DNA of 64,000 nt. Origin: Octopus sinensis (taxonomy: Eukaryota). Position numbers and translations under genes: made by a program. The stretch spans positions 33,728,001 through 33,792,000 of the forward strand of contig NC_043014.1 of assembly GCF_006345805.1 (NCBI RefSeq), read 5' to 3'. Of the stretch, positions 1 to 64,000 are shown piece after piece (position 1 is the first letter of the stretch; the number at the start of each line of letters is the position of its first letter). The notes beneath the pieces are model-generated. The model was not told the origin of the DNA. It made no database searches and saw nothing but the letters and a program-made list of their open reading frames with translations.

Positions 1-341
1 TGATTAAGTTTATCAACAATTTCATTAGTTGGAGCTAGTATAGCGCATTCAAATAACCAGTTAACATCAGTGTAATTGACAGATGAATAAGAAAAATTTT
101 ATCCATAAGATCCTTAAGAGAAAGTATTATTTGACCGCATGTAATTTCATGTAGTTGAAGTCTTAAGTTGAATGTTGTTATCCCATTACCAATCTTGAGA
201 AGCTTGTATGATCATCTTTTAGAAGTATTCTGATGTTGCTTGTAAGATTAAGTTTTTTCACGTTTCTCCTAAAGTACGATATTTTGAAGCATGCATTGAC
301 GTCATCATATATGTACACACGCACACACTCAGAGAAAGAGA

Positions 342-372
<31 letters not shown>

Positions 373-678
373 GTGTATACACACATATGTACATGTATGT
401 GCGTATGCGCAAGCGTGTGCGCGTGCGCACAAACAGCTGTTGTTTTACTATGTTGCTACTCGGAGTTTGTGCCACACGCGGTCGCTTGAGCGACACTGAG
501 ATGAATAAAGTTTTGTTTTTTTTCTCTCGTTTGTTTTTAAAACATACAGACAGACAGACGCATAGACAGGGACACGCACACACGCACACACGCACACACA
601 CACATATGTAGATACATATTTACACCACATCCTGTATATACGCATGCACAGCTATATAATTATGCTTACATATTATAC

Positions 679-749
<71 letters not shown>

Positions 750-808
750 TATACATATACATATATACATATATATATACATATATATATACATATATAT
801 ATATATAA

Positions 809-840
<32 letters not shown>

Positions 841-983
841 GTTATATATATATACATATATATATACATATATATATACATATATATATACATATATATA
901 TATACATATATATATATACATATATGTTATATGTTTAACTGTTATATATACATATATACATATAAATATGCGTGTGTATGTGT

Positions 984-1066
<83 letters not shown>

Positions 1067-1246
1067 CTGTATGTTCTGTACGCATCTGTAGGGGATGTTA
1101 ATTTTATTTATTTACTTTTTCTACAAAAAAATGCTTGGTAGGAGGGGGAGGTCGGAAATTTGATTCCGTAAATCTTGAGTTGACGTTTAAATAATCCCTT
1201 AATACACACACACGCACACACACACACACATACACACACACACGCA

Positions 1247-1289
<43 letters not shown>

Positions 1290-2128
1290 ACACACACGCA
1301 CGCACGCACGCACGCATACTCACACATACCAAATTCTCATCGACTAACCAAACTACAATTTTAACATATACACCACCAGGAACACCACTAATGCCACCAC
1401 CAGCAGCAACAACAACAACAACAACAACAACAACGGCAACGACCACAACATCATTATGAAGAGCCAACGGAAAGTCCTCTATGTAGGCCGTTTGTCCTGC
1501 TAGAAATAGCAACCAAATTTCTCTAGGCTTACACCTAACTGTTCTTGACCAACAAAAAGCCAATGTAGAAGCCAACGAAGAAACCTCAAGTGAATCTCGT
1601 GATATGTGAGAAATAGCAGCCAAAATATTCTGAAATCATACCTTATCTTCTTTGAAAAAAAAAAGGAAGAAAAGTTTGCATAATGCAGTACAGTATACAA
1701 AATGCTGTGGTGGCCATAGATGGACTGCTTTGTTCATAGCCCAACTCGATAGGTTTCTCCCGTAGCTAAACAATACTAACAACAAATGGAACACTTCCTC
1801 ATCGATATCATCGCAAAGCAGGCAACTGAGTCGGAACTTCGAAGTCACAGCCTACCTTTTCCTATAAAAATGTGATGTAATTAATGTTTGATAGTTTTTC
1901 AAACATATTATAACTATACATAAAATCATGTTAATTTGTTTTAGCTCTTTACTTGTTTCAGTCATTAGAGTGCGGCCATGCTGGGGCACTGATTTGAAGA
2001 ATTTTAGTCTAATGAATCGATCCCAGTTCTTTTATTTTCTTTCTTTCTTAAGCCTAATACTTATTCTATAAACTTCTTTTGCCGAGTCGCTAAGTTACGA
2101 GAACATTTATATTTATATGTATATTATA

Positions 2129-2159
<31 letters not shown>

Positions 2160-2332
2160 ACGTAAGGGGTATCAGCCATCTGAATGTGGCTAGGGACAGG
2201 GCGGGGTGGTGGGGTGTTACTGATGCTTTTAGCCCCAGGCGATCATCAACGTCACCAGAAGGACTGACACCATATTGGTGTCCTTGTTTGCCTGTAAAGG
2301 GAGGTTATCCTCCCTCGAAGATACTGATGCTA

Positions 2333-2375
2333 CATACGGACCGGTTTCGAGGTCATTGCCTCTTATCAACGCATG
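2333..2375 (-). ncRNA. Minimal type I hammerhead ribozyme (U3-A8 core variant), copy 1
   Basis: Minus strand reads CAUGCG-UUGAUAA-GAGG-caauga-CCUC-GAAA-CCGGUC-CGUAUG: 6-bp stem I, 4-bp stem II, palindromic ACCGGU stem III, GUC cleavage triplet (predicted cut between 2339 and 2338). Confidence 0.85.
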
Positions 2376-2692
2376 GTAAGCACCGTTCCTCGATGAAGGA
2401 TTCCCTCTACAGGCAACATATATAAGGTTTTTCACAGTAACTACTGTCACTGATGTAGAAAAACTGTCTGAAAACAATAATAAATCTCTGAACGAGATAT
2501 AAACAGTAACTGCTCGACAACGTAAGGGGGATCAGCCATCTGAATGTGGCTAGGGACAGGGCGGGGTGGTGGGGTAGTACTGATGCTTTTAGCCCCAGGC
2601 GATCATCAACGTCACCAGAAGGACTGACACCATATCGGTGTCCTTGTTTGCCTGTAAAGGGAGGTTATCCTCCCTCGAAGATACGGATGCTA

Positions 2693-2735
2693 CATACGGA
2701 CCGGTTTCGAGGTCATTGCCTCTTATCAACGCATG
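2693..2735 (-). ncRNA. Minimal type I hammerhead ribozyme (U3-A8 core variant), copy 2
   Basis: Identical to copy 1, 360 bp away; predicted cut between 2699 and 2698. Confidence 0.85.
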
Positions 2736-3023
2736 GTAAGCACCGTTCCTCGATGAAGGATTCCCTCTACAGGCAACATATATAAGGTTTTTCACAGTAA
2801 CTACTGTCACTGATCACATTCAGATGGCTGATCCCCCTTACGTTGTCGAGCAGTTACTGTTTATATCTCGTTCAGAGATTTATTATTGTTTTTATATATA
2901 TATATATATATATAATATATATAATATATATATATATACATGTGTTTGTGTGCATACGTGTGTGTGTACATATATACACATACATACATATACAAGATGC
3001 ATCCAGCCATCATCCAGCTAGCC

Positions 3024-3071
<48 letters not shown>

Positions 3072-3459
3072 TTTTACCAGCACCTTTAATGTAGTAAAAC
3101 AAGAAATTTTTAATTCAGTTTTATTACACCCTTAGTGATCATAACAATCATTATCTAAAAAAGTTTAATTAAATAAATTCTGGTTGTTAAAAATCAAGGG
3201 GAGACAATTCATAAATTTTAATTAAATAAAATTAATTTGACACTGACACCTGTGGACATATTTTAGCCTTATAAGATTTCAGCAAAGTATAGTCTGTCAG
3301 TTATTTAAGATCTTAATGACTAAAGAGAAATAGGCAGAATTTTTGTAAATGATCAAGGCTCACCTGCATGCGCTGTTTGATACTGCATCTAATTCCAAAT
3401 GACACAGTGATTGAACCCTTCTCCCTATCACCCCAAAATACCTTTAATACCACAGAATA

Positions 3460-3860
3460 GGCGCAGGAGTGGCTGTGTGGTAAGTAGCTTGCTTACCAAC
3501 CACATGGTTCCGGGTTCAGTCCCACTGCGTGGCATCTTGGGCAAGTGTCTTCTGCTATAGCCCCGGGCCGACCAATGCCTTGTGAGTGGATTTGGTAGAC
3601 GGAAACTGAAAGAAGCCTGTCGTATATATGTATGTGTGTATGTGTTTGTGTGTCTGTGTTTGTCCTCCTAGCATTGCTTCACAACCGATGCTGGTGTGTT
3701 TACGTCCCCGTCACTTAGCGGTTCGGCAAAAGAGACCAATACAATAAGTACTGGGCTTACAAAGAATAAGTCCCGGGTCGATTTGCTCGACTAAAGGTGG
3801 TGCTCCAGCATGGCCGCAGTCAAATGACTGAAACATGTAAAAAGAGTAAAGAGAAAGAGA
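3460..3860 (+). mobile_element. tRNA-headed SINE, family A (full length)
   Basis: Head ggcgcaggagtggctgtgtggtaag...gggttcagtccc (A/B-box-like), CORE-like ggcatcttgggcaagt, internal (TG)n and a taaaagag-type tail; many near-identical copies in the window. Confidence 0.85.
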
Positions 3861-4435
3861 ATAACATTGCAAAACCATCCTGAAATCTATGGAGCGTTTA
3901 CACAGACCCTCCTCATGCTAGAAGTTTCAGTTGAGGCTCTCTCAAATCACAAAACTGAGTTAAAGAAGGCTGTATCACCAATGCAGGTCCTAATAAACTT
4001 CTATCCTTTACTTGTTTCGGTCATTGCATTGCGGTCAAATATGTGTGTGTATGTGAGTGTGTGTGTGTGTGTGTGTTTGTGTGGTGTGTGTGTGTGTGTG
4101 TGTGTGTTGTGTGTGTGTGTGTGTTGTGTGTGTGTGCGTGCAATATTTTGGACTAATGAGTATATGGCAATTTGTGTGTTGATGTGTTGAGTAAAGCACT
4201 GGCACAGTTTGGACTACCTGGTGACATCTGTAGTTGAAGTATATGTCTGTTAGATCTATTTCAGGAATTCCGCAGTGTTAGTTGAGATAATAATCGATTA
4301 AGCAAACATATGGAATTGGTATAACTCTTTGATGCGACACAATTTGATGCACAAAATCCCATAGTCGCAAAATGGGTCGAAACGATCATCGTACCAAAAT
4401 AAAGAGTTGTACCAATTCCATTTCTGTATGTGTAT

Positions 4436-4484
<49 letters not shown>

Positions 4485-4496
4485 TATATATTATAT

Positions 4497-4755
4497 ATAG
4501 GGCTATAAACTACAGTAGCATCGTCCCATATGGCTCAGCCACATTTAAGTGGCAAATATACTTCACTTAATTCATAGTATTTTCCCATTATGCGCCAGTT
4601 TGACTGGGTAACATAGCAAGCAAGCAAGTAAGATACAATGTTACCCACTCAAACTGGCGCATAATGGGAAAATACTATGAATTAAGTGAAGTATATTTGT
4701 CACCTAAATATCGCTGACCCATGTGGGACGATGCTACTGTAGTTTATAGCCCTAT
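4497..4755. repeat. Long inverted repeat (118-bp arms, 23-bp spacer) abutting (TA)n
   Basis: 4497-4614 is the near-perfect reverse complement of 4638-4755. Confidence 0.9.
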
Positions 4756-6049
4756 CTCCTCCAGCTGGCTAAAGACACACGCTCAGAGATTTATAATTAC
4801 TATGAATTAAGTTTACCCTGAAATGTCAATACGAACGGAATGATACATGTTTTGCAAAAATCAGAGCAGTAGTTATTGAGATATTCGGGGTTTGGGTGTA
4901 TAAACACCCAAAACGGTGCATAATGGGAAAATGTTCCGAATATAACTTCATCCTGAAAGGGGAGAAATTCTAACCTTTTGATTAGACAGTAATTTGAGAA
5001 CGGAAATATAAGATTTTTTTTTTTTTACAATAAATATTTCTATTTTTGACTTTGTTAAACACAATCATTTAGAAATATTTTTATGTGAATATGATTTCAA
5101 AAATGTAAGTTGTTTGTACAGTAAGTATTTATATTTTAACTTTCTTTAATCAGAATATTTTAATGTTTTTAAAAATTATTTTCAATAATTTAAAAAAAAT
5201 ATTTTCCATAACAAAAAAATTGAGGGGCATATTTTAAAAATATTTCGAAGTAAAAGTGACTTTAAAAATACAGTAAATATTTCGTAAAAAACCTGTTCGT
5301 AACCTCATATATGTATGTAGTATGTATGTATGTATGTATGTATGTATGTATGTATGTATGTATGTATGCATGCATGCATACATGTATGTATGTAGTATGT
5401 ATGTATGTATGTATGTATGTATGTATGTATGCATGCATGCATGCATGTATGTATGTATGTATGTATGTATGTATGTATGTATGTATGTATGTATGTATAG
5501 TTCATAGATGAGATCCAGATATTTTCCGCAGAGAAGCCATTTAGTAGCGCTCAAAGGATTCTGACTTAGACTTCGATGTCTTTACAGGGGATCATTCCAC
5601 AAAGTAAAGAAAGGCTATAAGAGGGATCGAGTTGAGCGGGTATAGAGGCAATTATGCGGATAAACAAATTAGATACACGAAATACATTAAACATGTTACA
5701 TATATTAATTTGGGTACGAAATGCAAAATATGTCTATATGTATACATGCAAAACGAGGTAAAGCAAAAGGCGAAAACTTTCAGGTGATGAATTTTTAAGT
5801 ATGAATATACTGATATTTATATTAATAGGTCCAACTTACAAACGACAGAGAAAATTAAAAGGGTGAGAGAAAGGTGTTATAAGTTCAACAGCTGTTCCTG
5901 GGGCTCGGCGATCCATAATAATGTTGGTAGATTTAGTTCATCACAATATGCGACTTTATGGGTGCAATTAATATTGGTTTGGACAAGCCTCCGTCATCTT
6001 CCCTACCCAGACGACGGAGACTCGTTCTATCCAATGTTAATTGCATTGT

Positions 6050-6700
6050 GATGAACCAATCACAACCATCACCATTACCATCCTCCTCCTCCTCCTCCTC
6101 CTCCTCCTCCTTCTCCCCCTCCTTCTCCTCCTCCTCCTCCTCCTCTCCTCATCATCATCATCACTACCTCTACCATGCTCTGTAACTACCATGGCTACAT
6201 GCTGCCACCGCATCCGCCAATAACATCAACAACATCCTTACCACCATCATCACTACTACCAATACAGACCACCATTCTCACCACCACCACCATTATTACT
6301 CCACCATTACCATCATCACCACCACCGCCACCACTACAACCACCACAGCTATCACCACCACCACCGGCACCGTTGCCATCATTACCATTACCACCACCAC
6401 CGCCGCCGCCGCCACCATCGCCATTACCACCACCACTACCACCGCCAACGTCACTACCATCAACACTCCCACTCCCACCACCACTACTATCTCCACCACC
6501 ACCGCCGCCACCACCACCAACACCATCACCACAACCGCCATCACCTTTATCCCCACCACCACTGCCGCCAACAACACTCCCATCACCGCCACCAACACCA
6601 CCACCACCATCATCACAACCACTACGAACATTACGACGACGACGACCACCACCACCACCATCATCACCACCAGCCTATCATCGGAGTGTATATAATTCTT
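6050..6700. repeat. Degenerate (CCT)n/(CCA)n trinucleotide tract
   Basis: Visible ccT/ccA/acc repeats; source of the poly-Pro/poly-Val pseudo-ORFs. Confidence 0.85.
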
Positions 6701-7059
6701 CTCCCCCTTCCACCCCACCCGCACCCCTACATCTACCACACGGAGACTCCACAATGCGGTAGGTAATTGAAAATATCTATAGCAGAAGTCATTAGTCTGT
6801 TATTAGCCGTAAATAAATTGTTTCATTCTGAACAACAACAACAACAACAACAACAACAATAACGACCACGACGACGATAACGACGAAGACTATAAGAGCA
6901 ACACCCAATACACAAAAGAAAAAAGCGGTATGCAATCAACAACAACAAAACTACCGCCTTCAGCAGCACCAACACCAACAACAACACTACAATACCCATA
7001 ATATGATGGCCAAAACAAATGTCTCTCAAATGAAATAATAGAAGAGGGCAACGTTTATG

Positions 7060-7230
7060 GCGGTAGTGGTGGTGGTGGTGGATGATAGCAATGATGGTCT
7101 TGATGGTGATGACGATGGTGGTGATGGTGATGATGGTGATGATGATGATGATGATGATGACGACGATGGTGATGATGGTAATGACGACGACGATGATGAT
7201 GATGATGATGAAGATGATGGTAATGACGAC

Positions 7231-7261
<31 letters not shown>

Positions 7262-7270
7262 GTGATGATG
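7060..7270. repeat. (GAT/GGT)n trinucleotide tract
   Basis: Visible repeat; gives poly-Asp/poly-Met pseudo-ORFs. Confidence 0.9.
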
Positions 7271-7590
7271 TCCGCGATAATTGCCTTGCTTATGGTTGCG
7301 ACGTTAGTAACAAGAAAACAGCGTGGGTTTTTGCGAAGATATAAAAATAGGAAAGTAAAGGAAGAAGAAATGACGAACCAATGTAAAAGGAAATGGGAAG
7401 CGTATGAAGAAAACAGAACAAGAAAAAAATCCAGTTCCCACCACGACCACCACTACCACCATTTATTTTTTTACATCTTGAGGTTGATTGACAATAAATG
7501 TCCCATCAGGTCTTCAGTTTCGATTCCTCACTGTAACCTTTCACTAGGCCTCCGTTGTAATTGCTTGATCTCGAGAAGGGCCCGACTACC

Positions 7591-8010
7591 TCTTTCTTAT
7601 TAACCACAAGGGGCTAAAAACACAGAGAGGACAAACAAGGACAGACAAAGGTATTAAGTCGATTACATCGACCTCAGTGCATAACTGGTACTTAATTTAT
7701 TGACCCCGAAAGGATGAAAAGGCAAAGTCGACCTCGGCGGAATTTGAACTCAGAACGTAACGGCAGCCGAAATACCTATTTCTTTACTACCCACAAGGGG
7801 CTAAACACAGAGAGGACAAACAAGGACAGACAAACGGATTAAGTCGATTATATCGACCCCAGTGCGTAACTGGTACTTAATTTATTGACCCCGAAAGGAT
7901 GAAAGGCAAAGTCGACCTCGGCGGAATTTGAACTCAGAACGCAGCGGCGGACGAAATACCGCAAAGCTTTTCGCCCAGCGTACTAACGTTTCTGCCAGCT
8001 CGCCGCCTTC
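7591..8010 (-). mobile_element. SINE family B, head plus two tandem body units, with about 15-bp TSD
   Basis: Shared body gtcgactttgcctttcatcctttcggggtc (minus strand); flanks aagggcccgactacc (7576-7590) and aagggatcgactacc (8011-8025). Confidence 0.85.
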
Positions 8011-8519
8011 AAGGGATCGACTACCACCACAATTTTCTAATCACTCCCTCAATCATCCTGATAGGACTGAATTGTCGTGCTGCGTATTAAAGGAGAGTAA
8101 AGAGCCCGGTGAGTGGTAGTGGGTTGGATAGCTAAAACAGTTCAACGATCTTTTTATAATGTAGGAGCTTGATTTAATTATATACACCCGGGCTGTGACT
8201 TGTGCTACTTCAATATTTCTCTCCCTTTCTCCTGTCGCTCTCCTTTTCACTGTGCAAAATGTTAATTCGCAAAGAATCTGGAAAAGTGTAGTGGTGGTGG
8301 TGGTGAGTGGTAGTAAAAGAAAGATTGGAAAAATATGTGTGACGTCAAAGTCTGTTTAACTTCTTCTTTCGTTCTCTCTTTGATCTCTCTTTCGCTTTCT
8401 CTTCGGAATCATGGAATAGAGAGAGAGAATGAGAGAGAGGGTGGGAGAGATCAAGAATTTGAGACACAAATGAAGAAAGAGGGACATACATAGTGATAGT
8501 GAGAAGAGTAATATTGGTT

Positions 8520-9242
8520 ATCGACCCCGAAAGGATAAAAGGTAAAGTCAACCTCCGTGGAATTTGAACTCAGAATGTAAAGACCGACGAAATGCAGATG
8601 AGCATTTTGCCCGGCGTGCTAACGATTCTGCCAGATCGGCACCTTAGGAAAAAGAGGAATAGCGATTTCAAATTTTGGTAGAAGGCTAGCAATTTCAGCG
8701 GACAGGTGAATCGATTACATCGACCCCAGCACTCAACTGCTACTTATTTTAGCGACCATGAAAGGATGACAGGCAAAATCGACCACGGAGGAATTTGAAC
8801 ACGGAACGTAAACAAACGAAATACCGCTAAGCATTTCGTCCAGCGTGCTAGTGATCCTTTTCTACTCTAGGCACAAGGCCTGAAATTTTGGGTGTGGGGG
8901 ACCAGTCGATTACATCGACCACAGTACGCAACTGGTACTTAATTTATCGACTCCGAAAGGATGAAAGGCAAAGTCGACCTCAGCGGAATTTGAACTCAGA
9001 ACATAAAGACAGACGAAATACCTATTTCTTTACTACCCACAAGGGGCTAAACACAGAGAGGACAAACAAGGACAGACAAACGGATTAAGTCGATAATATC
9101 GACCCCAGTGCGTAACTGGTACTTATTTAATCGACCCCGAAAGGATGAAAGGCAAAGTCGACCTCAGCGGAATTTGAGCTCAGATCGTAACGGCTAAGCA
9201 TTTCATCCGGCGCGCTAACGTTTCTGCCAGCTCGCCGCCTTA
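8520..9242 (-). mobile_element. Cluster of tandem/nested SINE family B copies
   Basis: Four occurrences of the cgaccccgaaaggatgaaaggcaaagtcgacctc-type core. Confidence 0.8.
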
Positions 9243-9614
9243 GAAAGAAGAGTAATGCCTTTGGTTCGTTTACATTTGTATCGCTGTCTTCTGTAGAAGC
9301 TTTTTAAAACAACTACTGGATTCCTACGTTTTGAAGTTTTAGAAATAGCATCCAAATCCTCGTTTAATTACCCCTTCTGTCTAATAGAGACATTGCATCG
9401 ATTTTCAGGAACTTATCTTTCCGGATTGCCAAATCTTCCGAACCAGAAATGGTTACCTTGGTCTCTAAATTAAACAATTATGAATTTACGTAAATGTACG
9501 AAACACATATGTCTGTACATTAATATAAATGATACACGCTTATTAACACTGTACTATGCAAAGTACCAGTACACTACTAGAACTTGACGTTCCTGCTCGT
9601 AATTTCTTTTTGCA

Positions 9615-9913
9615 CCCTTTTAAAGTTTAGCCAAGCTCATGGGCCCGGTATCCTGGTTTCTAATGCGTATGTGATCCCCCCAGCTGGACGGGATGCCACT
9701 CCATCACAACATTACTAAAGAAACAAGAAGAAAGAGTGAGAGAAAGTTGGGGCGAAAGAGTACAACAGGGGTCGCCACCACACCCTGCCGGAGCCTCGTG
9801 GAGCTTTAGGTGTTTTCGCTCAATAAACACACACAACGCCCGGTCTGGGAATCTACCCCGGATCCTCCGACCGCGAGTCTGCTGCCCCAACTACAGGGCC
9901 ATTGCGCCTCCAC
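9615..9913 (-). mobile_element. tRNA-headed SINE, family C
   Basis: Minus-strand head ggaggcgcaatggccc...gactcgcggtcggaggat; homologous to 32783-33075 (+) and 35500-35780 (-). Confidence 0.8.
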
Positions 9914-10124
9914 ATGCTCGTAAATTAGTGTCTGGGAAATCGCTATTATACCTGTATATGTATATTTTAGAAATGAGCCAACATGGGAGTCTTTACATGT
10001 CTCAGCATGTAAGAAGTAACAACGAAATCTGTTAATATGTATGCATGAGCCAACAAGGGGACCTCTACATTGAAGTTGGACTTGGTAGAAATAGCAGCTA
10101 AATTTCCCTGTCTAACGTATTCAT

Positions 10125-10535
10125 TTATTCTTTTACATGTTTCAGTCATTTGACTGCGATCATGCTGGAGCATCACCTTGAACATCTTTTAGTCGAATGA
10201 ATTGTTTCCAGTACTTATTTTTTAAAGCTTGGTATTTATTCTATCGGTCTCTTATGCCGAACCGCTAACTTACAGGGACGTCAACACACCAACACCGGCT
10301 GCCAAGCGTTGATGGGGGCACAAACACAGACACAAAGATATACACGCACAAATATATATATATATATAACCGACAGGCTTCTTTCAGTTTCTGTTTACCA
10401 AATTCACTCACAAGGCTTTGGACGGCCCGAGGTAATTGCAGAAGACACTTGCCCAAGGTGACACGCAGTAGGACTGACCCCGGACCTATGTGGTTGGGAA
10501 GCAAATTTCTTACCACACAGCCACGCCTGCGCCTA
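10125..10535 (-). mobile_element. SINE family A
   Basis: Reverse-complement similarity to 3460-3860. Confidence 0.8.
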
Positions 10536-12008
10536 TGCATAGATAGATGAGCCAACGAGTGAGACTTACATGGTGGTTAGACTTGATAGAAATAGCAAAT
10601 AAATCTCCTTCAAATCACACCTTGCGTGTATATATATATATGTGTATGTGTGCGTGTACGTACGTATGTATGCATGCATGCATGTATGTATGTATGTATG
10701 TATGTATGTATGTATGTATGTATGTATGTATGTATGTATGTATGAGCCAAGAAAAGAAACTTTTAAATGGTAGCTCAACCTGCAAGAAATAACAACCAAA
10801 ATGTTCCCCAATCACATCGTACTGACTACTGTTTGGATATATATGTTTGCATAGGCCAGCGTAAAAGCCTCTATATGTAATTGCAACCAGCTAGAATTAG
10901 CAACCAAATTTCTTTTAAACCACATCCTGCTGGCAAATACATTTAAACGTGTATGTGTCAAAAAGAGAGTCCATCACATGGCAAATAGACCTGATAGATT
11001 AAAAAAAAAAGCAGCTAAATCGTGATCAACCCATAAACTAGATTTTCCTAAATTCTCCATCAAATATGTCATACCCCATATCCTGGTTGTCGCAGTTATA
11101 TTAGGACAATTTTACTGTATACAATAATTTTACTATCAGAATTTCACTGCAACCAACAGGTTTTCAATTTTTATTGAAAAGGCTTCCATTTCTTGTCAGC
11201 CTCATCTTTGCTATGGTCATCGATCCATCTCAAGAGCAATTATTTTAAAAGGTGTTGGACTGAACCTGGTGAATAAAATCAATAAAGCACCTCGGGGTAA
11301 AACCAAGAATATTGTTTACTCTGAGGTTTTAGACAGCACAAGTGAATAAGAAATTTATCCTACTTCAGTGATAATAGACAGAGCGGCTCCGGCAGAAGGT
11401 AATAGCGAACTTCTGCTGACTCTTTCGCTACAACTTTATTTCACTCATTCCTCCTGCATCTTGCAGCTCGCCTACGACGGACCGGCGTCCCGTCCAGGTG
11501 GGGAACCTATACGCCAAGGAAACCGGGAAACCGGCCCTATGAGCCAGACGTGGCTCGAGAAGGAACAAGCAACAACAACAACAACAACAACAACATATAC
11601 ATATATTCACACGCGCACACGCACGCACATACTTTTGATTTTATCAATTCGCCAAAAATGCGTGAAATATCAGGTACAGTCTCTGAAATTGCGAGCTTCT
11701 GTACAATTTCTTTCAACCTAATTTCATTGAAAAGTCTAAGCTCAATCCGAGGTGATGGTGGCAGAAGCTACTTGTCCAGAGTTCTACTATGGTCGTGGGT
11801 GTCGAACACAGTACCAAGATATAGCCTAGCGAAGATCTTAACCAAGCGGCCATATCAGAAAAGCAACAAATAGAGAGGTGAGGTAGAGCAGAGAACGTTG
11901 TAATAACTACAGAAAGAAACTGAGAGAGGACACAACAGCATAGCTGGAGTGAAGGACGACGCTTTTAGGGGGACAGCACATTTGAGCCTGCTGTATAACT
12001 GTGTATAA

Positions 12009-12791
12009 CAATGGTTCTCAACTGGTTCTCATATGGTTCTTGGGGATCCATATAAAATTTTGTTGTTAAAATTCATTTGCAATAAATTTCGTTATATTTA
12101 TACAATACGCAAAATATTTTAACAATCTTTAAAATACAATTCTTTATATCTATCTATATATATAAAACTCTAGTTGTTTGAGTGTCTGTCCCCTTCGATT
12201 TAGATTCCTAACTCCTCCCACATTTTGCGGTGCAGTTTAACCAAATTCGGGTATCTTATAGTCGTGATTCATATCGAGCCCGTCTGAGTATTAGCGCGCG
12301 TCAACGATGAGTCTACGATTTTAAAAATAATTTAACATCATTTTTTATTCCATTTTAATGCATAATTTTTCGTGTGTCGATGGCGGCGGAGTTGGCGTCC
12401 ACGCTCACAGCTGCACCTGTTTGCTTCTCCCCCTTCTTCCTTCCCTCGTGAAGCTGTGGGGAAGGCAGTGTAAGGAAATCAACGTCGTAATGCGTTGTCA
12501 AGGAGACCAGCGTTCTTTTAGAACAACGACTTCATGGCTTGAAGACACCAAAACAGAAATGGCTAAGAAAGCCCGAATTGGCATCTATAAGGGAAGTAAC
12601 TCTCTAAAAATGCTTATATAGTTATTTCCCTTACAAACCCGAGCAACGCCGGGCGATACTGCTAGTTTAATTATAAAAAAATAACAGGATTTTTTAAAAC
12701 ATCGAATGGCTAAGAGGGTCTATCCGAGTAAAATAGGAGGTCCATCAAAAAGGGGTCCATAGTTAAAAAAAAAAAAGGCTGAGCAACACCG
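12009..12791. mobile_element. hAT-like MITE interrupted by a Helitron
   Basis: Ends caatggttctcaac...ggctgagcaacaccg resemble CAGTGGTTCTCAAC-type TIRs; internal sequence is homologous to 55167-55818. Confidence 0.6.
12153..12665 (+). mobile_element. Non-autonomous Helitron
   Basis: A|TCTATATATATAAAA start, subterminal hairpin cccgagcaacgccggg (12638-12653), CTAG|T end, no TSD; homologous to 44106-44495. Confidence 0.85.
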
Positions 12792-13080
12792 GTGTATAGG
12801 CTTGGAAACCTGGGTAGGGGTGGGCAGAAAATTCAAGGATGAGCTGCTCCGACCGGCACACACTCAGGCTATGCCACTGAGACGAGAGTTTGACGTTGAA
12901 TCAGTGGTTGGATTATGTATGTGCATGAGAGAGAGGGAGGGAGAGACAGACAGACAGACTGACAGGCAGGCCGACAGGCAAACTGATAGAGTAGCCGGGT
13001 GTCTCTGCGTGAGTGGAAAGTAATTAGTTTGGTAATTGGTAATGGTAGGATAAGTAAATGGTTGGAGGAAGTAAAGGAAG

Positions 13081-13148
<68 letters not shown>

Positions 13149-13153
13149 GGATG

Positions 13154-13219
<66 letters not shown>

Positions 13220-13238
13220 CAGACAAATAGATGGATAG

Positions 13239-13291
<53 letters not shown>

Positions 13292-13292
13292 A
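13081..13292. repeat. (AGAT)n/(AG)n microsatellite
   Basis: Visible tetranucleotide repeat. Confidence 0.95.
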
Positions 13293-13641
13293 GGACATGT
13301 ATATGTTAATGGCGGTGGGAGTTGGGAGTGGCTCACCAAGCGAGGAGAAGAAACGAAGCGTGATGGAATTGTTTGACAAGTGGAGATTGGAAAGAGTAGG
13401 AATAAAGAAGAATAATAAAAGACGGTCGTAGAGGTGGAGTGAAAGAGAGAGAGAGAGAGAGAATAATTAGAGAAATGAGGTGGAGAGTGAGTAAGATAGA
13501 CAGAATATGAGAAGGAAAAGGCGAGAAGAAAGAATGCAGAGAGTAAGAGAACATGAGGAAGGATAAGTGGGAGTTAGAGGAAATAAAACGGTAGTGGGAG
13601 TAGGAAGGGGAAGTAACTTATATGTATGTGATTTGAGAGAG

Positions 13642-13681
<40 letters not shown>

Positions 13682-14012
13682 GAAGGGAAAAGAGAATGGG
13701 AGGAGGTCCTGTGTGTATGTACATACGTATGTACTACGAGACAAGAGTAAGAGAAAGAGGAAGGGGGAGAGGGATTTTTAGTCAAAGAGGAAGAGGAAGA
13801 GAAGGTGGTTAATGCTTAAAGACAAGGGAAAAAAAGATGTATTGAGAAGCCAGTAAAAATAATCACATAAGTGAGGCGATTGCTGCTAAGTTAAGGAGCT
13901 TTGTGACGGATCTACCTTCGTGTGTGAGTTATTGGTTACATTGAGAGGAACAACAGCAATGGTAAATACAGACATTTCTCTCTCTCTCTCTATCCATCTA
14001 TCTGTCTCTCCA

Positions 14013-14095
<83 letters not shown>

Positions 14096-14097
14096 TG

Positions 14098-14147
<50 letters not shown>

Positions 14148-14155
14148 ATCTATTG

Positions 14156-14188
<33 letters not shown>

Positions 14189-14316
14189 ATCTATATCTAT
14201 ATATATATATATATATATCTATATATATATATACACACATACATTAACATATTATGCATGCATATATACATACATACATACATACATAATATATATATAG
14301 ATATATATATATATAT

Positions 14317-14350
<34 letters not shown>

Positions 14351-14551
14351 GTGCTTGGAAGAGGATGGTGACGTTCAGTCATGCATATATACCTATAGAT
14401 GTATGTGCATATACGTATGTATACATGCATATATATGATATTTTTATATTATTGTACTTATTATTATATATATATATATGTGTGTATGTATATATATAAA
14501 TATTATATATGGTGTGTGTGTGTGTGTGTGTGTACATACATATATAAATAT

Positions 14552-14622
<71 letters not shown>

Positions 14623-15762
14623 GGTAAATTAAAAGTTAAAAATGACAAAACTACAAAAGTCAAAAGGACATACAGATGGAATGAATTTGGTTGACGCTTA
14701 GTATAAGATGGCAAAAAGAGTGTGTATGTATGTATGTCTATCTGTATGTATGTATGTATGTATGCATGTATGTATGTATGTGTATGTATGTATGTATGTG
14801 GTATGTATGTATGTATGTATGTATGTATGTATGTATGTATGTATGTATGTATGTATGTGTATACGCATTCGGTTGTAAAGTTATGTAAATGATTCAGGAG
14901 CCGAAAGTTTCGTCATTGTGCTTATCAAATAGATACATATATATGTGCACAGACACACAAACAGACACACACGCACATTCATACACACACACATACACAC
15001 ACATACATACACATACACACACACACATATACATGCATATATACCTATGTGTGTATCTATATGTATATATGTATGTATACACATGCATTCATTAGGATGT
15101 CAGTATATATATTGTGTGTGTTTGTGTGTGTGTGTATGTATGTGTTTGTGTGTGTGTGTTTGAGTAAGTGTGTGTGTGTGTGTGTGTGTGTGTCTGTGTG
15201 TCTGTGTGTCTGTGTATTTATAACACTCCCACAAGGGAACGCACACCACGACAGAGACTCATTCTAATTTCAAATCCCGTCGAGGACAACTTTTGTTTCT
15301 ATTCCTCCGGGGGCGAAAAGCTATAGTTACAATCAAGTACTAGGATCGGTGTTATCATCCAAGCCATGCTCCCTAATGTTGCTGGCTTTGTACCTAAATA
15401 AGAAGCAATTATCTTTATTATTATAATTATTATCCTCATCATTCATCCATATTTTAATAATTTGTGTTCCGCTAAGTTTGACTTTGCCTTATGTGTTTCT
15501 CGAGTCAATAAAATAAGTACCAGTTAAGTACTGGGGGTGTGCCCCATCCCCTCGAAATTGCTGACCTTGTGCCAAATCTAGAAAAGATTATTTAGCGTAA
15601 TTGCGTCCGTCTTTACGTTCTGGGTTCGAGTTCTGCCAAGGTCGATTTTGCTTTTCCTCCTTTCGAGGTCGGTAGAATACGTCGTACCAGGTGAGCCCTA
15701 CAGGTTGACGTAGTCGACTATCACCCCACTCCAAAGTATTAGGTTTTGTGCCTTTAGCTGAA

Positions 15763-15794
15763 ATTATTATTATTATTATTATTACTATTATTAC

Positions 15795-15875
<81 letters not shown>

Positions 15876-15959
15876 TATTATTATTATTATTATTATTATC
15901 ATCATCATCATCATCATCATCATCGTCATCATCATCGTCATCATCGTCGTCATCAACAA

Positions 15960-16003
<44 letters not shown>

Positions 16004-16030
16004 GTAGTAGTAGTAGTAGTAGAAGTAGTA
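15763..16030. repeat. Compound (ATT)n-(ATC)n-(AGT)n microsatellite
   Basis: Visible repeat; source of poly-Ile/poly-Met pseudo-ORFs. Confidence 0.95.
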
Positions 16031-16797
16031 TGTCTAAGAATGTGGGGGTGGTTTCTGCATACATTTTCCCAACTACCGTGTTCATTATATGAATGAACCC
16101 TATAATGTCGAAACCCTGTAAAGAAACGAAGAACAAAATTAACACCTGCAGGATTTTAACTCTTAAGGTAAATGATGAAACTATATAACACAAGGCATTC
16201 TAAACCAGTTCCTCTTCATTTTATGTCACAACTTCTCTCAGCAATCTCAGACAGGAGTATTGAACTATCTCTATCGCTCTGTCGCTTTCTCTCTCACACA
16301 TTCACACACGCACGCACATATATACAAGCATACATACATTCATGAATGTATGCATATATGTGTATGTATGTGTATATGTATGTAGTTATGTATATGTAAT
16401 TCTTTTGGGTTACCTTCCGTTTCCTTCATCAATTATATATATATTAAACTTTTAATATTTGGATATATAAAAAAAAATTTTTTTAATAAATAAATAAATT
16501 AATTAATTAATTAATTAATTAATAATTAAAATAATATAAATATAAAAAATATATAATACATATATATATATATATTTGTATATATATATAAAATTTTAAG
16601 TTTAAATTTTTAAATTATTTTTTATTTTAATTTTATATTTTAAATTAATTTTATGTATTGGCTTATGTTTTTCATGTGATTCCTAATAGTGGTTTTTATC
16701 TCTAATTTAATATAATATAATATAATATATTTATACTATATAATTGGATTTAATCCTAAATCTCATTTTTCCTGTAAGTTTGGATTCATTCCCTAAT

Positions 16798-16851
<54 letters not shown>

Positions 16852-17016
16852 TAAACAGTAAAAATAATTACAGACATGGACAAGAACATGAAACACCACA
16901 GAGACGACACAAGAACCACAGGACGGGACATTCGAAGCCCTCAGTCATCAGTCAAGAACCAGATCATCTTAGCAATTTCGGCTGATTAATCTTGAGATTG
17001 CTATATTATATATATA

Positions 17017-17047
<31 letters not shown>

Positions 17048-17379
17048 AAACTTACTTGGAAAAGATGCGTGGCGTTCGATCATATAATAATATAAATATT
17101 ATATAAATATATGGATGTATACATATATATATGTACATACCTACATATATATGTATGTATACATGCATATATGGGTACAGGGCATCAAAAAACGTTGAAC
17201 ACAATGAGAAACGAAAACATAAAAACGAAAACATAGAAAACGAACTTTATGAATACGTTTATGTATGTACATGTGCATATAAATATTTGTATGAGTATAA
17301 TATACATGTATATGTACGTACATATATATATATATGTGTGTGTGTATTCATATTTATATATGCATATATATATATAAGG

Positions 17380-17392
17380 TATGTATGTATGC

Positions 17393-17429
<37 letters not shown>

Positions 17430-17835
17430 TGTATGTATGTATGTATGTATGTATGTGTGTATGTGTGTATGTGTGTATGTATGTATGCATGCATGTGTGC
17501 ATGTATGTATGTATGTATGTATGTATGTAGTATGTATGTATGTATGTGTGTGTGTATGTGTGTATGTGTGTATGTATGTATGTATGTGTGTGTGTATGTG
17601 TGTATGTGTGTATGTATGTATGTATGTATGTGTGTGTGTGTATGTATGTACGTACGTACGTACGTATGTATGTATGTATGTATGTATGTATGTATGTATG
17701 TATGTATGTATGTATGTATGTGTGTGTGTGTGTATGTGTGTATGGTATGTATGTATGTATGTATGTGTGTGTGTGTATGTATGTACGTACTTACGTACGT
17801 ATGTATGTATGTATGTACGTATGTATGTGTATGTA
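17380..17835. repeat. (TATG)n/(TG)n compound microsatellite
   Basis: Visible repeat. Confidence 0.95.
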
Positions 17836-18573
17836 TTTGGCTGAATCGTGAGAACATCAGAAAAAAGTGATTAGCGGCATTTCTAACTCTTTACGTTCCG
17901 AGTTCCAATTCTGCTGATGTTGGCTTTAGCGTTCATCCCTCCCACTATCGACACAAAATAAGTACTTGTTGGGCCCTGGGGTCGATGGTACCGGCCGACC
18001 CACTCCCTCTAAAACGGCTGGCCTTCTGCCAAATTTTGAAAAAATTATTGTAATGACAACGACGATGCCGAATTTGTAGAATATCGGATAGAAACAGAAA
18101 AAACTTCACGATATTTCTCTCAAATCCCTCAAGACTTCGCCTTTCGACCTTCAGGCTCAGTAAAATAAAGCAGCCGTCAAAAAATGGGGCCTCTAAAATT
18201 TCAGGCCTTGCGCCTGTAGTACAAAGAATTATTATCGTTGTTGTGTTGTTGTTATCATTATATACGTTATTCTATACATATATTTATATATTGATAAAAA
18301 CGGTAAGACAACAAAAGAAAGAAAGAGACCTCGATATTATGTAAATAGAGGAATTTATCTGTAAACGTAATATGTGACAATTATTCGGTAGCCATGATAA
18401 AACTCCGAGTTTCGGATGCCGAGGTGAAAATCCACGCCGCCATCACTTTAGTTATCCGGCCATCGGAAAAATGCTATGAAAAATATTTTTCATAATAATT
18501 GTCACATATTGCATTTACAGATATATATTTATGTATATATATATATATAAATATATATATATGTGTGTGTGTG

Positions 18574-18641
<68 letters not shown>

Positions 18642-19179
18642 GTGTGTGTGTGTGTGTGTTTGTGTTGTAAATGTCATATTGTCTCTCATACTGCGAGTAT
18701 TTTATGCATCTTATATATACCATATTTCACATAATGTATTCTCAATCTAATGATGATGTACAAATACCTAGCGGCGTTTCGTCAGTCTTTACATTCTGAG
18801 TCTAAATTCCGCTGAGATCGAATATGTCTTTCGTCCCGTCGAAACCGATAAAATAAGTACCAGGGGTCTTATTTTATCTGAAGTCGATGTAATCGTATGA
18901 CTACCACTCACGAAAATGCTATTATACTCTATACAATATTATCCATCTGCCGCTTTCTTTACTATAAATATACATGCATTCATACATACATATATGTGTT
19001 TGCCTGTATGTGTGGATGGGTGTATGTATGTATGCTTGTACGTGTTATGGTACAGATGTATGTATAGATATGTAATATATATTTATATATACACGTATAT
19101 GTGCATACCACACATATTTCTATAGACAGATATATGATATTATCTATGATATAATATATATTAATATATATATATATGG

Positions 19180-19279
19180 NNNNNNNNNNNNNNNNNNNNN
19201 NNNNNNNNNNNNNNNNNNNNNNNNNNNNNNNNNNNNNNNNNNNNNNNNNNNNNNNNNNNNNNNNNNNNNNNNNNNNNNN
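19180..19279. other. Assembly gap (100 N)
   Basis: Run of exactly 100 N, probably a placeholder of unknown true size. Confidence 1.
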
Positions 19280-19324
19280 TCCCACCGAGCTTGCTGACCT
19301 TCCGTGAAAATTTGAAATCAATAC

Positions 19325-19740
19325 TGTGTGGTAAGTAGCTTGCTTACCAACCACATGGTTCCGGGTTCAATACCACTGCGTGGCACCTTGGGCAAGTGTC
19401 TTCTACTATAGCCTCGGGCCAACCAAAGCCTTGTGAGTGGATTTGGTAGACGGGAACAGAAAGAAGACCGTCGTATATATGTGTATATATATATATATAT
19501 ATAAAATTGTGTGTGTGTATGTGTGTGTGTGTGTGTGTGGTGTGTGTGTGTGTTTGTTTGTTTGTGTTTGTCCCCCCAACATCGCTTGACAACCGATGCT
19601 GGTGTGTTTAGCGGTTCGGCATAAGATACCGATAGAATAAGTACTAGGCTTACAAAGAATAAGTCCTGGGGTCGATTTGCTCGACTAAAGGCTGTGCTCC
19701 AGCATGGCCACAATCAAATGACTGAAACAAGTAAAAGAGT
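19325..19740 (+). mobile_element. SINE family A
   Basis: Near-identical to 3470-3850. Confidence 0.85.
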
Positions 19741-20036
19741 ATCTCAACCATATTGGAAATGTCTTAGCATTTCCACATCGTTGTCCGATATTTTTTTCTC
19801 GATAGCTTTGACATACAGGTCACAGCAGTGAAAAAAATGGTTGAGTAATAAAACAATGTGCAATGAATTAACATTAAAATTAAACAACCAAACAAAAAAC
19901 GGTAATTGTCGTTATAAGAGCAATGACATTCAAAATGTATCGAAAATTTGTATCAGCTGTTTAGATTTACTTCAGCATGTTTAGAAGTCCAACATTCTTA
20001 TTGACATAACATTCTTCGTGGAAACACACACACGTG

Positions 20037-21200
20037 CGAGGGTTCTTCCGAGAATAATTCGAAAGAAAGCACAACTTTTTATTAACTGATAAGGGTCGTT
20101 CAAATTGTTCATATTAATTAAGTAAATCTTCCTTTATACAAACGCACTACTCAACACAGTCTCCGTAACAAACGATACATTTGTGCCATCGCGGAATCCA
20201 ACTCTCGAGTTATCTTTGAAAAAGTTCAGATATGCACTTTGGTAACCACATCTTCAAAGCGACTTTCATCTTGTCTGTCTCATCAAATCATTGTCTATGA
20301 AGACTTTCCGTTACTGGACCAAGCAAGTGCAAATCTGGAGGTACCAAATCCAGACTGTGCTATGGATGGAAGACCACTGACCAGCACAATTTACCGATGC
20401 CTTATTTGTTTCCTACTACTACTACTACTAAACTACTACTTCTATTAATACTACTACTACATTGTCACGGTTAATGCGGATCACTCCTAGATCCTACTTC
20501 TCTTCCTTCTGATGGCTTCTCTAAGCGTTTTGTGTGTCACAGTATACTGTTCGTCATTCATAGTACAGCTACGTTCCAAAAGTTGAAAGAAAATGCCTCC
20601 TTTGTTATTCCCAAGCACAGAGTCATCATGATTTTCTGTGCATATCACCGGCTCTTGAACTTCTTAAACTTAAGAAAAGAGCTCTGACGCCATTCTATGA
20701 ACTAGACTTCTTTACCGGATCATAAAAGCGCGCCCACGTTTCACTCCCATTTCATCAGATCGGTACTGAAACGTGTTTTCATTAGCTTCAAATGCTTCCA
20801 TCAGATCAGAGCAGACATCTGCACCTCTCTCCTTCAAACTGGGTGCCAGCTGTCGAAGTATCCAATCCTCAAAATCTTCCACCACCTACTGTAATGCGCT
20901 GTGACAATAGACAAGTTGTGCAGCAGGCCCATGGGTCGTGATTCGTCTGTCTGCGTAAATTATTTCGTCCACTCGCTGGCTGGTGATTCGTGTCGGTGGT
21001 CTTAGATGATGGACTCCTACTGCATATTTTCTCATCCGCTTCTTCTTCGTCTATCTGTGCACATTGTTTTCTCAATGATGTCATCTCCAAATATAGCCTT
21101 GGAGCCTTTTGTGAACGCTGCACAGTCTAAACTACTTCCTTCACCGAGAATGCAGTGACAGCACGTTGTTTCAATTTAAAACCCATCATTTGCCTGCAGT
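20037..21200 (-). pseudogene. Highly decayed mariner-type transposase/element
   Basis: Minus-strand translations give LKQRAVTAF (N-terminus), CWSVVFHP*HSLDLVPPDLHLLGP (resembles WEVLPHPPYSPDLAPSDFHLFGP) and SWIPRWHKCI (C-terminus); cgagggttcttccgagaataa at 20037 resembles a mariner TIR. Confidence 0.7.
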
Positions 21201-21346
21201 GAAGAATGGAGAGGAGATTTTTTACAGAGGAGTTTGCTCTATCATGAGCAAATTTAACGACCTTCACCATTTAGTAAAAAAAAAAATGATGTCCACCTTC
21301 GCATTGCTTTTGTATATGTGTGTATGTGTGTGTGTGTGTGTAGGTC

Positions 21347-21400
<54 letters not shown>

Positions 21401-21578
21401 CACACTTACATACATATATGTCACTCTACCAACACACAATACACACAACACGACACACACACACACATACACACACACACACAAACACATACATACATGC
21501 ACATACACTCATACATACATATACATACACACACTCACACATGCATACACACTCATCATACATACATACATACATACA

Positions 21579-21615
<37 letters not shown>

Positions 21616-21869
21616 CATACACACACACACACACATATATAAAGAAAATGAAAGAGGAAGAGAAAGAAGCAGACAGATACAGACAGACGCATACAGATTG
21701 ACAGAGACAAACACACACACACACGTACAGGCAAACAGATGCAGGCAGATTGACAGACAGACAGACAGACCAAGAAACTTAATCTTTGTCTTACATGGTA
21801 CAGCAACTATTCGATGTTGTAATCCTTTAAGCAAGTTAGTTGTCGGTACATCGTGACAAAACTCATTCC

Positions 21870-22072
21870 GTCTTTTACTTGTTTCAGTCATTTGACTGTG
21901 GCCATGCTGGAGCACCGCCTCTAGTCGAGCAAATCGACCCCAGGACTTATTCTTTGTAAGCCTAGTACTTATTCTATCGGTATCTTATGCCGAACTGCTA
22001 AGTTACGGGGACTTAAACACACCAGCATCGGTTGTCAAGCGATGTTGGGGGGACTAACATACACAAACATAT

Positions 22073-22117
<45 letters not shown>

Positions 22118-22510
22118 TACGATGGGTTTCTTTCAGTTTCCGTCTACCAAATCCACTCACAAGGCTTTGGTCGGCCCGAGGCTATAGTAGAAGATACTTG
22201 CCCAAGGTTCTATCGGTATCTTATGCCGAACTGCTAAGTTACGGGGACTTAAACACACCAGTATCGGTTGTCAAGCGATGTTGGGGGGACTAACACAGAC
22301 ACACAAACATATACACACACATATATATATATATACACACATATATACGTTGAGTTTCTTTCAGTTTCCGTCTACCAAATCCACTCACAAGGCTTTGGTC
22401 GGCCCGAGGCTATAGTAGAAGATACTTGCCCAAGGTTCCACGCAGTGGGACTGAACCCGGAACCATGTGGTTGGTAAGCAAGCTACTTACCACACAACCA
22501 CTCCTGCGTC
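21870..22510 (-). mobile_element. SINE family A with an internal tandem duplication
   Basis: About 21972-22208 is repeated at about 22209-22437. Confidence 0.85.
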
Positions 22511-22836
22511 TTCCCTCATCTTCATACTGCTGCCGTGCATGCACCGCTTATCGTGAAGCAAGGATTTCTAAAAGTTAGCCATAATAGTAGCTAGACCAGG
22601 AAGTCCTCCGGAAACGATTCCCCCTATGAACCATCGCCGACGCCCAGAGAAACCCTTAAGCAATTGTAATAATACTGAACATCTGTTACCCTCATTGGAA
22701 CAAAATGAGAGCTGTTACATATTATGTTACAGTATTAGTAACAGGTGAATGAAACGCATGCGTGCTAGAGTTTTGATGTTCCGTTAGAGAGAATAAACTT
22801 CACTAGGAGACACCCATTGTTCTTAGTGTTCACTCC

Positions 22837-22869
<33 letters not shown>

Positions 22870-23300
22870 CATACATACATATATAATTATATATCTACAC
22901 GCACACATAAACGTGCATAGTCACATGTTAGCAGGCAAACATATGCATGTACACAGGCAGAGGGATGGCTGTGTAGTAAGAAGCTTGCTTACCAACCACA
23001 TGGTTCTGGGTTTAGCCCCACTGTGTGGCACCTTGGGCAAGTGTCTTGTACTACAGCCTCGGGCCGACCGAACCCTTCTGAGTGGACTTGATAGTCGGAA
23101 ACTGAAAGAAGCCCGTCGTGTATATATATTAATATATATATATATATATATATATATCTATATATATATATATATATATATGCATATACATATATATTTA
23201 CTGTATATATATATATATATATTAATATATATATATATATACATATATATACTGCTTATATATGCTGTGTGTGTATATATAATATATATTATATATATTA

Positions 23301-23346
<46 letters not shown>

Positions 23347-23381
23347 CTTTATGTATGTATATTATATATTCATATATATAC

Positions 23382-23427
<46 letters not shown>

Positions 23428-24457
23428 GTATCTTATGTTATTTCTTTACTGCCCACTAGGGGCTACACACAGAGGGGACAAACAAGGACAGACAAACGGA
23501 TTAAGTTGATTATATCGACCCCATTGCGTAACTAACTGGTACTGAGTTCAAATTCCGCTGAGGTCGACGTTGCTTTTCATCCTTTCGGGGTCGATAACTT
23601 AAGTACCAGTTGCGTACTGGGGTCGGTGTAATCGACTTTCCCTCTCCCCATAAATTTCGGGCCTTGTGCATGGAGTAGAACAGAATATACAAAGCAGCAT
23701 TTTTTAATGAGATCTTTTCAATACCTTCTTTACCATCCATCAAAATTTAAGGTCTTGTATCTCTATTGAAAGTAATTGGCATTTTACATGTTTCAGTTAT
23801 TTTGACTGCGGCCATGCTGGAGCACCGCCTTTAGCCGAACAAATCTTTTCCAAGACTAATTCTTCGTAAGCCTAGTACTTATTCTATCAGTTTCTGTTAC
23901 CGAACCGCTAGATTACGGGGACGTAAACACGCCAGTATCAGTTGTCAAGCGATGATGGGTGGGGGACAAACACAGACACACAAACACACACACACACACC
24001 ATATTATTATATATATATATATATTATATATATTTATAAAAGAATACAAAAATGGGACAAGAACGTAAAACATCCAGACAGATGATACAAAAAAGGGACA
24101 AGGAAAAACAAGGATGTGTCATTCGGAGTTTTCTTTCGTCAGTCGAGTTCCAGATTAGATTTGCAGTTTCGGCTGGTTATACTCGACACTGCTCCAATCT
24201 GGCCAACCCCAAGGAAAATCTAAGCTAAGAACACTAGATTACTTGGAAGAAAGCAGCGAATGCATACGAAAACAAGGACGGGGGGGGGGAGAAATGGTAC
24301 ACAAATACACGTGTGTGTGTGTGTGTGATATATGTATGTATGTATTTATGCATGTATGCATGTATGCATGTATGCATGTATGTATGTAGGTAGTTATGTA
24401 TGTATGTATGTATGTATGTATGTATGTATGTATGTATGTATGTATGTATATGTCTAT

Positions 24458-24727
24458 CTAAAAGAGAATGAGTGGAACAGCTAAAGCGCAGACTACAATC
24501 GTTTCATAGCAAGCTGAAGTCAGTTAAGTAAGTAGTTACGAACACAAAGAAGCTTAGCTAATCTTCAGGTTTTCTTACCTCAACGTTATTTGTCAATGTA
24601 AACATCGTTGCGATAACAAAGATTAGCTAATCTGCCTTGTGTTTTTCCTACTTACGTAACTGATTACAATTTGCTAAAGAAACAATTGTAGTCTGTGCTT
24701 TATCTGTTTCCCGTTTTATCTTTTGGA
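24458..24727. mobile_element. Old palindromic MITE-like fold-back element
   Basis: aacagctaaagcgcagactacaatcgtttc...taagtaagtag (24477-24536) is an imperfect reverse complement of 24649-24709. Confidence 0.65.
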
Positions 24728-25533
24728 TTTTTATTTTCATTTTAACAGCAATAGTTGCTAAACCGTGAGATGTGTGGTGACAGTCAGCTTATCGAAATTC
24801 CTTTTAACTTCCATATAGGAAGAAGTGTATAACTTACGACATTCATATTTTTTTCGTATACTGTTCACTTTTTGTCACCTGTACTAGCCGCGTAAATGTT
24901 TGAAGCGCACTAACTTCCTACACTTCGATCCTTGGAGCGTACTTGTTGTTTATATGTTTATATCTGTATACATATATATATATAATATAGGAATACATAT
25001 GTATTTATGTATGTGTATATAAATTTATGTATGTATATATATATATATATATATATACACATACATACATACATACATACATACATACATACATACACGC
25101 ATATACGCACACACACATACACACACATACATTCATATATACATATGCTTATATATGCGTGTGACATATATATATATATATATATACATACATATATAAA
25201 ATTAAATAAGAGATTTGCTTGTCCATATACGTAAATATTAACAAGTGAAACCAATGGTACATAGGTAATCGTTTTTTTATTTCGTATATTTTCACTTGCC
25301 TTGCTTATTTTTACATTTTGGTTTACTGCTGAGATTTTTCTTGAGAACACATTCTTCGTGGTAATGGCGAATTGACGTCTATGTTTAGCATATAGGCTGT
25401 TATTGGTCAGTCCTCTAAATTTTGTATATATATATATATATATATTATATGTAGAAAAATACAAACTGGGACAAGAACGTAAAACATTTAGAAGACGATA
25501 CAAAAAGCACGGATGGGACATTCGAAGCCTTCA

Positions 25534-25632
<99 letters not shown>

Positions 25633-26048
25633 TGGAGAGAGGGGAAAGGGAAATAGAATTCTATGTCAGTACATACGAAGATTAAGTAGGAAGTCTTTAA
25701 TAATAGCAAGAAATTAATAAATGAATGAATGAATGAATGAATATATAAATGATTCAACACACAGATGTAGCACACATGAAATAGATTTTAAAAATCAGTT
25801 GTAATTTCATTCCCTGGTCCTTTGTTGCCTCTAGCAAAACGCAGCAACAACATTCTACTGCTTTCTTTCTATTCACGGGATGAAGGCGAGATCTTGAAGC
25901 ATCAATGGACATGCAAACGTTATTGTTTGAAATTAAGCAGATCAAACAAAGGCCTTATGCATAAAAAGCAAAAATCAGAAATTATTTAAATACAAGTGGC
26001 TAAAACCAAAGGTATTTGTATCTCTTATAGAACACGTTTGGAACATAT

Positions 26049-26145
<97 letters not shown>

Positions 26146-26283
26146 CGTAGAGGTGTGTGTGGGTGATGAATGGCGAATTCAAGATAAAAAAAACAACAAC
26201 AACCGAAGTCAAACGGACGTACACAGCAAATATATCAATTTGACGCTCGGCGATAGCTTTAGATGGAAAATTGAAAGTAAAAA

Positions 26284-26317
26284 TCTGACGTTTCGAGCAT
26301 GACTCTTCGTCGAGTAG
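26284..26317 (-). ncRNA. Degenerate minimal hammerhead ribozyme remnant
   Basis: Minus strand: cUCGACGA-a-GAG-ucaug-CUC-GAAA-CG-UC-aga. Stem II, GAAA and palindromic ACGU+C are intact; the 5' core is altered (UCGACGA for CUGACGA) and stem I is weak. Confidence 0.5.
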
Positions 26318-26441
26318 AGGAAGAAAGTCCAAAGAAGAAGGAAAGGAGGAAAGAACTGCTGCATGGTTTTAAAAAATGTGCTTTTCGAAGGTAGAAGAGT
26401 GTATAACCGACCTGTACGGACATACTCTGTGTGTGTATATT

Positions 26442-26489
<48 letters not shown>

Positions 26490-27727
26490 TGTAAGCGTAG
26501 GCAAGGGCTAATTAATCATATTTTCATTTCAACTAAAAGTTTTTTATTTAGGTTTTTACAGTTTCATTAATTTAACTGTTCCTTTTCGTTAAGTTCTTTT
26601 ATTTTCTTATTCCTTCATACAGGTAACAAAATGGAAGAAGAATGTTTGGACTAATTTGGCTTCGATCAATCTACCGATCTACACATTACCTGTTATCGAT
26701 AATTAAATGTCAACTTTTACCAAATAAACACCGGGTAACCAAATTAACCCGGAGTGGAACTACACCAGTTTCCTACAAGTACTACGACAGCCATTACAAG
26801 TTTAACTATTACTACCACTACTACAGAACATTATTATAATCACCATCACTCTGCCACAGAGTGCTACTGCACCACCAGTACCATAACTGGTATTAAACCT
26901 ACAACCACCACGAACTAATACCATGCATCACCCATTCACCAACTACCCTAAGACCAACCAACCTCAAAACTACCACTAAAACCATCGACCGGCTAGTCCC
27001 TTCCTTCATTAAACAATAATCACTGTTATCATTCACCAACCATTAACCACCACAATTATTCATTAATCATCAAGTAAACACTAAGCATTTACTACCATCA
27101 CCACCAACAATAACAACAACCGCTATTTATTAGATATTGTCTTTTCTACGATAAGCACAAGGCCTAAAACTTTGGAGAAGGGTCTAGTCGATTACATCCA
27201 CCCCCAGTGCGTAACTGGTAATTATTTCGTCGACCCCGAATGAAAATGATGAAAAGCAAAGTTGGCTGAATTTGAACTCCGAACGTAAGCAGTTTGCCCG
27301 GTGTGCTAACGATTCTGCCAGCTCGCCGCACTTTTCCACTATATTTATTATCACCAACCAAAACCTACCAACCGACCACTACCACTACCGCAACCACTGC
27401 CACCACCACCACTACTACTACTAACAACAACAACAACAACGACCAGTCACTAAGCAACTAACCAATCAACCAAAAGCCGCTTTACCAAGGAACCAATCAT
27501 CATCACCGTTAAGCAAGACTCTTAGATATCACCATGTGGAAGAATAAGAATCACTGATACAAGTCTACAATATGTGATGGGCTGGCTAGTAAAATCCTCG
27601 TCACGCGCACATGCACACATATACTCATATATACATAAGCACATACATATATAAGTATATATAGAGAGATACATATAGGTGCACATTTATGTACATAACG
27701 TTATATTCTCATACACACAGACATACG

Positions 27728-27764
<37 letters not shown>

Positions 27765-28092
27765 TTATATAGGTAAAAGTGCACGCATGTGTACTCATAG
27801 ATTTGCGTATTCATACACCGATATATAAATGTCACATTTATATACATAAACATACACATACATAGATATATGTATGCATATATACATACAAATACATATG
27901 CATACATACATATACATATAAACACACACATAACGGGTGAATAAATAAACAGATAGGTAAATACATACATACACACACTCTCTCTCACACACACACACAC
28001 ACATATATATACATATATATACACAAATATACATACACACACACACACACACACATATATACACATATATATATACACACATACATATACAT

Positions 28093-28124
<32 letters not shown>

Positions 28125-28315
28125 TTATATATACACACACATACATATACATATATACATACATACATACAACAACACACACATACACACACATGTATGC
28201 TCACACACGCGTAGAGGGGTGAAAGAGAGACAGAAGTAAAAAGAAAGAGAAGGGGGTACCAAATAGTAGCTCTCTGATTCAACACCCCCACCATCGCTAA
28301 CACCCACTGACACAC

Positions 28316-28385
<70 letters not shown>

Positions 28386-28426
28386 CCTTCCCGTGAACTT
28401 TTTCCAAGTTGGCCTTCAGTAATGCG

Positions 28427-28843
28427 ATGCTCTCAAATGAGCTAAGAATGATGATGCAGATAGCCAGCCTCCACCGCCACGCTCCTCCTCCACCGCCACC
28501 ACCGCCGCCGCTACCACCACCACCACCACTACCACCGCAACTCGCACTACCACCACCACCGCCACCGCCGCCGCCGCCACCAGCAGTGGCATCGCCGTCA
28601 CCGGAGCCCCTCCTTCCGCCACCGCCACCACCTCCACCACTACCGCCACCGCGACCGCCGCCGCCACCACCCCCGTCGCTTCAGCATCTGTCCAACAGCA
28701 ACAAGAACAACAACAGTTGCGCCACAGCAATGAAAAGACCGTCGTTTCTGATCAAAGACATTCTGGGATCGAATCACCATCGCCGCTGTTTCCAATCAAA
28801 GAAAGACTTAAACAGAGCGAATTCATTATCCTCTTCATCCTCA

Positions 28844-28875
<32 letters not shown>

Positions 28876-29114
28876 ACCTTCATCATCGTCGCCGTCTTCA
28901 CTATCGTCATCATCATCATCATCGTTATCGTCATGTTTGTCATCATCATTATCATCGTCATCACCCTTGTTATCGCTGTCGTCGTCGTCGTCGTCGTGTG
29001 CTTCGTCATTGCTAGCCGACTGTACGTTGACTTTAACTCCGCCCTATCAACTTTACCCCGCCTTCCAGGCTTGTTTTGCCACGCCCCATGGAGCCTCGTT
29101 CTGCATACCAAGAC
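28427..29114 (+). CDS. Coding exon (probably first) of an eh1/FIL-motif transcription factor, likely an NK/Bar-class homeobox gene; continues beyond a phase-1 intron
   Basis: GC-rich 229-codon open frame from ATG 28427 with poly-Pro and poly-Ser tracts, KRPSFLIKDILG (FLIKDIL at 28745-28765, eh1 consensus FxIxxIL), a non-repetitive PYQLYPAF...FCIPR end and a perfect donor AC|GTAAGT at 29115. No homeobox was found in the window. Confidence 0.8.
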
Positions 29115-29242
29115 GTAAGTAAAATGTTAAAAAAAATTATTCATTCAACATTCTTGCTTTTCTCTTTCTTTCTTTATGATTTATTTTTCTGTTTTTGCTG
29201 TTTTTTATTCATATTTATATTTTCACGCTTTGTACATTCAAA

Positions 29243-29661
29243 GGATCTTTTCGGTTTGAACGGCACTTTGTAACATAATTTCTAGGTAACTAAAAAGTTT
29301 TAAACTTCGTATACTGGTAGAATGTGTTAATAAAACATCTTTTTCTCTTGGCTTTATTGAGAAAATTCGATAGGTTGTAAGATATTTCTGCAATTTCAAC
29401 CAATCAATTACGTCCATTGAGGTAAAAAAAAACATTCTGTGCCGTATGAATATGTCCCTCGTTTAAGAAACAGATTGGGTTTATTTACATTTGTGAAGAA
29501 AAAAAGATACCCGTTCCACCACCCCTAACCCTAACTAACCCTAACTAAATCTAAGCCTAAAACAGATTGAAATGCAATAGATCGATACTAGGGTCATAAT
29601 TATGGGTGACAATTTCATATGACACCGCTAGAAAAAACTGCCGTTCAAACCGAAAAGATCC
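29243..29661. mobile_element. 419-bp MITE with 23-bp perfect TIRs and an 8-bp TSD (Merlin-like termini)
   Basis: ggatcttttcggtttgaacggca (29243-29265) and tgccgttcaaaccgaaaagatcc (29639-29661); TSD cattcaaa at 29235-29242 and 29662-29669. Confidence 0.9.
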
Positions 29662-29732
29662 CATTCAAATTTTGCTTCATCAATTATTCTTCATTATTTT
29701 GCATCAATTCCTTTATTCAATTTTAATAATCG

Positions 29733-30130
29733 CAGGTGTAGATGTGTGGTAAGAACTCTACTTCCATACCACCCGGCTCCGGGTTTATCCCACTGCGTGG
29801 CACCTTCGACAAGTGTCATCTACTACAGCCCTTCCTACCAAAGCTTTATGAATAGATTTCCTTGATGGAAAGTGAAAGAACTCCGCACTGTATATGTCTA
29901 AATGTGTGCGTCTTAGCGCTTCTGCTTGTCCCCCACCTTAGCTTGACAACCGTTGTTGGTTTGTTTACGTCCCCGTAACTTAGCGGTTCTGCAAAAGAGA
30001 CCGACAATATAAATACCAGGGGTTTAAACATAAGTACTGGGAGCGATTTGTTCGACTAAACCCGCCAAGACGGTACTCCAGCAGGGTCACAATCAAATGA
30101 GTTATGCAAGTACAAGACGATAAAAGATCA
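29733..30130 (+). mobile_element. Diverged SINE family A copy
   Basis: Colinear similarity to 3460-3860; an oppositely oriented broken copy follows at about 30170-30850. Confidence 0.75.
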
Positions 30131-30557
30131 ATTTTCCTACTCAATTTTTTTTTTTTTTTGTGCAATCTTTTTCATGTTTCCAGTCATTGGATGCGACCAT
30201 GTTCAAGATTTGCCCTGAAATGTTTAGGCGATCACAAAGGTACCAGTATTCGTTTTTTAAAGCTCGGTGCTTATTCTACCGGGTTTACTGCCGAACCGCT
30301 AAATTACGGGGATGAAAACACACCAACATTGTCAAGGCGGTGGGACAAACACAGACACACAAACAACATAATATAATATATATATATATATATATATATA
30401 CGAGGACTGTTGTAGAAGCGAAGACACTTGCCCAAGGTGCCACGCAGTCAAATACATATATATGTATGTATGTATGTATGTGTATATATATATATATATA
30501 TAATATATATATATATTATATATATATATATTATATATATATATGTATATTTATATA

Positions 30558-30600
<43 letters not shown>

Positions 30601-30622
30601 TTATATATATATTATATATATA

Positions 30623-30653
<31 letters not shown>

Positions 30654-30654
30654 C

Positions 30655-30687
<33 letters not shown>

Positions 30688-31259
30688 CGTGTGCGTGTGT
30701 GTATTCGATGAGCCTCTCTCAGTTTCCGTCTACCATATCCACTCATACGCATTTGATCAAACAGAGGCTGCAGTAGATGACACTTGCCCAACGGCTGCAA
30801 CGTAGTGGAATGAACCCGGAACTAATGTGATTGAGAACCAAACTTCTCAAAATAATTGTGCATAAAATTTTCCGACACTACTCTTTCTATACTATTAGAC
30901 TTTCTACATAAGATTTTCTAACATCAATTTTATTTACTTATCTCCAAATTTAGTGGTTTTTGCATTAATAAATTCATTGAATAACCGTTCATAATGATCT
31001 ACGATTTCGTATACATTACCTACAAATTTCTATTTAAATTCCTGTACATCAATTATCAACATTAAAGTTTTCTATATTACATTTGTCGATATCAGCATTT
31101 CTCTACCCTATTTTTTCGAGAATAGATTGTGGACACTGAGTGGGTCGAAAAGGTTTTAGACAAATTAGCATATTTGATAAAATTAGGATAATTTAATAAA
31201 TTGTCAGTTACTCGAAAATCTCCGAAAAAACCAAAACAACGGCGTACATATTTATTTTT

Positions 31260-32004
31260 AATGAGTTCTGGCAGATTCGAACGTGAAAAAAAAAACGGCA
31301 CTCCGTTGGTTACGACGAATTATCCACAGGATCGTATTATGGTTAGAATGTCACTGAAGGATATGTCTAAGAGTGTTGTTGAGATATCAAGTGAGTTTAG
31401 CTCCACTTCCGATGTCAACGTATCGCACAAAACAGTTTCTCGGAGTTTACGAGGATCTAGGTTGCTCGCTCGAACACCGGCATAGAAACCTCTGATCTCC
31501 AAGAAGAATCCAAGAGCCCAGCTTTGTTTCGCTCACGAACAGAAGAACAGTGGTTGCAGGCTCATTTTAGCGATGAATCGAAGTTGAATGTGATTGGTTC
31601 CGATGGCGGGATGTACATCCGACGAAGAAGTGGCGAAAGGTTTTCTCGTGCATGTGTGGATAAGACAATGAAATATGGAGGAGGCAGTGTAATGGTATGG
31701 GGAGTTATCTCCGCTGCTGGTCCTGGTCCACTTATTCGACAAGCAGATTCTTAGACAGCTTGCCCTTCAACAACTCAGATCCTCGCCAGTTCAACCTCCT
31801 ATCTTTGTGCAGGACAACGCTCCCTGTTACACTGCGAAGAGTTAAAGATTTTTGAGTGATGAAGTGGTTGATCTCATGGACTGGCCACCTCAAAGTCCCA
31901 ATCTCAACCCTATAGAAAACGTTTGGAAGATCATTGGAGATGGGGCGCAAAGGAAAAATCCAAAGAACCAAGATGAGCTCTGGGAATTGTTGAAAAACGA
32001 ATAG
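31260..32004 (+). pseudogene. Tc1-family transposase remnant
   Basis: FSDESKLN...KYGGGSVMVWG, QDNAPCYTAK and DWPPQSPNLNPIENVW motifs, with stops, frameshifts and a deletion. Confidence 0.9.
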
Positions 32005-32281
32005 AACATTTCGTCCGGCGTGCTAACGTTTCTGCCAGCCTTCTACCTATTTCTTTACTACCCACAAGGGGCTAAACACAGAAGGGACAAACAAGGACAG
32101 ACAAACGGATTAAGTCGATTATATCGACCCCAGTGCGTAACTGGTACTTATTTAATCGACCCCGAAAGGATGAAAGGCAAAGTCGACCTCGGCGGAATTT
32201 GAACTCAGAACCATAGCAGCAGACGAAATACCGCTCAGCATTTCGCCCGGTGTGCTAACGATTCTGCCAGCTCGCCGCCTT
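32005..32281 (-). mobile_element. SINE family B
   Basis: Near-identical to 7780-8010. Confidence 0.85.
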
Positions 32282-32665
32282 TTCTACGTTAAATTTCTTA
32301 AGATCAGTATTTTCGGATTTAATTATACGATATTAAATTTTTGTTGTAATATCTCTTTCAACGGTAATATCTTGACCATGTTGTCACCTTGCAAATAAGT
32401 AGTTCTATTTTGATGTTAAGTCTATCTTGGGCGCATGCATGGCTATGTGGTTATGAAGTTCGGTTCGCAACCTCACGGTTCTGGGTTCCGTCCCACTGCA
32501 TGACGCTTTTTGCAACTACCTTCTACTGTAGCCCCGGGCCAACTTCTGTCTTCTGAGTTAATTTAGTTGATGGAAATTATGTGGACATCTGTCATGTGTT
32601 GTATATGTATATGTGTGTTTGTGCATGTATGTATGTATGAAAATTGTTTACATATACAGATATGT

Positions 32666-32702
<37 letters not shown>

Positions 32703-32782
32703 ATACATATAATTATTTGGATAAAAATGTGTGTATATGTGTGTGTGGGTGTATGTGTGTGTGTGTGTGTATGTGTGTGTTT

Positions 32783-33075
32783 GTGGAGGCGCAATGGCCC
32801 AGTGGTTAGGGCAGCGGATTCGCGGTCGTAGGATAGCGGTTTCGATTCCCAGAACGTGCGTTGCGAGTGTTTATTGAGCGAAAACACCCAAAGCTCCACG
32901 ACGCTCCAGTTTCTGTTGTACCTGTATTTCAAAGGTCCAGCCTTGTCAGACTCTGTGCCACGCTGAATCTGCCCGAGAACTACGTTACGGGTACACGTGT
33001 CTGTGGAGTGCTCAACCAATTGCATTTTAATTTCACGAGCAGGCTTGAACCTTTGTCGTCGTAACCGACGGAGTA
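32783..33075 (+). mobile_element. SINE family C head with an alternative 3' part
   Basis: ggaggcgcaatggcccagtggttagggcagcggattcgcggtc...ggtttcgattccc tRNA-like head. Confidence 0.75.
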
Positions 33076-35499
33076 CAAGGATATATATATATATATAATT
33101 AATATATATATGCATATATACATACATATATGTACATACCTACATGTATATGTATATATACATGCATATATGGGTACAGGACGTCAAAAAAACGTGAACA
33201 AAATGAAAAACGAGAACATAAAAAAACAACAAAAACAAGGGAAACAAACTTTTTTTGGACAACGAAAGAAACAAATAGAAAAACGAGACAGGCAACATAA
33301 AGAACAATCGCTACATCAGTTGTCCCCTGTCATATCTACTCTGCGTTTCGAAGATAAAGACAAGACTCGACTTCGTTAAAACAATCCTTCCGGCAAAGCA
33401 AATTAAATAAAATTTGGGATTTTTGCGGAGAGTTAAAGTGGTAACAAAAACAAGCAACAAGGAACCACTTTTTAAACCGAACTATACAAGGACTTCGGTT
33501 TTTGCCGGCGTTTGAAAAGTTTAGGCTCGTGTTTACTATAATATGTGAACATCTAAAGAATTCCACATATGGAGGAATTAGCCCTTCAAATTTAACGACA
33601 TTAGCAACATTCTGTCCAGGTGCAACTAAGTCTTCCTTTTAATTTTTCCTAACTTCTCCCATCAGACTTCTCCGATTCCACAAACAAGAGTGTATTATTT
33701 AAATTCAAATTCCAACTTCAACTGGAACATCTTTAAATTTCCACCTCTTACCTTGTATTTTTCCATGTTCAATTAATTAAAAATAGTAATATCAGTGCGC
33801 CTGCATTTTCCTGCTAATCCACTCTTTTTACAGCCAGCGTTTTTCACAGACGGAAAATATTATCATTGAGACAAAACTCAAAAATGCTAAAGCTACAAGA
33901 ATTATTTTTCAAAAACATTAAACTACAGTAAAAAAAAAAAATCACTTTTATAATGAGTTAAAAATAAATTGCAAACGAGGAAGCCCCCAACATTTTTGTT
34001 TATTTTTCGAAATGAGTTGTCAATTTGCAATTACTTATACAGGTATCTTATTTTCTATGATGCTATTTTCACAAGTTAACTAAATAATGCTGTTGAGAAA
34101 TAATCTTGTCGAAAAATCTATAATAATAATTTCAAGTTTTGGAACAAGGTCAGCGATTTCGGGAAGAGGAAAGTTGATTATATGGACCACAATGCTCAAA
34201 TGGTACTTATCGGCCACGAAAGGGTGAAAGACAAAGTTGAACTCGACGGAATTTTAACTCGGAACGTAATGACAACAAGCATTTTGCCCGGTGTACTAAT
34301 GATTCTGCCACCTCGCCGCCTTTGAGAAATCTATAATAATGACGTTTAATAACCTTTTCTAAGCGTTTACGTAGGATAGCCAAAATTATTTTTGCAATTT
34401 CTGGACTTGAATTTTTTTTTCAATTCTGCGTTTTTTTTTTTTATATATATATATTTTCAATTCTCCACTTTTTTTTTAAATTTTCAATTACGTCCCTAAC
34501 ATGAAAGATCTTTAAAAATATGCCTTATGTAGTTAAACTCGCTCCTAAAACTACAATTTTTTTGGCACCTAAAAGTTACACTAAAATCCGCTACCTGCAT
34601 ATAATTTATTAAATACATATATTTTCAAAATATTGGAAAACAGGAATTTTTTTAATCCCATCCAACACTACCTTCAAAATACCGATACTATACAGGGTCT
34701 AGATGGAACCAAATTGAAACTTGTAGTGATCCAAAACAAGTCAAAATTTGGGACCAGGACAACGCTGCCTCACTTCTCTGCGCTTTTTACTTGAGTTTAT
34801 TAACTAAACATTTAATGCCACTAAGCTTATTTGAGATCACATACGAATTTGCACAATAAATATTCTTCTGCTTCAAAGTTTTCTATTAGGTTTGCAAAAA
34901 TAGATTCTTTTCATTGAAACCTTCCACATAAACATTACTACGCTGTTTTTTTTTGCGGGGGTGGGGGTCTTAATTTATTGAAGTTATTCCGGTTTAAAAA
35001 CTAATTTGGGCCTTAGTTAAATTTGCCCACATTCTATCCCATAAGATTTTTCTACTGCACCAATTTTGAGGAGGCTTACAAAATTCGATTTCTCTCCCTG
35101 AGTTCTTTTATTTATGTGTCTGCAAGTGCGAGCCCCATGAGTCAGAGTGACTGTTCCAACGTATCTCCCTCGCCATCTTCCGAAGCAATTTCTTTTCTAT
35201 TTTGACTGCTGGGACAATGAGACAATGTAAACTCATTCTATATATGTATGACGACGTTAATCGCGCAATAATAGAAGGAAATGGGTTTTGAAGTTTCATT
35301 ACATATAATGAAAACTGATATACGTACACCCACATACGCGCGCGCACACAAATGTACAACCATGATTAAACCTTTGTCTACCCAAAGCATTTTCGTAAGT
35401 TTGTACTAAACGTCTGTACTTGTTTACAGACTTTTAGTTAGATCTTGTTTCATATGTTCAAAGTAATATCCCAAGTATAACAATAAATGATAGACGTCG

Positions 35500-35780
35500 C
35501 CCTTTTCAAGCCCGGTTCCCCGATTTCTGTGGTGTAAGTGTTCCCCCCAGCTGGACGGGACGCCAGTCCATCGCAGCGTTACTCAAGAAACAGGAAGAGA
35601 GAGTGAGAGAAAGTTGTGGCGAATGAGTACAACAGGGGTCACCACTACCCCCTGCCAGAGCCTCGTAGAGCTTTTAGGTGTTTTTGCTTAATAAACACAC
35701 ACAACGCCCGGTTTGGGAATCGAAACCGCGATCCTCCGACCGCGAGTCCGCTGCCCTAACCACTGGGCCATTGCGCTTCC
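35500..35780 (-). mobile_element. SINE family C
   Basis: Homologous to 9615-9913. Confidence 0.8.
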
Positions 35781-36645
35781 ATCCCAAGTATCAGTGGTGG
35801 TTTTAAAAAAATTGTCCAGATTGTATAATGCAGCCATTTTTTCTTGCAAAGACAAAACAAACAGGATAGCCACGTTTGAAAAGCTTTTGGTCATATGTCT
35901 ATTCGATCGTGACTGACCTGGAGCCGAATACCAACAACAATCTTATACTCACAGTACAAGTCATATATGCACATACGCATTCAAAGACAGACATATGCAT
36001 ACAGTTACTCAACACCACATGCATATATGCATTCATATGCACGCACAACACAGATACATACATTCATATACATACGCACTCGCATATACACTCCTTATAA
36101 CAAACATATACGCACTCGAATATAGACGCGCAAATAATAGCTGAGTTATGAACCATTCGTCCAGGCATGAATGCAGACCGAGCTCGGATCTGTTGTGACT
36201 TCTTGCTGTTGAACTCTGAGCTAACACGAATCCATTATATCTATGATCAAAGCTGTTCTAACGGTGACTATACTGTCTTTTTTTTGCATATCGGGAACTT
36301 CATTGTTCGATGTATACTTCTGTATTTAAGGTATGTTTTTTAGGGAAGCTTGGCTGATATTTCTTAACCATGTTCAATGAACTTGTAGAAGATCCTTCGA
36401 TGGCTGGAAGACTTACGTATTGTTATATGTAACTAATTTGTTTACGTTGTACAAATAAATATTACATTGTATAAATCAAGCGGCTCAGTCAGTCAACGTC
36501 TTTGATTTCTATCATACGAGTATCTCATCAAATACGGACTCGTTCTTATTGGGTCTTGCAAACACTCCCAGAGACCCCATATTCTCCATAATGGTTTAGT
36601 CACAAATTGATTTGACTTGCTTTTCAGAAGTAGCTCTGAAAACAT

Positions 36646-37072
36646 ACTCTTTTACTCTTTTACTTGTTTCAGTCATTTGACTGCGGCCATGCTGGAGCAC
36701 CGCCTTTAATCGAGCAACTCGACCCCAGGACTTATTCCTTTTGTAAGCCCAGTACTTATTTTATCGGTCTCTTTTACCGAACTGCTAAGTAACGGGGACA
36801 TAAACATACCAGCATCGGTTGTCAAGCAATGCTAGGGGGACAAACACAGACACACAAACATACACACACACACACACATATATATATATACATATATACA
36901 TATATACGACAGGCTTCTTTCAGTTTCCGTCTACCAAATCCACTCACAAGGCATTGGTCGGCCCGGGGCTATAGCAGAAGACACTTGCCCAAGTTGCCAC
37001 GCAGTGGGACTGAACCCGGAACCATGTGGTTGGTAAGCAAGCTACTTACCACACAGCCACTCCTGCGCCTAT
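36646..37072 (-). mobile_element. SINE family A (young, full length)
   Basis: Near-identical reverse complement of 3460-3860. Confidence 0.9.
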
Positions 37073-38893
37073 GAATATTTTGTAGTTAGAAGTTCAACCT
37101 TTTCTAGATTATTGTTTTGTACATCAGGATTGATATCTGGCTGGTAGATCCTTGAAAACATTTCCATCGATATATTCTCCAAGACTTTCTAACAATTGCT
37201 TAAAACAGAGTTTTTCTCACATCTTGAATTGACTATACACAGAAACATCGTCACATATATAAAAAGAATTCAGTTATTCCGCTACACCAAAACTTCGTTA
37301 ATGATCGCTTTCTTTATTTTCTGTGTGTTTTATACATATGATATTGAAACATGAAACTATTATGTGTTTCGTATGTAAATAGATGAATCCCGTATTCTGC
37401 ATATGATAATTGAATAAATGGATGTGTAACGTATTTTCTAATGTTTTAGTGATAGGTGCAACCGAACTGAGATTACTTAGAAAATAAAGTATACTTGTGC
37501 TTTCTTCACATGACCACAACGATTGAAGCGCTGGCCGTGTTCGACTTGAAAAGGGAGTCTCACTGGTTGTTCGTAATCCGGGCTCTCAGTGGATCAGCCA
37601 AATCACGTGATGATAAAATGACTTCTGCTATTCAGAATACAGCCAGATGTTGAAAAAAGCAGGGGACATAACTCTGCTGATGTTAACATCTGTTAATAGG
37701 GGAGTTAACTCGTTGATTCTCCTTGGAAATACCAGACAATCATTCAGTGTTCAGATTGGAGGATTCATACCTTGTAACTGACTCTATACTGTGTCTGCGA
37801 ATCGAAAGATTTAACTTTCAAAGGTGTATGTATGTGTGCGTGTGTGTGTGTGTGTACATGCGAACACATGCACAAACCGTGCATTGCAAAACATTCCCTC
37901 TCATCAGTTATCAATTAACGGTCACAATAATTTTGTATCCTCCGGCAGTATTATTTCTTGCTATCGAACCAACACCATCGATGCAACCAGGGTTTTTCGA
38001 ATTTTTCAACTCACATCATAGCCAGGTTTTCTCCCTCCTTTCAACCACGCAGTTACCTTTCCAATCCAGAGATCGTTGCTATCATTTAATGACTACTTTA
38101 TTTCAATGATTGCTGAAGATTTGTTCTTCGCTGCCTGCTTAGGTGGCATTCCCATGCTATTAACAAGAATCATTCTCAGTTACCCTCTGCAATTCAGCAA
38201 AATTTCTTGTTATCCTTTCTATATTAAATGCCAATTGGATAGAACAGATTGGGCCTAACTACAAATCCACACTTGTCTTTAAAAAAATTTCGCGCAGTAA
38301 GTTTGTATAACTTGAAACTCAGGAAATGTTTCGCCACTTCACTTTCCAAATATATGTAGTATTTAAAAGATTATAATATTGCTAGTTATACACCGATTAG
38401 TGTTTCGCAGAACACCTATCACCATCATTAACGGCCTTACAAGAAGAAGTATTTTGCAATGCTAAACAAAAATTCAGAATTGGTGAATTCTTGCAAACAT
38501 TTCCATCGATATTTTTCAAGAATTCTAAATAACATTTGCTTAAAATGGTTCATTTCTCAGATCTTGGATCGAGCTAACTCATAAATATCATCACGTATTT
38601 TTATAAAAGTATTCAATTATTCCCCCAACACTAAATTTCCATTAATAATAATTCGCTCTCTTTATTTTTGTGTGTTTTATACATATGATACTGAAACATC
38701 GAAATATCACGCAACCAATTAGATCTTAATGATTAATCATATTTCGATGTATTTGCAAATATTTTTGCTTATATATTATCACGCAGCCTTTTTCTTCAAT
38801 TGTTTGAATAATCAACGAGAAACTCTAGATAACAAAATCTAAGAAGCTTAGCTTTAAATAATAATAATAATAATAAAAATAATAATAATAACA

Positions 38894-38935
<42 letters not shown>

Positions 38936-39569
38936 TATTATTATTATTATTATTATTACACATACAACTTCGTTTATTACACATTTTTGTTGTTTCATAC
39001 ATTGTTATTTTAAAATCCAAGTTGCGTTTTATCCCCTTCCCAACACAATCCCCTTCTTTATAACTTCTCTCTTTCGTTCGGAATATCTTTTCTTATATTC
39101 TAACTCCACCACCACCACCACCACCATCACCATCATCATTATTGTTATGTTTCCTCTACCATCCCCACCAGCGCCTGCTCCACCTCTGTCTCTGATTATC
39201 TATTTCCTGCTACACCAAAGCACATGTGAGGAAAACGAAAAACATGAGAAATACCACACACTTTAAGTGATAAATGCATCTGGGCTGAGTTTTTTTCGTT
39301 TTATTTAGTTTGGATTTTGTGTAAAAAAGAAAAAAGATAAGTAGACTTCTTCATTTATTTTCAACATCTATAGCGACACACGCAACATATGACACCGCTA
39401 CAAATTCAGCAGCGGTGCTGAGGCAGAAACTGTCCCGCGGGGAATTTTTTCAATATAAGACGAAATCTTCCTTCAATAACACTAATTCCAATTTATCTCG
39501 AATTTTCTTCTCATCTTGGAGTCCAGGGTTTACTGTTTTGTTTCATTTTGTATTCACATATTGTTACTT

Positions 39570-39601
<32 letters not shown>

Positions 39602-40267
39602 CGAAGTGGCGGTGGCGGAGAGGGGGTGATGACATGATCTTACTGGAGTTTCTGTTTCTTAAACTTTCATTTCTCTTTTCCGCTTCATTATCAGTAAGTC
39701 CTTGTTCCTTTAAAAAAATACATGGGTTTGATGGAGGGTTTCGCAAGTCTATTGGTATACGAAAAGTGTTGTTGTGCGTAGATTGTTGTTGTTGTTGTTG
39801 TTGTTAAGCCTGCTAGCTGGCAGAATCGTTAGCACACCGGGCAAAATACGTAGTAGCATTTCCTCCGACGTTACGTTCTGAGTTCAAAATCCGCCGCGGT
39901 CGACTTTGCCTTTCATCTTTCCGGGGTCGATAAAATAAGTACCAGTTGAGCACTGGGATTGATAGAATCGACTTATCCCCCCCCCCGAACATGCTGGCCA
40001 CGTGCCAAAATTTGAAATCAACATTATTACTTTCTAAGCATGCGCCTCTAGAAGTGGAGACGGCACTTGTCCTTAACTTCAGGGCGATCGTGGTTTTTTG
40101 TGGGGTTTCCACGAGGAACCCTTGAAAGTCTCCTTTTTTGGAGATTTATTTGTTATAATTTTTATTGTTATTTATTTTTTACACTATTTAATCCCACTCT
40201 ATATGTATTGTACCGTCCCCAATCTTTTACATGAACCCTCAGGGTTAACAAAGAAAGGATTTGTATT

Positions 40268-41950
40268 GACAACTTTAGGCCCATAACTCTGCTAAATGCA
40301 GAGTTCAAAATGTTGGCCAAGGTGTTAGCTACGAGGTTGGCTCTTGTCGTCGGAGATCTGGTAGGGGAGGCATGGGCACGTGCCATCCCGAAAACAACCA
40401 TCTACGATAACCTCCTCCTCGTGAGAAAGTGGCTAAAGAACCTGGCACGGGTGGGGCCATGATCAATTTAGATCAGTTTAAAGCTTTCGATAGGGTCGAC
40501 CATCTATACTTGGCAGCGGTCCTCAAGGCAGCTGGTTTCGGGTCTGTATTCAGGGACTGGATCGCTGCAATGCACAGCGACATCTCTTCAGTAGTCAGAG
40601 TGAACGGTCACTTCTCAGAGCCGTTCAACTTCATGCGCTCGGTCCGGCAAAGTTGTCCCCTCTCGTCTCTCTTGTACGTACTGACTCTCGAGCCACCACT
40701 ACACAAACTGGAGGCGTTGAGAGGTATCCCGCGTGACTTAAGATGTGTGAGATGCGTGTCGACGTATGCCGACGATGTCACCGAAGTGGTGTCGGATTAT
40801 AAACACATAGAAATGATTGACACAGCTCTCAGGGACTACAGGCGGTTCTAGGAGCGACAATTAACCAGGAAATATCAGTGGGCTTGCGGCTCGGCACCTG
40901 GAGAAGCAAGTCCATGCCGTCCAACTGCGTCGTTGGGCATAGGACAGACGGACCATTTATATTGCTCGGGGTCTGGTTCAGTCCGGACCTCTAGATGGAC
41001 AAAAACTGGGACGAGGTAACGTGCAGGGTGACTACTCTCACCCAGAAATGGGCCGAGAGAAATCAATCCCCGAAATGTCGGACAGAGGTGGCCAACGCTT
41101 ATATCACGTCCGTCATCTAGTATCACATGACCTTGTCCTGGCCATCGTTTGATTATGCTGGAGCGTATACTCTTTAGCTTCTTGTGGAAGGGACGCATCC
41201 CGATGGTCAGGCGGTCTATCTGCTATCAGTACCCGCTGCGTGGTGGCTTGGGCATGCCGTGGTGGATGATGCGCAGACATAAGCTGAGGCTAGGACGTCT
41301 CTAGTGCTTCCTTGAGGGTGAACAGGTGTGGTTGCCGTTCGCCAGACACGTATTTCCGCAGCTAGTTTCTTCAACGGAGCTGGATAAAACAGAGATCAAG
41401 GGTGAGCATTTGGAAAGTGGAATGTCTTCATGTGCTCACAGCCCTCAGCCAATCGGACAGTGCGATAGGTGGTACGTCCACTTTAGCTTTTTATAGAGGA
41501 TTAGGGGAGGAAAAGTGTGACAACGTACTTGGGGAGATCTTGGGTGCCGAAGAAAATCAGCTAGTCGCTCTTTTCCGGTGTACTTTCGGGCCGGGACCGA
41601 TATGGATAATTTCCAAAAATCTCTGGCTTGGCTACCGAGTGCTTTGCTTGTTCGAGATAAACTTTACAAGCACGGAAGTGCCGTCAGCTCGGCATGTCCG
41701 AGTACATGCAAGACGAGACGGTCCTGCATGCACTTGTCCACTGTCTGAGCATTGCTGACCGGTGGATTTATGTCGAACACTAGCTGTCACGTGTGGGACG
41801 GATCTGGCAGTCAACTGAATCTATTGTGAAGATCGCCACGTTGCCTTCTTTTAACCAAGAAGGAAAGGTTGTTTTTATATTATGGTGGCCGTGGCGAAAG
41901 AGCTTGTATGGTGGACGAGATTGAAGGGGATGAAGAATTTTCGTTTTGTC
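40268..41950 (+). pseudogene. 5'-truncated L1/Tx1-clade LINE ORF2 (reverse transcriptase) remnant
   Basis: NFRPITLLNAEFKMLAKVLATRL, LDQFKAFDRVDH, VRQSCPLS, YADDVT and FSFLWKG motifs, with stops and frameshifts. Confidence 0.9.
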
Positions 41951-42497
41951 TCATGCGATAATGAAAATTCCATTATTTGACTGGCACTTATTTTAATTGT
42001 CCGACCCAAGAAGGTCAAAAATAAACAAAAAAAAAAAACAAAACAAAAACTTAGCACTAGCGGGATTTGAACTCCAAACGTTACAGAAAGAAAAGAATAT
42101 TATAGCAACAGATTAAGTTGTTACACCACTCCTTGCCAACCCGCCATCCCCTATAATTACCAGCGTTACGAATGGAATATTTTATTTGCGTCTTCAAGCG
42201 AATTCCTAAGAATTTCGCAGTCTACGGTTAATAAAGAGGTCTTGATGGATTAAATCACAAGAGCTTCTTAAACATGTGAAAAAAAGGCAAGAACTACATA
42301 CAAACATTAGCCGAAAATAATTATCTAAAACTATATTGCAAGAGTATATACTTCCCTTATTAATTTCGAATCATATATATACACCATAGAGATGTGTGTG
42401 TTGGGTGTGTGTGTGTGCATTATATGTACGTATTATATATATATATATATGATATATATATATATATATATAATATGTATATATATATATATGTATG

Positions 42498-42564
<67 letters not shown>

Positions 42565-42711
42565 GTACATATATAATGCACACACACACACCAACACACA
42601 CATCTCTATGGTGTATATATATGATTCGAAATTAATTATGTAACCATGTGAATATGAATATATAAATATATGTATGTCTATATATGTATGTACATATATA
42701 AATATATATAC

Positions 42712-42742
<31 letters not shown>

Positions 42743-42763
42743 TATATATACATATATACATAT

Positions 42764-42856
<93 letters not shown>

Positions 42857-42864
42857 TACATATA

Positions 42865-42918
<54 letters not shown>

Positions 42919-43409
42919 TATATATATACATATAATGGAAAAGTGAATGGACACTTCAAAATAGAAACATATATTAAAATTTTACACGTAAGTGTAAATT
43001 ACGTATAAAAAGCTAAGTACGTACATGTATGTATGTATGTATGTATGTATGTATGTATGTATGTATGTATGTGAGTATGGGAGTGGTGGTGGAGGGGTGA
43101 TCGGAGTGGGGTGAGGTGATCGGGGTGGGGTTGGAGTGGTGCGCTTGCTAACTTGGGGTTTATATTTTAATGCATGTTTAAGAGTAGCAACTGAATATTT
43201 GCTAACAGAAGGCTTAATATTGAGAGTAGAGTCAAATATATCTTAAGATTTGTGTTCACCAGGACCTTAATTATCGCCTGGTGGGTTGTTCAAGCAGTCT
43301 GTGCGTGTTTGTTTGTGTGTGTCTGCGTGTGCATGTAATATATGTTATACATATGCATATATACATATATACGCACATGTATATATACATATATATATAA
43401 ATATAATTT

Positions 43410-43469
<60 letters not shown>

Positions 43470-43485
43470 TATATATATATATATA

Positions 43486-43520
<35 letters not shown>

Positions 43521-43692
43521 GTATATATATATATACGTATATATACATATACATATAAACATATATAAACATATATACATATCTACATACATATATATAC
43601 ACACACATACACACATATATAAATACATACATATATACATACGTACATAGAGAGAGGCAGAGATACAGGGAGAGGGGTGGGAGGAAGGGAGG

Positions 43693-43777
<85 letters not shown>

Positions 43778-44105
43778 ATGCATACATATATACACACTAT
43801 GACTGACTTGAAATGTCCTTGGCTTATTCAATATTTAATATAAAGCATACGGTAAAGATTCATATTCTGTTAATATTGCTAACAAATGGCGGTGCCCCAG
43901 CATGGCCACAGCTCATTAGCTGAAACTGGAAAAATCAAAAAAAAATCAAAAATTATTTATTTCATATCACATATATGAAAAAAATATCTATACTTTGTTA
44001 TTTACTATCATTTATTCTTTTTATATCGAAATTTAAATCCAGTTCATGTTGAATTACTCTATATCACTTATAAGAACATACATATTTGGATGACTTTATA
44101 TCTCA

Positions 44106-44495
44106 CTAGCAGTATCGCCCGGCGTTGCTCGGGTTTGTAAGGGAAATAACTATAAAGCATTTTTAGAGAGTTATAGCCAAAAGATAGCAAAAAAATGTAT
44201 TAAAAATGGAAAAAAATGATGGTAATTTTTTTTAAATCGATGACTCATCGTAGACATTTTTAGAGAGTTACTTCCCTTTATTTAAAAAATATGCGTTAAA
44301 ATGGAAAAAAATGATGTTAAATTATTTTTAAAATCGTAGACTCATCGTAGACACGCGCTAATACCCAGAAGGGCTCGATATGAATCACGACTATAAGATA
44401 CCCGCTTTTGGTTAAACTGCACCGCAAAATGTGGGAGTAGTTAGGAATCTAAATCGTAGGAGACAGACACACAACCTTACTTTTATATATATAGA
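44106..44495 (-). mobile_element. Non-autonomous Helitron (same family as 12153-12665)
   Basis: Minus strand A|TCTATATATATAAAA...cccgagcaacgccgggcgatactgCTAG|T. Confidence 0.85.
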
Positions 44496-44956
44496 TTAGT
44501 ACAGTGAATAGACAATTATATTTATATTATGGATTGAAGTCAATATAAATAGGAATAAAAGCGAATTTAAGACAAAGATAAATTTGGGAGAAACAGAGAA
44601 TTTTAAGTATCGCTAGCTTCACGCAAAAAACTTGATGCATTTAGTAAAGTTTAGAAGAAGCAAATTCGAATTGGTGAGACTTCTTTGGCAATAAAGACAC
44701 CAACATCTGTTGTGCAGCAAGAATTGTTCTACTGCGTAATAGGTTTTACCTACGGCCAACAGCTGAAATTTGTTTATATGTAAAAAGAGTGATGAACATC
44801 TTCGTGCATTTAATTACTGATTTAGTATAAGGTTAAACTTTTCTTAACGTTGACATATAAGTATTGTTTATATCATTAAATCATTCTGACGAATAAATCG
44901 CGTATATATATATATACATACATATACATATATATGTATGTAAGTATGTATGTATG

Positions 44957-44997
<41 letters not shown>

Positions 44998-45045
44998 ATA
45001 TATATATATATATATATACATACATATATACATACATGTACATGC

Positions 45046-45078
<33 letters not shown>

Positions 45079-45122
45079 TATACATATATATACATATATA
45101 TACAGACAGATATACATATATG

Positions 45123-45162
<40 letters not shown>

Positions 45163-45218
45163 TACGCATATATATACTATACATATATATTCATATACAT
45201 ATATATATAGATAGATAG

Positions 45219-45302
<84 letters not shown>

Positions 45303-45569
45303 TATACATGAGTGAGTGGACAAACGAAAGAAGGGCACTCAACTTATTTATTGAGGTTCAAGCGGGATGATAGTCGCCATTTTGAATTTGCTAACGAATT
45401 TGAATCAAACTGTTTTAATCCATACATCAGTTATATTGTGTGTTTTTTTCAAAGTAGGAAAGGATGAGCCCTGCAAATTCAAAAGATATCGATTAACAGA
45501 AAGCTTAAAGGACTGATTGTCAGAGTCCAAAGGAAAACAAGATGATGTTAGTGAGTTCCAGAGATCATC

Positions 45570-45850
45570 AGTTCAAGCTATTAGAATGAAAGGACTCGTG
45601 ATTTACGGAAAAGCTCAACAGAGAAATGATGCGTCTAGGAAAAAAAGTGGGCGATACTTTTAAAGGTCTTGACAGAGAGTACTAGACCAGAAAGTTTATC
45701 TGAGCAGTGATAATGGAAATACTTATAGAAGGGGCTCAACAAAGATGCATTTTGACAATGAGCTAAAGACTGCAGTTTAGTAGGCAGAAAAGGACCCACC
45801 CTATTAACGACTCGATTCTGAATTCGATCCATCATGTAAAGAAACTGAGA
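45570..45850 (-). pseudogene. CR1/jockey-group LINE ORF2 C-terminal fragment
   Basis: MDRIQNRVVNRVG...LQSLAHCQNASLLSPFYKYF resembles the LDRIQ...LQSLEHRR...LFYKY pattern at the end of CR1-group RTs. Confidence 0.6.
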
Positions 45851-46098
45851 GGAAAGAAGTAATTAATCGTATAATTTCATAATAAAATTTTAAGTAATAC
45901 ATTCTCAAAAATTAAAGGGAACACTGATTATAATGCAATTAGTAATACCACAGTAAATTGTAATTAAGTGAAATTAAAACTAAAATTATAACGGATTAAT
46001 TATAGGCGCTGACATGGCTGTTGATAAGGACTTTAGTTCTTAACCACAAGGTTTCGAGTTCAGTCCCACTACGTTACACCTTGGTCAAGAGTTTTCTG

Positions 46099-46142
<44 letters not shown>

Positions 46143-46478
46143 TTGTATGTATTTATGTATTTATAATAAGTTATAACGCAGTAAATTTTATACCACTGTT
46201 AGTTATAATCCAGTATATTGGTTTCAATTTTTGGCACAAGGCACAAGGCCAGCAAATTGTGGGAGAGGGCAATAGCTACTTATTTTATTGACCCCGAAAT
46301 GATGAAAAGTAAAGTCGACCTCGACAAGAATGCCGCTAAGCATTTTTCCCCGCATGCTAACAACTATGCCAGCTCGCCGCCTTTATAACACAGTATTTTT
46401 TTAGACAGGTAAATCATAACAGAGGTTAATAACACTTAAAACAGTAAAATCGCGACGGTAAAGTCTGCGATTTTTGTC

Positions 46479-47143
46479 ATGGACAGGAAGTTGGAACAAA
46501 GAACAAAATTGCGTTGAACTGGGAAGTCTGCTACAGAGACATTGAGTATGTTTCAGCAAAGCTTACGACGACGAGGCAATGGGTCGTCACGCAATGTTTC
46601 GAATGGCATAGAAGAACGTCCCTGGAAGAGGATGAGCGATCTGGAAGACCTTCCACGAACGACACTCCGGGAAATATGGAAAAAATTCATCAGCTTCTGC
46701 ATGAGGACCATCGGAGGGCAATCAACGACGTTTTGGAGCGTTTGGGTGAGGACGTTCAGCGAAAGTGACCGGATCTGTAGAGTCCGAAATGCACTCTGTC
46801 ACCGAGCTCTCCTCACTCGTGAGTTTCTCGCCGAAAACAACATAATATCGCTTCCTCACCCACCCTATTCACCAGATGTAGCGCCTGCGGACTTCCATCT
46901 CTTCCTCAAGATGAAAAAACAGCTCAAAGGTCGCGTTTTAACACAGTTGTCGAGATCCAGAGCGAATCGCAGAAGGCCCTCGACTCACTTACGGAAAACG
47001 ACTCCCAGGCCGCATTCCAAAAGTGGTAGAAATGCTGGATTCGGTGTACTGCAGCACAAAGTGAATATTTCGAAGGTAAAACTTAGCTAAGTTATTTTTT
47101 ATTAAACATAACTAGTCCGGGAACATTTTGGTACCACCTCGTA
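46479..47143 (+). pseudogene. Internally deleted mariner transposase with 3' TIR
   Basis: MDRKLEQR, GKSATETL, QCFEWH, DERSGRPS, PHPPYSPDVAPADFHLF and EYFEG motifs; ends ...ttttggtaccacctcg-TA. Confidence 0.9.
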
Positions 47144-49314
47144 TAACTAAATGGTAAATTGCAATTGTAAATTGTAACAGTAATTACAATACAGTAAATT
47201 ATAACATAATATATAGTAATTGTAGATTATAATTAATTATAATATTAATAATAACATTATCCCTGTATCAACCAAAGTATAGGATGTTGTTATACATCGC
47301 TGGTCACAATATGCTTCCTCCTATTGGCGTAGCATTCGAATGCTGCGACTCCACTGGTTTGGTAGGCAAGACAACATTCTCCTTGAATGAAACACCAGTC
47401 CGTCGCAGCTGAATAAACTGGAGCAAAGTAAAATGAAGCGTTTTGCTTAAGAACACAACGCACCGCCGGTCTTGGATTCGGAAATAGGATCTCACAATCT
47501 TGGATGCAACGCCCTAACCACTTGGCCACGCCATAAAGTATAACAATGAATCATAACATAATAAAGTATGGGACATGAACATGGTAACAGAATAAGCAAT
47601 ACCTCAGTTTTATTCAACATATTTGTTTCAAATTTTGGCACAAAGCCAAGCAAGTTTGGAGAAGGGGACAAATCGGTTGCTTCGACCCCAGTCTCAAACT
47701 CATATTTATTTTATCGATCCCGAAAAGAATGAAAGAAAAAGTCGACCTCGTTGGAATTTTAACTAAGAACGTGAAGACCCTAAGCATTTTGCCCGGCGTG
47801 CTAACGATTCTGAAAGTTTGCTGTCTTATTACTTAACAAATTAAATCATAAGGCATTGAGTCGCAGGTATGGCTGTGTGATTAAGCAATTCATTTCACAA
47901 ATCCGTAGTTTAGGGTTCGGTCCCGCGGAATGGTTTCTTGGATAGGTGTCGATCCGGTTTTAAAAATACACTGATGTTTTTTGGCATCTCATTTTTAAAG
48001 CGACACATTGGCAGAATCGTTAATGCGTCGGACAAAAATGCTTAGCGGCATTTCGTCCGTCTTTACGTTCTGGGTTCAAACTCCACCTAGGTCGACATTT
48101 CTTTTCGACCTTTCGAGGTCCCACTTTCACACTAGCCTCCTTTCTTAAAACTTCAGGCCTTGCGCTTACAGTGGAAAAGGTTTTTATAATTATTTACTAT
48201 AATTGATAAATCAGACATTAAATAATTCTTTTTAATTTTGGTACAAGGACAGTAATTTTGAGAGGAAGGGTATAAGTCGATATCAACGACTACAGCACTT
48301 GACTAGGTCTTTATCTTATCGATGCAGAAAGGATGAACGGCAAAGTCAACCTCGGCGGAATTTAAACTCAGAACGTAAAGAGTCGAAAGAAATACTGCAA
48401 AATACTTTGTCTGACGCTCCATGTCTTCCAGTTCGCCTCTGTGTATAATAGTAAATAATGATTTTAAATCTTGGTACAAGTCCAGCAGTTTTTTAGGGAG
48501 AGGGAGTTAGTCGATTACATCGACCTCAGATCTCAACTGGTACTTACTTTATCGACTCTGAAAGTAAAGCATGAAAGGCAAAAATGACTTTGGTGGAATA
48601 TGAACTCAAAACGTAAACAGGCGGAAGAAATGCTACACCTGATGATGAGGGTTCCAAATGATCTGATCAACAGGACAGTCTGCTGCGGTTGAGTACTCCA
48701 CAGACGTGCATACACTTAACGTAGTTCTCAGGGAGATTCAGTGTGACCCAGAATCTGACAAGACTAGCCCATTGGAATACAGGTACTACTCATTTTTGCC
48801 AGCTGAATGGACTGGAGCAACGTGAAATAAAGTGTCTTGCTCAAGGACACAACGTGCCATTAGGAATCGAACGCACGGCCACACGATCGTGAGCCGAATA
48901 CCCTAGCCACGCGCTTTCGCCTTATATAAGAGTAAATGATGATTTCAAATGTTGACACGAGGCCGGTAATTTTGGGGTTTGGGAGCTAAGTCGATTACAC
49001 CGACCTCAGTACTTGACTGACACTTATTTTATCGCCCCATCCCACCCCACAAACATAAAAGGCAAAATCGACCTCGGTGGAATTTGAAATCAAAACGTAG
49101 AGAGCCAGAAGAAAAGCTAAAGGATGCGCTAAAGATTCTACCAGCTCACAATACTTTCTACTTTGGGCACAAGGCCTGAATTTTATTGTAGAAAGCTTGT
49201 CGATTGCATTGACTCTATTGTTCAAGTGATACTTATTTAATCAACCCCGAAAAGATGAATAGCAAAGTTGACATCGGTGACTTTTACCCAGAACGTAAAT
49301 CTTGAAGAAATACC

Positions 49315-49547
49315 TATTTTTTTACTGCCCACAAGGGGCTAAACACAGAGAGGACAAACAAGGACAGACAAACGGATTAAGTCGATTACATCGACCCAGT
49401 GCGTAACTGGTACTTATTTAATCGACCCCGAAAGGATGAAAGGCAAAGTCGACCTCGGCGGAATTTGAACTCAGAACGTAGCGGCAGACGAAATACGGCT
49501 ACGCATTTCGCCCCAGCGTGCTAACGTTTCCGCCAGCTCGCCACCTT
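49315..49547 (-). mobile_element. Young SINE family B inserted into an older family-B-related copy, 16-bp TSD
   Basis: TSD atcttgaagaaatacc (49299-49314) and atcttgaagagatacc (49548-49563). Confidence 0.85.
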
Positions 49548-50161
49548 ATCTTGAAGAGATACCGCTAAGCATTTTATCCGGTGCAGTGAAGATTCTGCAT
49601 GTTCGCTGCATTATATAACAGTAATTAATTAAAGTAAGTTTATAAAAGTAAAAATACAACACGATAATTTATAACAAAGCCGGTTATGAAACAGTAAATA
49701 GAGATAATGAGTGTTAATTATGATACATAAATTATAACAGCAAAGTATAACCCAATAACTTGTAAGAGTTAATTATAATCAATTACAGTCTAGCAGTTAA
49801 TTAGAAGACAACGAAATATAACAGTTAATTATAGCTACGGCTAAGGTGAGGAACTGACAGAATCGTTAACACACCAGATAAACTGATTAGCAAGAGTCCG
49901 TCTCATTTTACGATCTGAGTTCAATTTTCGCAAAGGTAAACTTTGTTTTTCATCCTTTCAGGGTCGTTAAAATAAGTAACAGTCGATTATTAAAGTCGAT
50001 GTAATTGACTAGACACCTCCCACTAATATTGCTTTGTCTCGACATTTGAAACAATTATAAAAAAGCTTTTGACGGTTTTATACATACTTCAAAATCATAA
50101 TGCTATAAGGCTAGGTGTTTCCATTATTTTGTCCAACCCTTGTGTGTGTGTATATATATAT

Positions 50162-50447
50162 ATATTGTTGTATTTAGGAATGGTCATTTTGCCAGTTTAG
50201 CCAATAAAAACACACGCACTATATATTTGGTGTTAATTTGCTTCAGCGTTATTTATTTTTTACATTAATCTTAATCTTATTTCGGCCAGAGTTCTTTCGT
50301 CACACTCCTGTGACCGCATCAGTGGTCCTTTGCTTTCTTCTTTCTTATTTGTATGTCTCTCCTTACAAAATTAACACCAAATATATATAATGCGTGTATT
50401 TTAATTGGCTAAACTGGCAAAATGACCATTCCTAAATACAACAATAT
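50162..50447 (-). mobile_element. Penelope-like fold-back fragment in (TA)n containing a hammerhead motif
   Basis: Arms 50162-50240 and 50366-50447 are reverse complements; the loop holds a hammerhead. Confidence 0.65.
50284..50327 (-). ncRNA. Minimal type I hammerhead ribozyme, slightly degenerate
   Basis: Minus strand: GACCA-CUGAUGC-g-GUCAC-aggagu-GUGAC-GAAA-GAAC-UC-UGGCC. Perfect 5-bp stem II, 4/5-bp stem I, A9->C in the core. Confidence 0.7.
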
Positions 50448-50530
50448 CTGTTTCAACACACGATTTCACATCAAAAATCTTGCAAAACAAATATATAAAA
50501 GTATATATATATATATAATATATAATATAT

Positions 50531-50564
<34 letters not shown>

Positions 50565-51584
50565 ATATATTATATATATATATATACACATACATATAAA
50601 CGCTACATAGCATTAGGATAAATTAGGATTAAAAAAACGTGAACGTATCTCATTTATATTTGATAAATTTTTATTCTCACAAAGCAAGATATATATTGTA
50701 GTCAAGCTACATGCTTTTCTGACTGTGGCCAAAAAAACAGAAATCGACCTGGCCACCTTCAACGTTCTTTTACATTTTTCTGAGAGATCCGTTACTTATT
50801 TTTCTGACCATAGTGAAAATAGTGGCTCGTAGCTATTTATAGTACACCTAAATGCCAAACACGTACTAAACCAAAACGATCTGTTCTACATTGCATAATA
50901 GTACAAGCACTGACCATGTGAAATATGTAAATAGGAGCACAACACAATGCTAAGTTAAAAATAAAGGGATTACGGTATATGGTTTTTTTTCTTTTTTAGT
51001 AAACACATTTTAGCGACATTCCAAAAAGGTGATATGTTTTCATTCTACAGCCAGGAAAATAGCCACCAGCCAGACTGGTTTTAGTGGGGTTTCTTTCCAG
51101 TTTTTTTTTTTTTTTTCAAAGATCGGTTACTTATTTTCCAGACTACAGAGAGATTAGAAGCTTGGTGCACCAATTTGCATAACCGTTCTGCAAGCTAATA
51201 CTTACTTTGTGCCCGGGAATATCATGGCCTTCACTGACGAAGTTGTAAACCAGAGTGAAACGAATCTGGTCGAACTCCATGTTTTTTCATTACAGAAAGA
51301 TATGCGTTTTAACCCCAGTATCACCTTCATCACAGCTGGACTAAAATGTGTGTTTACTAAAAACACGCGATCTAAGTTTACCTTACATCTGCCTGTACCT
51401 TCCTCATTAACCTCCTCTGCATATATATAAATATATATTTGGGTGTGGTAGATGAGTTCGGCAAAAATTTAGATTCAGATGAATATGGTACTCAAGTATG
51501 GTATTATCCATACAATTTCAAAGTAAGGTGATTAAAATCAAAATAAGCAACAGGGATATCCATCCTTGTTGCATATTTTGATAT

Positions 51585-51659
<75 letters not shown>

Positions 51660-51853
51660 ATATATATATTAAATTAGAGATAAAACCACTATTAGGAAAA
51701 TCAAACAGTGAAAAACATAAGCCAACTGTTTGATTTGCCTAATAGTGGTTTTATCTCTAAATTAATATAATATAATATAATATATTTATACTATAAAATT
51801 GGATTTAATCCTAAATCTAATTTTTTCCTGTAAGTTTGGATTTATTCCCTAAT

Positions 51854-51897
<44 letters not shown>

Positions 51898-52134
51898 TTT
51901 CAAATTTTGGGCCAACGCAAACAATTTCGGGGAACGAGGTGAGTCGGTTACAACGACCCCAGTGTTCAACTGGTACTTACTTAGTCGATACCGAAAGGAT
52001 GAAAGGCAAAGTCGACCTCGGCGGTATCTGAAATCAGAGCACAAAGACGAACGAAAGTCCGTATTTTGCCCGGCGTGCTAACCATTCTGCCAGATCGCCT
52101 TATATATGTGCACATATATAGCTGTATATATATA

Positions 52135-52363
52135 GGGCGGTGAGCTGGCAGAAACGTTAGCACGCCGGGCGAAATGCGTAGCCGTATTTCGTCTGCCGTT
52201 AAGTGTTCTGGGTTCAAATTCCGCCGAGGTCGACTTTGCCTTTCATCCTTACGGGGTCGATAAATTAAGTACCAGTTACGCACTGGGGTCGATGTAATCG
52301 ACTTCATCCCTTTGTCTGTCCTTGTTTATCCCCTCTATGTTTAGCCCCTTGTGGGTAGTAAAG

Positions 52364-52367
<4 letters not shown>
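52135..52367 (+). mobile_element. SINE family B (full-length monomer)
   Basis: ggcggtgagctggcagaaacgttagc...gggttcaaattcc...cccttgtgggtagtaaagaaata. Confidence 0.9.
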
Positions 52368-52400
<33 letters not shown>

Positions 52401-52403
52401 GCT

Positions 52404-52451
<48 letters not shown>

Positions 52452-53629
52452 AGCCGACAATAATCGATGTTAACTAACACAAACCAGCTGTTTACGATAG
52501 ATCAGGTACATTGGTGAATATCAAATGACTATTGAAGCGAGTGGTGAGCATTCACGCTTCAACACGCCTGCAGCAATAATACTAGTTCGAATAAGGTACT
52601 GATATCTCCATCCTGTGTATCTGATAGTTAACACCAGCAAACGGAAGAAGAGGTAAAATAACAAGAGGAAATACCATTTCCTAAATTTATCTATGTTGGT
52701 TCTTAGCAGAGGCACAGGGTCGGATTGTTATTGATGTTGATTTTGTATAGCCGCGGGTTGGCCTTGATCCAGCAGACCTATAATCTAAAGTGCTCCTGTT
52801 TTTAACAAACATTTTAGCGCCAACCACCGTCAAACACTTCATGTATCACCACCACCACCATCACCATTACCACAACTAACACTACCACCATCACTACTAT
52901 GAACACCAAATATCACGACCACCATCATCACCGCCACCACCACCATCGCCATCACGGCCACTGCCACCACCACCGCCACTACCGTCACCAGCATCGCCAA
53001 GTTACTTTACGAAGTACTGTATTTCGAGAACTTTACTTTGCTTTCGCGAAGCTTTGTGCTTACGAATAGACAGATAAATAGATCGACAGATAGACAACCC
53101 ACAGCTTTTTTGTTGCATATGTATTATTATTTTTTCTTGTCGTATATGTATTTTTTGTTGTCTTCGCCTGGCCCTAAGGCCATATACTGTTTATTTATTT
53201 CGTTTTAATTTTCTTTCTCCTCACTCCTCCTTGTTTGCCCGTCTTATTTTGTTATGATTTAGTCGCATTTCCAGCAAGTTTTCTTGCTGGTTGCCTCCAG
53301 GATAGAAGCAATATTATCGATAATGGCACGAAATTGCACTCGACACTTTTGCCGTTAACTGATAAGGAATTGGTGACCTTCTGCATTTGCTCCCCGTTCG
53401 TCTGTACATTCAGTGCATTTAATATATGTTTTTCGGTCTTTTTGTTTATTACTATACTCATTTGACTTTTGAAAATATTATCCACGTAACGCAACGCACC
53501 CCTTAGATATTTACATATGTATAGCGATATGTTTGTGCTTGTGTCCAATTTCGGAGTTGCAGTCTGAAAACTGAAATAAATATATATCCATTGATTCCCT
53601 TGAGCAGGCTCTGGTTGCTGTTTAATATA

Positions 53630-53801
53630 CGAGGGGTGCTGAAAAGTTCTTGATCTTCGGTAAAAGAAAATACAGGAGGATATACACTTATTGCAGCGGT
53701 CCTTCAGTTTTTCTAAGTCCTGTAAAAAACTCGGAAAGTTTGACCTCCAACTGGGCCTTTCGCGACACCCTTAAAGTCAGGAGCTTTTCAGTGCCCACAC
53801 A
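53630..53801. mobile_element. Mariner-derived MITE (about 170 bp)
   Basis: TA-cgaggggtgctgaaaagttc ... gagcttttcagtgcccacac imperfect TIRs. Confidence 0.65.
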
Positions 53802-54447
53802 TTTAATAATACCTATCTTTAACTAAGTGCGTGTGTGTGTGTATCAAAGTGTCTGTGTATTTGTCTATGTGTGTGAGTGTGTATGAATGTGTGTGTGAGT
53901 GTAAGTACGTGTGTGTGCGTGTGAGAGAGAGGGAGAGAGAGAGAGAGAGAAAGAAAGAATGTGTGTTTATATTAATTGGGAAGTGAATGCATATATGCTT
54001 GTGTGTATATTTCTGTTCATATGAATTCTCCGTTGGAATGGAAACCAAGATCCACTTTATAAATGCATATTTATTTAACCTCAACCTATTCAAATCCCCC
54101 ACGCTCACGCTTCACCCCACCTCATCCCTCCCCGTCTCTCCCCCCTCTCTCACTCACTTGCTCGCTGGATAATTCACTAAACTCTAATACAAGGAAAGTA
54201 ACGACCAATTTATGTTAGGCCTGCTATTACGCACTTTTTACAATTCCCATTTTTTCCGATTTCCTCCTTTATATTTTGCACTTTTGTGATCTCTCTCTCT
54301 ATATATACTTAGATGTATATATAGTGACATATGCATACACACACACATACATACACACATACATACATACATACATACATACATACATACATACATACAT
54401 ACATACATACATACATACATACACATACACACATATAGATATATATA

Positions 54448-54485
<38 letters not shown>

Positions 54486-54576
54486 GTTCACACAAAACAT
54501 GTGTGAGAGAAATAGACAGAGACAGTGTGTGTATGAGAGAGAAGGAGTGTATGTTTATGTGTATGTGTGTATGTGT

Positions 54577-54644
<68 letters not shown>

Positions 54645-55166
54645 CTTTGCAAAAAAGCCGTCAAAAATATCAGAGGAAGAAGTAAAGTTGTTTCTTTAAA
54701 TCAAAAACAAAATGGTGTTTATTTTTATATAATGTATAAAAAAAGGAAAATGAAGGAAAAGGTTAAAATATTTTAAATATCTCAAATTACTATATTTTTT
54801 GTGGAAGAGGATAGCAAATGGATTTGAATGTGACTGAAAAAAACATCACCGAATGAATATCAATATTTCCCCGCTGGTGAATCTTTTCGGTTAATCCTTT
54901 CTCTTAAATTGTAATGTGTTGTTGTTTTGTTGTCGCCATTGTTGTTGTTGTCGTCGTTGTTGTTGTTGTTACTATTGCCGATGTTATTATTGTTACAGTT
55001 CCTGCTCTCTTTGCTGGTCATGCTGCTGCCACCACTGCTGCCGTTTCTGCCGCTTTTGTTCATGTCCTTTATTAGGCCTGCTTTGGCCATGCAAACCTAT
55101 GATAGGAAACAGCTGCAACCAACATGTTTTAGTCAGCCAACGTTTCTAGGGAGTCATTACCTAATG

Positions 55167-55412
55167 CTGTTGTTCTCAACCAAGATCCATATGACTCTTG
55201 GAGGTCCTCATAAGATTTTGTTGTTTAAATTTTTGTGCAATAAATTGGTTAATCTTCAGAGTGGCTGTGTGGTAAGTAGCTTGTTTACCAACCACATGGT
55301 TCCGGGTTCAGTCCCACTGCGTAGCATCTTGGGCAAGTGTCTTCTACTATAGCGTCGGGCCGACCAAAGCCTTGTGAGTGGATTTGGTAGACGGAAACTG
55401 AAAGAAGCCCGT

Positions 55413-55453
<41 letters not shown>

Positions 55454-55818
55454 TTGTCCCCCTAGCATTGCTTGACAACCGATGCTGGTGTGTTTATGTC
55501 CCCGACACTTAGCGGTTCGGCAAAAGAGACCGATAGAATAAGTACTGGGCTTACAAAGAATAAGTCCCGGGGTCGAGTTGCTCGATTAAAAGGCAGTGCT
55601 CCAGAATGGCCGTAGTCAAATGACTGAAACAAGTAAAGGAGTAAAAGAGTAAAAGAGAGTATACAAAATATTTTAACAAAATCTTTAATACAATTTCTAG
55701 TAATATTTAACTATAAAAACATAACAGGATGTTTTAAATGCTGAATGGCTATAGGAGTCCCGTAGAGTAGAATAAACATCAAAGGGGTCCATAGATAAAA
55801 TATGGTTGGGAACCTCTG
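55167..55818. mobile_element. hAT-like MITE interrupted by a SINE family A copy (55258-55660)
   Basis: ctgttgttctcaacc...ggttgggaacctctg ends; homologous to 12009-12791 on both sides of the nested SINE. Confidence 0.65.
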
Positions 55819-55893
55819 ATCTAAAGGGTCCGTCCTTCTTTAAGACAGTAGGGTGTGATTAGAGTGAGGTTTTGCTGATATCAGATCGAGTGA

Positions 55894-55975
55894 CGTCGAG
55901 CAAAAGGGCAAAAGCTCGCTCGATCTCGATTTTCAGTACGAATACGGACCGCGAAAGCGTGGCCCATCGATCCTT
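55894..55975 (+). pseudogene. Isolated 28S (LSU) rRNA fragment, about 80 bp
   Basis: gagcaaaagggcaaaagctcgctcgatctcgattttcagtacgaatacggaccgcgaaagcgtggcccatcgatcctt matches, from recall, the conserved eukaryotic 28S segment (...aagggcaaaagctcgcttgatcttgattttcagtacgaatac...). The flanks are not rDNA. Confidence 0.85.
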
Positions 55976-56889
55976 TCCTTGTGTTGTCACAAAGCAAATT
56001 TTATCGAAGTGGGTGTTTTTACTAAAAGATACAGTATATAAATTAAGTCAAGTAGTTGGACATTGTCCATGGCCTTTCCAACCCCTCCCTCAAGACCAGT
56101 GGTGATTAATGAGGCTCAGAGTTATGCAACGAGGGAGGTAGTAGCATAAATTGGCCCTGTATTAAGGCTACAAACATACGTACTTACTCACAAACACACA
56201 CGCACATACACATTTGTTTTCAACTGTTCTATGTTGTACACCACATTTGTCCGTCCGTCCGAAATTGCCATCTTTTTTTGAGTATGCCCAAGTATGAGAC
56301 AACTTGCGGCTACCTTCGTTGTTGTCACTCGTAAAAAAAAAATAATGTTCTATCTATGCGAGCTTTAAAAGACGGATTTTGCTTGTTTCAGTCATTCGAC
56401 TACGAACAAGCTGGAGCACTGCCTTGAAGTGTTTAGTCGAACAAACCTACCTTAGTACTTATTTTAAAGTTTGATACTTATTTTATCAGTCTGTTTTGCC
56501 GAACCGCTTAGTTTCGGGGACTCAACGAACTAATAATATTGGTTGTCAAGCAATGTGGAAACACAAACGCAGACAAGTACATACACACACACATACACAC
56601 ATACACACACACACACACACACAAACAAACACAAACAATCACATGCAAACACATATAATATATGAATATGCGAAAGACTTCTATATAGTTTCGCTTATCG
56701 AAATTCACTTACAAGACATTGGCTGACCCGGGATTGTAGCTTCAACTACAAAAACATTCTAATAGGGATGCTATGTGATTTAGATCAACTACAGTTATGC
56801 AACTGCATAATGTTTATGGTTAAGAAGTGTATGCCACGTTATTAAGGCTACTAATCTCACTGAGTGTACTAAAAGCGAGAATGTAATCA

Positions 56890-57688
56890 TCTATTATATA
56901 AAATCCGTTCTGTCTGTCTGTGTGTGTGTCTTCTAGGATCTTGGGCATACTCCATCCGATTGCGCTCAAATTTGATATGTAGATACCGACGGTATCAGGG
57001 CGTGTTTAAGTCTTGAAAAAATTACAAAAATCGATTCCAGGTGAGAATGCGATCGATAAAGTGAATAAAATCGTTTTTCTTTGGAATAGAAAAAAAGTCT
57101 ATCTTTATTTCTTCTTTTGCTGGTGTCTCAAATTTAAGTTAAATCAGTGTTTCTCAAAGGGGAGGCCTATGGGAAGGTCGGATAAGTTGTTTTGAGAAAA
57201 TTTGGTTTAAATGTTTGACAACTCAGCACTTGGACAGAAGGCGTTTTGCTCGTGGTCTAGAATTATATCCATACCAAACATCAACAGTTGATGAGCGGCA
57301 TCTTGAGGATTGTGCATTTTATTGGCCAGTTTTATATCGAATGATCGAGAGTCAGAAGCCCCTAGAATCTATATATCCCTCTTAGTAAAACCGAAGACGT
57401 TAATTACTCTGATGAATTAATATGACCATGTTTATCGCAGCCAATACTACACTTTGATCTTCGCCAAAAATTTGATCTTAGCCAAAGCTTCGACGGCTAC
57501 AGATCTAATATCGTATAGACAGGAATTCGTAGAATTCTTGATATTTGTTCTCACTGTATGTAGAACAGTTTGAATATTTCAATGTGTGGTTTTCCTCTGA
57601 GCATAAATTCAATATGCCTCCATTAAGAACAATTCTAAGCCATTTATAAGCTACTTTCCAGCTTAAGCAACGCCAGGTATTCTGCTAG
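56890..57688 (+). mobile_element. Non-autonomous Helitron, second family
   Basis: A|TCTATTATATAAAA start with (CTGT)n; 3' end cttaagcaacgccaggtattctgCTAG|T is related to the other Helitron ends. Confidence 0.75.
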
Positions 57689-58586
57689 TATATAATACTG
57701 AAAAAACTAGTTTTGTATCAAAAGCTGCTTCAGTAGCAGTTCCTTCTTCACGTTACTGGAATGCGTTAGACTGGAAAATGTGAGATGATATTGGGGAGCA
57801 ACTGTAGAAATGGATACAGTGTTGTTGTTATTTGCGATGTAGGTGGTGGGATGTGGTAGAGGTGGTGGATGTGGCGGAGGTGGTGGTGGTGGTGGCGGCG
57901 GCGGCAGTGGTGGCAGTGATGGCAGTGGCGGTAATAGTGATAACAGAGCTATTGATGTACTTATTATTGTTGTTGCTTTTGTTATTGCGTAGTAGCTGTT
58001 AGTCTATTAGCTCTGATGATGCTTATAGTATTGGGTTCTCTAAGGCGGCGAGCTGGCAGAAACGTTAGCGCGCCGGGCGAAAAGCTTAGCGGTATTTCGT
58101 CTGTCGTTACGTTCTGAGTTCGAATTCCACTGAGGTCCACTTTGCCTTTCATCCTTTCGGGGTCGATAAATAAAGTACCAGTTTCGCATTGGGGGTGTTG
58201 TTGCTGTTGATGTTATTATGGGATGTCATTGGTAATATTGCAGAAGAAAAACGCTTTAAAATCTCATATATAAAAAATAGGATACTTTTCGTTGCAGTAA
58301 TGGCTACTATTGTATATGCTATCACCACCACCAATTTGGTCCTGATTCAGTAGAACTATATCGTGTAGTAGTTGGTCAAGCGCTTAGATAAGACCTGCTG
58401 ATCTATGTTTTGTGTGTATGATACTTCCATCAAGTAGAGCACCATGCTTTACACTTAGACATGCGACGGTTAACACTTTGTCTATCCTGTGAATCACACG
58501 TGATACACAAGACATATTTCCTTGGAGCCTATGCATCATATAAGACACATAATCCCAATTTTTTCAACCTCAAGAATAACTTGGAA

Positions 58587-58991
58587 GGCGGCGAGAAACG
58601 TTAGTGAGCCAGGCAAAATGCTTAGCGGTGTTTCGTTTGCCGTTACGTTCTGAGTTCAAATTCCGCCGAGGTCGACTTTGCCTTTCAGCCTTTCGGGGTC
58701 GATAAATTATGTACCGGTTACGCACTGGGATCGATATAATCGACTTAATCCGTTTGTCTGTCCTTATTTGTTCTCTCTGTTTAGCCCCTTGTGGGCAGTA
58801 AAGAAATAGATATTTCGACTGTCGCTACGTTCTGAGTTCAAATTCCACCGAGGTTGACTTTGCCTTTCATCCTTTCGGGGTCGATAAATAAAGTACCAGT
58901 TACGCACTGGGGTCGATCTAATCGACTTAATCCGTTTGTCTGCCCTTGTTTGTCCCCTCTATATTTAGCCCCTTGTGAGCAATAAAGAAAT
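58587..58991 (+). mobile_element. SINE family B dimer with 15-bp TSD
   Basis: TSD aagaataacttggaa at 58572-58586 and 58992-59006; one head and two bodies. Confidence 0.9.
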
Positions 58992-59218
58992 AAGAATAAC
59001 TTGGAACTTATGAAATTTTGGCCCAAGGGCAGCAATTTCTGGGGAGGAATTAAATCGATTATAACGATTCCAAGTGTTCAACTGGTACTTATTCATCCAA
59101 AAGGATGAAAAACAAAGTCGACCCAGGAAATGCCGCTAAGCCTTTTGCCCGGCGTGCCAACGATTCTGCCAGCTCGCCGCCTTCAAGGAAACCATTATAT
59201 TCATTATTGTTTGTTGTT

Positions 59219-59264
59219 AACACAACGTTTCGGTTGAAATACCCTCCAGCCTTCATCAGGTGTC
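59219..59264 (-). ncRNA. Minimal type I hammerhead ribozyme with canonical core
   Basis: Minus strand: GACAC-CUGAUGA-a-GGCUG-gaggguauuu-CAACC-GAAA-CG-UU-GUGUU. 5-bp stem I, 4/5-bp stem II, palindromic AACGUU stem III. Confidence 0.8.
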
Positions 59265-59975
59265 TTGGTTGGGGGTATATCAGTCGAAATGTTGTGTTAA
59301 CAACAAACAAGATAAGAACTAATATCCGTCAAATGTAAATAGTGTAAATAATGTACATAATTCCTCATCTCTTAAATATAGAACTAAAGTATTATATTAT
59401 TCAGAACGTATGAATCAAGGAATAGCTAAAAGTTTGAAAATAAAAATGCACGTTTGGGACAAATTTATGAAAAGCTTCGGACAGACAAAAGAGTAATATT
59501 ATAGGTGTAGTCCGTTACTGCTCTTTTTAACCACTATCCAGTCTGTTTACCGTAGGTTCTGGTATTGGCCAGAATATATCTGTATGCAAAAATTATCAAC
59601 ACCATCATCAATGCCGTCGCCAAAATTAGTTTTAGTCATTAATTAACCCAAAGTCATCCCTGATCAAGCATGCCTAGATTTAAGTGTTCTAGGAAGGACT
59701 CTCTCGGCTTTTTTTTTTTTTACCCAGGCATAGCATATCTAAGATTGTATTATCGAACACCTTCACATTTTAGACAATAGGGTGTGATTTAGCTGCAATT
59801 TCTAGCAAGTTTAAATAGACACGTATAGCACTTTAGTTTTTAGGTAGGTACTTCGGTAAAATTGATATATTTTACGAAATGTTGAAGTTTTCGTCAAAAT
59901 AATCACAAAACAAAGATCTAACAAGGGCTCTCATGTATTTCAAAGTTTTCTTCTGCAGTTATACCGACCTCTAGC

Positions 59976-60120
59976 ATTTTTCTTTGTTATGCAATAAGAG
60001 AATCACTCTTAGCCATTTAGCGTCATTCATATGGGATTTCACTTTAACGAACATATCCAATCCTGTTAACATCTACTACCGCAATAATTACTATGTAATC
60101 TGTGAGCTCCTGTTGACGTA

Positions 60121-60174
<54 letters not shown>

Positions 60175-60349
60175 GCACGCACACACATATATATATATTA
60201 AGTCACTGGTAGTTCGTAGATTGCGCAGCAATTACAATGGTAGTAATAGTTGTTGTTAAGAGTATTGGATATGATCGCTAAAGTGAAATTCCATATGAAC
60301 GATGCTAAATAGTTAAGAGTGATTCCCTTGCCGTTTAACAAAGAAAAAT
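59976..60349. mobile_element. Fold-back/MITE-like element with about 140-bp diverged arms around a (CA)n/(TA)n core
   Basis: 59976-60117 is an imperfect reverse complement of 60202-60349. This is also visible as similar peptides in the opposite-strand ORFs (ITLSHLASFIWDFTL and ITLNYLASFIWNFTL). Confidence 0.75.
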
Positions 60350-60869
60350 ATCCGATGCTAATATAGGATGACTCAGACCGGCATAACTGTTCCATTATTG
60401 GTGGGATAAACTAATCCATCCAGCAATTAACAAACACAGCATTTAAATCATGTGTATATTAAATAATTTGTATGTGTGTGTATGTATATATATACATAAT
60501 TTATATATCACGTGATCACGTAACCGACCAGGCTATCAGATGTTATTACACATCGCTGGTCACAATGCGCTTCGCATTGTTTTTAGCCCTCAAATGACGC
60601 CACCCCACTGGCTAAGCGAGCAGGCCAATATATATACACATACATACATAATTTAGATAGGTTTCGGCCAAAGATTGGCCTAGGCCATGTCAAACTTAAT
60701 AGAGAGACCTGCATGAGGTCGATGTAGGTGTCATCGACAAAACTGGATCTTCTGTGAAGAGTTCCAGATGAACCCACCTCGTGACAAGAAACTCAGAGTT
60801 TGATGTTGCAGAGGGCAGCAACATCAAACTCCCTAATTCATCAAATGCCACATATCAGAGGAAGTTTCA

Positions 60870-61426
60870 TATTTCTTTACTGCCCACAAGGAGGTACACA
60901 CAGAGGGGACAAACAAGAACAGACAAATGGATTAAGTCGATTATATCAACCCCAGTGCGTAACTGGTACTTATTTAATCGACCCCGAAAGGATGAAAGGC
61001 AAAGTCGACCTCGGCGGAATTTGAACTCAGAACGTAGCGGCAGACGAAATACCTATTTCTTTATTACCCACAAGGGGCTAAACATAGAGGGGTCAAACAA
61101 GGACAGACATAGGTATTAAGTCATTTACATCGACCCCAGGGCGTAACTGGTACTTAATTTATCAACCCCGAAAGGTTGAAAGGCAAAGTCGACCTCGGCG
61201 GAATATGAACTCAGAACGTAGTGGCAGACGAAATACCTATTTCTTTATTACCCACAAGGGGCTAAACACAGAGGGGACAAACAAGGACAGACATAGGTAT
61301 TAAGTCGATTACATCGACCCCAGTGCGTAACTGGTACTTAATTTATCGACCCCGAAAGGATGAAAGGCAAAGAAATACCGCTAAGCATTTCGTCCGGCGT
61401 GCTAACGTTTCTGCCAGCTCGCCGCC
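60870..61426 (-). mobile_element. SINE family B trimer (184-bp period) with a single TSD
   Basis: Units start at 60871, 61055 and 61239; flanks agaggaagtttca at 60857-60869 and 61427-61439. Confidence 0.9.
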
Positions 61427-62348
61427 AGAGGAAGTTTCAACCAGTGAAACTGTAGCAAAGCTAATGGCGGTGCCCCAGCATGACCGTAACTCTCGAGCTG
61501 AAACTAATGAAAGAAAGAAAAAAATAACAGGGAAAATATATATATATATATTTATGCATACGATGACACATAGTCATGTGGTTAGGATGTTGTACTCAGG
61601 ATCATGAGATCGTAATTTCGGTTTCTGGACCGGGTGGTCACGTTGCTCAGCGATTACTTTGATGCCGGATGTGGTGGACCGTGCATCTGTTCAGGCAACC
61701 GCTATTTGAGGAGGGAGTGAGCTAATATACAACACAAACATTTGAACACTGTAAACAAATCATTTATGAAGATTGTTCAGCAAGAAATTGCACAAAACGT
61801 CTTTCTCGGAGTACGAGAGGCCACCATCATACATATACATATAGATACATATAAATATGTATGTAAACACACTCACACACATAATCGCTTACAAGATGTT
61901 AAGAAAAGTTTTGTCTCAGACGAATTGAGGTTTAGATTGCCTTTCGCAAAGATATTGCTAATGCTTTTCGTAAATTTCAGTTTCCATTCCCAAAAGTAAG
62001 AAATAATATTGTGTAAACTTTACGATTGTAAAGGGTTTTAAGGCAAAAAAAGGAGAGAGACAAAAAAGAGATAGAGAGAGAGTATAAATGAGAGTAAGAA
62101 AAGAGATGATGAGAATGACAGGCTGAGAAAGAAATGGGAGTAGAGAGAGTAAAATCAAGGCGGGAGTAAAGATTTATGTATATTAACGAAGCAGAAAGAT
62201 GGCGTAGGTTGAGAAAGTGAAAGTAGAAAGGGAGGAGGAAATGAGAAGAATAAGTAAGAATAAGAGACTAAAAAAAAGGTATATAGGTGTGTATCTATAT
62301 CTGTGGGTGTGCGTATCTGGACATCTGTGCCTGTATGTGGTATGTGTG

Positions 62349-62382
<34 letters not shown>

Positions 62383-62579
62383 CAATGTGTGTCAAAAATC
62401 TCAAAACGAGAGCAGTGAGAGATAGTGTAGGGGGTAGGTGTTACACATGTGCGTGAAAGAAGTGTGTAGGTTTGTGCGTGCTTGTGATGAGTATGAGAGA
62501 GTGTGTATACTAGTGTATGTGTGTGTGCTTATGTATGTATGTATGTATGTATGTATGTATGTATGTGTGTGTGTGTGCG

Positions 62580-62622
<43 letters not shown>

Positions 62623-63695
62623 ATATGTTTATGTATATGTGCTTGCGTTTGTAGAATAGCGTGCGCGCGCGCACGAGAGAAATTGTAGATACAGCAATAA
62701 GAAAGAAACAATATGTATTTGTGTGTGCTCGCTTGAGCGGGAGAATGAGTGAAAGGTAAAGAGAGTCTGCGAGGGAGGCAGGGAAAAATGGCAGCGAGAA
62801 GAGGAGCGAAAAGTGAACATAAATTGGAATGACATTTAATTAAATTCAAAATGAGAGAGCCGGGTGGTAAGGTAGTGGTATGGAGGTGGTGGTGGTTTGG
62901 TGTTAATTGTATTGTAGGGGTACGGGTGATGATGGTAGTAGTGGTGGTGGTGGTGGTGGTGGTGGTGGTGGTGGCGGTAGTGATAGTGGTGGTGGTGGTG
63001 GCACTGGTGGTGGTAGTGGTGGTGGTAGTGGTATGTGGTGGTGTACTATAGTGGTGATAGTGACAGTAAACGAGAAGAAAAGAGGATAAAAACGATAAGT
63101 CAGAGTGGGAACGCCTGTTCGGAGGTGCCTCTATGGATTACACGCACGCACACACACACACACACGCACACACACACACATACACACACACACAAGCATG
63201 CATACACGTATGTATGTATGTATGTATGTATGTATGTATGTATGTATGTATGTATGTATGTATGTATGCATGTATGTATGTATGTATCTATATGTATATG
63301 TATATGTATGTATGTTTGTATGTATGTATGTATGTATGTATGTATGAATGTATGTATATATGTATGTATACTAATGGAAAGGCACGTGGCTCAGTGGTTA
63401 AAGTGTAGTATTCAAGATCGTAAAATACTAAATACTAGTTTCTATCCCTGGATCGTACGATGCATCGTCCTAATCCACTCAGCGGAGTTATCCTGCGACG
63501 GAACGATCCGCCCAAGGAGAAATATATTTAAACAGAATCCGGGAAAAAGGGATTTATGAGCCTATGACTCGGGAGGCACCTTCGATCTTATTTGATATAT
63601 CTTAATAACAGTCTGACACAGCTCCATCTGACTTAAATTGTATGGGCTCGTAGGATGATCCCATCTCGTACCACATTTTGTTCGTTTTGCCACTC

Positions 63696-63735
<40 letters not shown>

Positions 63736-63875
63736 TAGAGTACATTTAAACACAAAGAGGCGAGCCTTAACAGGTCGCCTAACATACTAGAAGAAACAGT
63801 CAAAAAGTCCAAACTAGGCCACTGGTAGAAAAAATTCCTACAATTTTTTCTACCCTATATTAATTTTAAGAAATC

Positions 63876-63908
<33 letters not shown>

Positions 63909-63927
63909 ATATATATATAATATATAT

Positions 63928-63958
<31 letters not shown>

Positions 63959-64000
63959 GTGTGTGTATGTATGTATACATATATATGTGTGTGTGTGTAT

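What the first reader, a model, noticed from the sequence alone, without database searches (positions are those of the whole stretch)
2333..2375. Hammerhead core carries the compensatory U3-A8 pair instead of C3-G8
Seen: the core reads UUGAUAA rather than CUGAUGA in both copies, a double change at exactly positions 3 and 8, while G5, A6, A9, GAAA and GUC are intact. Established: residues 3 and 8 form a Watson-Crick tertiary pair in the active hammerhead, and U3-A8 is an uncommon functional natural variant. Inference: covariation argues for selection on catalysis, and CUGANGA-based motif searches would miss this family.
Basis: partly seen in the sequence, partly recalled or inferred. Interest (0 to 1): 0.8.

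Follow-up and report, generated by a model that had tools for sequence, protein, structure and literature searches.

The report
Jumping ribozyme tries four core pairings
This is a hammerhead ribozyme motif, predicted to cut itself as a pair, inside a small repeated element; its U-A core pair is a known variant, but the element's relatives in this genome also multiplied with wobble and mismatched versions of that pair, which likely records the pair changing one letter at a time.

Summary
Observation confirmed (minus strand, 2333-2375 and 2693-2735). The motif is a type I hammerhead with a palindromic helix III, in a 360-bp non-coding unit inserted in (TA)n as partial tandem + inverted copy + tail: a non-LTR retrozyme with Penelope-type anatomy. 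The tandem transcript's unconstrained best fold is the double hammerhead. U3-A8 is fixed in the subfamily, not local decay, and Rfam misses it, but it is already published for Penelope hammerheads (PMC4209133). The tree (3/7/8 masked) gives U-A > U.G > U-A (window) > C.A > C-G, with matching age order. Selection on the ribozyme fold is supported by other features: covarying stems, a helix III that stays self-complementary through many sequences, GUC kept. Cleavage, circular RNA and the autonomous partner are not shown. New variant of a known kind; interest 0.5.

The parts
2161..2520 (-). Full 360-bp retrozyme-type unit (copy 1)
   Evidence: dispersed relatives 66-96% identical
2521..2814 (-). 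5'-truncated tandem unit (copy 2), 98% identical to copy 1
2815..2892 (+). Inverted truncated copy: 3' end of the unit plus a 50-nt tail (2843-2892) absent at the other end of the insertion
   Evidence: (I1)
2333..2375 (-). Type I hammerhead, copy 1: U3 at 2369, A8 at 2364, predicted cut after C17 (2339)
2693..2735 (-). Type I hammerhead, copy 2: U3 at 2729, A8 at 2724, predicted cut after C17 (2699)
2340..2345 (-). Palindromic helix III (ACCGGU); no monomer hairpin, 6-bp self-duplex of -8.3 kcal/mol; twin at 2700-2705
2300..2420 (-). Extended stem I rod around the hammerhead, with compensatory changes across subfamilies
   Evidence: (z -4.4)
2339..2698 (-). Predicted 360-nt monomer released between the two cut sites; circular fold -114.9 kcal/mol, z -4.3, 0 of 60 shuffles as low
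   Evidence: prediction only
2108..2159 (.). (TA)n target microsatellite, left
2893..2938 (.). (TA)n target microsatellite, right

Best explanation
The motif is a type I hammerhead in a 360-bp non-coding repeat that likely moves as a Penelope-dependent retrozyme and is predicted to cut only as a dimer, and its U3-A8 pair is one of four pyrimidine-purine states that the family has amplified, likely because slower wobble and mismatch cores still cut well enough. Shown: the anatomy, the counts of the four states, their clustering into dispersed subfamilies, the covarying stems and self-complementary helix III. Inferred: a tandem transcript folds into a double hammerhead, cuts after the two C17, and releases a 360-nt monomer that may circularise; a Penelope-like RT/GIY-YIG protein supplied in trans copies it into (TA)n. 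Inferred from the tree and age order: U-A > U.G > U-A (this window) > C.A > C-G, one letter per step, with a second U-A > U.G branch and two C.A > C-G repairs. So selection likely acts on the dimer fold and the rest of the core, and only loosely on Watson-Crick pairing at 3-8.
For: Unconstrained minimum-energy fold of window 2290-2790 equals the forced double hammerhead (-187.2 against -171.6 kcal/mol for two single hammerheads). Counts with helix III left free: U3.G8 418, C3-R8 866, Y3-A8 619 (5 of the first 100 listed are C3.A8), reversed-pattern controls 0. 20 of 21 fetched U3.G8 insertions belong to two coherent groups. C3.A8 clade supported 100/98 (92/93). One clade for all C3-G8 rows is rejected, p-AU 0.0004. 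Polarised changes: position 8 A>G four times and G>A once on internal branches, position 3 U>C once. Divergence between copies inside one insertion falls along the ladder: 0.035, 0.028, 0.017, 0.012, 0.011. Structure count on 25 chosen copies: 96% of cells paired, 12 of 26 pairs with changes on both sides, slid controls 33-50%. Helix III variants ACCGGU, ACUAGU, ACUAUAGU, ACUCGAGU, ACUGCAGU, ACCGCGGU are palindromes, ACUGCGGU and ACCUGGGU self-pair through G.U (four duplexes computed). GUC kept in 28 of 31 and 47 of 49 printed motifs where the pattern did not ask for it (counted by eye). (TA)4 within 30 nt of an end in 92 of 110 loci against 13% background; inverted part in 62 of 110.
Against: No cleavage, expression or circle was shown: no listed holder is on record as RNA and only contigs could be laid. 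No autonomous Penelope element with a related terminal repeat was found (0 of 21 PLE-like loci, apart from one neighbouring insertion). Invariance of U4-A6, A9, G12-C15.2 is partly built into my search patterns. Tree rows were sampled by 3/8 state, which inflates change counts at these columns, and the root rests on one 66%-identical family. HHR catalytic mutants did not affect insertion by a PLE protein in vitro (PMC11167929, passages), and 8 of 9 Xenopus dimers did not cleave (10.64898/2026.07.22.740005, part 3). From recall, not checked here: single C3U or G8A mutants lose orders of magnitude in rate in model hammerheads.
Confidence: 0.6

Rival explanations
1. Cleavage is dispensable or marginal: the double-hammerhead fold is kept as a structural signal (RT binding, RNA stability), and positions 3 and 8 drift by transitions.
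For: U.G and C.A states amplified; position 8 needs 9 changes on the tree, reached by 1.6% of 253 outside columns (inflated by sampling); HHR mutants did not alter PLE insertion in vitro (PMC11167929); many PLEs lack HHRs (10.1101/2021.04.23.441226, passages).
Against: Unpaired catalytic bases stay fixed where not forced: 1 of 411 core cells deviates in 32 BLAST-picked copies against 425 of 9326 outside (related copies, not independent); GUC kept; both C.A lineages that went on were repaired to C-G; position 3 changed once inside the clade.
Confidence: 0.18
2. U.G and C.A copies are catalytically weak passengers whose RNAs are cut in trans by Watson-Crick relatives that share the same helix III palindrome.
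For: The C.A subfamily shares ACCGGU and stem I with U-A and C-G subfamilies of similar age; positions 3 and 8 lie on the enzyme strand, the cut site on the partner strand.
Against: The U.G groups carry mostly private palindromes (ACUAUAGU, ACCUGGGU); only 3 of 40 further A8 loci fetched had ACUAUAGU; the U.G ladder spans many successive branches; the intramolecular tandem fold should outcompete trans pairing (inference).
Confidence: 0.12
3. One reading: U3-A8 arose as a compensatory double change from C3-G8 and only Watson-Crick states function; single-change copies are dead decay products.
For: Watson-Crick states are about three quarters of motifs; with the ACCGGU-anchored pattern alone the table looks covarying (92, 304, 25, 9); the step between the distant C-G family and the U-A base of the tree is unresolved.
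Against: 418 U3.G8 motifs in dispersed insertions with their own diagnostic helix III, and a C.A clade at 19 places, cannot be independent decay; tandem copies in one insertion share the state.
Confidence: 0.05
4. The units are truncated terminal repeats (pLTRs) left by an autonomous Penelope element, not a self-standing retrozyme lineage.
For: Insertion anatomy is that of PLEs; animal retrozymes are reported to derive from pLTRs (10.64898/2026.07.22.740005).
Against: Units abut head to tail with a 353-360 bp period and no ORF between them, up to 7 in a row; no PLE ORF continuous with a unit was seen in the first 114 loci scanned for ORFs.
Confidence: 0.05

Closest known systems
Animal non-LTR retrozymes, esp. 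the mussel Mytilus galloprovincialis retrozyme (PMC7229834, passages)
   Same: Non-coding 350-390 bp repeats, type I hammerhead per unit, tandem copies, structured monomer.
   Different: Here most insertions are dispersed partial tandems with inverted copy and tail in (TA)n; core pair 3-8 takes four states; circular RNA not shown here.
Hammerheads of Penelope-like element pLTRs (PMC4209133, parts 1-2 of 4 and supplement passages)
   Same: Palindromic minimal helix III, dimer requirement, U3-A8 variant already reported (about 1,300 hits in Schistosoma mansoni).
   Different: Helices I (6 bp) and II (4 bp) are of canonical size with no bulge after A9; no ORF; amplified U3.G8 and C3.A8 subfamilies are not mentioned in the parts read.
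Natural U3-A8 hammerhead core variants (PMC3088659, section 8)
   Same: Same covariant pair, stated there to be active in vitro.
   Different: Reported as scattered examples; no phylogenetic series with intermediates.
PLE insertion structure (10.1101/2021.04.23.441226; PMC11167929; passages)
   Same: Partial tandem, inverted 5'-truncated copy, one-sided tail, (TA)n or AT-rich target.
   Different: Tail is 50 nt here against 30-40 nt described; no RT/endonuclease in the element.

Membership tests
Type I hammerhead ribozyme | Three helices round the core, helix I open, core U4 G5 A6 A9 G12 A13 A14, A15.1-U16.1, H17 | tested here: met
Type I hammerhead ribozyme | Watson-Crick pair 3-8 | tested here: met
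   U3-A8 in the window copies; not met in the U.G and C.A sister subfamilies
Type I hammerhead ribozyme | Match to Rfam Hammerhead_1 | tested here: not met
   no match at gathering score or E<=10; a C3-G8 relative matches at E 3e-5, below gathering score
Type I hammerhead ribozyme | Self-cleavage after C17 | not testable with these tools
   no raw RNA reads offered
Dimeric (double) hammerhead | Short self-complementary helix III that pairs between two copies | tested here: met
   self-complementarity kept across variants
Non-LTR retrozyme | 150-450 bp non-coding unit with one type I HHR, in tandem copies | tested here: met
Non-LTR retrozyme | Expressed as circular RNA | not testable with these tools
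   only contigs of runs guessed to be RNA
Penelope-type insertion | Partial tandem, inverted truncated copy, one-sided tail, AT-microsatellite target | tested here: met
   window anatomy; 62 of 110 loci with inverted part, 92 of 110 at (TA)4
Autonomous Penelope-like element | RT + GIY-YIG ORF between the terminal repeats | tested here: not met
   no ORF between units
Non-autonomous derivative of a specific PLE | Autonomous PLE with homologous pLTR in the genome | tested here: inconclusive
   PLE-like ORFs are plentiful (150 matches) but the 21 loci checked show no homologous repeat; search not exhaustive

The most novel reading that the evidence does not exclude
One retrozyme lineage has walked the whole compensatory square of a ribozyme's catalytic tertiary pair (U-A > U.G > U-A > C.A > C-G), every intermediate cleaving and transposing on its own, with the steps preserved in dated genomic copies; natural U3.G8 and C3.A8 hammerheads are working ribozymes in the dimer context and are invisible to current descriptors.
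Probability: 0.4. Interest if true: 0.72.

Novelty: new variant of a known kind. Interest (0 to 1): 0.5.

Why it matters
The U3-A8 pair alone is known. What matters is the family: about 1,900 motifs whose subfamilies sample all four Y3/R8 states in an ordered, roughly dated series. It gives natural, near-isogenic RNAs to ask two open questions directly: whether hammerhead cleavage is needed for Penelope/retrozyme mobility, and whether compensatory changes in a catalytic RNA core pass through viable wobble and mismatch intermediates. It also shows that descriptors limited to CUGANGA or UUGANAA would miss about a quarter of this family.

Tried and rejected
Rfam: no match in the window. ACCGGU-anchored 2x2 table first suggested near-strict covariation; rejected as biased once helix III was freed; a few of its matches are unrelated motifs. 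First tree with a U-A outgroup was superseded. Autonomous partner: ORF scan of 114 loci, Pfam on 3 ORFs (no PLE family named; my reading of them as PLE-like is from recalled motifs), protein search of the genome and comparison of 21 loci found none. Expression: no RNA holder listed; contigs of 4 runs guessed to be RNA hold family-like pieces but show no strand, level or cut end. A-to-I editing as driver of A8>G8: only a weak A>G over U>C excess (internal 66 vs 51, p 0.08; terminal 50 vs 34, p 0.04), not taken further. Earlier scan findings: 3 look-ups, nothing. Papers not held and so not seen: Lunse et al. 2017 (PMC5785218), Przybilski and Hammann 2007 (PMC1986816), Nelson and Uhlenbeck 2008 (PMC2151028), Martick and Scott 2006 (PMC4447102); these may hold kinetics or natural examples of U3.G8 and C3.A8. 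One of three supplement files of PMC4209133 was not searchable; bioRxiv supplements were not seen.

Full report
Observation. On the minus strand, 2375-2333 and 2735-2693 read as a type I hammerhead: 6-bp stem I, UUGAUAA, 4-bp stem II with a 6-nt loop, GAAA, the palindrome ACCGGU, C17, stem I. The core pattern matches twice against 0 in 100 shuffles. The two copies are tandem units of one insertion (98% identical, spacing 360).

The element. The insertion is a full 360-bp unit (2161-2520), a 5'-truncated tandem unit (2521-2814) and an inverted piece with a 50-nt tail (2815-2892), between two (TA)n tracts. This is the anatomy described for Penelope-like elements (10.1101/2021.04.23.441226, passages; the tail reflects two RT start sites, PMC11167929, part 1 and passages). 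The genome is 2.72 Gb and microsatellite-rich; I take it for an octopus-like animal, which is inference and no tool result. Over 110 loci of six subfamily groups, 92 have (TA)4 within 30 nt of an end (background 13%) and 62 have an inverted part (some loci are segmental duplicates). Units abut without an ORF. This fits a non-LTR retrozyme like the 350-390-bp mussel element (PMC7229834, passages), a class proposed to derive from PLE terminal repeats (10.64898/2026.07.22.740005, parts 1 and 3 of 5). PLE-like ORFs are common in the genome but none of 21 loci checked carries a related repeat.

Fold. A single copy cannot form helix III. The unconstrained best fold of the tandem transcript 2290-2790 is exactly the double hammerhead, -187.2 kcal/mol, against -171.6 for two single hammerheads. 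Cutting after both C17 would release a 360-nt monomer whose circular fold is more stable than 60 of 60 shuffles (z -4.3); monomers of seven relatives in all four core states give z -2.2 to -6.3. On 25 chosen copies (24 distinct), 96% of cells pair and 12 of 26 pairs show changes on both sides, with slid controls at 33-50% (related sequences, so not a probability). Helix III changes sequence and length many times but the recurring variants stay self-complementary. GUC is kept in 28 of 31 and 47 of 49 printed motifs where the pattern left it free. In 32 copies picked by BLAST, 1 of 411 core cells deviates against 425 of 9326 outside the hammerhead.

Do 3 and 8 covary? In the window's subfamily U3-A8 is fixed (45 exact matches against 0 for CUGAUGA). 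A table anchored on ACCGGU gave C-G 92, U-A 304, C.A 25, U.G 9. Laying DNA contigs of four other organisms showed the family in three of them, with G8 at 50-60% of depth but C3 at 4-8%, and other helix III sequences, which exposed the bias. With helix III free the counts are U3.G8 418, C3-R8 866, Y3-A8 619, controls 0; since 5 of the first 100 A8 matches listed are C3.A8, this is about 835 C-G, 590 U-A, 418 U.G and 30 C.A (the first, second and last are estimates). Of 21 U.G insertions fetched, 15 share ACUAUAGU, 5 share ACCUGGGU and 1 is a decayed copy of the distant C-G family. Of the 25 C.A matches, 23 at 19 places form the C.A subfamily, 1 is a CpG-type decay in a C-G insertion and 1 is unrelated.

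Order of events. Trees were built with positions 3, 7, 8 (and helix III) masked. One search holds 90 rows: 72 of the 98 rows (26 near-copies dropped; those 98 came from 156 units of 250 nt or more) and 18 of 20 new units. Rooted on the 66%-identical C-G family, it reads: U-A (ACUGCAGU group) > U.G ladder > U-A (window) > a second U.G branch, and C.A > C-G twice. One clade for all C-G rows is rejected (p-AU 0.0004). Parsimony puts four A>G and one G>A at position 8 and one U>C at position 3 on internal branches, never both on one branch inside the clade. Differences between copies of one insertion fall in the same order, 0.035, 0.028, 0.017, 0.012, 0.011, and terminal branches likewise, which supports the direction. 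Caveats: rows were sampled by state; the root is one long branch; the step between the distant C-G family and the clade is not resolved; the C.A clade support drops from 100/98 to 92/93.

Mechanism, committed. Likely: transcription through a tandem, double-hammerhead folding, cuts after C17, a 360-nt monomer or circle, copying into (TA)n by a Penelope RT/endonuclease in trans. Selection keeps the dimer fold and most of the core, while 3-8 needs only pyrimidine-purine geometry, with Watson-Crick states regained after each excursion. The anatomy, counts and tree are shown; cleavage, circles and the helper are inferred. Against a need for cleavage: HHR mutants did not change PLE insertion in vitro (PMC11167929) and 8 of 9 Xenopus dimers did not cut.

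Novelty. U3-A8 is in print as a natural variant (PMC3088659 section 8) and specifically in PLE hammerheads, about 1,300 hits in Schistosoma (PMC4209133; supplement rows). Searches for U3-G8, C3-A8, U3G8, C3A8, UUGANGA, YUGANRA with hammerhead and for hammerhead or retrozyme with octopus listed no paper describing amplified wobble or mismatch cores or this family (listings only). Four key papers were not held, among them Lunse et al. 2017, so absence from print is not established. Interest 0.5.

Noticed in passing
window 4500-4797: Fold-back pair of 3'-end fragments of a distant relative of the same retrozyme family (70-79% to the C-G family), with no hammerhead; related ends are abundant in contigs of runs guessed to be RNA.
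   Followed up: partly
window 59215-59265, minus strand: A second hammerhead-like motif with canonical CUGAUGA, long stem II and palindromic AACGUU helix III, resembling a PLE minimal hammerhead; unrelated to the 360-bp unit.
   Followed up: partly
L118 2460-5183 (G000:C4:92068459-92071182): Frameshifted, near-full Penelope-like element (RT and GIY-YIG-like pieces, motifs recalled) with 3' repeat and inverted copy; its repeat keeps GAAACCGGUC but no intact hammerhead 5' core was found.
   Followed up: partly
L210-L212, L076, L093, L114, L202-L205: A further, older-looking hammerhead family with stem I UCCACA/UGUGGA, mostly U3-A8 and helix III ACUAGU or ACCGGU, not alignable to the unit by my BLAST settings and left out of the trees.
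   Followed up: partly
L170-L189: Large young C3-G8 family (most of 866 motifs), 353-bp unit, helix III ACUCGAGU, arrays of up to 7 units; the most canonical member and the best positive control for cleavage.
   Followed up: partly
L140-L164: Many U3.G8 copies also carry a G10.1.U11.1 wobble at the base of stem II, a second weakening change in the same amplified lineage.
   Followed up: no
window 40411-40848 (+) and 46518-47087 (+): Fragments that look like a LINE-type reverse transcriptase and a mariner-type transposase (recalled motifs).
   Followed up: no
whole family: Ladder-shaped tree with subfamilies 15-35% apart but copies only 1-3% old: the element's RNA lineage changed far faster than its genomic copies decayed.
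   Followed up: partly
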